From Catajapyx aquilonaris (taxonomy: Eukaryota), in the NCBI GenBank assembly GCA_000934665.2, contig KZ538174.1:1-64000 (forward strand): a DNA stretch of 64,000 nt. The letters are read 5' to 3'. How positions within the stretch are numbered: position 1 is the stretch's first letter; each line of letters starts with the position of its first letter. Under the pieces are notes generated by a model, which made no database searches, was not told where the DNA came from, and saw nothing but the letters and a program-made list of their open reading frames with translations. The translations under genes were made by a program, and so were the position numbers. This document shows positions 1 through 64,000 of the stretch, in pieces.

Positions 1-257
1 TTGGATGTGGGTTTCACATATATTTTTTTCAAAAAAATCGATGACTATGACCTGACACCTTTTTTCACTCACTGGCTGATCTGAAATGGAACCACCCTTC
101 TGCAAACTTATACTCTTATGTATCTAAAAAAAATCTATGCGACACAATTAAGAAAATTTAATACTTTTTGTGGACCTTTATTAGAATCCACTTTAGTTTG
201 CCAATCGATCGATTTTTGCAAGAAGTACCTTACGTGTCTTATGTTTTAGTGCCTTAC

Positions 258-3022
258 CTGAGTATAATTGACATCATACATCTTACATTGGTTATACACT
301 TCCTTTCCATCGCGCAATTCTCGTGGAATGGAGAGTCGTTTCTGATCTTCTTCATCTAAACCGATCCCGTCAAATTCGGGTACATGGCACCAATGTGGAG
401 CGTCAGTAGTCAAAAACACCTGAAGAAAAGTGTAACTTACACATTTGTGCGATGGTTCAGTTTTAAATAAATAAGGTTACGTCTGGTTTGTGCACTACGA
501 GCAAATAAATGTTTGGTACAGGCTAACATTATTGATCACTGTCCTACAAGATAGCCTACTGGTTGTGAGAAACATGTGCACCCAGGAAAGGGAAACAAAT
601 AAAAAAGCTGTCCACGTCTAGCTTATTTTTTGCTCTTGACTTCCACCCTTAATAATCATTAAGCCCACTGTCAAGGTAAGGAAGTAACGCTGTGCCACGC
701 CTCCCTCTCCTCATTGACAGTGTCACGTTCAAGTGACAACCTATGCATCCAATCCGTTATTTATTCCTGCTGATTGATTTCTGCGTTTGTGAAAGAGTGC
801 TCGCTATTGAATGGTGAGTCACTTGAATGGAAATCAAATTACCAAGCGAAATGTCATTGATGGAGGCCAAGTACGTCGAGCTGGTATTGGTTAACCACAA
901 TGTGACGGACCGTGACTTGGGGGCGGGGGCGGGGGGAGGTTGTCGGCAGACTAAAAAATATCACGTTCGAAAGTAGCATAATTAATATGTAGTATCTAAG
1001 TGTGTATATAGTTTACAGTAGCGAGTAGAAAAATTTGTCGCCGAAGTTATCAATATTGTCAAGTTCAGATCCCCCCCCCCGTCAGGCACGCCATTATGTT
1101 CATATCGCGACAATCTCCTATAACAAAGGCACGAATTGTTAAATATACGCTTTGTCATGTTACAAAATAAATCAACAGACAATATTAAATAGGGTATGCG
1201 AGAAGAGCAAATAGGCTAAGTGTTGAAATATTTGTTTTCATTTTTATTTGGTCTAACAAATGCATCTTCTCGTGTATTTATGTCGGCCTATACCCTATAC
1301 TGCCTATAGGATGTCGTCGCTAACAGTACGACCGAATTACGATCCAGAAAACCAAGCCTACAGAAATTATGTTCGAGCATGTTTTATCGTAAGGTACAAG
1401 TTACCATGAAATTGACCTAGATTCGTCCTTCAAGGTTAAAAACTGACATGCTGCCTTACGTTACTGTATACGGTTCTTTATTGCGCAAAACACATTCTCC
1501 CGAAGGTAAGCCTAACCGCATCGATATTGTTTAGTCCAAACAGATAACGTTGAACGATTCATCATTAGGGCACAAATGGATGATGAGCATTTACTTTACA
1601 CGACGCATTGATTTGCTAGAACTGACTAGGCCATGTCTTTCAACCATAGCATTTCCAATAATATCCTAGTCGGTAGCAAGTACTGTATGTGAGATCAACT
1701 CATAATTCAGAATACCAGCTAGGGAATAACTTCTAACGTGTTTCTAAATGAGACTTTTGATTCACACTCATACCCTCTTCCCATATCTCGCCCTATATAG
1801 TCTAGGAGTAGCTTTTTCCACCTTTATCCCGTGAATAGCGACATGTTTACTTAGGGCCGGTTTCACCGAGCTCAGTATATGATAAAACCAGGGTTTTTTT
1901 TTTTTTTTTTCAAAATCCCTATCTATTTGTATGGGATTTTCCTGAAGAAACCTGGTTTTATCATATACCAAGCTCGGTGAAACCGGCCCTTATAGCATGA
2001 CATTTCGCGCCGGTTTATTACTACATAGTTCTAACTCCTATTTTGAGAAAACGTGACGTAAGAGGTGCACCTACTTCTAACTCCATCGGCCTATCCAAAA
2101 AACTGGTCAGGATGCATTTCGCCGGTTTATTACTACATAGTTCTAACTCCAAGTAGTGACTTAAGAGGTGCAACTCCACATTGCCACTTTTCGTTAGTGT
2201 TATGAAGTTCTAACTCGGGAGTTAGACTTTTGTGATTCTGAAAAAATTCAAATTTGGTGATTTAAAAGGTTCTAACTCCACCATTGTTGCTGCTGTTACA
2301 GACAACGACAATGACATTGGCACAGTGAAACACAAAATATGAGTAGGGTATGTAAGCCACAGTATTGCAAAAATTAACTCATTACGTTTGAATGTTCATG
2401 GTCTAATTGTTGTACTGTGCAAACTTTGGATTCAAATATCTCCGCTTCATCAAAAGTGGAGTTAGAACTATGTAGTAATGAACCGGCGTAATATGCTTAT
2501 TACTTACCTTTTACAGCGTGTAACTCTCATCCAATGGGAGGGCCCACCATGCCTACACTTCTCCCTAATGAACTACACGATCGTCATGAATTTCTGAAAA
2601 CCTATTTAATAGTCTACTGGCTGAAAAGTACTATGCCTGATAAAATATAGGTTTTGACAGACTTATCGTAACAAGCTGAGCTGTTGGCTTTGTGGATCAA
2701 GCAAAGAAACATTGCATAAATATTATACAGTAACTGTTGTATAACATAACTGACACAGATATGGGAATCGGTTACTGCGGGGGGGGGGNTGGGGGGGTGT
2801 CTCGAAATAATTGAACATCCCTGTATTAATTCTGTCGAATTGCGTAAGTAAGAAGACTAATACACCGTGCCTAAATAAAAATTTGAAAGGTTACTGTACC
2901 TGAGAGAGGTAGACCCATCCCAGGAAAATGTTGAACAGAATCGAGTAGGTGAAGAGAAGCTTTTGAAATCGACCAAATCCACCTACAATAGGCAGAATGT
3001 CGTCTAGATCTTCGTAGAGCAT
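258..3022 (-). CDS. SLC22 / organic cation transporter-like protein (Orct/CarT-like), first two coding exons; gene continues beyond the left edge
   Basis: Exon 3022-2900 encodes MLYEDLDDILPIVGGFGRFQKLLFTYSILFNIFLGWVYLSQ and exon 419-258 encodes VFLTTDAPHWCHVPEFDGIGLDEEDQKRLSIPRELRDGKEVYNQCKMYDVNYTQ. Both have GT/AG boundaries in phase 0. The 'DDIL..VG.FGRFQ' start and the 'HWC.VP...LSIP...C.MYDVNYT' loop are typical of the SLC22 N-terminus. A probable 5'UTR splice acceptor lies near 3168. Confidence 0.9.
1854..1989. mobile_element. PIF/Harbinger (Tourist-like) MITE, 136 bp
   Basis: TIRs GGGCCGGTTTCACCGAGCT...AGCTCGGTGAAACCGGCCC; TTA on both flanks (1851-1853, 1990-1992). Confidence 0.8.
2008..2488. 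mobile_element. MITE with ~30-bp TIRs and internal TTCTAACTCC repeats
   Basis: CGCCGGTTTATTACTACATAGTTCTAACTCC at 2008 (repeated at ~2118) and its reverse complement at 2458-2488. Confidence 0.65.
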
Positions 3023-4840
3023 CTTGATGTAAATTACAAGAGTCCAGATTCCTTCCAAATCGACGTGACTTCTGAACTACAGAAGTGCACTGCGACAGTC
3101 AATCTATACTGCAGCACACATCAATTTTGCAGTTAAGGCTCTTTCGAGCCACATGTATTTTTCAACCTGAAACAAGAAGATCAAAACATGACAGTACCAG
3201 TAGTATGGACCGTAGTTTCCACTTTTATCCAGAAAAATATAGTCCATCCTCTTATCACATATATATAGCACTACGTCTCCTCCTACGTCCACAAAACATC
3301 ATGTAGCAAATATATCGCAATATGGACAACTCACTAAAACTCACATGACACAGACTCTGCTAAATGCACCTTGGGATGTATGAAGCCCAGCCATGCAGGT
3401 GTAAAGTACAGCTCCATAAAATACTACCTGCTGCAATCCATCCGCACAAACATACGCGGAAAATTGATAAGCTAGTTCATATATGTAATCGACTAAGTTA
3501 TCTATGTTCTAGGTCATGGTTTTTTTTTATCGCAGTATTCCTGCACACCGGTATCCAGTTAATTCTACATAGACTCACCCTGATAGTTCAAACGAAAAGT
3601 GATCAATTATTGCACCTTTGACTTCTTTCGTCATCGTCAGATAAAAAGAAAACACTGTATCGATACACCAATGGCGATCACTCTTTTTCTGGAACCTCGA
3701 CCTTCAAACTATGCAGGTACATCTGGTCCTCTTAGCACCTGGTACCTTATTCTTATACGAGAAAGCTGTACCCCCTCCCCCCAATCCACCTTCTCATCCC
3801 ACACGCCCACTAGCACTTCGCCTATTCGCTTCTGAGCAGCTACAATACATAAGTCAGCCTTATTACTATCAGACGTTGTCAAAGACTAGTTGGAATTCAT
3901 GTACGCCATCATCCCTGCATCGGTAATTAATTTCTTTTATCCGCATGGAGATGATAGATTGATATTGAATGGGGAATACATAATATCTGGTGATGTAACG
4001 GTATTCATGTTTATGAAAGTAAATGGATGTGGTTAAATCTGGAAATTTTACTTCCGGTACGTTATGTAGTGGTGGCAAATTGCACTGCGACGGCATCGTC
4101 AAACCTGCAACTCACAACCACTATGAGAATTCATTACGACCGTAATACATTACGGCGACACGCAGTGCATTGCTTTTCCAAATAATGTTGAATAATCACT
4201 CGCGTTATATAACATTCAAATTACTTCTTGCAACATAAGTGGACAACAATACCGAGAATACTAACAAGTTCCTAATATAGAGGTGGAATTAGCGAGCTTT
4301 ACAATGACTTGGCCATGACAATGACGATAGAAAATAATAACAACGGATGTCATATGTCCATGTTATTATAAACCCGTTACTGGCATCTACCCTCCAAAAC
4401 TTGCCAATAATTCTTAGCATTTGTCATGAGAATTATTATTTTTGGAGTAAAAATGGGTGATGAAAATAACTACTTTTGATACCGATAGTTTCCAAAATAT
4501 TGTAGTTCAAATCTTCTGCAGCCTACCGTAAGTTGAGGCATTTGTAACATCTTATTTGTCTTGAGAGATAACTTTTATATCATGAAATAGCGAATAACTA
4601 TATTGCAGATTATATCAGCGTGACGCAAACGTAGAGTTCCTTTTTTTTCCAGCCCCTCCATATCTGAATCAGGAGGTCATTTATATTTCAAGTGAAGTAA
4701 GCTCAGGAGAAAGTCTAAGTTTCACATCAATACTGTGACGTAATCACTGTACCGAGTTCAGATTTGGCATAATATTATAAATTCCAGTATTTGCGCGGTC
4801 GTAAGAAATTCACTTGCCTGTGTTGAAAAATATGGCAGTA

Positions 4841-5187
4841 CAGGTAGCCCCCGTTTTACAACGGTTCATTTTGTGACGTTTCACAATCATACTTTTCAAA
4901 ATTACCAGTTGAAGAAAGTAAAAGCTAGCCAAAATTGCAAATAACAAATAAAATCGAGGCAGTAACACATCGCTGCAACGCCCGTGAATCTAAAAAATCA
5001 TGCTGTTGTTTATTGGTGCATTGTGGCAGGGTCTCTAGATAAATACAGTACTGCATTATTGGTCTTTGCACTCCCCCGAACTACTGTATATCCGTTGTTA
5101 TAATACTGTACATAAATTAAAATTTGGTCTCGTTTTACGGTCATGTTTCACTGGAACCTAACCGTCGTAAAACCGGAGGGCTGCCTG
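4841..5187. mobile_element. pogo/Tigger-like MITE
   Basis: TA|CAGGTAGCCCCCGTTTTAC ... GTAAAACCGGAGGGCTGCCTG|TA. Confidence 0.7.
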
Positions 5188-5865
5188 TATTGCTATTGAA
5201 CAGCGCAGGAAACTACACTTCAATCTTTTTAACATTTTTGTTGTCGCCATTGTTGTCATTTCTGTGGTTGACTTGCTTATTAATGAAAACCTTACACTGC
5301 TTACAGTAATGAGCTAATGATGTAAGTCCGGCCTTTAAAAGTCAGACTATAATGTGTTTACATGGTAATACAGTTTATTGGAACATTGTTGGTTTCATGC
5401 AACCTCAGATAATTATGTGACATGATCATCAAGTTTAAATTTTATTTTGTCAAACATCATATGACATGAATATTAAGTTTAAGATTAAATATAGTAGTCT
5501 AAAGCTGATACAGCTAATGAATACCTTTTCAACGTTTTTCCAGAGAAGTAGGCCTACAGAAATTTAGGGCAAGCCATGCAGACACTATATTAACCCATTT
5601 GTTCCCAGTGTCCTATATACTTATACATATAGGACGGTTGGGGGGAAAAAATATTTCTCGACGTTGTGCATATACTGTAAATCACAGAAGAAGCAAGCTG
5701 AACCACTTCATGAAAGTTTAATCTATAGTGGGAGAATGCAGATACATCACATTTCAGTGATTGAATCAGCCACAAATACAAGTTGAATGTTGGGATTTGC
5801 CAATTTCAGAACTGGCGCGACTGAGTAATTATTTCCTTGAATTATAAATACTTCTATAGCTTTGA

Positions 5866-6210
5866 CGGGGAGACGGAGTGGCGCCGCGGTAACGTGCGCG
5901 CCCACGGATGTTAAGGTCCCGGGTTCGATCCCAACCCGGGGACACCCCCTTCATCTCGTGCAGAGTTCAAGGGTCACCTCTGGCTTCGTCTCGGGTGGTA
6001 TATCCACAGACTAAACCACCCGGGGGAGTTCACTAAAAATGGCCACATAAAGACATTGCACTGCACTTTGCACATCCCCTCCTGTCATCCTGCCCGTGGG
6101 CCCGGGCGCTTCGAATATGGCACCAGCATGTATACTTCGATTGAAATAAAGGTCCGTGCAAATACCCTCTGGGTGAGCACTAACCCAACAATTATTATTA
6201 CAATTATTAT
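5866..6210 (+). mobile_element. tRNA-derived SINE, family A
   Basis: A-box-like head, B box GGTTCGATCCC, (ATT)n-like tail, and a 17-bp TSD TACTTCTATAGCTTTGA (5849-5865 / 6211-6227). Related copies lie at ~9727 and ~29818. Confidence 0.85.
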
Positions 6211-9200
6211 TACTTCTATAGCTTTGAAAAATAAATGCGGTGTTGCAAAAAAGGTTGTGAAAAGCCACCATACCATTTTTACATTGTTGGCCCTTACGAG
6301 TGGCGAATGACAGTAAGGGAAACCATGGTGTCCTATACAATCCACTAATACTTTTGATAGCCAGTAAAGTAACTGCTTAAATTATGTAGATTAGTGCCAA
6401 CAGCCACAGAAATCGGAGAAAATAATATTTTATATCACCCTGTATATGTATAGTGAGAGTATAGTGTTACATAGTGCAACTTGGGACCCATACTTTCGAA
6501 GATGAAAAAATAGAAAGTCCTTTGAAATATTTATGAGACTCGATAATTATAATGGGCTGAAATACCTGAATTATTGGGATGTAACACGATTCCATCATTG
6601 CTACCAGCACTGCACCATTCAATGTGAGAATTATTGCCACATTGCATTGCATTTAAAGTGAAGCAATGAGTGGAGAAAAAATATATTGATTGTCCTAGCA
6701 TCCTATATATAGGACGACTTGTAACTTCTGTTGTAATTAACATTTTACGCTGAACTATTTTTTTCTATCTTAGTTTCTGCCTTCTAACGCATGACTTAAA
6801 ATATTATTTAAATGTCATAAGTAGATCAACCTTGGGAACAAATGGGTTAAATTCATATATCCTGGCAATCAACTTTTCTAATACTTAAAACTAGCACGCC
6901 AGAGCGGGGCTGTTTTACAGGTTGTAATGTCAGGAGTCTATTGTTAGAGACAAATTCTTAGTAGATAAAATAATGCAGAAATGGAAAGCCATTGTTTTTG
7001 TTGAAAGTGATGCTCACCTGGAGAAGGCAGCTGCATTCTGATGTTGCTAATTACGGAAGCACTCCTGGTATACAATGTTTTTGTTTATTCCTTTTGGAGC
7101 ATACACGAATAGGTTGCTGGGGGTTCCTATACACGTGAACATCCAACGTACAGAATTTGTCCATACGAAAAGCATGCATCATCTAATTATTGCAAACCTG
7201 CAACTGCCAATGTCTGCCCTTGGGCTTTGTTTATGGACATTGCGTTTGGCAGCAGGAGATTGTTTTAACGTGTAACGCTTCTTTGGAGGCATAGAGAAAC
7301 AGAAAACTGACAGCCGATATCTCCGACAATGCAGTTATTGAATTTCGATTATTTATTTTTTTGTTTCCTTAGGATGGCCTCAACAAAATAGTAATAAACG
7401 GTGCTTTTTGATATTGTTGGCGAATGATGGCTCAAGGAGAGGAGGTATAGAGTGTCGTGAGAGTTAGGCGCATTTTCGGAAGCTGAAACATGTGACATGA
7501 TCTTCCTCGATAAAAGTAACCCTCGGCGTGCTAGTTTACGGCGGTGTATAGGGGCAAACTTACAAACTCACAAACATCCTCAATTAATAGGCTACTATAT
7601 TAAATATTATATGTACTTCACAAGTAATACAGTCAACCTTCCGTGACACGATAAGTGAGTCGCTTACATTTACAAAGAACTAATGAATGAATGAATATTA
7701 TTAAAGAAAAACGCATGCGACGCCTGCACTCCCACGCTGAGTTGTGACTCTGCATATACCAGGTTGGCAATATTCCACATCTAACCATGTAATACAGCAC
7801 TATTATTCTGTGCTACTTGAAAAAATATAGCATCATTTTACACGCATCATACAGATACTGATAATGAAGTAAGACCCAAAGGTGTATTAGAACATTCACT
7901 AATATTTCACTAATAAATGGCAATATACCAACGAGACATGGTAAAAAACCAGTTAAGGCGAATATGTCGTAATGCTGAAATGATTCCCAGGCCAAACAAG
8001 TTTGTGATTCCTTGTACTACTGCTAAGGTAAGCCTATTTATTAGCGTGTTTAACATTGAACCACAAAATACCTTAGCAGACGGGGAGGTAGGAAGGCCAA
8101 CTGTATGAGATAGTGTAGTTTCACTATGTATATATGTTAGGCTCAAACCACGAAAACGGCCATTATTAATTAGGCGAAAAAAACGTCCAAACTGCAGAAT
8201 GCTATGCCAAACCGTCCATTCTGCAGAATGCTCCTTTTCAAATCGACAACGGGTATCCTGACAAGTATGGATACCCCCGTGCATGCCTGCATTGCTGGTT
8301 CAGGTTGCCAGAGTCAGGTGGTTGAGCAACGGTCTGGTAGTATGAGCACCTGACTCCAGCATCCAGCAATGCAGGCATGTATGGGGAGTATCCATACTTG
8401 TCATGATGGATGATGGTCGACATCTCCAAAACGGAATGTCGCAGGCCTTTCCGACCCATGCCATGCTTGTTAAATGTGCTCCTACTACCTGTATCATATT
8501 GGCAGATTTATTCGTATACAGTCTGTATACACCAATATGCAGATTCGCAAACAAGTGCTTGGATGCTGGATGCGACCATTTTCGGTATATTCTCTAGGCA
8601 GACCTGGTTTGGCAACATACAAGGTCTATTTTCATCAGGAACCATACCATAGTTCAGTAAAAAGTTATTGAGCAATGTTTGGGTTTCCATTCCAGAGAAT
8701 CATCCTGTACTAGTAGTCTCACAATTGTTTGAATCTCAAATACTACTCTAAGTGTAAAGCAATAAACAGAATTACATATAGCAACATTTTATTGTACCTT
8801 GCAATGCACTGATACAGATATGAAGGAAACATGCAAATGTTACACTTTCTTCAGTGATCACAATTAGGCCTGTATCTGGAATGTACATTTTATTTACTCA
8901 GAAGACCATCAACTCAAATTACATTAAATAATATGACATGAAATAGGATCAAGGCATCAAAGTCAGCATTAGGCCTACTTCATGGAAATTGGGATTATTC
9001 TGGGTTCAATGTAAGTACATATTAACAGGATCTACTTCTGCAATTATAAATTCACGACACTTTGGCAGTGTTGCAAAAGCCTCATTCTACCTCCTTTACA
9101 CTGTATGCACAAATGCACTTGCATACTTATGTAGTATAACTCCTTAATACAATATGAAAAGCTATTTAGAAGTTTCCAAAAGTACAGAAGGAACATACAT

Positions 9201-9367
9201 GCACACAATCATTACACACTTAATACTGTACTAAAATTACCTCAAGATTAACCAGTAGTAGCCATTGACAAAAGCAGAGCCCCTCTGCTGAACATCTCCA
9301 TCCTTATAGAGGGTGAAGGGATTCTCGCCGACAATCGCCAGGTAGACTGATAGTACTCGCATATCTA

Positions 9368-9694
9368 ATATAGGGATGTGCAAGTTGTTTTGGGTGCCCC
9401 TGCGCAGTTAATGCATATGAACCATATAAAGTGTCGAGTGTCAGATGGTAGCATATGAGGTAAACAATGACAAGTTCACGAGTGTCTCACCAGGATTCTT
9501 ACTCCAACGGGATCTGATCACCTATTGCACATGGACGATGAGTTACAGCTACAAGGCCGGATTATTCGGAGGTCCTCCAACTGACTTTTGCTTTTTTGAA
9601 GCTGGCGGAATGGATGTGACGTCACAAAACTTTCAAGGCGCCGTACCCATTAACTATGCAACGGCACCCAAAACTAATCGCACATCCCTATATT
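9368..9694. mobile_element. MITE nested in the array
   Basis: TIRs TATAGGGATGTGC...TTTTGGGTGCC / GGCACCCAAAA...GCACATCCCTATA. Confidence 0.65.
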
Positions 9695-9726
9695 AGTTTT
9701 ACAAGTTAGTACTATTAGTCTACTTA

Positions 9727-10067
9727 AGAGGAGACGGAGTGGCGCTGCGGAAACGTATGCGCCCACGGATGCTAGGGTCCCGGGTTCGATCCCAGCCCGG
9801 GGTCACCCCCCTCATCTCATGCAGAGTTAGGTTGTCTCTGGCTTCGTCTTGGGTGGAATCTCTAACAGACTAATCCACCTGGGGCAGTTCACAAAATGAG
9901 CAAGCAACGACATTGCACTAGCACCTTGCGCATTCCCTTCCAGTCACCCTGCCTGTGGGCTCAGGTGTTTCGCTAAAAAGGTTCCGGCATTCCGCTACGT
10001 ACGAAATGAACTAATGGCTAACAATAAAGGTCCGTGCGTATACCCAAGGGTGAAAGCACTACCCACA

Positions 10068-10130
<63 letters not shown>
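9727..10130 (+). mobile_element. tRNA-derived SINE, family A, with a long (ATT)n tail
   Basis: Clearly similar to 5866-6210; B box GGTTCGATCCC. Confidence 0.85.
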
Positions 10131-10131
<1 letters not shown>

Positions 10132-11387
10132 GTAGTAGTAGTAGGCTATTATCAGGCTACCTGGCAATTGTCAGTGAGAATCCCTTCACCCTGTATAGAA
10201 ACTTCTAAAGAAATCCCTACAAATTTAAAAAAAGACTATTTTATGGATAATATTCACTTTGGGGGGGGGGGGGGTATCAAAGAAGACAGATGAGGAGTTG
10301 TACAACTACCTCCCCATAATGATCTAAATGCACAAAATAAGTACATATATGAATAATACATTGTCATGTGCACATAATGCACATAAAAACCTCATCAATT
10401 CACTGTAGGCTACAGATAACAAATGGTACACTTATCATTGCTCCTTGTGTGGGTGTGCAAAACAGTACCATTTGTGTGTACTAGCCTTTTGACAAAGTCA
10501 CTCTTGCAAGTCATGTCTCCAAAGTAATGCCCTATGCTCAGAAAAATGACACGATAATTTAATTCACACTATACTAAACATAATCTCAATATTAATAAAT
10601 AGCAGCCATTTACAAAAGCAAAGCACCGCTACTGAACATCTCCACCATTATACAGGGTGTATACGAATTCATCACCAATATGGTATGGGTGGCAGGGGTG
10701 CTTATGGAAGAAGCATGGCATGGATCTGAAAGGTTGGTGACAACGTTGACGTCGACAATGTCTATCCTGACAAGTATGGATACCCCTGCACGTCTGACTT
10801 GCTGGTTGCCGGGCCAGGACATACTTGACAGGACAGGCATCGTCAACATCAATGGTTGACATCTCATAGGAGTAGCTTCAACAGCCTTTCGGATCCATGC
10901 CATGCCTCTTCCATATGCAGGCCCTATTGCTGTATCATTTGGCAGATGAATTTGTGAAGACACTGTATAGGGACTTTTGAAGAAATCGCTACCAATAAAA
11001 AAACCTACTTTATGAATAATACTCAAGTTTTATGGGGTACCAGTGTCAAAGAAGACAGGACTAGAACATTTACCTCCATACGAAATAATTATCAAAGCGG
11101 AGAAAATAAATAAATGAATAATACATTGTCTTGTGCACATAAAAACCTCACCATTTCACTACCTATCATTGCTCCTGGTGTGGATGTGCAAGAGAGTACC
11201 ATTTGTGTGTACTAGCCTCATGACAGTGCCACTCATATGAATCACGTCTCCCAATTAATGCCCTACACTAAGAGAAGGGACACTAACAATTCACCCTAGA
11301 CTAAACATTATCTCAATATTAACTAGTAGCAGCCAGTTACAAGAGCACAGCTACACTGCTGAACATATGCACTCTTCTACAGGGTAT

Positions 11388-11820
11388 ACAGGGTGTTCGT
11401 GAACCGACCAGTCAGACCTGTACCCGTGGCTCAATTGACACCAGAGGATCATGTTATGTAGAGGAGTCATTATGTCTGGGCAGCCTCATTACTGAGAGAA
11501 TTGATCATTTGCGATTTAGCGATTGGGCCTAAGAGTGATTGTCGTAGATTGTCACAGATTGTCCCAGATTGTCACAGATCACATGCGACATGCTAGTAGC
11601 CAAAAATGGAAAAGCTGCTATTTTCACCCGTGATATGATTTCGGGGCTGAAGGTTTCCATCCCTCCCAGGATACTTTGTACCAATTTGTACTTGTACTTT
11701 GGAGGCAATTATCTCAGTAATGAGGCTGCCCAGACATAATGACTCCTCTACATAACATGATCCTCTGGTGTTAATGGAGCCACGGGTACAGGTCTGACTG
11801 GTCGGTTCACGAACACCTTG
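11388..11820. mobile_element. mariner-type MITE (same family as 59687-60145)
   Basis: TA|CAGGGTGTTCGTGAACCGACCAGTCAGACC... with ~120-bp inverted arms; a near-identical family member lies at ~59690. Confidence 0.8.
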
Positions 11821-12889
11821 TATACAATTTCATCTGCCAATATGATCGGTAGTAGGGGGTGCGTATAGAAGAGGCATGCATGGGTCCAAAAGGCTGTCAA
11901 CGAACTGTTTAGGAGATGCCAACATTTGACATTGAGGACGTCTATCCTTACATCATCATAATCATCATATTCATCACGGCTTTTCCCCCCAAAAAATTGG
12001 GATGCCAGCGGATAACGAGGAGTGGATAGTGCATGACTGTAACTCTGGTTTCTGGGGCCAAGGGCTTGCACTCCCAAACCATGGCTCAGCCAGCCCTGCG
12101 TAGCAAGCAGCAATGTAGGCATGTGCTGAGGTATCCATACCTGTCAGGATAGAGTGACATGGTCAATGTCAAGATTGTCACCAGCCATTTGGAGCTATGA
12201 TGTGCTTCTTCCAGATGCATTCCCTACCATGCATTCCATTTTGACATATTTATTCATATAGGCCCAGTATATGGACTTTTGAAGAAATCACTACCAATTT
12301 CTTAAAAAACATATTTTATGAATAATTCTCATGTGTTTTTTTTGGTATCAAAGATGACAGGAGTTGAACATTTACATTCATACAAAATGATCAATATGAA
12401 GAAAATAAGAAACTTAATACATTGTCTTGTCTAAATAATGCACATAAAAACATCACCATTTCACTGTACAGATAACACAACAATGGCACTCATATGAGTC
12501 ATGCCTCCAAATTAATCCCTTACACCAAAAAAAAGGACACAATAATTTAATTCACACTGTACTAAACATAATCTCAATATTAACCCGTAGAAGCCATTTA
12601 CAAACGCACGGTCCTCAGCACTGGTGAACATCTCCACACACCCTTACATATGAACTTCTTAAAAAATATCTATGGGTGTTTAAAAGGACTAAATTTATAA
12701 ATGACATTAGGGATTTTAAAGTGGATCAAAGAAAACAGAAGAGGAGTTGAACAATATCCTATACACAATTATCAAAATGTTTAAAAAAGAAGTTAATGAA
12801 TAACACAATCATTGCCTTGTGCGCATAACGCACATAAAAACTTAACAAGCACTGCTTATGTGGCACTTCCTAAGTGGACTAATATGAAA

Positions 12890-13706
12890 AACATGAATAT
12901 TGCTGAACCTGACCAATAGCTGATGAAGCATGGGCAGTAGCACAGTACAGATATAGCTTGCATTCAGCCAAGATACAATAAAAGGCGAAGCAGAAAATGG
13001 TAGTGTTGGGCATTAATTGAGGCAGTACCTATCTATCTCCACATACAGACGCCAGCTATGTCACCAGACTCACACAAATCAGTTTTGCAGGTATCGTACA
13101 CCTGTCACATAATAGTCAACAATGTAACCACAATGTAAATGAATCTTTGTCCTAGGTTTTGCAAAATGTGGATATGGCAGCCTCCAAAGTGGATTAGTCT
13201 GAATAACATGAATATTCCCGAACCTGACCAATAGAGGAGATGATGAAGCATGGGCAGTTGCACAGATATAGCTTGCTTTCAACCAAGATAATGATAAAAG
13301 GTGAACCGAAAATAGTACCAGGCATTCCAATCTCTGCATGTGGACGTCAGCTATGTAACCAGACTAACCACTATTCAGTTTTGCAGGTACTGTATGCCTG
13401 CCACATAATACTCAACAAACTAGCTTGCGTTCAACCAAGATACAATAAAAGGCGAAGCAGAAAATGGTAGTGTTGGGCATTAATTGATGCAGTACCTAAC
13501 TATCATCTCCACATACGGACGTCAGCTATGTCACCAGACTAACCACTATTCAGTTTTGCAGGTAGTGTATGCCTGACACATAATACTCAACAAACTAGCT
13601 TGCGTTCAACCATGATACAATAAAAGGCGAAGCAGAAAATGGTAGTGTTGGGCATTAATTGATGCAGTACCTATCAATCATCTCCACATACGGACGTCAG
13701 CTATGT
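12890..13706. repeat. Tandem repeat with a ~177-bp unit (about 4 copies, the last two nearly identical)
   Basis: CTAGCTTGCGTTCAACCA.GATACAATAAAAGGCGAAGCAGAAAATGG recurs at 13419 and 13596; more diverged copies lie at ~12950 and ~13270. Confidence 0.8.
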
Positions 13707-13713
13707 CCTGGAT

Positions 13714-14418
13714 ACAGCAGAAACCTATCCATTACGGAATTTTTCCAGGAACGGGCATATGCATAGGGCATACAATGTATTTTTTGACGGATATAACAGA
13801 ACCTGCCCAACGCGGAAACGGAAAGGATTTTTGGCTCCCTTCAGAGAAAATCCCTGTTCATAGCGGAAATCAAAAGGTTCGCATTATATCCTGCGAGTCA
13901 CAAAAATAGAAACCACAGCAGGGTTCACTATCGGCAATTCCAGGTGGCCTCTGAGTAACCCTTTTTGGACCACTTGTGTCTAGTAATTTCTGAAATTGCT
14001 ATGGCCTGTGGCCTTGAAGATTAAGGATGAAGAGAGGGGCAATATTTTTGGTTCCGAAACTCGAAAATCGCCTTTCAGGACAGGCCAAGAAGATGTGACT
14101 CATGTCATTTGACTCGTGTCATATGACTCGTAGGTGCCTTTTAGTTCACTGTTCAGTCCAGTTATGTCAGGGAAGACGAAGGGGTTGACACAGGTTCAAC
14201 ATATTGCCAGAGTCCGGGCTGATGGTCCCATGGAGAAGGCAAAATTAGGATTTTGCACCATATTGAGGTAAGGTGCTTAATTTCGCTCTCCCCATTTTCC
14301 TCTCTTTCTCGCGAGCAAAAATAATGAGTAACGTCCGTGATCTGGTTATAGCGGAAATCTGTCCATAACGGAAAATTTTTGGGGTCCCGTGCGATTCCGC
14401 TATACACAGGTTTCACTG
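13714..14418. mobile_element. pogo/Tigger-like non-autonomous element
   Basis: Imperfect TIRs CAGCAGAAACC...CGGAAT / ATTCCGCTATACACAGGTTTCACTG, with repeated TA(A/G)CGGA motifs. Confidence 0.55.
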
Positions 14419-14862
14419 TGTTAACCTTTTAAGCAACAGCATTTCCTCTTCCAGCAGCACTACCTCAAGTCTTCAGTATAGCGTTACAAGTACTGCAACA
14501 TTTCAACACATATACGAATGATACTACAAACGTATGCATCATCCATGCAGTTATTATATCTCTTAAGAAGGATTGCAATTCTTGTTGTATTGATAGATTG
14601 AAATATGCCAAAGCAATATTATAGCTTACACATCATAAAAATTGTTTATAGAAGTTTTTAGAAGCATAAAAGGGAAATCAAAATACTTCAGAATATCATA
14701 CTAATGATCTAGAAGCATTACCACTGTGTCACAATCATATGGCCCCTGAAAGTATCCTGATTACTTTGCATAAACAAATGACAAATTTATCCTTTAAGAC
14801 CTTGTAAGATGTGGGCAACAAACGAACAACTGACAAATGTTCAATGAATATAATGATAAAAT

Positions 14863-17800
14863 TCAAGCGCAAGGGTTAAACATGGTTGCACTAAACATGT
14901 GACAGTTTATCTTGGAGTCCCTCCACTTGGCTGGTATTCTAAACACCTTTCCATCAGGCATGCAGACGCAAACTTTGTACTGACTTGTACCTCCTCCAGG
15001 TGATGTGGCCTTCATGTTCACTTTCAATCCTTCCTGCCATCTAAGAACTAAACTACCATTGACTGTCTTCAAGTACACATCTTGATCAGCTGACCACACA
15101 ATCTCCTTTCCTTCCATTGAAGTCCCTTCATTGCCAATCAAAAAGGCAATGTTGTGGGATTTAAGGGAGAGACTGTCATTTGATGGGCTTGATATGCGGC
15201 GAGTGCGGGCGAGATGGATGTCCAAGTGTTTTACTCCACGAGGCAGGCCAAAGTTGGGGTAATTGGTTGAGAAGACAGTCTCACCAGTGTTTGGATCTCG
15301 CACCACAAATGTTGTAATGTTGGTTACATTTATGTTGTCAGTGGTCACTGCAATTTGTGGTTTTTGCCCATTATTAACTTTAAGTAGAATTGGGCCTGCA
15401 TCACCTTCAGTCTGGGGAAAAAAAGATATAACAATAACAACAACAACAATAATAATAATAATGGATACCCCGTGATAGGTCAAAAATGATATATTATATA
15501 GAACTCAAATTCTGCCTTGTAACACTCAATGCCAACATGTGCTGGACTGATATGAGAGTGGCTATTTTGGCTAAGATAGAATAATAATTTTTCATTCCCT
15601 AAGGGCCTGTTGCATGATCAATAGTAAATCCTGCAAACAAGTGTATACTCTTATGCGAATAACATGGATAAAGATTTGCTTTGGATTTACCATCAATTAC
15701 ACAACTGGCCCTAAATGATGTGGCATGATCTATGCCAATGTGCCCTTGTAATATTGAAAGCCATCACATGAATGACATTTGAAGCTGACTTCCACTAACT
15801 GCAAGGATTGGAAGGATTATTTTACAGTATACGTATACACCACCTACACATACCTTGCAGTGGAAGGACAGTGCTGGACATTAATTCCATCGTACTGCTA
15901 GTAACTTTTCCGAGGCGACAGAAGTGCACATCGACATGATGGAGTGCAAGCCATGCTTGTAAGAAATGGTAGGCCTTGGGTGACATCACTGGCTGGGGAC
16001 AATACTTTCTCTCCATTACCCCAGCCAGTGATGTCACCCAAGGCCTACCATTTCTTACTAACATGGCTTGTACTCCATCACTTCGATGTGCACTTCTGAC
16101 GCCTCGGAAAATGTCGCTTGCAGTACGACGGAATTAATGTCCAGCACTGTACCACTCCTCTTTTCTTGCCAGCCACCTGTATCTCAAATTAATGTAAACA
16201 GTGTTCATGATTAGTTGGTGGAATAAAAGGAGTGGTACAAGGTATGCTTAGATGGGGTATATGCAGTGAGTCACATTCAGAAACATATCACTATTTCACA
16301 CAATATTGCTGACACAGGTATGCTACTGAAGCATGCTGATGAGTGGCATCACAATTTATTCCACCCTAATGCCTATGCCATGCTAAAGTACTATGGGGCT
16401 CAAATTGTTTTGGCCACTTTATCCTGGTCTTGAAGCAACCCTTCGCACAGGCCCCACGGTAAGTAAGTGTGTGTGTGTGTGAAGGGTTGCTTCAAGACCA
16501 GGATAAAGCGGCCAAAACAATTTGAGCCCCATAGTACCTCCTTCCCCATTGGAACTTCCCTTATCCCACACTTCCCTGCACTAGGAGGGTTTATGCCTAT
16601 TCATAGTTTCTGAATGAATCTTTGTTGCAGACCTGCCTATTTCCATGAAAATAACAGTTAGACCCTACTATGCTATGTTTCCTGGTGTTTCTGAATATGA
16701 CCTAGTGTATTCCAACTGAATTAGCATTATTTTGGCCCAAGATGCTTATTATTAAGCAATTACACTGAACAGCAACACTTAGGTGTTATCAAAAATATTA
16801 GCTGCTTCCATTTGGCTGAATTGGGCATCCTTTTAAACCATTATGAAGGAGGCTCTCTAACTTGCAAAAAGAATTTATTCAACCACTGACATTGGATATC
16901 AGTGGTCTCAAAAATGCATTGTACTACAGAATGTGAAGGGATGGTTCCATTCAATCTAAGACGAACAGCAAATACTTTTGACAACTCACAAGAGTAAATA
17001 CAGAAGTAACTACCTACTAATAAGCAACTTGTGAAAAAAATCTTTACCACTAAAGAGAATTCAGTTGGAGAACACTTTATCTGTCAAACCTACTTACAGA
17101 CATTTGGTAATTCCAAGGAGAAATATTTATTTTAAAATTTCACACCTTTTCATTTATAACATTCTACTGCAAACTGGACCGAGCTACATGCAACATGACC
17201 AAGTTTATCATAATATAGGCTTACTATCGGCACGGAAATTGTCCAGTCACTTGGAGATAGGCTGACCATTGGGTCCAGACCATTTCCATGCTGATAGTAG
17301 GGTAAACCGTACAGTGATGGCCCACTGCGCCTTGGTTCTTTAAGAAATAGGCCGTGTAAATTCCATAACATGAAAGAAAGAAGTGATCATGTTGTGACAC
17401 CTGTGGTCCCTGGCTTGAACTAGGTCGAAAATCAGACTATAGTGGGCATTGAAAGAGCAGTAATGGCATCTCACCCAGAGTCCTACTGGTCATGTTGGAA
17501 TGCAGCCAGCAAATGTTAATTTTTTTTCTTCAGGACTTTCTTGCATTGTAAGTGTGTTTCTGGTCTCATAAAAATATCCCAATGTGAGGTATATGAAGTT
17601 CCGAAAGGGGAGCCTGTAGCTCTTCATTTGTGTCGGATTTGCAACACGTTCAGTTGGTACGTGTGTGGCAATAGAAGCGGCAACGCAGCAAAGGTCCGGG
17701 CCAATTATCGCGTAGCAGTATGTGACGTCATTGCCGGGTGGATTCGAATCATTCGATTATTATATTATAATTATAACTATATAAACTAATATAACGGTTC

Positions 17801-20800
17801 TGACGTCTGACAAACACCCCCGCCAAACGAAAATCCTGTGTGAGCCATTGTAAAAACCATCATACTAACTTGTACTCATATTTCGCGGTCGTATCGGTCA
17901 TATGCAACCTTATCTCGCTACCGTAAACAACGCTGTGTTGCCACTGCCTCACTCGAGTGGAGCACTGTGACGTGACTGGATCATTTTCGGATCGTTTTTC
18001 AGCAATACAAATTGACAGAGCCCGGTGAGGTAGGTTTTTCTTTTTGCGGTTACAATCAGTATATAATTCCCGACATATTCCACATTAAATTTTAAAATTC
18101 TCATTTACTTATGATCTTTTTGTGGACTATTGAAAATTCTTCCATAAGGGCCCATGTTAAATCGCGAACTTCTGAGCCCTCCAGTTCGCTAATTTGCATG
18201 GTGACATGTATTTTTCTTTGCACCATTGATAAGAGGACACAAAACTGCGTAACATATGTTTTTTTCATAAATTCTCATTAAGTGACTCTAGCTTCATTTC
18301 CACCTTAATAGGCGAGGAACGGGTGCACTCAGACGTGTCAGACGGGAGGCGCTAGCGAGTGGACTGTTTATTGCTAGGTGGCGTGCAGATAGTAAACAAC
18401 GGGTCAATTTGCAATAACCTGGCAACAACAGAACCACTTAGCAACTAAAGTCTGCTTGCGATGTAGCATGTGGATTGTAAACAACGGCTCTGTTATTGCC
18501 AGGTTATTGCAAATTGACCCGTTGTTTACTATCTGTGCGCCACCTAGCAACTAAACAGTCCACTCACTAGCGCCCTCTAGATGGCGTTTCTGGACACCGG
18601 TTCCTATGTGAAAAATATTTGTCTTGGTCCTCTCTGTTACCCCTACAAGTTTGTCTGCTGAATTCAGAAACTCCCTGTATGCTTGTAATCTGCAAGTCTC
18701 TACAAATAATGCCCGCAACTAATAAATGTGCAATTAAAATTACTAACCTCAACAGGGTCATCTACAAATCCCTGCAGTTTACCATCATGCTTGTATATCT
18801 TGTCCAGGTCAATATCGCCATAAAATTTGAGGAGGGATTCATAGGGAACAACTTCCAAGCTCTCCAATCCTTGACCAAGTCTCAGCACACCAAGAATAGT
18901 GAATGTTAAGAAGAGATTTGCTAGGGCCAACACAAAAAGGACAGCCACCAACAGCCAGAAAAGATATGTCTTGCAGCCACGTAGTCCAGTTTTGTGGAGA
19001 GATGGTTCATGCACTGGCACATATCCAGCCCTGAAATGAAACATACAAACTGTAGTTCCATAAAGAAAATACTGCTTTTATACTGACACAACAACAAAAA
19101 TCCAACAACCTATGTCACTGCATTACTAAAGTCTTTTCTTACATTTAAGCCAATATTTCCTTAATCTCAGCATTTGCATTAGCATATTGCATAGTCAGCT
19201 CTTTAATTGAAGGGTTCTCTGCAATAAGAAGGTAAGTGCACTTACCTTCTTATAGGTTTTTCGCTTTAAAACGCTGGAAAATATTATTAACTACCTACAC
19301 TGCAAAGGTTTCTCTCTAAGGTGTAAAACATGCTGCATCTTTGCAGACCAGGTGCAGGTAACTTGCAGATGGCAAGTATTTGCAAGCATGTTCTCTCCTC
19401 ATTTTCTCCCCTTAAAGGGCACTACTGTCTATAAAAGCTTTCTTCATTTCTCGAGTGCCCATGTGGGGGATTTCAATGCATAGTTTATTGATTTGACAAT
19501 GTTGTGATGAAAGTTCATGGGCCAAGTCTCTGCTCAGGTGAACATCAATGTTTATTAAATGTCATGTTGGACTCACAAGGGACACTATCCAAGTGTCACT
19601 CGCCGATTTTCATGAAATTTGGTGCATTGGTAGCCCACCCCAAGGGATGAAAAACGCACCTAAGGTTACCTGCTCAAAATGATCCTGTGACCCTTTTTTG
19701 AGGTTGCCAAATTTCAACTCGTAAAATTCAATCATCACCGATTTTCATGAAATTCGGTGCATTGGTTGGATTGATAAAGGATTGACATTTTCTCAGGACA
19801 TATTTATGTCAATAAAGCAGTGTTTGACACAAACAAAATGATGTCAAATACTGGACAAAACGTACTTGTGAAACAAAAAACGAGAGAGTCATTCCATGTC
19901 AAATCATCAAAAAAATAATAAGTTTTGGATTTTGAAGTCATGGATTTGGCTAATTTTTGGGAGACCTGTTCCTTCCCATCTGACATGGACAAAAATATAT
20001 TTTAAATTTTTTTTCCTGTCATCGGTTTTTGAATTTTGGAATGTTCAATAATTGCAAAACCTCCCAAAAACCGCTCACCGACAAACCTTTAAATATGATT
20101 TCCCAGAGAACCGTTCCAGATACAAGCTGGCAATGATCTCATTTTAAAGCCAATGAATAGGGCTTTCATATGATATATATGTAACATGTATTGTTATTCA
20201 GGACACATACGTTTTTCGGGACTTTTCAAAATTTCTTTTTACATTTTCCAAAAATAGGTATGATTTAAAATGTTCCTATAATTCACACATATTATTGGTA
20301 CACATCTACTGAAGGTCTAGTGAAAATTTCAGTGTGGGATCTCTATGCTGTCATACGATTCCGTGCACCTCCTTATGCACCCATACGTTTGAAAATTCGC
20401 TGATCAGTTATCCCTGATGGGTAAAGAATGGTTTATGCATTTCTGAATAAGGGATGCTCCAAGAAATAGATTGACATGGACGTCATTGTTGAACTTTCCA
20501 TTTTTATATCTCCGTGAGATTTGACTCCAGCGGCCTCAAATTGAGGATTTCGCAATTAGGTGTGGATACCTACATACTTGATTTTTTCAGTTACATCGGA
20601 AGGGGTCAAGCCACAACTTTTCAGAAACAGAATTGAGATGGAATGACCCAATTATCATTATTTTCCTCACATGTAATGAAATTCCATTTTCGTATGACAG
20701 CATAGAGATCCCACACTGAAATTTTCACTAGACCTTCAGTAGATGTGTACCAATAATGTGTGTGAATTATAAGAACATTTTAAATCATACCTATTTTTGG

Positions 20801-22653
20801 AAAATGTAAAAAGAAATTTTGAAAAGTCCCGAAAAACGTGTGTCCTGAATAACAATACATGTTACATATATATCATATGAAAGCCCTATTCATTGGCTTT
20901 AAAATGAGATCATTGCCAGCTTGTATCTGGAACGGTTCTCTAAGAAATCATATTTAAAGGTTTGTCGGTGAGAGGTTTTTGGGAGGTTTTGCAATTATTG
21001 AACATTCCAAAATTCAAAAACCGATGACAGGAAAAAAAATTTAAAATATATTTTTGTCCATGTCAGATGGGAAGGAACAGGTCTCCCAAAAATTAGCCAA
21101 ATCCATGACTTCAAAATCCAAAACTTATTATTTTTTTTGATGATTTGACATGGAATGACTCACTCGTTTTTTGTTTCACAAGTACGTTTTGTCCAGTATT
21201 TGACATCATTTTGTTTGTGTCAAACACTGCTTTATTGACATAAATATGTCCTGAGAAAATGTCAATCCTTTATCAATCCAACCAATGCACCGAATTTCAT
21301 GAAAATCGGTGATGATTGAATTTTACGAGTTGAAATTTGGCAACCTCAAAAAAGGGTCACAGGATCATTTTGAGCAGGTAACTTTAGGTGCGTTTTTCAT
21401 CCCTTGGGGTGGGCTACCAATGCACCGAATTTGATGAAAATCGGTGATGATTGAATTTTACGAGTTGAAATTTGGCAACCTCAAAAAAGGGTCACAGGAT
21501 CATTTTGAGCAGGTAACCTTAGGTGCGTTTTTCATCCCTTGGGGTGGGCTACCAATGCACCAAATTTCATGAAAATCGGCGAGTGACACTTGGATAGTGT
21601 CCCAGTCTGCAATCATTTTCACTCCCATGAGACCCACTTTACCCCGTGAAACATCTAACTCTCAAAAAAGTCAGACGCCACTGTGCTGGAACTTACATTC
21701 TCCACCAGACCAAGTCCGGGTCACTCCCAGACAATCCGGCGGCAGCCGAATCCCCCTAGCCGGATTGAGCGCAACTTACTGTCACTCAGGAAAACCCGAG
21801 CTCCACACCTCCTGTATATAAGCAGCCCCAGAAATAAACTAGTTGGTATGTCCCTCTCCAACTCGACTTTCATACACACATGCCAAACTGGACATATCGC
21901 CGTTCATCATGCCGCAGCTCTCAGGTCTCAGGAGGTTATAGAAGATTCGAGTTAGAGAAGTTTGGATTTTTTAAAGCACAGAACTCTTTAAGGAAGCCTA
22001 CCTTTATATCCAGCGACGAAAGGGGTCTAAAACTTAAAAATAACTGTCATTATCACACTTACAATGTCCCTCGTCGTTTCGTTGCAAAAAAATCTCCGTT
22101 ATGGACATTTGCCTACTCTTAGATTCAAGGATTCAATAATCGTCACAATCGAGTCAAACACTTCTTTCGGTACGTCTGGTAGACGGAGATCAGGAAATTG
22201 AGTCTTTCTGTACATGTGGCCCACTCTCCGACCCTTCGGCTGGGAAATGAGAAAATTTTCTTTACTCGCCAACATGAACTTCGACTTAGAGAGACTGAAA
22301 ATGCATTGATATCCCATCGAAAGGCCCTGCCTGCACTTCGAGTTATGGAGAACTTCGAGTTATAGAAATTCGAGTTAGGGAAGTTTATTTCCTATTATTT
22401 TACATTGTGACCAACCAAGCTCATCATTTTCTTCGACTTAGGAAAGTTCGACTTATAGAAGTTTTACTGTAGGCCTACTTGACTCCACATAACATTATTT
22501 AGGTCACCAATTCTGTCATTAGGCCTACCTAAAGTTGCTGTTGTGCTGCTTTATAACCCGGCGTTTCACAAGCGCCTTCTCCCTCATGGACAATGTTGCA
22601 TTATCCAGATGAAGATCCGACAGGGATGACCGAGTACTTGGATATGTCGACAT
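14863..22653 (-). CDS. SGCB: Beta-sarcoglycan, complete, 3 coding exons, 318 aa
   Basis: Exons 22653-22529, 19030-18748 and 15411-14863 have GT/AG boundaries and consistent phases (2, 0). The protein contains MREKALVKRRVIKQHNSNFRAGYVPVHEPSLHKTGLRG, one TM helix, GNEG and the C-terminal YKVCVCMPDGKVFRI...NPC sarcoglycan cysteine motif. Confidence 0.96.
15868..16150. repeat. Imperfect hairpin (~130-bp arms, ~20-nt loop) in an SGCB intron, probably a MITE relic
   Basis: ACAGTGCTGGACATTAATTCC...CACTGGCTGGGG is followed by CCCCAGCCAGTG...GGAATTAATGTCCAGCACTGT. Confidence 0.75.
16388..16537. mobile_element. Tc1/mariner-like hairpin MITE (related to 57028-57453)
   Basis: GTACTATGGGGCTCAAATTGTTTTGGCCACTTTATCCTGGTCTTGAAGCAACCCTTC and its reverse complement flank a (GT)n loop. 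Confidence 0.7.
18310..18606. mobile_element. Palindromic MITE
   Basis: AGGAACGGGTG...CACCGGTTCCT ends with a ~90-bp inner inverted repeat (18348-18435 vs 18486-18574). Confidence 0.65.
19579..21603. repeat. Near-perfect ~2-kb palindrome (foldback) in SGCB intron 1
   Basis: Arm 19579-20358 is the reverse complement of arm 20690-21603 with only a few differences. The right arm carries an extra 135-bp tandem duplication; the spacer is ~330 bp. Confidence 0.9.
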
Positions 22654-23273
22654 GGTGCAGGCTCTTCCAACAGCTAATGAGAAATGTAATTGCCAATGTA
22701 ATGGTGGCTTAAAAACAGAAATAACAAATCCTACAAATACACACAAATATCTGGGTCAACAAACCTGGGGAGTCGGCCCGTGGTCTTTCTCCGAACGTAT
22801 TTCTGGTTTCTGCTATATTTAGTTCGGCTCTGTACGCACTTGGAGCGCTGATGGAGCACAAATTTTTTCTCCTGAGTGGATCGACAGAATACTGGTGTAA
22901 CATTTAATACTACTTTTCTCTTAAATTATATTAATTGATCGTTACTCCTTTTGTTATAGTGTACAATTGACACAATGCCGAAATTCCCGGCTCGTGACGT
23001 CATAAAAATCATTCCCCGAGCAAAAACGGACAAACTGAACGCAACCACTGACACCTGAGTAACCTGACAGAATTTGCAGTGACAGGTGAGGTACCCGACT
23101 TTTATTTCAAGTTAAGGTAGGGCTACGGTATCCGTGTATGAATAATGAGCTAAAGATGGAGGCGATTTAATTTTCAGACTTTCAAGAAGTTTTGCTGTGC
23201 ACAATTCATGAATTTATTGCAAGGGCAAAACTTTGTGGTTGATCACTCAATGAATGTATTTTTCCAGGCAATA
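22654..23273. promoter_or_regulatory. Shared divergent promoter region of SGCB and WDR60
   Basis: The two start codons are ~620 bp apart, head to head. There is a CRE palindrome TGACGTCA at 22995-23002, a + strand donor CAG|GTGAG at 23085 and an acceptor at 23267. Confidence 0.6.
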
Positions 23274-26200
23274 ATGAGGCAATCAAGAAAGCCCCAGCCT
23301 ACCAAAGGCCCTGCCAGAAGTGACAGGAGCCCAGTGGTGGGTCAGAGGTCAAGTTCTAAAGGACCTGATCCTGGCAGTAATACTGGCAGGAAAGTAACAG
23401 TGGGACCTGCACAAAAATCACAGGAGAGGGCCAAGGGAATGACAAAAGATGTAAAAGCCCCATCAACATCCAAACCAATATCAACACGCTTGAAAAGTGA
23501 TGGTTCTAGAAGTTCCCAACAGTTGGATATGAAACCAACTGTCAGAGGGTCACCTGCTACAGGAAAAAAGGTTCCTCTTTTAGTGGGAGTGTCTGCACTT
23601 CTTTCAGAATTTCTTATAATTTTCTCCTTGCTTTGAGTGTATCAAAAAAATGGGGTTGACAGCACTGTCATATTCCTGTATCTGACATGAATGTAACTAC
23701 ACTGTACTACTGATTATCTGGGTGCAGATTATCCATGCTTCACCAAAACGAAAGTTTATAAAATGAATAAAGGGGACAAGCTTCTGTCCAGGCGATTTTA
23801 TTATCAGTTGTGGGAGAAGAAACAGAGCATATGGGGTGACCAGTGCAGTGTCAGGAATGGAATGAAAGGTGGGAATCCAGATAAGGAAGCTGGAGTGCTT
23901 ACATGAATTATGTGCCACGTGATCATTCATGCTGCCTAAGTCGCATGTGCCATGCTTCCTGCCCCACGATTGAAAATAGGACTTCCCAGAGGGCAGCTTG
24001 TCATTTCAAGGCTTGTGCACAGTGCAGTAGTGTTATTGTGCTCTATGCCTTACTTTTGTTTCTTATAGGTGTCAGCTTTTCTGAAGATTTTAAATTCCAA
24101 CCACTGTTGGGCTTTGCACTGCACTTCTGCACTATTGCTGAGGTATTTTTAAACATTTGTGTGTACCTGAGTGCTGAATTCTTTTTATGTGATCGAGATA
24201 ATGCAGCATATTCACAAATACGTTTCTTTTTGAAATTCCATTTTACCAGTCATCTGGAGCAGATATGAAGCAATTGCCTAGTGGAAAGCAACCAGTCAAA
24301 GCTGCTTCTACAAAACCACCTCCACAAGTCACAAGCAGACAACCGGCACCTTCACGAACTGCAGCAAAGCCTGCTGAAGCATCAAAGAGTTCAAAGCTCA
24401 CTCGAAGTGACACTCCTGCAGTTGTGAATGAAACAAACACCTCAAGTGATATTGAAGAAGAATATGAATCTGACTTTATGGTATGTTGGCAGTGTGACAG
24501 TTTAAAATGATGTTTGACTCACTACACATATAATACAGGAGAGTGACAGCTATTCAGAGGACTTTAGTTCAATGAGTTCAACTGAGGATGATGAACAACC
24601 TCCTCTGGGGGTCCAAGGAAATAAAAATCGTCAAAATACTGATAACAATGGCCCTGTGCATTCTGCTGAACAACTAAAAGAATTTGAATCTATTAGAACA
24701 GCTATGAAGAAAGAAAATGAATCTCTGCAACGAAGGTAATGCAGTGTTAATTGGCACGGATGAATTACTGGGTTTACTGTGATCTTCAGGATTCAGCAAA
24801 AGCCTCCAGCTGCACTAAAACAGGAGTACTCCAGCAATGAAAAACCACCTGTGCCACGACCAGGCACTTCAGTGATTCAACGGCGCAAGCATGTCAATTT
24901 CAGTGCTGCCAAAGAGACTCGTTTTGTGGCAAAAAGTGTATGTAACTGGACACCAGCTGCTAACTGTGATTTGTCACACTCACTCATTTTCAGATTGCAA
25001 CTGCACGGCGCAGAGGTCAGGAACTCTTGCAAATGATTCGACTAGATACAGTGCAGTTTAGCCTATTTCAATTGGAACCTGTGAACTATGACATGTATAT
25101 GAAAAGTTATGGACGTGCTAACACTATGCAGGTATGTCTTTCAGACTGACTGGATTTTGTGTGTTTTAATGGTTATTTATTTGCAGGCGTTGATTCAGAC
25201 AAATGAAGATACTTTGTCACAAGAGGTGCAAACAGATGAAATAGTAATGCACAGCAAATGGACACAAAAGCCTACAGAGTGTGATTCAAAGACCATTGTG
25301 GCAGGTGGAATTCGAGGGTTATCACAGGTATTTTCGTTTTGTCCCGTCTGAAGCAGGCCACCTTGAAACTGAAAATAGCATACAGTAGTAATGCACAAGA
25401 GAAAATTTTAACTACCAAAGTCTGGCGTAATATAGAATTTAGATTGCATGCAGGATACTTCCCATTTTTTGCCACAACTTCTATTAACTAAGAGTAATGT
25501 TTGAATTGTAGTAATGTTTGTGCAGATAATGTCTGATGGTTTCCTCTAGACAGTCTAGAGTTTGGTAGGAACTTAAAAGTACATATACAGGGTGGTCCAA
25601 CCAAACAGTTGAGGGATGTGCCAGAAATGTTGGGGCATATTTTGGCTACATAGCTAGAAGATACATAGGCTTTTCAGATAACGGATCGGTTAAAAAAGTT
25701 TGACCACCCTGTACATGCGAGGGTCCTTCCAAAACGATTTACAATTAATTTTTTAGCCACGCAGGGCTCTTGCAGGTAGGCAGGTAGGCACACATTATCG
25801 AAAGAATCTTCCTGGAGCCAAATGCACTGACACCACTGGTGTGGCAACCTCTCCAGGCCCTCCAGAAACCACTTTGGTGGTGCAGCTCCCTGACAACTTT
25901 TCACGCTCATCAACCGTCAACAATGACCTCGAAATGGTGTCGGCAAAGGGAGTTTTTTCATGGTTCTGGCCTCCTGGTCTGGCCCTCAGTGACTTTCACC
26001 TCTTGGGACCCATGAAAAACCCCTTTGTCGACACCATTTCGAGGACATTGTTGACGGTTGTTGAGTGTGAGTAGTTGTCCTGGAGTGTGGTTCCTGGAGG
26101 GACTGGAGAGGTTGCCACACCTGTGGTGCCAGTGCATTTGGCTCCAGGAAGATTCTTTCGATAGTGTGCGCCTGTCTGCTGACCTTCATGGGCCCTGTAT

Positions 26201-29200
26201 TTGTGGCAAAAAAAATTAATTGTAAGTCATTTTGGAATGGCCCTCATAATAAATTTGTTTCATTGTATGTGGGACAGGGTAAGCGTTGGGTGAGGATTTT
26301 AATATGAGAATTCACTTCTTTGCATGGTGTTTTATGCAAGAGACCCGGCATTTTAAAGAATAATGGTACCGTATTTTTTCAGCACTATCTTGGAGTTGGT
26401 GGTGATTCTGTTGCAACGCCAATCATAGTGACAAGCACAATACCTAATGATGCATTAGCTTCTGCAACCCGTGTAAGTATTGGAATCTGTATAAGTGAGG
26501 CTTTTCACAGACAATGTATATCTGGTTAATTTTGTTGGGGCAGATGATGATAAAAATGCTGGAGCAGCAACTCCAACGTCAACAACGCCAATATTCAATG
26601 GATCGAACAGCTGTCAAGTTCAGTCAAAGCATGATGAGGCTAGGATCCTTGAACCTACGACTTTTAGCACGACTCTCCATCACACATGCATTTTATCATG
26701 CCAGCCAGAGGCATGTCCTGCTGACCGTCCACACAGCAACTGAAAAAGTCTGGAATTATATTCTGTAAATTTTGCACATGTAAAATGATTGCCAATTTCA
26801 GGGTGACACATCAGATAACAAGTATCCCCAGTCCATTATCTGCATATGGAACATCACTGAACCATCGACACCACAACATGTCCTTGTGTCACCTGAACAA
26901 ATCACATGTAGTTGTAGTGGGTATGAGGCTACCCTTGTATTTGCAGGTCTGGCTGATGGGTAGGTTTCAGACACAAATGCACAAACTGATGCCCAGTATT
27001 AACATCAATTTTATTGTTGCAGTTGTGTAGCAGTCTGGGACACTCGTGACATGTTTGGAAAGAGTTATGTCATGGAGGATGACCATGAGATTACACTATC
27101 TGCAGCTACATTTCTTGGAGGTTTGTTTTATGAAGATTAGTTAAATATTTTATTTTTATTTATTTATTTATTTTTTATTTACGATACCCCTTTCGAGGGC
27201 GGGGCCCTGGATTAGTTAAATATTATACAGGGTGTTCCAACAAGGAAAAGTAGTGCCATTGGTCATGATAATCATTTGTTGAGTATTGTTGTTCATTGGC
27301 AAAAAGGCCCTTCAATACCAGAAAGGCCAGAATATGGGCTTCATGTCTGGCTAAGGAGAAGTGGTGAGCTGAACAGGGGAGGTGTAGATGGCCGAGATGG
27401 TAACGTCTCGGCTTGCTGAGTGAAAGGCCCCAGGTTCGATCCCCGCCTGGGGAACTTCCTTTCACCTGCGTCGGGAGGGTCTCTGACCTGCACCAAGGAG
27501 GTGTCTGGCAACCTAACCTCCTGGGGAACAGCACATGACCCCTTTACAGACCTTGCACTTGCACCTACGTTCCCTCCCCAAAAATCCCTATCCTTACCCT
27601 ACATCCGGTTGACTCCTTTCACCGGGGAATGAAGAAAAGTATAATATACAAAGAAAACTGATTGTGGTGTGCCACCCCCCTAAAAAGGCTCCGCCTTATC
27701 ACGGGGTAACGTTTAAAATAATTAAAAAAATAAATAAATGGTGAGCTGATCAGCATGGTGGAAGAGTGCCAGTATAGTCCCAATATGAACTGGTGCATGT
27801 CCAATAAGCTTCTTAAGACAAATGAAGGGCTCCATGGAAGAAGGGGGTAACTAACATTTTGGCCAATTTTGTGTTAGGCACGTTGAAGAAGGGGGTAGCT
27901 GCAGTGCTACCAGTATGTAGCATTTGCAGTCTTCCATCTCCCACCATTCTCGAGTTAGGCAGTGCATGAAGCCCTTCGTGGCACATGTATGCATGGAAGA
28001 AGGAGGTAATTGCCATCATATGTTGTCTGGATCTGCCAGGATAAGTCAGCCCATAGTTGAGTGTATGGACCATTATATGCAAAACACTTTCCCGACAATT
28101 ACCTTTACTTTCCCCGGTTTCTATTTTTCCGACTTTTTGATAATAGCCTAGGTTTCTCGGGGAGGGGGGAGGGGGAGGGGCACTGGTAACGAGAAAGATT
28201 TCGCATCATATGTGACGCCCACAGGTAAGTATTATCACTCACAGATCCAAAGATATAAGCAAGAAACTTTGCCTTGTATTATCTCGAAATGGATTCCTTG
28301 TTAGTTACCCCTTTCTTTCATGGAGCCCTTCAAATGACTGATACTAATCAATTGGAATTATTCATTATTACACAAGCTTGCCTAAGCTATAAACGACTTA
28401 CTGCTACATGCCATACTATCCCTCCCTAATAGCAGTTAGTGAGTGTTTTTGGTAGAGCTAAGAGCCGAGGTTGCTGTTATGGTACTTGCTGCATCATCAC
28501 GTCCTATGCAGGCATACTTTCGATCAAACAGCATTTTAGATTGCATGAAGTAGGAGAGTAGGCAAGCAAGAAATGCATGGTTTACTAATAAAATAACGAT
28601 CCTATTACTATGGAATAGCTATGGAATAATGCTTTGTACAGTGGTGCACATAAATCGACGCATATTTCTAAACGACATTTTCCAAAGCAGCAGAAGAAGG
28701 AATCGAAGATAAGGATACTTCAAGCCGGGCGAGCAAGATTCCTTCTTCTGCCGCTTTGGAAAATGTAGCTGGCAGTATGCCTCGATATATGACCAACACT
28801 GTACCTTCTAAGATGCACCCTAATTTTTTGTATTTTTAAGGACAAAAAGTGCAATCTCACAACAGATTCAAGTATTTTTTATTATTTGTTATTTTTTTTT
28901 TTTTTATTATTTTTTTATTTGTTTATTTTTTTAGATATACCCCGTGCTAGAGCCATGGGCTCTCTTAGGGGAGTGGATTACCACTATCGTGCAGGGACAG
29001 GGTAGGGATAGGAGGGGGGGACACTGGTGCATGTGCAATGTCTCAGGTTGGGGGTCGTGTGCAGTCCCTCAGGGGGCCCGTTCGCCAAGATGACCCCCAC
29101 TGACCCGCACCTCCTCCAGGGAAGGGAAAGGAAGGAAGCGGCTGTGGCCTATTTCCCGGTACGATCCCGGAAATTATTCCTGGGGCGACCTTGGGAAACC

Positions 29201-31395
29201 ACAGAAAACCAAGGTCAGGATCGCCGGCCTCCGGGATTCGAACCCAGGACCTCCCGATTAGCAGTCGGACACCATATCCACTACACCACTACTGCTTCGG
29301 TATTCAAGTAATTACAGTAGTAGCAAAGATTCTTTGTAGTGCTTTCAAGAAACCCATCATGTAAATTCCAAATCATGCTGCAAAGATTTTAAAATTGCCT
29401 GATAATGTCTTGAAGCTACCTTCAATGTTTTAATAATAATAATCATCATCATCATCATCATAACCATAATAATAATAATAACAACAACAACAATGGGTGT
29501 AGTGCATACCCTCACTAGGGTTTCGCACAGACCTTTATTTTCATCATCAAGGATGTACAGTATTTGTCTTGACGAAGTGCCCGGGTCTGCAGGCAAGGGT
29601 GACTGGGAGGGGATGTGCAAGGTGCAGTGCAATGTCGTTGCTGTGTCATTTTGTGAACTCCCCTGGGTGGTTAGTCTAGCGGAAATCCCACCCGAGACGA
29701 AGCCAGAGATGACCCTAAACTCTGCACGAGATGAAGGGGGGAATGCCCGGGCTTGGGATTGAACCCGGGACCACTACATCCATGGGCGCATACGTTACCG
29801 CAGCGCGACTCCCCCTCCCCCCCCCCCATAGGATGTTTTGGAACTAATAATGCATTTTTGCTTAGGTTGGACATCACGTGGAAAACAAGAATCTGAAGAT
29901 GCTCATGGCCGTCACACAAGTCCTGTTGTTGCAATCATCACTGTTCCTGCCAGTGATATGGCAGTACATGGGCATACATTGTACAGGGTGAGAAATTGTA
30001 TGCATAAAAGTTGTGCATAAAATTTCTTCATGGTTGCATTGCAATATTTACAGGTGTGCTCACTGGAACAGCATGGGGTCATACATGTATGGGTCACACA
30101 TTATAAGCGCAAAATTAATGAAATAAATGATGCATTGGCCATGGGTCAGCAATCAATGCATTCAGTTGTGCTACATCATGTATCGAGCTTGACAGTAGGC
30201 ATCTTTGGGTAAGGTTTTCCCATTTCTTCCCACTGCACAGTGTGTCCAAATGCAGGATTGCTTGGACAAAAATGGAAAAACCAAATTGGCAGAGTCATGT
30301 CCAATCTGCCCTAATGTAAGAAAGTAATGTCTGAACAATAATAAAAATTGCTTTGGTAGGTTCAATTGAGATGGGTTTTATACCAGGCAGGTACTCAAGT
30401 CGAGTGTTCGCCTGCCACCTTTTTGTGTGTATTCAGTCGGCTTCGAATGATCATGGAAGAAAGATCACCTCATTTCCAAATTCAGGCTCATCCGGATTTT
30501 AAGCTGTGCATAAAATACCTCTGGCTAAGTACTACTTACTCTCATGTAGCAATTTGAATGTGACCTTGAAATTACGGTGTCAGTCGTCATTTTGTTGAGG
30601 CTTCCATTACACGGATATATCATAACATTCCTCTCATTTTAAAGACGAAAAGTTACGGATTACACAAATTTCACTTTGAATCACACATTAAACGAAAGCC
30701 TGGACTCCCCAGTTATAGACTCACTTCGTTTCAAGTTCACATGAGTCCACATTTTTCTAAAAGGAGGTCACATTCGTCAGGGTAGCAGTCTGCTACCCCG
30801 ACAAAAGGTGCAATTACATGCATTTAAATCAAAGTGAATCTATGACTGGGGAATCTAGTCATTCGTTTGGTGTGCCATTCAAAGTGAAATTCACTACTTT
30901 TTGTCTTAAAAATCAGAGGAAAGTCGTGACCACATTGTGACAAATACGCCATTCACGTGTTTGGCCACACTGTGCACTGTCCTAATACCCCTATTCCCTT
31001 CTCATCCTCCTCTGTACTTCATAGTCTTCGTAGCCTTGGCTCCCCCAATAAAGCAAGTCAAACTTTGACTACTACTAAAATAGAACATGTCAAACAAAAC
31101 ATTTGTTACAGGGATGAACCTAATTTGACTGCAATCCAATGTTACGAGATGAAACTCAGTACAATGCGGGACCATTTGTTTATTGGAATGGACTGTGGTT
31201 GGGTGGCACATTGCAGATTGGATGAAGGACGGGCAATTCCTGAATATTATCGGCAAGATATTGGTGAGTTGAATTTGCTTTGAATGTGAAAAAGATTTCA
31301 CCATTGTCATGACCTATTTTGTGTTGGTCAGGCATCTTTATAGCCTCAGTAGTAACAGTGGTGTTGGAAGTTTATATTGCTATAGTGTATCTTTA

Positions 31396-31458
<63 letters not shown>

Positions 31459-34132
31459 TGCTGCTGTTGTTGTTGTGATAATTTTTCACATCACACATAT
31501 TGTTACAGGCACATGTGGAGCAGCAACGAGCATTGAACCATGCCCTTTTCAACAACCCTTCTTTCTTGTAAGTGCAGGAGTATATCGCATGACATATGTA
31601 CTAATGTACAGAATCACAGTCATAAAAGCACAATTTGCACCATTATTTTGTACACATAAAGTTTGTATTTGTTTAACCTTTTCAGTCAGGGAAAGCCCTT
31701 TTGGGCTGTTGCCATCGGTTTCTTATCGGGTCCTTATTGCTTGTGACTTGAATCAGAACAAAATCCCACACTTGCATTGTGATCGGCAAGTTCAAGGTTA
31801 CTGACGACCGGCCACCTCATCTGATGTCTTGCCCTTTTGACTTGACTATTCTCAAACTATTCAGAAATTATAACCACTCTGAGGGACCAATTTGCAATGA
31901 ATCAATTATGTACACCCATGTTATCAGCTATGCTGAAATTCAAATATGCTATCAGAAATCATGAAATTCCATTATTTATGGAAATTAATTCCGCAGGTAA
32001 TGAATGCCAATGATGACTCATCTGCTTATCTATTCTGGAACCAACATGCTTAATTTATCAGAGGAATAAAAATGTGACATATGCTGGGAAGTAGCTCAGC
32101 AAGCAAATTTTGACCTTATTAATTCAGAAAAGGTTAAATTAACAGAACACTAGTTTTGATACACAGTGATGTGACTGCTTGAGTGATAAATTGAATTCAC
32201 ACTAGCTCTTAAGATTTGTATCAGGGTTTGATAAAATTTTCATTATATTTTGGGGAGCAGTATTGTTTTCATTTTCGATGTAACATAGGGTGTGTGTTTC
32301 AATTCAATGGTTCCATTGAGGCACACAAGAAACTCTCGACCTAAAGCAGGGTACACACATCCTGAGGGACTCGCCTGAGCATCAGGAGAGTAGCTTGGGG
32401 AGTCCTCAGGCGAGTGGGCTACTTCACAAGAGTAATCCCCAACTCAGCTGAGTCACTCCCATGGCAGAATAAGTCTCACTGCCTGATTGCCCCTCTGCAT
32501 TTACAAATATTTTGTTGAGGGGTCCCTGGTATCAAAATTAGTGGTAGAATTTATATTTTATAATGGATGTCAATAGATTTTCGTTTTATGAAAAACAAAC
32601 AGCACACCTAATGAGAATATTTGATTTTCTCAACTGAAGGCAGGTGAAGATGTGGGCATCCAGTCATATGATATGGGTCTCACTTGCATGCCATTTGAAC
32701 ATGTTACCATCATTTTTCATGAGGCTGATGTGACTTGATGCATATTAAGGACATATTTGCACATTTTACACACATCATCTTGCAATTTTTGGGTTTGAGT
32801 TGGGTTTGGAAAATGGCCCTTTAATTCTCATTGATGAGATATCAAGTTGTCATTGTAGACTGCTAAACTGGCACCACTTGGTTGACTCCAAATGCTTTCA
32901 ACAGGTTGGAACAATGGATGGAAAAGTTCGGTGGCATTCAAGCAGTGCACAGAAAAGCCTGATGGAATGGGATGTACCTGGAGGTCAGTCAGTTGTAGCT
33001 GTGCAATGGTCACGTTCAAGACCATGTGTTATATTTGTTCTGGATAACGCCTCCAAGTGAGTGAACAGAATTTGATGGCTTAATTGTACAAATGGTTATA
33101 CAACATATTTTTAGCATTCACATCTGGGATTTGGCTGTTGGTGATGTCCATCCTGTGGAGACCATCAGGATCGAAGGTGCCCGAGTGACTACCATGACAC
33201 TCAGTGAACATGACAAACATGGGATTGATTTTATAGTGAGTGTTTGTGAACTTGTACTATTGAGTGTTACATTTGAAGTGCTATTTTATTGGCACTTAAC
33301 CTTTAGCTTGGGCATGCAGAAAAGGAATTGTGTGGAATCGCTACTCTCCCAATGTTAATTTGCCGACTTCATAACTCGCGATCGGGTTAATCGATTTCAA
33401 ATCGGAAACCAGATTTACACTCAGCTCACTCCAGTTACAAACTTTAGATAGATAAACAACAACTAGGGACATTACCGGGGTCACTAGCCGCGGTCAAAGT
33501 TCAAAAAAGTGTCGTTACTCTGAAAAGGGTACAGCTAAACGGTGCGTCGTAGAGGGTCATACAATGTGTGGATGACATTTCTAGTCAAGCCCAGCAGATC
33601 CTACCCCTTCCTTGTAGATAACTTCTGAATTAAAAAGCGAAATGATGAGAGAAGAGTGATGCTGTTTACACACACTCCAAAAAGTCCCCTATACAGCCGC
33701 ACATTAACATGAAATAACAATACACCTGGTCTGTGTAATAACTGGTTCACAACCTCAGTGTATTGATAGGAATCGCAATGGCCTTATAATCCATCCCACA
33801 GATATATCAATCATCCATCTTTGTAGCAAGCTTTTGAATCCACCGCGATATCTTGAACTGTCTTTAAGTATTTTGGACACAGCCGTCGCCGCTTATTTCC
33901 GCCAGGTGGCGATGTCTGTGCATAGCCGTTAATGCAGGGTACTGTAGTAGTAGGTCGTAGTATTATCATCATTACAATATAAATTATCTTGTTTTTTAAG
34001 GTTTTGGGGCAAGATAATGGAAATGTGGAAGTTCATCGAATCAATGCCACTTATTCAACACCAAATGAAGAGGCACAGCAACAAGAACTGGAGGTTTGCT
34101 TGCGATATTTGAGCATTATTGTTAACAACTGA
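23274..34132 (+). CDS. DYNC2I1: WD repeat-containing protein 60 / cytoplasmic dynein-2 intermediate chain 1, complete, 17 coding exons, ~864 aa
   Basis: Exons 23274-23570, 24250-24480, 24539-24735, 24790-24937, 24994-25131, 25187-25327, 26383-26472, 26544-26747, 26802-26959, 27023-27120, 29866-29987, 30054-30208, 31112-31263, 31509-31567, 32905-33056, 33115-33235 and 34001-34132 are all GT/AG with compatible phases. Motifs: RGQELLQMIRLD..FSLF.L.PV.YD.YM.SYG..NT.Q..IQTNED...EVQTDEI...KWTQ, then WD40 repeats (ICIWNITEPS.PQ.VL, FAGLADG..AVWD, VQWSRSRP.V.FVLD...IHIWDL). Confidence 0.92.
25718..26246 (+). mobile_element. mariner (DD34D-type) deletion derivative in a WDR60 intron
   Basis: TIRs CGAGGGTCCTTCCAAAACGATTTACAATTAATTTTTT / AAAAAATTAATTGTAAGTCATTTTGGAATGGCCCTC. 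The residual peptide PGLALSDFHLLGPMK resembles the mariner motif SPDLAPSDFHLF.PLK. Confidence 0.75.
27380..27605 (+). mobile_element. tRNA-derived SINE, family C
   Basis: A box TGGCCGAGATGG and B box GGTTCGATCCC; related rearranged pieces lie at 38430-38700. Confidence 0.7.
27824..28331. mobile_element. Non-autonomous DNA transposon with a 4-bp AAAT TSD (Sola1-like)
   Basis: AAAT|GAAGGGCTCCATGGAAGAAGGGGGTAACTAAC ... GTTAGTTACCCCTTTCTTTCATGGAGCCCTTC|AAAT. Confidence 0.65.
28639..28801. mobile_element. Tc1-like MITE
   Basis: TA|CAGTGGTGCACATAAATCGA ... TCGATATATGACCAACACTG|TA; a related partial copy lies at ~59400. Confidence 0.6.
28874..29301 (-). mobile_element. tRNA-derived SINE, family B
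   Basis: Reverse complement of the head at 36758 (GGATTCGAACCCAGGACCTCCCGATTAGCAGTCGGAC), with an A-rich tail. Confidence 0.75.
29430..29818 (-). mobile_element. tRNA-derived SINE, family A
   Basis: Reverse complement of the element at 5866. Confidence 0.8.
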
Positions 34133-34160
34133 TGTAAGGTTGTGCTGTAATTACTATTTG

Positions 34161-34464
34161 CAGGGGTCAAATCTTAAATTGACCAGGTGCAAAGTTTTCA
34201 CTCCAGATGAAAGTCTGGAGTACAAAGTAATTACTTGGAGTGCAATATTAGGCAACCTTTAAAAACCTAACATTTTAAAAGCATGCACATGTTCATTAAG
34301 GTTGGTCACAACGCTCATCTGTTGAGTTTTTTTTTTGCAAGTTTGCATGTTAAAAAGCAGGATCAGATAGAATGCAAACTCTGCACTCCAATACTCAGTT
34401 TGGAGTGCAGATAACAATTTTGGAGTGGAAATTGCACTTTTGCATCCCAATATTTCAACGCCTG
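34161..34464. mobile_element. Non-autonomous DNA transposon with a 7-bp TSD, inserted just after the WDR60 stop codon
   Basis: CTATTTG|CAGGGGTCAAAT...ATTTCAACGCCTG|CTATTTG, with internal TGGAGTGCA repeats. Confidence 0.55.
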
Positions 34465-36757
34465 CTATTTGTGTGTTTTTAAAAGTGTGTTTATTTTAGT
34501 TTTCCCTCAGACATTTTTTTTACCATAACATTTACTATGGTGAAATTGACTACACTTGTAAAAAATGCTAAAGGTATTTACAGTTTGGTCTAAAGATGCT
34601 ATATAGATCCTTTTAAAAATTTAATGCATACTGTCTCCACCCTATAATCACAGGCATTTGGGGAAACAGGCATTTGTGACAGCACTGGTTCCCAGTCATT
34701 AACTTCACCGACATTTTAGACCATTTAAACCATGTTACTTTTCCACCCCCACAGCGCTTTGTTATCCGCCCTGTGTACCGCTTTGTCTATTACCATTCAC
34801 TCCTCCCATCATCCTTTGCTCCAGCTTCTTTCTCGTTCTCCTACGTCATTCTGATTCTGTCTCTTACCTCCCATCATGCCGTGCGGCATACTGTTTGTCC
34901 ATATAAGCCGCCTGTGTAGAACAAAACAATGCTCCAAGTATACTGGGACGCATCTTTGTGTGTATTGCTGGCATCCCATGGTGGTGCAACAGTGCAAATC
35001 ATTCTTTCCAAATGACCGGCTCTCAGCACTGTACGAGATTCTGTGTTTTCCCCTACACAACCCTTCCTTTTACCCTTTTCTGACGAAAATAAATACTGTA
35101 TTGAACCGGTACCCACGTTGTTGTTTTGTGCACAGTATACCTGTCACATGTTGTGTCACTAGGGGTGTCACACATTCATTAAGTTCAAGTTCTTTTTCAA
35201 TGTGTGGGAAGTATTATTACTCCTTGATTTTCTGGGTGATCAGTAGATAGCTATCTTTAGCAACAACATATTCAAGACTGCAGTGGACATTGGCTTTTCC
35301 CATAGTAATTTTTGACAATCCCTTTTGTCATTGCTAAAGTGGTAAGTTCCAATGGCAATACTCAATCTTCCACTGCAACCTTTGAATAGACAGAGCATAG
35401 AGAGGTCTCAACATTTTAATGGTTCCAGCATTTCAAAAATAAAAAGGTACACAACGTGAATGTAGAAACAACCCGAAGTATCATTCCATCCTCTCTATCT
35501 GAATGCAGGCATACATATTATTAAGTCGTTATAGTGATCATATGGTTGGTACCTTCACTGGACTGGATCATTTTGTGACTTTCATCCAACATACCTCAGG
35601 AAACTAACCCTCCCTGTCTGTTCCAGCACAAGAGAAAAGGCTGCCTTGTGACCTAGAATAAGAATCTGAAGAACTACAGTAGTTTCTAGCTTATCCAGGA
35701 TAAGAGCAAAATCATTCCCTTCAGTGAAAGAAAGGGTAGTAAGACCTCCGTGGTGGAATGAAAGTACTGAAACAAGGCAGGTGCACGTAAGACCTTCACC
35801 AATTGATTTAAGCCATCAATAGTCTTACTCAAGCCATACCCAAATTGATGCTCATAAGGTCTCCTTTCTGAAAACAGTGAAATGAGCAACTCCAAAATAC
35901 TTGCATTTTCTGAAATTAGGAACTTCAATATTGAGACTATTGAATTTCTGCATGATTAGTGAGAATATTTTGCCTTGAAACATTTATCACAGTTGTCATC
36001 TCTTTTTGGTACTGATTTTAACTGTACTGTTTAAATATTATTTACATCATGATGTAAATTGATTTTTTTGAGGGTATATTTAGATGGGGTTCTAAATTTT
36101 TTTAACAGCAAAAATTTAAAAATATGTTGTGGGTTAATTTCCCCCAAAGTAAATCCCTGCCTACTTCTGTGAGTAGATTGAGTAGTTTTCAGAAGTATTT
36201 TTTACGAGCCATTCCACACGATGCTTAAAAATTGCTTGAGTATAAGACCTATGGAACGGCTGAAATCAATTGTCGAAGGTCTTACGTTCACCTGCCTTGT
36301 TTCAATACTTTCATTCCACCATGGAGGTTTTACTTCCCTGTTTTTACTGAAAGGAATGTTTTTGTTCTTATTTCAGTTCTTTTTTTAAAAGTAATTAGTA
36401 CAATGATGCCTCCTTTAACAACAATACATAGTAGGTCCGTGAAAGTGTCCATATTTCAAGCATGCACCTAATTCTGACCACCATGCTACCTCAGTGGTAA
36501 CGTATTGCTAATTGAATCGGTCATTTTGAAAAGGGCAATATTCACTTTTTTTGTCAAAATGAACTGCTGATGCAGAAGTATCATATGCTTGGGAATGCAT
36601 CGTATGAGATTGTAAACGGCATCACGCCATACACAGGTCATGGTGAACTGATGTCACTGAGTTTGAAAAGGGCAATATTCAGGGACTACTCTCATCCTCC
36701 CATAAGCCTTGTAAGGTATATACAACTGCCACCTGAAATGCCAAGTACCACAGCCTA

Positions 36758-36997
36758 CCGAAGCAGGTTGGCATAGTGGATAAGGCGTCCGACTGCTAAT
36801 AGGGAGGTCCTGGGTTCGAATCCCGGGGCCGGCAACCTTGACCGTGGTTTTCTGTGGTTTTCCACGGTCTTTCTAGGATAATTCCGGGGTTGCTTCCGTA
36901 TAATAGGCCACAGCCACTTCCTTCCTTCCCTATCCTTGGAGGTTGAAAGGCAATGCTGGGCCAACCTCCTTAAATCGCCTTAAATATATCAATTATA
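36758..36997 (+). mobile_element. tRNA-derived SINE, family B
   Basis: A box TGGCATAGTGG, B box GGTTCGAATCCC, and a 15-bp TSD AAGTACCACAGCCTA. Confidence 0.85.
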
Positions 36998-37567
36998 AAG
37001 TACCACAGCCTATGAAGGGGGGGGGGGGTGNNNNNNNNNNNNNNNNNNNNNNNNNNNNNGGGGGGGGGGGGGTGTCAGTCAAGTCTCAAAAGTCTCAAAA
37101 GCTAGACGACATATCCAAGGTGATGAAGTATGTAGATTCAAACTACATACATCACCTTTTATGATGATATTTTGTTGGTTGGTTGGTAGGAAGGGTTACC
37201 CAGCTTGTATGGCTCTGTCTGAGTCGAGCCTTGGCAGCCGGGGGTAGGAGAGGAAGGTGTGGGATTCCAAGGTAGGGGTGGGTGAGAAGGGTGGGGGAGA
37301 GGAGGGCTGGCCCCGGCTGCACTGCAATGCCGGGTCCAACCCAGGGACGGGGGTGGGATATTCTCCCAAGCACCCCGTCCGACCAAGAAATGCGAGTCAG
37401 GTCCGAGGACCACTCGAGGAAGAGAGTACCGTCGCTGGCGAACCAGCCGGGACCTCATACAACCTCATGATGAGTTTATAACCGTGCGTCACCGTTGCGT
37501 CACAATATCATGACATGGCAGACTGAGGAGAAAGAAAGTGACTCTGAATTATGAATTATGATGATAT

Positions 37568-38224
37568 TGTGATGTGTATTATTATATAATGTACTGGTTA
37601 ATTTCGGTTACCATCTTTTGTTATGTACTTGTTAATTTTGGTTACCTAGGGTTGTTGTGCTAATTTCTGTTACCTAGGGCCGTTATGCTGGTGACCTGAT
37701 AAAAATGTAAACTAACAGAGGTGTTAAATAAAGGTGCCTAGGCCAAGTGAAGCGGTCAGTCTGGAGACAGCGAGGAGAGAGGGTCTCCCCTCCTAGCTGG
37801 TGGTGGTTGACTGCGATGAACTGGTCTACGCTGGAAATCCAAATGTTGTTCGTTGTTAACTGGCATACCGGTACAGGTAACGGTACCACTGGTTGAACGG
37901 TCGGTCGCAGGCATCTGCACCACTGACTATTCAGCGAGTGGTAAGGGGGATATCCGTACCGCAGGCATCTGCACCGTACGGACTATCTTCCCGTACCGTA
38001 TACCACCTTACTACTCGGTGTGACGGTCAGACCGCGGGCATCTGCACCGCTTGACCGTTATACCGCAGTAGAAGGCGTACCTATTGGGTGATACCAAAAG
38101 CGCTTCCCTCTCACTGACCGTACGCGGTTGGCGGAAGCCTGGACCAGGTCCGGACGGTACACAGTAAGCCGTCCGTGTACCTCCCTGTGACATAGATGCG
38201 AGTCACCCAGAACCTGGCATCACA
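37568..38224 (+). mobile_element. Solo LTR (Gypsy-like), 657 bp
   Basis: ATAT|TGTGATG...CATCACA|ATAT (TG...CA ends, 4-bp TSD), with an internal AATAAA at ~37727. Confidence 0.65.
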
Positions 38225-40794
38225 ATATCATGACATGGCAGACTGAGGAGAAAGAAAGTGACTCTGAAAAAGAGGACTGATAACACTGTGATTATCTCAT
38301 GTTTGTACGAGTACGTTTCAAATCAAATTATTATTATTATTTTTGAATTTTTTGTTGTACCCTGTGATGACCCTTACGGGTTCTATAGGGGGCTGGTACA
38401 CCACCATTTTTCCTCAATTTTCTAAGTTAACTTCACTCCGGTGCAGGGAAACAAGGACATTGGGTACGGAGTGGGATTTTTGGGGAGGGAACATGGGTGC
38501 AAGGTGCAATGTCGTAGCTATGTGCTGTTCCCCAGGAGATTAGGTTGCCAGACACCAGGTGTCTGGCACTCTGTCTCCTGGGAGGGGCCTCCTGGGAGTT
38601 ACCTTTCGCCTGCGTCAGGAGGGTCTCTGATCTGCACCTTGGAGGTCCTCCAAGGTGCAGATCAGAGACCCTCCTGACGCAGGCGAAAGGTAACTCCCAG
38701 GCGGAAATCAAATATGTACACAATACAACTCCTTTACATATGCATTGTAATACAGTGATTTTGAAAAGGGCACTATTCCAACAATTTGCATTCCATATTG
38801 CAACAATGTGAAGCGATGGGTGGGTAACAGGTGACTGTGGTTTAATACACTGTGACTTTCAGAACAAAACTGCTATTTCACATTTTTGATAGAGAGCACC
38901 ATTTAAATAATATTCAGTTTTTCTTGTGTCCTGAAAAAAAAAGGGTTTGTTGAATGTTGCCCTTTTCAAAATCACCGATTCAATTGCTGGCGACAGTGAG
39001 CGGGCTAATGTCACAAAGATGGAATTGGTGAGCTGGCAGCACTGGTGCGAACATCCGTAAGTTGTACAACCTTTGACACCGGTTTGTTTTTAAACGCATG
39101 GTGGACTGCAGCGCATGCTAATATTGGCCATCATTTCCCAGCAATTAAGCTGTGTTATTCTTTTATTTATTCTGGCCTATAGTGTTGCTTGCACTGTTTC
39201 AATGATAATTAATTAATTTAAATTAATTTCAAATGATAATTAATTATCTCCTTTTTTTAAAAAAATATATAAAAAAATAAAAAAAATAAAACCTTGGACA
39301 CAACCTTCGAGTACGATGGGTTGCCTACCCACCAGGCACAACAGACCAAAGGTGGAAACGGCCGTACCCGCGTACGGGGGCATATCCGGACATGGGTACT
39401 GAAGCTCAAAATACTTGCCTACGGGGCCTCTACCCACCCTGTGATTTTTGCCAGAGTTACCGGTATATTCAACTTGGCCCTGTGCATAAACATATGGTGA
39501 GTTCCACCATGATGTGTTATTCAATTTCTTTTATGCACACTTGTTTTAAGAGGCTAGTCACTCAACCATTAACCCCTTCAGCCCCAGATCGGCCCGAACC
39601 ACACAGTTTTTGGCTTACGCATACTCCGAAGATACGGACAAGATATTTTGCAAATAATAACAGCTATACTTACGAGATCTGGGAAAACCCTATGAATGTG
39701 TCTGGAACCATTTTACTCATCTAGAAGTCCCTAAATTAATTTCCAAAAAGGGCTATAATAACTCGAAATTGTACTACTGCCGCCCAACTTTTAGGCTGAT
39801 TTAATTATGAAATGCGTGAAAATATGCGGAATAACAACTTTGAGAACCATACCAGAGGAATGTGCTGAAATCGTCGTACTTTGCGAGAAATTAATTAATA
39901 CTCATTTGCAGCTTTCTGGCACTTCGGAAAACTCCGCATACGGTTCTCCAAGGTTCTCTAGGTACTATATACGTCATATTGTTTCATACCCCCCGCAAAC
40001 GAGCTTTATCCTGGCTATCCTAAGCAACCCACACGACATGATAACAGAAGCGAGTCAGCGGCAACAGGGCTTGGGGGGTGTTGCCCGGCTACGGAACCAG
40101 GTGGGGGTCGCTGGGCTGACCTTGCGTACCCCGTAAGCGATAAAGCCTTTTTTTTTGATATTTGTTGACTTGCCCATGCCGGAGGATAAATATAACCATC
40201 GTGTCCTTTCACTAAATGCGCGCATACGAGCTTGATGGCTGCATTCTGCATATAATNGGGGGGGGAGTCATTTGAATGATAATAACCCATCAAACAAGAG
40301 CGAATGCCAGCTAAGGCTGTGGATGCCTCAGGGGTTCGAAGCCCGTCTGGAGCCACAGCTGGATTATTTTTAATAATTGTTTTCTTCTGTTAATATTTTT
40401 TTCACCCCGGCATTGTCCTCAAATGATGATTTTACAGATCCCCTGTCTAAAACTAGTATATATTGGCCAGAAATATCCCCCGGACGTAATTATTCGTCCC
40501 TTGACCTACCCTTAAACCCGCGCGGTGTGGACACGGGATTATTCGGCATAAACGAACAAGATATTGAGCACCCATTCCATGGTTCCATGATGGTGCAATT
40601 ATATAGGTCTGACACGATACTTCTGAGGAAGTAAAATAAAGGCTGGGATGCCCACACACAAAAGCTGACAGTAAGCAGCAGGGCAAGACACTCTCAAATA
40701 CTATACAGGACGTGTCTGTAAGATTCCAACAAAATTCGTGCTAACGAAGGCAATGTTATAGCATTTACTTTGGGATGCAATCTGCTTCCCTGTC

Positions 40795-40833
<39 letters not shown>

Positions 40834-41524
40834 GACACCGGAAGCAGCACATGAAGCAATGAAACCATCAGGAAATAAGTTGAAGGCAATGAATGAAGAA
40901 CATCATCTTATATAGCTTCAATTTGTCATGTTGCTGGAACGATTTTGCAATGTGACAAAAATGTCAATACAGCTGCAAAGGAAGATTCCGGAAAGATGAG
41001 GTAGTGATCATGGTTTCGGACTACCGTAGTTCCAGTGTTGAAAAAAACAACTGTCGCAATGCAAGAGTCAAATATTTCTTCCAGTTCTTATTTACAATAT
41101 TACATTGCGAAGAGCCATGCCCAAAAAAATGTCGGCAACGATCAACAGTCACGACAAAAATATTCCTCCCCATGCATCGTCTCTTCTATCTTACCTCCCA
41201 CCCTCGTTGACTTGTTTTTTTTTGTATTTTTTTTAGATACTAAAGAATGTCGCTTGCCTCATGCTCAAGCTCTTGACAGTGTGTTGTGCGATGGTGAAAA
41301 GTGGTTAGTAGATTAGGAGGAAGTCTAGTTAATGTTGGCTGATCCGTCCTCTGCAAAGGGTAATAATAATTGACACAGAAATACATCGAAATGTTGTGTC
41401 CTTTTTATTTCTAATACTGTAGTCACAAAAAAACTTATCTGTCTCTTAAATCATGAACAGAAACAATGCCAAGTTTACACGATTCATTATCATGGACATT
41501 CAATCAAATTCTCAGTTCTGGGTT

Positions 41525-42010
41525 TAGAACTCAGGTGCACGAGAGGATTGGGATATGGTGCAATATGCAAGCAACGGTGCAGAGCATGAAGAAAACTCGA
41601 AGGAATTACAGGAAGATGAAGAGACAAGGATATAGACGACGCTAGGAAAGGTGTGGTAGCCCCTGCATAACAAATGGGAGAGCTCCCAAGACCAATGCTA
41701 AGGCTCCTCAGATCCGTCAAGACTAGGATCTGATAAAAGTCGCATCTGAACGCACTATTCTGAGGCTCTGGGTGTAGCTTTGGCTCAATCTTGACAGAGG
41801 CGAAACTCCGTGATGGTATGCTGCTGGCATTCTTTGAAGTGGACGAAGATGCAATGGAGCAATGTCGTGTTCATGGACAAGTCATCCATTGAGATTGGTT
41901 GGAGGGGAAAGAGAACGGTGACCCACACAATCTCCAGAATGTGCAACGGATGTCTTGTGGCCCTCTCCTTCTGAATGTCTGTGAAGTCGCGGGAACAGGT
42001 CATAATCGTC
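41525..42010 (+). pseudogene. Intronless, deletion-riddled inverted copy of transposase exons 2-4 (antisense to the transposase mRNA)
   Basis: GCACGAGAGGATTGGGATATGG (exon 2), AGGAAAGGTGTGGTAG (spans the exon 2/3 junction) and TGGAGCAATGTCGTGTTCATGGACAAGTCATCC (exon 4, first catalytic D region). Confidence 0.85.
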
Positions 42011-42915
42011 ATATCCTCCTGAGACCTGAGAAGAATTTTTTAACGCAATGTCAGTTCCTATTGCATTTTCTGAACATGTTCCCAATAAGAAACAAGAAAA
42101 AAATTTTAGTTTTAAAATATCGACAAAAATGGCGACAAACAACCAATGGGAACATTAGGACCCAATTGGTGCTACAAAAGCAGAACGGATGAAAGCTGAA
42201 AATTGAAATACCACTTAATGGATCACTCACATAGTGCTCTATCCTCCAAACATTGTTTTTAAAATTAATTTGTGGAATTAGTGGTAGAAATTCCTCTCAG
42301 AAGACAATTAAAGATAAATGAAATCATTTTTTAACGCCACCACTCCAGGCATGGGGCTTGCTCCTTCCCTTCTTACCCGCTAAAGTTGTACCTTGCTATT
42401 CTAGATTTTGAAACTGAACTGCACAGTGAAAAGCCCACTTCCTTATGGGTGTATAGGTACAGGCACGTAAAGAAAAGTCACACCCATTCAGCTAAAAATG
42501 CCATTTTTCGGATGTCCATTTAAATGGACATTTTGTCTCAGGAAGAAAAGAAAATGACCAGTTCTCTACAGCAACAAAGATTGTCACAGAATCATCTTTT
42601 CGCAGTTCCTAAGACACATTCCTTGCGAATCCCAGGACATTCACTGCATTGCGAAAATCACATTCTAAATATGAGTAAAAAAATAAAACTTATCAGATGA
42701 GCGCCTAAGCTTCAGCAGCGGAATCCGCCATTTTGTCCGCGATTTAATTTTTGCGGCCCAAGCCAGATATTCGACGCTAGGTGGCTACAGCTATTGAGGC
42801 CAGATTGTAACCATGGGATACCAGCCTATTACAGTTCTGTTGGCATCACTGGTTGGCGCCAAAAAAATCTTTTGCTCATGTCGACATATGACAACACCAG
42901 GTCTCAGGAGGATAT

Positions 42916-43046
42916 ACCAATATCTGGACGAATCATGCCGACGACGTCAAGATTCTGGATGAGGACGTCCTGCCGTCTCTCCTCGAAGAAAACCCTGATG
43001 GTTGCTTCTCTCCTGTGCAGTTTCGGTCTCCAATTGGCACTGCCCA
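42916..43046 (+). pseudogene. Second inverted block: diverged copy of the 3' half of transposase exon 4, abutting the stop codon
   Basis: Translates as VKILDEDVLPSLLEENPDGCFSPVQFRSPIGTAH, versus VQILEEEVLPHLLQDFPDGCFYVVQDRSPIHTAR in the intact gene. Confidence 0.85.
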
Positions 43047-44622
43047 TCAGTACTTGGTCCAGCCCCCACCCCGCCGGATTACTCCTTCCAGCCGCCGCGG
43101 CATGCTGTCAATGAGATTCCGGCGAAGCTCCTCGTCTCCTTGGAGGCTGGACCACTTCTCCTGGAGGCCGTCCCAGAGGGCATCCCTATTGGCGAATCGA
43201 CATCCAGAGAGGCCCCTCTTCAGGAGGCCCCAGACATTTTCAATTGGGTTCAAGTCGCACCCCTTGGGAGGCCACTCCAAGAAGTTGAGTGCAGGATTGT
43301 TCTGGGTCTGAAATGGAAGTGCATATGTGGTAGTACTGCATGATTAATCCCATAACTTACAATTCTTCTCGCCAAAGACCTACCCAGTGCTGCACTACAC
43401 GGGCAGTGTGTATTGGAGACCGATCCTGCACAACGTAAAAGCAACCATCAGGGAAATCTTGCAGGAGATGAGGCAGGACTTCCTCCTCCAGAATCTGCAC
43501 GTAGTTCTGCGCATTCATATGTCCAGATATTGGGATGACGGGTCCCAGAGACTTCACAGACATCCAGGAGAGAACAGCCACAGAAAAACGTCCACTCCGT
43601 TGCACAATCTGGAGATATCGTGGGTCGTACCGATCTCCCGGCAGTCGCCGTACCCTCATCTTTCCCCTCCAGCCAATTTCAACGGATGACTCGTCCATGA
43701 AGACAACATTGCTCCAGTCCTCCGCTGTCCAGTTCCTGTAGCTCTCTATTTAATGAAGGAAAAAATGATAATGCGATATTATCGCGTAATGTGGCAGCAC
43801 ATACTCATGTGAGTTTATAGACCAGTGGAGCGGGATGGGCAAAAATAGGCTACCCATGGTATGACTATATCGGCAGTGTATTATATCTTAATGTTAGAAT
43901 TGCGCAAATAGTAACATACCACTAAATGCCAGTCTATCACGGTGATTCGCCACTGTCAGCAATGGCTTTTGGGCCGCTGTTCTACACCGCAGTCGAGCCT
44001 CCATGAGACGCCTCTGAATAGTGCGCACTGACACGACTTCTACCAGATCTAACTCCCGTCGAATCTGCGGAGCCATTGGCCTCGGAAGGTCCCCCATCTG
44101 GCTCAGTTCAGCAATTTGCTGATCCTCCAGACTTGTCGTCAATCGGGGCCTACCACATCTGCAATAGATATGTTGCAGCACTTACAAGAAATCGTCCCCA
44201 TTAGATCATCGCATGCAATATTGCCATCTACATTTTGTCAATTTTCGTATCGGTCAAACTCAATAAGGACTCGTCAGGTTGATGACAGCTTCTCATATAA
44301 TAAGTTTATCCAGCGGGATTCTCTCTCACCTTCCTTTATATTGCGGGGTTAGAGTAGCAGTCATGGCCTCATCTTCATCCTGTAAATCCTGCAGGTTTTC
44401 TTCGTATCTCTTACAAATGCTCTGCACCGTTGCCTTGCTTAGTAGGAGTTGCTTTCCTATTGCCCCATATCCCAATCCTCTCGTGCGCCTTAGTTCTGCA
44501 AATAACGACATGAATATATTACACTCTTTTAGATAAAAAATGTATGCAAAAGTATTATTGCACCAAATTTCAAGCTTACCAATTACTCTGCTGCGAATGT
44601 CCCTGCTCAATGGTCTCGGCAT
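43047..44622 (-). CDS. Tc1-family (IS630-Tc1-mariner) DD35E transposase, intact, 5 exons, 356 aa
   Basis: Exons 44622-44580, 44495-44330, 44158-43920, 43745-43384 and 43307-43047 are GT/AG with consistent phases. It has paired-like HTH regions (MPRPLSRDIRSRVIE..., GRPRLTT, VSVRTIQRRL), VVFMDES, and VQDRSPIH...WPPKGCDLNPIENVW with 35 residues between the second D and E. It ends in a Tc1-type C-terminus (SMPRRLEGVIRRGGGWTKY). Confidence 0.92.
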
Positions 44623-44627
44623 CTTGC

Positions 44628-44665
44628 AATGAATTGGCGTACCCAGCACAGCCCGTTTTATATAC
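44628..44665 (-). promoter_or_regulatory. TATA box plus initiator of the transposase gene
   Basis: On the - strand, TATATAAAA (44664-44656) is followed ~30 nt later by TCATT (arthropod Inr), just upstream of the ATG. Confidence 0.6.
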
Positions 44666-46818
44666 GGACTCATCCCAAGTCAAATTGCAAAATTCACATG
44701 TGAATTGAAATGCCGCACTCCGGCGCCAGCACTTATTGGCCCCATGTATTATTTAGGGTACCCAAAACTCACGTTCTATGAGTTCAACTTACTATGCTGC
44801 TCCATCATTAGGCCTACATATCATAATTACTCCGCCGGCGATTGTTGTCATACACACAAGAATAATATTACACAAATTCTTTATTCAATTGGGAAAACAA
44901 GGGTGTTACTCAAATAATTGTCACTCATAATTCGAAATGTGGCTCCCTCTTTTCAAGACTGAATATATAAAGTAGGCCTATAACCTTCATAAGAATAGCA
45001 ATGAAGCAGTGCAGTAGGCCTCGGCCTTATTTTCATTATTTTGGGGACAAGCGTTCTTGTTGGTATATAACATTTCGCGTCTGCATTACGCTTCATTGAC
45101 TGCATGAAAATTTCAGCATGAATATTGGAAACAAGACCACGTGGTATTTAATATTTCACGATGATTATTAACTAACTTGCTTTTGATCTGGTCGCTGATG
45201 AGAGAGAGAGAGAGAGCCGACAGGGAAGCAGATTGCATCCCAAAGTAAATGCTATAACATTGCCGTCGTTAGCACGAATTTTGTTGGCATCTTACAGACA
45301 TGTCCTGTATAGTATTTGAGAGTGTCTTGCCCTGCTGCTTACTGCCAGCTTTTGTGTGTGGGCATCCCAGTGTCTTTATTTTACTTCCTCAGAAGTATCG
45401 TGTCAGACCTATGAAATTGCACCATGGAACCATGGAATGGGTGCTCAATATCTTGTTCGTTTATGCCGAATAATCCCGTGTCCACACCGCCAAAATTCGC
45501 GCGGGTTTAAGGGTAGGTCAAGGGACGAATAATTACGTCCGGGGGATATTTCTGGCCAATATATACTAGTCTTAGACAGGGGATCTGTAAAATCATCATT
45601 TGAGGACAATGCCGGGGTGAAAAAAATATTAACAGAAGAAAACAATTATTAAAAATAATCCAGCTGTGGCTCCAGACGGGCTTCGAACCCCTGAGGCATC
45701 CACAGCCTTAGCTGGCATTCGCTCTTGTTTGATGGGTTATTATCATTCAAATGACTCCCCCCCCCCCCCCTTCCCACGCTCCTTTTAAATGCAACAATTA
45801 GTTAATTGCAGCAGCACACAAAAGCAAACAGAATGCTCCCTATAAGTTCAATGATATCTGATTATATGCAGAATGCAGCCATCAAGCTCGTATGCGCGCA
45901 TTTAGTGAAAGGACACGATGGTTATATTTATCCTCCGGCATGGGCAAGTCAACAAATATAAAAAAAAGGCTTTATCGCTTACGGGGTACGCAAGGTCAGC
46001 CCAGCGACCCCCACCTGGTTCCGTAGCTGAGCAACACCCCCCAAGCCCTGTTGCCGCTGACTCGCTTCTGTTATCATGTCGTGTGGGTTGCGTAGGATAG
46101 CCAGGATAAAGCTCGTTTGCGGGGGGTATAAAACAATATGACGTATATAGTACATATTCAGGATATTTTAACATATTACATAAGAAATATTAAAATTATG
46201 AAATATGTTAAAATATCCTGAATATGTACTACCTAGAGAACCTTGGAGAACCGTATGCGGAGTTTTCCGTAGTGCCAGAAAGCTGCAAATAAGTAATAAT
46301 TAATTTCTCGCAAAGTACGACGATTTCAGCACATATTCCTCTGGTATGGTTCTCAAAGTTGTTATTCCGCATATTTTAACGCATTTCATAATTAAATCAG
46401 CCTAAAAGTTGGGCGGCAGTAGTCCAATTTCGAGTTATTATAGCCCTTTTTTGGAAATTAATTTAGGGACTTCTAGACGAGTAAAATGGTTCCAGACACA
46501 TTCATAGGGTTTTCCCAGATCTCGTAAGTGTAGCTGTTATTATTTGCAAAATATCTTGTCCGTATCTTCGGAGTACGCGTAAGCCAAAAACTGTGTGGTT
46601 CGGGCCGATCTGGGGCTGAAGGGGTTAAGGAACCATGATTAAGGAGTTAGATTGGTGTCCCTTTGAATAGAACAAAGTTGTTTGAGTTCTAAGCCACAGC
46701 AGCTTCCTTCCTTCCCTATCCTGGCCCCATCCATGTGTGAAGAAATTTCAGAAAAAATTGAGTGGTAAAATGGTGGTATTCCACCTCCCTAATGGAGCAC
46801 CGATTCTCCCAATTGGGC

Positions 46819-46822
<4 letters not shown>

Positions 46823-46885
<63 letters not shown>

Positions 46886-47168
46886 TCTTACCCCGCTATC
46901 AGCCTTTTTTGGCTCTTTAGGGGGGATTTTTGTTTTGTCTGGAACTCTTGCTTACATGTAGTTTACTTTTTGCTTTTTGGGATAGGATAGGGAAGGAAGG
47001 AGGCGGCTGTGGCCTTTTTAATTAGGAAGCAACCCCGGAATTCTCCTGGAGGGACCGTGGGAAACCACAGAAAACCACGGTCATAGTTGCCGGCCCCGGG
47101 GCTCGAACCCAGGACCTCCCGATTAGCAGTCGGACGACCCTATAGCCACTCCGCCAAACTGCTTCGGT
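46823..47168 (-). mobile_element. tRNA-derived SINE, family B, with an (ATT)n tail
   Basis: Head GAACCCAGGACCTCCCGATTAGCAGTCGGAC on the + strand; CCAATTGGG.AATA is repeated on both flanks. Confidence 0.75.
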
Positions 47169-47554
47169 CCAATTGGGTAATATACGAGTAAGTTGTTTGA
47201 GTTCAGAAAGGCTTGGGCCTTTGGCTTGGGCTGGATCTTGTCTGTAATCATTGTACACTACCCTTTGAATAATGATTACACTGGGGAACAAAAATAATTT
47301 TTCCCCCTGTTGCATGAGATTTTTCAACTGATTCCAAGTAGTCTTTCAACGTTGATTTCAAATCTGAAATCGGTTTTCCTCTACATGCTCTAGTTTTCAT
47401 GCAATTTGAAACTTGTGATTTTCGGGGGGAAAAGGACACCCATTGCGATTTACACTGGGGGTAACGTTAGAATTAGGCTTCGAGCTACCATATCAAGCTA
47501 GGCTTGATGAAACAGTTCGTGAAGGCATTAAGTACTGATGGGAATGTTTTCAAG

Positions 47555-48754
47555 CAGTGGCGTAGCAACCGGGGGGGCAGAGGGGGCAGCTGCCCCCCCA
47601 TGATTTATAATGGGGGGACAAACACTGGGTTTTGCCCCCCCCCACGAATTATCCATGAATTATGCACATCAAATGAAAAAAAAACCTTTGTTCCTTTGAA
47701 TTGTTTGAACTTTCTTTACTACTCTTTCTCATTTGCAGCTCGTACTGACACTGTATAGCAGAACTATTCGGCAATGAAAAATGTAATTTGTACTCGTGTT
47801 GTATTTGTTTTGAAATTAATAATAAATACATTTCATGTTCCAACAACAAAATTGAGAATTCGTGTTAGTAAACTACACCAGAATGGGGGAATTCATATCA
47901 CAGGTGGTCAGGTGCTTTGTTAGGCATGCTGAAGTAGTGAAGTAAGTAATCAGTTGCAGCTTCGCCCAAAATTAAATTCTGTATGCGGCACTGCCTGACA
48001 GCTGACACTGGTTTTTGTGAAAATTGTAGCCGGAAAATTGTCATTTTTGTTTCGTTTTCAAATCACAAGTTTTCATGACATCTATGCTTAAACATCGTTT
48101 TCAGTAATAGAAATTCCAAATGTTTTCTGCCCTCACCCCCTCCCCTAACATCTCCCCCTTGCAGTGCCGGATTTATAGGGGTGCGCAGGGTGTGCGAGAC
48201 CTGCCAGCCCCCCCCCCCNCCCCCCAAAAAAAAAAGGTTAAAATATTTTTTTATTAAAAATTAAAAATTAACTGCTACTTGTGACGCTACTGACGAACCT
48301 CCAGCTCCAGGCTTAAATACTTAATAGTAAGCAATTCCTCATCGGAAAAGGGAGTCAAAGTAATGTCGGGAGCACTACCCGCCTTCCCGTTGCAGTGATG
48401 TGAATGATCCTTAGTGGCGTATGCAGGGGGGCACGAAACGTTTGAAATAGCCGGAAATAACACTAGAAATTACTAATTCATGATTTTTTTGTTAAAGTGC
48501 TTCCAATTTCATCAAATACACACCCATTCAAATCTCCCACATTCACCTAAGCTCGTGTGACCTTGAACCCAAAAATTTCCACCTGCGGCGGGCTTCCTCC
48601 CCGCCCTTTCCAACTTGTTCCCCTAGTGCTTATGAAATGGGTCCCCACCCGAAATTTTTCTGCCTACGTGCCTGCCTTATTGCTGTGTATGTTAATTTCT
48701 ACGTCCCCCAAACCGTTTGCCCCCCCCATGAAAAAATTCGTTCCTACGCGCCTG
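47555..48754. mobile_element. Non-autonomous hAT element, 1.2 kb
   Basis: 8-bp TSD TTTTCAAG (47547-47554 / 48755-48762), CAGTGGCGTAG...CTACGCGCCTG ends and G/C-rich subterminal palindromes. Confidence 0.75.
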
Positions 48755-48857
48755 TTTTCAAGCATCACAATATGCATTAGTTTGGGAAAAGTACAAAATT
48801 TCGAAAAAGAATGTCCCAATTTTAAAACCACATAAGTCGAAAACTTGTAGACATATA

Positions 48858-49297
48858 CAGGGTGTATCAGAACTCTACCGTAAGCCATATGCCAATGGCG
48901 TAATGGTCAGCTGATGATCATTTACAGTATCGGAATCATAGGCCTGGGCCGCCGCATGACCGAGATAATTGACCTCAACCAATAGGTATAAAATATCCTG
49001 GCAGGTATGCAAACCTTCAGCCGCCAATCGCATCACAGGTGATGTCGCAGCTATTTTCTGGGGGGCTACTGCCACACTGCTATTGGGGTAGTCACTAAGG
49101 GCTCTTAGAATGCAGTTCCCCCCAGATGCACTGCTATTCTACAATCCCGCTTAAGCGCAATCGCTACTTCGCAAATGATCAATTATTATCTACGTGATGT
49201 GGCTGCCTAGACATGATGACCCCTCTACATATAATGATGCTCTGGTGCCCCTTATGCCATTGGCACATGGCTTACGGTAGAGTTCTGATACACCCTG
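48858..49297. mobile_element. mariner-type MITE, nested
   Basis: TA|CAGGGTGTATCAGAACTCTACCGTAAGCCAT ... ATGGCTTACGGTAGAGTTCTGATACACCCTG|TA. Confidence 0.85.
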
Positions 49298-50364
49298 TAT
49301 AAATGATTTATGGTTTGAAATGTTAATAAATGTCTAAAGTTTTGGTCTCACCTTAGTTTGTTTCGATATGAGCTTCATTTGTCACTCGAGAAATTTTAAA
49401 AAAATGTATTCGGTCTCGAGCCAAACCCGCTCAATCTTATCTGGAACCTTTGTGATCCTAACCCGTAGGTGGTCTTTACACCACACACATTGTTCTTGAT
49501 GATGCACTTGAAAAGTAGCCGCATCCAAACAAACCTCCCATAGGAAAGTTTCACTTGTTCAGCCTCCCAGTGTGTGAAGTCTTGAATGAGAAGTTTCCCA
49601 ATGCCTAGCCCCCCAGAAGCCCAGATCTTACCCTAATTGACTTTTTTGTGGGGATACATGTATGGTGAAAAGATCTGGCATCATCAGCAGCTACGGGAAA
49701 ATATTGCAACAGTAACACCAGACATGATATGTCTGAGCTGGTTAGGCACGACACCAATTACCATATTTACATTTGCTGAGCGACAAATGAAGCTCATATC
49801 GAAACAAACTAAAGTGAGCCCAAAACGTTAGACATTTCTTAGCAATTCAAAACTTAAATCATTAAGATATGCCTACAAGTTTTCAAATTATAGGATTTAA
49901 AAATTTGCAATTCTTTTTTGATATATTTTGACTTTGTTCAAACTCTAATGCATATTGTGATGCACCTACAACTTTTTTGTGAGTAAAAAAGAATATATCT
50001 TTACCAAGACAGTTGTTTAAGCCTAATTTTAAGACTATGACCATGAATTCCTCAGAGAGATCATGTCATCATGCGACAGGCATCAAAATGTCACACTAAC
50101 TGAAAAAAATTAATTATAGGAAATCGAGAGCTTACAGAGAAAAACTAAAATCAGATTTACATTCAGCACACTCAAATTAGATAAGAAAACGTGCTGGTAT
50201 CAACTCAACCAAAAATTTGTTCCCCAGTGTTATCACCTGTATTTAGTACCATTCTTCCATGTGTTTGGAAAGGTGTCCAAAAGGCTTGGGAGAAAATGTG
50301 ACAATTTAATTCCTTACAAAAATACAGTCTGTTTGTCGACCAACAATAAATAGTAGTTCAGGTC

Positions 50365-53300
50365 GGACCGTAGGAATAACGCCTACTGGAATAATGCCTA
50401 CGGAATAACGCCAACAGGAATAGTGTCTACGGCATTACGCCTACCGGAATAACGCCTACAGGAATAATGTCTACGGAATAACGCCTACTGGAATTACGCC
50501 TACGGAATTACGTCTACCGGAATAACGCCTACTGGAATAATGCCTACGGAATAACGCCTACTGGAATAACGCCTACGGTACGGAGTTACGCCTACTGGAA
50601 TAGTGTCTACGGAATAACGCCTACCGGAATAACGCCTACTGGAATAACGCCTACTGGAATAGTGTCGAACCGGAATAATGTCGATAGGTTTATACCCCCC
50701 TCGGAATCTTGTCGAGAGGATTCCCACTCTCGACCTTCCAAGTAGGCCCTAATCTCTTTTCAGGAGTAATGCTTTACCTGGAACTCCAAATATAGAAGGG
50801 TTGGAATAACTTGTAAACGGCAACAGATCCGGGTCTGGGACTTCTTGGGTAGGTGGCCACTGATAAGTAGGCCATTCTTAATCTGCTTGCCTGGGGCCTA
50901 CCCCAGGATGGTAGAAGCGGACATTACAAATAATCCGGGAATTTTTCTAAATATGTTTCATGTTGCATTTTTGACAGCAAATATGAATTCTGAGGTGTGG
51001 AAAACCTATATTTTAATACTCAATTCCTACCTGGCACGTCACATGCCATTGTTTGAATATTTCCAATCCTCTAGCATCCATAGGTCAAGAGAAATTACCC
51101 GGGTCAAAAATGGCTTGGGTTAAAAATTTTGATCCTTATGTTAACCGCCGGTTTTCGTCAACTGTAGCTGTGCACCACTGACGCGCTTGAGGTGAATATC
51201 AGTTCTGGAAGGTTTGCCCAATAATGCTTTACCGAAACTGATTTTTTAATGCGAAATGCGGGCTCTTATTTTTTGAGGCCAAAATCATCATCGCTGCATT
51301 ACACTCTGCAACAACAATCCAAAAAAGGCCTCATGTTGGGACCATCCTTTCCTCATCCTAATGGTATAATATTGCTCAATGTGGCTGAAACTCGATGTGC
51401 AGCATCAAGGAATATTGGCCAAACGTTCTAGAAATGAAATTCACTTACTTCAAGCGTGTCAGTGATGCAAATAGTAGCCGATATGCGGCGGTTCAACCCA
51501 GGATCAAATTTTACCCCAAGTCTATTTTGACCGGATCATTTCTTTTGACCAGTGGGTGCCAGTGGATTGAAAAATTCACAGACTGACATATTATGAACAT
51601 TACGATTAGGTGTGCAAAATTCAAAATTCAAGAAAAATGGTCGGTGGATATCGATATCTCATCTCGCCTGGAATCACCCATAAACATCCTAAAATCTCTC
51701 CTAAAATATATGGCATGAAAACATGGACAAGATTAATTTGTGCATGCGTAAAAATAAAACTATGAGGGGTCACTCACACCACTCGCTATGGATCAATTAT
51801 AGCACGTTAGTCATTGTAAATAATTTCATGTGGAATTATAGTTTCTCACAATTTAAGAGCAAATAATAACACTAACAAGTCAACGACGTTTTTGGCACAT
51901 GAAGAATTTCAGCTGTATCTAATGCATTCATAAGCGCTGATTCCGGGGCTGGATTCATGAAAGGTCGTAAGCAGGTCGTAAGTCCAATGTTTGCAACCGC
52001 TGCGAGAATTTTTTATTTCGTATTCACCAAGGGTCGTAGCTGCTACGAGATATTTAAAAATCTCGTAAGAGATACAGCACCTCAAGAGGTGTTGTAACAC
52101 TTGTAAGTTGTTTACGTATATGTCGGATCTCTGGTCGGACGGTCCGCGGTGCGCCCGTTAGTCGCATTTTGAGATGCCGCATGGGTTTTCCCCTTCTCTG
52201 TGTGGTGGAAAAGATCCAGCTGGGGTCAAAGGACCGGCTGCAAATATTTTAAATATGACATAGCTACCCCATATCCTCCGATCAACCCGAATCCGGGCCT
52301 CTCGTCGCGTCGGAGCGGTGGGTTGGAAATAACAGCTACTTTGCAATAACTGTCACTATGTAAATATTGTTGTTATTGAAAATAACGGCTACTGCCAGTT
52401 ACAGCTATAGGCTAACTATTCTGCGCCTCAGTATAGCAGCTAATGCTATATTCCTTTATAATAGTAATAGAGTTGGCCATTTTTTTGGACCCGCATTCGT
52501 AACGGGACACCCGAAAATACTGGGTGTTCCAAGTTCGTGGGTCGGTTTTCAATAACTGATATCGCCTGATAGTAGTTACCTTTTCTAGCTACAAGCAGCT
52601 ACAAAGCTTGTAGCTACAAAAATGACTCCTATCAGGAGATATCAGTTATAAAAAACGACCCACCAACTTGTAACACCTTGTATTATTTTGTTCATTGTTT
52701 TGAACATTGTTCATTTTTGGTGACACTGTTTACTCCTATTGTTGCATGAGGCAACAAAACGATGACGTACGACCTACCTACGAACTTCACTATTTACGAG
52801 AAAAATATTTATGAATCCGACATGTTGTAGAGTTAATACGTTGCCACGGAAATTGTACGTAAACATGTACGTATTTCCGTTGTATCGGAAAAAATCTCGA
52901 TGTTGGTGAATCCGCCCGATTATGAAGTCAGAAAGTGTCCATCACGCACCAATATTTTTTTTGTAACAGGCATACGGCCCATTCCAAAGTGAAATCATCA
53001 CGATAGGTATGCTCGTGAATGTTAGATTTCCTAAATATTTTGCAGGGAGATAGACCTATCCCTAAACTCTAGATTTCCCAAGTATTTCGCTTTGCTGTCC
53101 TCAAGGTCACGAGAGGTGAGGGGATTATGTGTTCAGGGGTACAAATTGCAACTTTCAAACCAAGCCACTTTCAGCATCGAATATCTCTGAAACTGCGTGT
53201 CGTTGCGACTCTTTCGAACGTAGGATTTGAAAATGTAATCATGTATGCGATATATGTATTGCGTAACGAGTTACAGGCCCCGCAATGGGTGTGTTTTAGT

Positions 53301-53405
53301 CAAAATTTGTCATCTTTCGGAATTTTTTAGGTGTAGTCTTAACACATTAGGGCCGAATCATTTCTGGAGGCCCCATTTCAATACTGACATATAATTTCCA
53401 AATTT

Positions 53406-53444
<39 letters not shown>

Positions 53445-56400
53445 GCCAATTTGGGGCCCCTCTTTGGGTTGGGGACTCGGACCCTATAATTCAATACTGG
53501 CTTTTAAATGTCAATTTTTTTCCAATAGAAATTCGGCAATTTGGGGCCCCCTGTTTCGGTCGGGGCCCTCCGGGGCCCTGTCCATATGCAAGGATTCGAT
53601 CAGACTTGCCCAAACACACACTAATTCTCTCACCCTGAAAATGCAACAACTAAGATGTGGGAAAAAGGAAAAGGGCTTGCCTATACGTACAGTACAGTTC
53701 TGTATAAAGGGGAACCTAGATTTTGAAGGCCATAAAATGAGCCATTGGCGAAGATTGTTTTCGGTTAGTGGAAGTGGTCAAAACCCGACGAACATAATTG
53801 TGTACATCAAAAGACGGAGGAAGACGAGGAGAATGCAACTACATAATTAGCTTTATTCGAATATGTAACCAGAAAAACGTGTGGCATTACGTTGTAGCGG
53901 GGCGTAGTGAGTAGGGGGAATGATATAGTACTACTGAGTCTATACTAACACTTGGCTGTATTAATACAACTAACGATACAACAGAATGGAGGCAAAAAGG
54001 GGGAAGGCTGAGAGGTCAGTGTGGTATGGAGGAAGTCGAGCCAAGACCCAGTTCTCCATGTTCACCCCCTATATATAGGGTCACCACAGCAGGGGTCATA
54101 GGTTGGGACAAGGGCACTGGAAGCAAGGGGAGTTAGAAGGAGGGAAAAACAGGAAGTGGCCAATTAGGAGGGGGAAGGTGGTAGAAGAGGTCGTTGACCG
54201 GCACAACGTCGGTCACATATCTCATAATTTGGCCCCCTGAAATTAGTGATGAATCTGCAAAACATCCCTCATATTTTACCTGGTTTCAAATTGAACATAA
54301 TATTAAACCTTAGGGTGGTCAAAACTCATGTCACCAAATATGACTGAAGTTACGCAAACACATCACTAATAATTATCGGAGTCCAAATTCTTGGACATGT
54401 GACTGATCATAGAGCATGTGACGAATAGAACGAATGGCACACGTTTTTTTGCTTGCATTTTTGAGGAGAATGTATTAATTTCATAGTTCAATTTTCATGT
54501 ATTTTTACTTCATTTGTTTACTGGGTTTTGTCCTATTCCACTAACCGAAAAGCTTCTTCCAAATGCCTCATTTTAGCCCTTTCCCAAATTCATGAATTTA
54601 CCCCTTCTCACGGTATTGAGCAATATGGATGAAACTTGATATTTAGCATTATGGAATGGTTGTGCACTTTTGTGTTTATTTCCACCAAATCCGAGAGGCT
54701 CAAGCAACATTTCGGCCCACTTGATTCGGAATGTCCCCAACGTTTCGAGGACTTTGGTTCTTTGACAGCCACAATGTTTAAGACAAAATTCAGACAGAAT
54801 GAGAGGTCATTATGAGTTACCAACATGCAAATGGCGATGAATTTCCAAGAACAAATATGTTGACTTTTGTTACAAGTGTAATTATTATTGTATAAATGCC
54901 CCCCTCCCTGCGTGAATGAGGCAGGGAAGTTAAATAAATGAAATGAAATGAAATGAAATAAATGCCTCCTGTCGGGCATTAAAAATCCTAATTAATTAAG
55001 ATGCTACGTGTGCAAGAGGAGCCATGACATTGCAATAATAGGGGCTAGGTTCCCAACACCGTATTTGTGTGCATTATTTTATACTATCCCTTTTCCTATT
55101 TTCCATATCTCGACTGGTTGCATTTTCACGGTGTGCGTATTATTCTGTGCTTGTGCAAGTGGAATCGGTACCTACTGGCGCATCTCATTGACTGCTTTGA
55201 ACATTTTTGGAGTCTAGGGCCTATAACTTTATTCCACTTTACACCGAGCCATGAAAACTGTGAATCACATGGAATTTATTGATGATAATTATATGCCTAT
55301 GAATTTATTTTTCCCTTACTGTAGACCAAAATACATTGCAAACATCGCTAATATGAAATGTGATATATTTGTAAACTCTGCAAGCTTTTTTAGAAAATTC
55401 AAGCAGGATTAATTTCCAATTATAACTTCATTATATGCCTTAGACGGCTAACTTGCCAACCAGTCCCAACCATGTAATCATAACCTGTGCGTTTGTGACT
55501 TCAATGCCGAAGGCCAATAGTAATTGTTTTGGTTACGTGTTTTTTATGTCGCTATAAGAAGGCCGGCCTCTAACATGACTCCTGCCCCGGGCCTCAGACA
55601 AGCTCTGCAGGGGCCTGTTATTGTATTAATATATTTGAAATTATTATACATTATCGGAGACATATCGATGTACCTGATCTCTCGTAAATTATTTAGCATT
55701 GTACAGTATATAAACTCGGAGAAATTAAGTAACATTTTGAAGAAACCTCATTTTGGCCATTATTGACGCCCAAAAAAAGGTCTGTGGGACAACAACTAAA
55801 ATCAGCAAGTGAGTTATTCGGAAAGTCCAATACGTGGGCTTTCATAATATCTCTGCCTCAGGGCCGCCCGGGTTTCTCCTGATGTCACTTGGCCATTGCT
55901 CTTAAAACATTGAAAGAGTTGTAGAATTCAACAATACCTCGGACATGAGCAATGGCCAAGTGACATCAGGAGAAACTCAATTAAAATTTTTTGATGATTA
56001 AACTTAAGGTCTACCTGGAAAAACAAAGTTAGTGGTTTAGGTTGAAGAAGTTGAGAATGCCAGTAATTGACAACGACGTTGAACTTGGCCGTATTTCAGA
56101 TCTCACCACTTTTGACGGCCAAGCAGTCAGGAGAACTTGGCCTTTTTTTACAGAAAGGTTTTTGGTGGGATTTCTCTTGACCTATGGATGCTAGCGGATT
56201 GGAATATTCAAACAATGGCATGTGACGTGCCAGGTAGGAATTGAGTATTAAAATATAGGTTTTCCACACCTCAGAATTCATATTTGCTGTCAAAAATGCA
56301 ACATGAAACATATTTAGAAAAATTCCCGGATTATTTGTAATGTCCACTTCTACCATCCTGGGGTAGGCCCCAGGCAAGCAGATTAAGAATGGCCTACTTA

Positions 56401-56880
56401 TCAGTGGCCACCTACCCAAGAAGTCCCAGACCCGGATCTGTTGCCGTTTACAAGTTATTCCAACCCTTCTATATTTGGAGTTCCAGGTAAAGCATTACTC
56501 CTGAAAAGAGATTACTTGGAAGGCCGAGAGTGGGAATAATCCTCTCGACAAGATTCCGAGAGGGGTATAATCCTATCGACATTATTCCGGTTCGACACTA
56601 TTCCAGTAGGCGTTATTCCGGTAGGCGTTATTCCGTAGACACTATTCCAGTAGGCGTAACTCCGTACCGTAGGCGTTATTCCAGTAGGCGTTATTCCGTA
56701 GGCATTATTCCAGTAGGCGTTATTCCGGTAGACGTAATTCCGTAGGAGTTATTCCAGTAGGCGTTATTCCGTAGACATTATTCCTGTAGGCGTTATTCCG
56801 GTAGGCGTAATGCCGTAGACACTATTCCTGTTGGCGTTATTCCGTAGGCATTATTCCAGTAGGCGTTATTGCTCCCACCC
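50365..56880. mobile_element. MULE/Foldback-like element, 6.5 kb, with ~730-bp TIRs built on tandem 15-16-bp subrepeats; no transposase found
   Basis: 9-bp TSD GTTCAGGTC (50356-50364 / 56881-56889). GGAATAACGCCTAC(T) arrays sit at both ends, and the arms ~50370-51095 and ~56170-56870 are nearly identical. Confidence 0.85.
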
Positions 56881-57027
56881 GTTCAGGTCTAGAGAAGGGA
56901 CAAAAGTACAAACGTACTCGAACACAAAATACAATGTACAATGTACAAGAACAACACAAAGTACTCGAACACGAAGTACAACATACAAGAAACAAGAACA
57001 ACACAAAGTACAAAGTACTCGAACAAA

Positions 57028-57453
57028 AGTACAGCCAGGTTCAATTAGTTCCGGCCACTTTATCCTGGTCTTGAAGCAACACTTCGCACAGGCCCCACAG
57101 AGAGGGTGTGATCAGACATTGCTATCCTTGTGAGGATTTTTTTCGCTTGTTTCCTATCCTTGTGAGGACCGAAAACCTTACGAGGACTTTTTTCAGGCCC
57201 TCATAAGGTACACAGTCCTCACAAGGATGGCGGAAAATCAAACCAAGACCTCCTTTTTACTGTGAAAAAATAGGTCACCAAAATATCGTGTGTTTTTTGT
57301 AGGTTAGGTTAGGTTAGGTTAGGTTAGTTTTAAATTTTTATTTTTGCCAGACCCTCACAAGGATAGCACATTATAACATGGGTGTGTGTGTGTGTGTGAA
57401 GGGTTGCTTCAAGACCAGGATAAAGTGGCCAGAACTAATTGAACCTGACTGTA
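57028..57453. mobile_element. Tc1/mariner-like MITE containing a nested element with (TTAGG)n
   Basis: Shares its core with 16388-16537; the inner CTATCCTTGTGAGG / CCTCACAAGGATAG repeats flank TTAGG x5. Confidence 0.65.
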
Positions 57454-57474
57454 CAATACGAGACTGTCCATAAG

Positions 57475-60400
57475 TTAACATTCATACACGGTATGTTCTG
57501 GGTCCCCTTCATCGGAGTGGTGGCCTTCTCGCTCTGGCTTTGAAGCATACTCTACACAACAAAGAGAAATAATTGGTTAATTATATGCATTACCACTGAA
57601 TCTCTTCATTATAAATGGTCTACACTCTACAGTTTCCATAGGCCAGTTTATTTCAAATTCTGCCCAAGTAATCAGGACCTGTTATATTGGGACAAAATAC
57701 AACTGCCAAGGAAAACACATTGGCAGACACCTGTGCATGGAACTTCGTTCTTTGAAAGCCCCTAAATCCGAATGTTCCAGAGTTCGAGCACTAAATTAGC
57801 GAGAAATTTGAACGACAGATGCTTCGAAGTTTGAACTGCACATGCAATGAATAAACGCTCTCACTCCATAAACGCTATCTGTTGTGCGCCAAGTTGTCTC
57901 TCGCCCTCGCCATGAAAGCATCTCTTGCACTATGCTCTTGCTTTAAGTGCTTTTCTCACTTTATTTTTGATGTGTTTGGTTATAACTTATTTAATGAAAG
58001 GTGAATGTAAATGTAAATTGGTGAATTTTCGAGGGTCTTTTTCGATTGGATTCTGCATTATCAGGAGCAAAAATTTCAGTCTTGTGAGGATGGGTTCAGG
58101 TTTTTCCTTTTTAAAAAAAAATAAATAAAACCTTGCCTACTGCTCTGAGTAGTTTACAGCAGTAATTTTTACGAGCCATTCCATACACACACTATCAAAA
58201 TCCATCACAGCAAAGGCAATGATTAAAGTCACTCAATATTAAAAAGATTATCCCCTAAAAAGCCCAAGGAGGCTTATCATGGGGCATCCATTATTACACT
58301 TCACATAATCATGATTTACAGTAAGTACCCGTTTTATGCCGCTTCATTTTACGCTGTTTGAAAATAACATATGAACAAATTTTAATTGAAAAATTTGAAG
58401 ATAACACAATCTAAACATAAACACAGCACTGCAACACTTCTAAGTCCAAACACACGACTGTAAAGACTCTTCTTTTGTTTTTCGTGGTGCTTTGTGGAGG
58501 GATCTGTCGACATATACAGTACCGTATTGTTGGTCTCGGCACTCGCCAAAGATTGTTAATACCCTACGTCTACTGCAGTTCTTGCCAAAGAAGGGAAAAG
58601 AGCCCTCAGAAGCCGATGACCCTCAACCTGGAACCTCCCATTAAATGTGCATAATTAATTTTCCAAATATTTAGCATTAAGAACTGCAATTTAATACTAC
58701 CCATTTTGGAGCCTCTCTCATTTACTGTATTTGATACCTTTTTCTGCAAAATATGGTTTTAAAAATCGCCCTGTCTTATATGCAAAAATACACTAAATGA
58801 AGACCTCAGGAGAAAAACCATCAAGGTCCATCTGAGGTGAAACTGAGACAATCGAATTTTAAATTTCGAAGGCCCAGAAGGTTCCATTGTAAATCCCACT
58901 TTCGGGGCCTTCCATAGCATAGTGACCTACGATCATTACTCCACAACCATGACCAAACCATCATATTCAATACTAGTGAAAGTATCTTCTGAGATATGTA
59001 ACTCATTTTTGACAAAAAGGGGACCTTGATCTTTCTTCCCCCGAGGTATTCAAATGCTTTTTTCCCTGAATTACTGAATATGGTCTTCTGAAATGGGGGT
59101 GCATCTTATATGCCGTCATATACAGTACTTCAATTGAAGGGTGCAGTGCAAGAGGGGCACGAGTCAAACGAACAGACACCTGACTCATGCCTCTCTTGCA
59201 CTGCACCCTTCAATTATAATTCTGCCTCGTTTTATGCAGATTCACTTTTGGCAGTATGTTGCTGGAATCAATTACTGGCGTAAAACGGGTACTTACTGTA
59301 TACATCAGAGATTTTTTTGCAACAATGTTACATGGGCACTTGCTTCCTGCTGCCAATTCTCCTCACACATTACCCAAGTTATCAGCTTCCAATAACATGT
59401 ACAGTATTGGTCATATATCGAGGCAACTGCCAGCGACATTTTCCGAAGCGGCAGAAGAAGGAATCGAAGATAAGCATGCTACAAGCTGGGCGAGCAAGAT
59501 TAAACCTTAAAGCTTACGATCGGTGATTACCATCGTCTGGATTTGCCTTTGACTTCTGCAAATGAAACCATATTCTGCAAATGAAACCATAAGATCATCT
59601 GTCAAAACAACAAAAGCTGTCTGTAACAGCCCCATTATTCATCATGATAAACAGATACTTGATTATCATCAAGGTCTTGTATAATACAGGGTGTCATTGA
59701 ATCGACCAGTCAGACCTATACCCGTGGCTCAATTGACACCAGAGGATCATGTTATGTAGAGGAGTCATTATGTCTGGGGAGCCTCATTACTGAGATAATT
59801 GATCATTTGCAATTTAGCGATTGGGCCTAAGAGTGATTGTCAAATAGCAGTGACAAGTGCGATTGCTCTAGAAAATAAGCAGTGTGTGTCAGTGTGTGCC
59901 ATGCGACATGCTAGTAGGCTAATGGAAAAGCTGCGATTTTGACCGGTCCTGCGATTTTGACCGGTGATGCGATTTCGGGGCTGAAGGTTTCCATACCTCC
60001 CAGGATACTTTGTACTTGTCGTTTGAAGGCATTTATCTCAGTAATGAGGTTGCCCAGACATAATGACTACTCTACATAACATGATCCTCTGGTGACAATT
60101 CAGCCACGGGTACAGGTCTGACTGGTCGATTCAATGACACCCTGTATACAGGTCCCGCACTCCTTGATGATGATGATGGTGATGATGATCAGCCCCCAGC
60201 AACTCCTACCCCAGCCTTATGGACACGGCCGTGAGCTTAATCCCCCCCCCCCCCCCCNNNNNNNNNNNNNNNNNNNNNNNNNNNNNNNNNNNNNNNNNNN
60301 NNNNNNNNNNNNNNNNNNNNNNNNNNNNNNNNNNNNNNNNNNNNNNNNNNNNNNNNNNNNNNNNNNNNNNNNNNNNNNNNNNNNNNNNNNNNNNNNNNNN

Positions 60401-63400
60401 NNNNNNNNNNNNNNNNNNNNNNNNNNNNNNNNNNNNNNNNNNNNNNNNNNNNNNNNNNNNNNNNNNGGGGTGGGGGGAAGGGGAATTAAGCTCACGGCCT
60501 TCTCCATAAGGCTGGGATAGGAATTGTGGGGGGCTGATCATCATCATCATCATCATCATGTTTGCGGGACTACTTTTCTGACGTCACTCAGCCTGGAACG
60601 TGCCAGATCAAGTGACGTCAGAAAAGTAATCTCACAAACATTTTTACCTGGGCACCATTTCCCAGCTTGCAGATAATTTTTCTTTTCAGATGTATGTGCC
60701 CCATCCCGTGTACTAATTTTCTCATGCAGTAATTTTTAAAACAACATCATGATTTATGCAAATAGAAGTGACTGCATGCTTCCGCAAGTCGCAGCACTAC
60801 TCTTCAGGACTCCTTTACAATCACTAGTTGCCAGAAGCATGGAACATTACTCGTATTCATATCTGTTCCGTACTAATGGACAAACCAATTACCGTATTAC
60901 CTCACTTATTGCGGCATGCCGGTGTACGCGAGGTTGTCCAGTTTTTAGAAATGCTCGATCTGGTGGCCATACCGGCATGCCGGTCTAAGCGAGGTATGCC
61001 GGTATAAGGCAATGTTTTCTTACCATCTCTTTGAAAATTATTACTACTTAAAGGAATGCATTACACCATGTTCTACGGTACGGATACAGCCCAGGACACT
61101 TTTATCACCTGACACATCCCAAAAGATTGTTTGTTAAGTTCAAATTTTAAGGAAATATTTTCAATTAAAAGTGCAAGGCAGCTAGAAGGGAAGCATACCT
61201 ACCAGGATATTTCATACGTTTGGTTTGGATTTTATTATCTGAGTGACGAGGCTTCTCAGACAAATTAATACCACTACGCAAAGTGATCCTCCATTGTCAA
61301 CGAGATCTGCGACCAGCGAATTATTGATAGCAAAACGAAGGACTACAGGAATTTGCCTTGATCCTTTGCAGATTCTTTGTAATGTTCCCCTCTCAGAGCA
61401 GGCTGGCAGTCGGATTAGTCACACTCTATGCCCTGTGCAACAGATTAACTTGCATATTCTCACAGCCCTGTACTCACACATTTTTCACCGTAACATTATT
61501 TTAGTACAGTATCAGATGCATTTCAAAAACTTTGACAAGGATCAAAATTATGGAAACCTACCGCAGGTATTGCGGCATGCCGGCCACCCCCGCGTTATAC
61601 CGGCATGCTGGTCGACCTCGTTTTATATTGTCATGCCACAATAAGTGAGGTAATACGGTATGATGCAAGCGTTTGAGTTGTTACAGCTGACATGGACTAA
61701 GGCATGTGTATTCTGGAACTCATTTTAAAATAACCCACAAAATACATTTTAAAAATGTAATGTCATATAATAACTTGGAAATGACGTCACCGACCCTCAC
61801 ACTATTGGCTAGCCAGGGAGGTGTGGTCCTCTAATCTGCATGCAATTGGCTGAGGTGAAAAGGGGGTGGGGTTTGAAGTTAGAGGTCAAATGACAATATT
61901 AAAATGTGCCCCAAGTTCCAAGTTCGTGGGTTCTTCCTGATAACTGATATCGCATGATAGTAGTGATATTTTGTAGCTTGATGTGCACCTAACCATGTGC
62001 CCCATTCTATAACTCCTCATATTACTGCTGCAAACTACAAAAATAACTGCTATCGGGAGATATCCGTTATCAAGAAGTGACCCACGAACTTGGAACAGCC
62101 TGTATATGAGGTGCTTTGAACAAAAATGGCCCAAGTCCAAAAAACTAAAGTTGGGATAATTCACCTGCAAGTTTGGAAGGCCCAAGAAAAAAGGGAAATG
62201 TCTGGATCCATATTATGTCAGCTTGGCAATCATTATAGGTTATAGGGTAGTCATTTTTAGATGTATTGCTCCTGTCACGAAAAAAACTGATTTATTGATA
62301 AAAAATCATGTGACTTACACCATATTAATCCTACAAAATCATGGACTTACACCATATTAATCCTACAAAATCATGGACTTACACCATTGTTGATTGGGTG
62401 TAATACAGTTGAATCCGGATATAACAGACTTCAAGGTGCCTCGTAAATCAGTCTTGTTACAACCAAGGTATATTATAGCGGAATACGCAAACCATATATG
62501 GAAGTATGCCGGGACCGGCCTTTCGAGTATGTTATAACCGAAAGTCTGTTATATCCGAGGCAGTTATATCTGGATTCAACTGTATTAATAAAATTTCCTT
62601 TGATCATTTCTTAATTTTAACACAAATAATTTTAGCAAAAATTAATTTCATTACAAAATTTTAGAGAAGGGAATTTTCAACAAAAATTAAAAATTCACAA
62701 ATTCACAAATTAAAAATAATAACGTAATTTTAAACATGGCAAACTGACAGCTACACACTTATTATTTGTCACACAATATTATTTTGTCCGTAGAGGTCCC
62801 CATCGCTTGGATCTTTGTCAGCCATCTTTAACAGCTGGTATGGGACTTACCCCAGGGATAGGGAACGCTCCTTCTACTCCCCAATACCGCTCAAATATCC
62901 AACTTACGACTTATACCATTTTTTGACCAACTTGGAGTAGTTCTCTGAATGTGACGGCAGTCCTACCTTGAAAATGGCATTTTTGGACTTGAGCAACATT
63001 TGTTCTAAGCGCCTCATATGTTCTCTGAGTTGAGTAGTGAAAATCTGGGATCAAAAGTTGAGAATTAGCAATATTTTCAGATTTTGAAAGGTCACACCAG
63101 GCACTAGGAACCGTGCTAGGAACCTTCCAAAATGTTAAGTTTATTTTTTCTGACAATAGTTGAAGGCCAATTTTTGGAGTTACATATGTTCATGAACAAT
63201 AATTATATTAAAAATTAAAATATTCATAAGCATGATTCCACATTGTAATATCCCAGTTGCAGTGTTGCTACAATGTGCAACCCACCAGCATTTATTTTAT
63301 TGGATAATACTTTTTGTGAGCAATATACAACTCAAAAAATTGGCCATCGTCTACCATTTTCAGTACAATTAAAAACAAAATTCTGGAAGGTTCCTAGTGC

Positions 63401-63996
63401 CTGCTGTGGCTATTTAAAAAGCAAAAAAATTAAAAATTCTCAACTTTTGAGGACAGGTTTTCACTACTCACAGAACAGACACTTAAAAACTGAGTTTCAC
63501 TTTTTCCCCTATTATTATTAGGAACATACTCTAATGAAAATTATTGTGCCTCACTCCAAAATCAATCCTGAAGACATCCTTTTGATTGGAAGCCCACATT
63601 TCACCTCTCCCAAAATGACAAGCAACACAAAATACTAAGGGCCAGTTGCACCGGCCTCAGTATAACTTAGAACCTCGGGTATATCAAGAATTGCCATAGC
63701 AATCATTGTTGACCAACAATGATTGCTATGGCAATTCTTGTTATACCCTAGGTTCTAAGTTATACTGAGGCCGGTGCAACTGGCCCTAACTTGGCTGGAG
63801 TCATTCCATATGGCCACTCTATTTAGATTCTGGAGTCACATATACCAACTTGTTCTGAAGGCCTTAATAATCTAGCCTACATAAAACTGACCTGGAATTC
63901 TGTGAGGTCCGGTTCCTGTGCCAAATGATGCCATCTCTGTGTTGTTAAGTGAGGATTCCTTTGGTGTGCGTCCACTAGACATTTTTCTTGCTTTTC
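57475..63996 (-). CDS. Possible 3' end of an unidentified gene (internal exon 63996-63892, candidate terminal exon 57551-57475)
   Basis: Both segments have polypyrimidine-AG acceptors. The phase-1 join gives ...KARKMSSGRTPKESSLNNTEMASFGTGTGPHRIPEYASKPEREGHHSDEGDPEHTVYEC*. No family was recognised. Confidence 0.3.
59687..60145. mobile_element. mariner-type MITE (family of 11388-11820)
   Basis: TA|CAGGGTGTCATTGAATCGACCAGTCAGACC ... GGTCGATTCAATGACACCCTG|TA. Confidence 0.85.
60892..61658. mobile_element. pogo-like non-autonomous element
   Basis: TA|CCGTATTACCTCACTTATTG ... CAATAAGTGAGGTAATACGG|TA, with subterminal CGGCATGCCGG repeats. Confidence 0.75.
62406..62582. mobile_element. Tigger-like MITE
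   Basis: TA|CAGTTGAATCCGGATATAAC ... GTTATATCTGGATTCAACTG|TA. Confidence 0.8.
63639..63786. mobile_element. PIF/Harbinger-type fully palindromic MITE, 148 bp
   Basis: TAA|GGGCCAGTTGCACCGGCC...GGCCGGTGCAACTGGCCC|TAA; almost the whole element is one hairpin. Confidence 0.85.
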
Positions 63997-64000
63997 CTGA

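Follow-up and report, generated by a model that had tools for sequence, protein, structure and literature searches.

The segment at positions 42011-42915 of the window, by which we mean the whole 64-kb stretch of DNA that was analysed, is very probably one copy of a highly abundant, about 0.9-kb non-autonomous class II DNA transposon, with the two 18-mers at its tips as its terminal inverted repeats (TIRs). This assignment follows from the high abundance of the segment in public DNA taken together with its lack of coding capacity. Also directly observed were a perfect terminal repeat, a clean interruption of an older sequence, a sharp boundary shared among copies and internally deleted derivatives. 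According to the mechanism that we infer, the two 18-mers would be bound and cut by a transposase acting in trans; the element would have inserted into a pseudo-copy of a Tc1-family transposase that lay on the plus strand and was already in decay, with a probable duplication of 2-4 bases of an ATAT target, and any RNA stem would be a by-product of the terminal repeats. The fallback reading of the initial annotation, in which the 18-mers are the TIR pair of an old insertion, is supported by the abundance, the sharp left boundary and the clean break in homology. That the insertion is old is doubtful, as its repeats have remained perfect and an unoccupied form may persist.

The 18-nt inverted repeat and the interrupted pseudo-copy

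The left 18-mer, ATATCCTCCTGAGACCTG, lies at 42011-42028 on the plus strand and is the exact reverse complement of 42898-42915, the right terminal repeat on the minus strand. The perfect 18-bp inverted repeat described in the initial annotation was thereby borne out, with a start one base to the left of 42012. Complementarity ends at 18 nt and the bases further inwards are unrelated. The left repeat was delimited by a pattern scan as well as by contig breaks at 42011, and is composed of an outer ATAT (42011-42014), representing the tip of the repeat and/or a target-site duplication, and the core CCTCCTGAGACCTG (42015-42028, plus strand). When the window was scanned for the 18-nt pattern with up to 2 mismatches, three matches were obtained against 0.00 expected from 100 dinucleotide-preserving shuffles, the third being on the minus strand at 21922-21939, where 17 of 18 letters agree. 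When perfect inverted pairs of at least 16 nt within 2 kb were counted across the window, more than 40 others were found, and 30 first-order Markov resamples of the window gave 0-3 seeds of 16 nt within 2 kb each. The 18-nt repeat is far beyond chance in random DNA, yet typical of this repeat-rich window.

The third match is part of a solitary end at 21919-21939 (minus strand), which agrees with the left end of the 905-bp element in 20 of 21 letters (ATAA CCTCCTGAGACCTG AGA). No partner repeat for it was found in the window with up to 4 mismatches, and no similarity to the interior of the element was detected. Judged from its letters, this end is probably the terminal remnant of another copy. 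Within the 64-kb window a second copy of the 905-bp segment itself was not found. One scan of metagenome contigs with the 22-nt left end gave 0 matches, and in a full-text literature search the 14-nt core and its complement matched two plant-pathology papers, which were judged unrelated. The core contains GGTCTC, and we take these matches to be cloning primers.

The interior of the segment, to which no strand was assigned, consists of 869 bases of unique sequence between the 18-nt ends, and a search of it for subterminal repeats yielded short, weak pairs only. It is non-coding: the longest ORFs inside the 905 bp comprise 58-81 aa, and 0 of 7 ORF pieces reached the Pfam cut-off (best score DUF7763, E 0.021, 15.5 bits against a cut-off of 27). 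An Rfam scan of 38000-48000 returned 0 matches at gathering thresholds, and no tandem repeats were present in 41900-43000.

The segment separates two blocks of a pseudo-copy that is homologous to the intact transposase gene on the minus strand. On the left side 42006-42010 pairs with 43541-43537, and after the insertion the homology resumes at 43536. The two antisense blocks are indeed in register, as had been claimed; they meet opposite 43537|43536 and no homologous base is lost. The perfect 18-nt repeat is situated exactly at both breakpoints of homology. After the segment and one ATAT had been removed by script, the alignment to the spliced gene was continuous across 43537|43536 with nothing missing, and the intact minus-strand gene harbors no counterpart of the 905-bp segment at this position. 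The flanking blocks would thus be in register because the element inserted cleanly into a continuous, pre-existing sequence. Any TIR element that lands in continuous sequence is expected to leave two blocks in register, rejoined by a stem.

The outer four letters are ATAT at both tips and palindromic, so that they can serve as inverted-repeat tip and as direct duplication at once. The statement that no target-site duplication was seen therefore needs correcting, as both tips read ATAT and 2-4 bases may hide in them. From the letters, the duplication may be TA (element ends TCCTCC...), ATA or TAT, or ATAT (ends CCTCC...), and without it the element would measure 897-899 bp. At the solitary end the 14-nt core (21922-21935) matches exactly, and the adjoining letter is not the same (TTAT). 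Two readings would fit: a repeat of 14 nt whose 4-nt duplication varies, or one of 15 nt that carries a single mismatch, together with a TA duplication.

The insertion site may give a hint of the superfamily. Sleeping Beauty, a Tc1/mariner element, is described as preferring the palindromic ATATATAT centred on TA (PMC8934666). The present site reads C-ATAT-A, and a TA duplication in an AT-alternating context would give ATAT at both ends, as observed. The element differs, however, from the only Tc1-like unit of the window, as it ends in TCCTCCTGAG... and the unit in ACCCCTTCAGCCCC. An autonomous partner was not seen in the sequences analysed.

Abundance in public DNA and class assignment

To the region 40850-45150, Logan contigs of four public DNA runs were aligned at 80% likeness; X1-X3 are runs of one sample, while X5 represents a sample from another study. 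Summed word depth, which is no copy number and was used solely as a sign of a several-hundred-fold excess of the segment's words, amounted to 20,000-52,000 over 42002-42865 in X1-X3, in contrast to 30-290 in the other bins, with the exception of 40850-41281, where a separate repeat lies. The same contrast was obtained with X5 (12-108 over 42002-42865 versus 0-3.3 in other bins).

At the left boundary 31, 29 and 26 contigs (X1, X2 and X3, respectively) enter unrelated DNA just before 42011, and further loose ends just before 42010 were found for 16 contigs in X2 and 16 in X3. The consensus agreement among the loose ends was only 0.39-0.42; the flanks are therefore many and different. One X5 contig spans 41772-42019 with 0 differences, demonstrating that the left junction is real in the sample of the second study and not an assembly artefact. 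The right boundary was visible only as a fall in depth within the 42866-43009 bin. Of the 15 contig joints listed, 14 lie within the segment, and many internally deleted forms retain the ends; at the joint 42029->42894, with 16 unrelated letters in between, little is left but the two ends. Internally deleted derivatives are a common pattern of class II elements.

A further joint, 42010->42912, was present in X1, X2 and X3. It leaves out 901 bases and has 4 letters that can be assigned to either side; its short side has 26 letters, under the bar of 31, and the three runs stem from one sample. The joint is suggestive of an unoccupied site reading ...GTC-ATAT-ACC..., and, given a contig depth of 45-110, may originate from a paralogous pseudo-copy rather than from an allele.

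TIRs at both ends, dispersed copies with unrelated flanks and the lack of transposase coding place the element in class II. A Helitron was considered and dropped, given the terminal inverted repeats. The initial annotation had named as contrary to its stem reading a free MITE elsewhere in the genome with target-site duplications; the copy-number half of this was found, in contig depth and unrelated flanks. Like MITEs and other non-autonomous class II elements (Stowaway-like, Tc1/mariner-mobilised families, or human Made1), the element combines short TIRs and a high copy number with the lack of a transposase gene, its copies are dispersed among unrelated flanks, its deletion derivatives keep the ends, and its RNA is predicted to fold via the terminal repeats. 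MITEs in the strict sense reach up to roughly 600-800 bp. With 897-905 bp the element is above this usual size, and it was therefore filed as a non-autonomous TIR element and not as a strict MITE. It also differs from Made1, which consists of two 37-bp repeats around 6 bp (PMC1784062), in that repeats of 14-18 nt surround a long unique interior and no near-palindrome is formed. There are known MITE RNAs that fold via their repeats and enter small-RNA pathways, Made1 and hsa-mir-548 being an example (PMC1784062). For annotation, the 905-bp unit with its 14-18-nt ends defines a very abundant repeat family to be masked, which may already be catalogued.

RNA stem and splicing as alternative readings

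In the initial annotation the 18-mers were proposed to pair in RNA, so that the stem would rejoin the two antisense blocks. The pairing as such is in line with the folding prediction, which for a 967-nt transcript gave, on either strand, a minimum-energy fold containing 18/18 pairs (mean pair probability 0.99); for the isolated 18-mer duplex -33.2 kcal/mol was predicted. However, any perfect terminal repeat would fold likewise, and the predicted stem therefore says nothing on function. That the stem exists to rejoin the blocks found no support, as it is intrinsic to a highly abundant dispersed element.

A functional RNA helix, in which the 18-mers of a read-through 3' UTR of the minus-strand transposase mRNA would loop out about 870 nt, bring the antisense blocks together as one uninterrupted arm and thereby build a hairpin or three-way junction that regulates the transposase, is consequently a very improbable reading. 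It would accommodate both the complete set of 18 predicted pairs on either strand and the register of the antisense blocks opposite 43537|43536. Against this, the stem is part of an element dispersed in many copies and thus did not take shape here, and the weak, 26-letter joint suggests that an insertion-free form also exists. The antisense blocks themselves belong to a pseudo-copy in decay, which shares 79.4% identity with the spliced gene and carries many indels, and the longest exact complementary runs between the blocks and the gene are 22, 17, 15 and 14 nt. Furthermore, the first minus-strand poly(A)-like signal past the stop codon, the motif ATTAAA at 42743, lies inside the insertion, so that the transcript may end before the second 18-mer is reached. 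The next such motif on the minus strand is AATAAA at 41404.

In a splicing-based reading, the segment or part of it might be removed from minus-strand transcripts as an intron, either as a 3' UTR intron or as an introner-like transposon with its own splice signals. On the minus strand, acceptor-like letters TTCTTCTCAG end at 42026 (TTCTTCTCAG|G at 42026-42035), and donor-like letters are found near 42229 (GTGAGT, within ATGTGAGTG) and near 42375 (GGTAAG, within GGGTAAG). This support is at the level of motifs, and hexamers of this kind occur frequently in a 0.9-kb stretch with 40-45% GC; moreover, splicing is required by nothing here, as the flanks are a non-coding pseudo-copy. We regard removal as an intron as highly unlikely.

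Hardly tenable is the reading that the segment is original to the pseudo-copy lineage and was later lost from the shorter form through a deletion with the two ATAT repeats as its endpoints: direct repeats of 4 nt are able to mediate such an event and the shorter form rests solely on a 26-letter contig overlap, but this leaves the several-hundred-fold word excess of the segment, the unrelated flanks at 42010/42011 and the perfect terminal repeat unexplained, and the intact gene without a counterpart of the segment argues against its original presence in the lineage.

The Tc1-family transposase gene, its pseudo-copy and the surrounding window

The intact Tc1-family transposase gene is located at 43047-44700 on the minus strand and has three GT..AG introns between exons at about 44700-44330, 44158-43920, 43745-43384 and 43307-43047. 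The spliced frame runs open to ...GGGWTKY-stop. Exon by exon, HTH_Tnp_Tc3_2 scored above the Pfam cut-off (35.7 bits versus 31.5), while HTH_SB remained below (26.9 versus 43), as did DDE_3, which was found on two exons with 23.0 and 24.8 bits, each alone below 28.6. When exon 3 was compared with a protein database (longer proteins only), a single relative was retrieved, P0001 (PF01498, PF13358), with 36-40% identity and aligned across FMDES, QDRSPIH and DLNPIEN. We take these to be the catalytic motifs of the transposase. From the domains and the homolog, both a paired-like HTH DNA-binding region and a DDE/D catalytic domain were recognised, as in Tc1/mariner transposases. No second copy of exon 4 was found within the window.

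The pseudo-copy is encoded on the plus strand in two blocks. Block 1 (41526-42010) is the counterpart of exons 1-3 in the minus-strand gene as far as 43537; block 2 (42916-43062) starts with the equivalent of 43536 and terminates at the gene's final codons. Over 613 columns, the pseudo-copy (41526-43062) is 79.4% identical to the spliced coding sequence. It lacks all three introns and contains many indels, and it is therefore a decayed, intron-less copy. The missing introns suggest that it may derive either from mRNA or from an intron-less sister family. RIP-like mutation was considered and rejected (56 transitions versus 70 transversions). Word depth was 90-290 over the pseudo-copy (41282-42001) versus 24-76 over exons 1-3 of the intact gene; given its higher depth the pseudo-copy may belong to a several-copy family, and the intact gene may be low-copy.

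Both transposase copies are contained in a 7.06-kb unit with outer inverted arms of 1.25-1.4 kb at 39569-40813 (left arm, plus strand) and 45200-46628 (right arm, minus strand), which are 96-98% identical. Both outer ends read T-TA-ACCCCTTCAGCCCC, and on the inner side each arm runs into a (CT)n microsatellite, where it ends. By their letters, the outer ends (T-TA-A-CCCC) would be compatible with a TA or a TTAA (piggyBac-type) duplication. A simple old palindrome comprising the whole 7-kb unit was rejected, as 40814-41525 shows no relationship to 44498-45199 in reverse complement (score 14; shuffle mean 13.0, maximum 18). Beside the (CT)n run lies the separate repeat at 40850-41281, which had a word depth of 215-2,290 (X1-X3).

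The surrounding locus, with its inverted, intron-less pseudo-copy, is more unusual than the 18-mer. Maize Mu killer is described as an inverted duplication of part of mudrA that includes two terminal repeats, for which a hairpin RNA giving rise to siRNA was proposed (PMC3440606). The surrounding locus, and not the 18-mer, resembles Mu killer in having an inverted partial copy that covers the 5' two-thirds of a transposase and adjoins the gene directly past its stop codon, and in the position of gene and inverted partial copy inside two long inverted arms. It differs from that description in that the copy is intron-less, is 79% identical to the spliced gene, resides in an animal host and is known from DNA alone, and in that word depth suggests a low-copy full gene. 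By analogy, the locus might form a hairpin through which an animal Tc1-family transposon naturally silences itself, which we consider very improbable; if so, read-through RNA would fold back on the spliced message, and the stem of the inserted element would keep the interrupted arm in register.

The window has a GC content of about 40%, and a sarcoglycan-family exon at 14863-15504 on the minus strand (Pfam Sarcoglycan_1, E 6e-31) identifies it as part of an animal genome. The insertion is an ordinary event in such a repeat-rich animal genome. The window evidently harbors further MITE-like or foldback families in abundance. Short-range inverted repeats or foldback-like units were noted at 11392-11817, 15868-16150, 48762-49963, 59684-60147 and 63638-63787. 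In addition, a palindrome of about 2 kb is located at 19584-21598, whose arms share identical runs as long as 164 nt.
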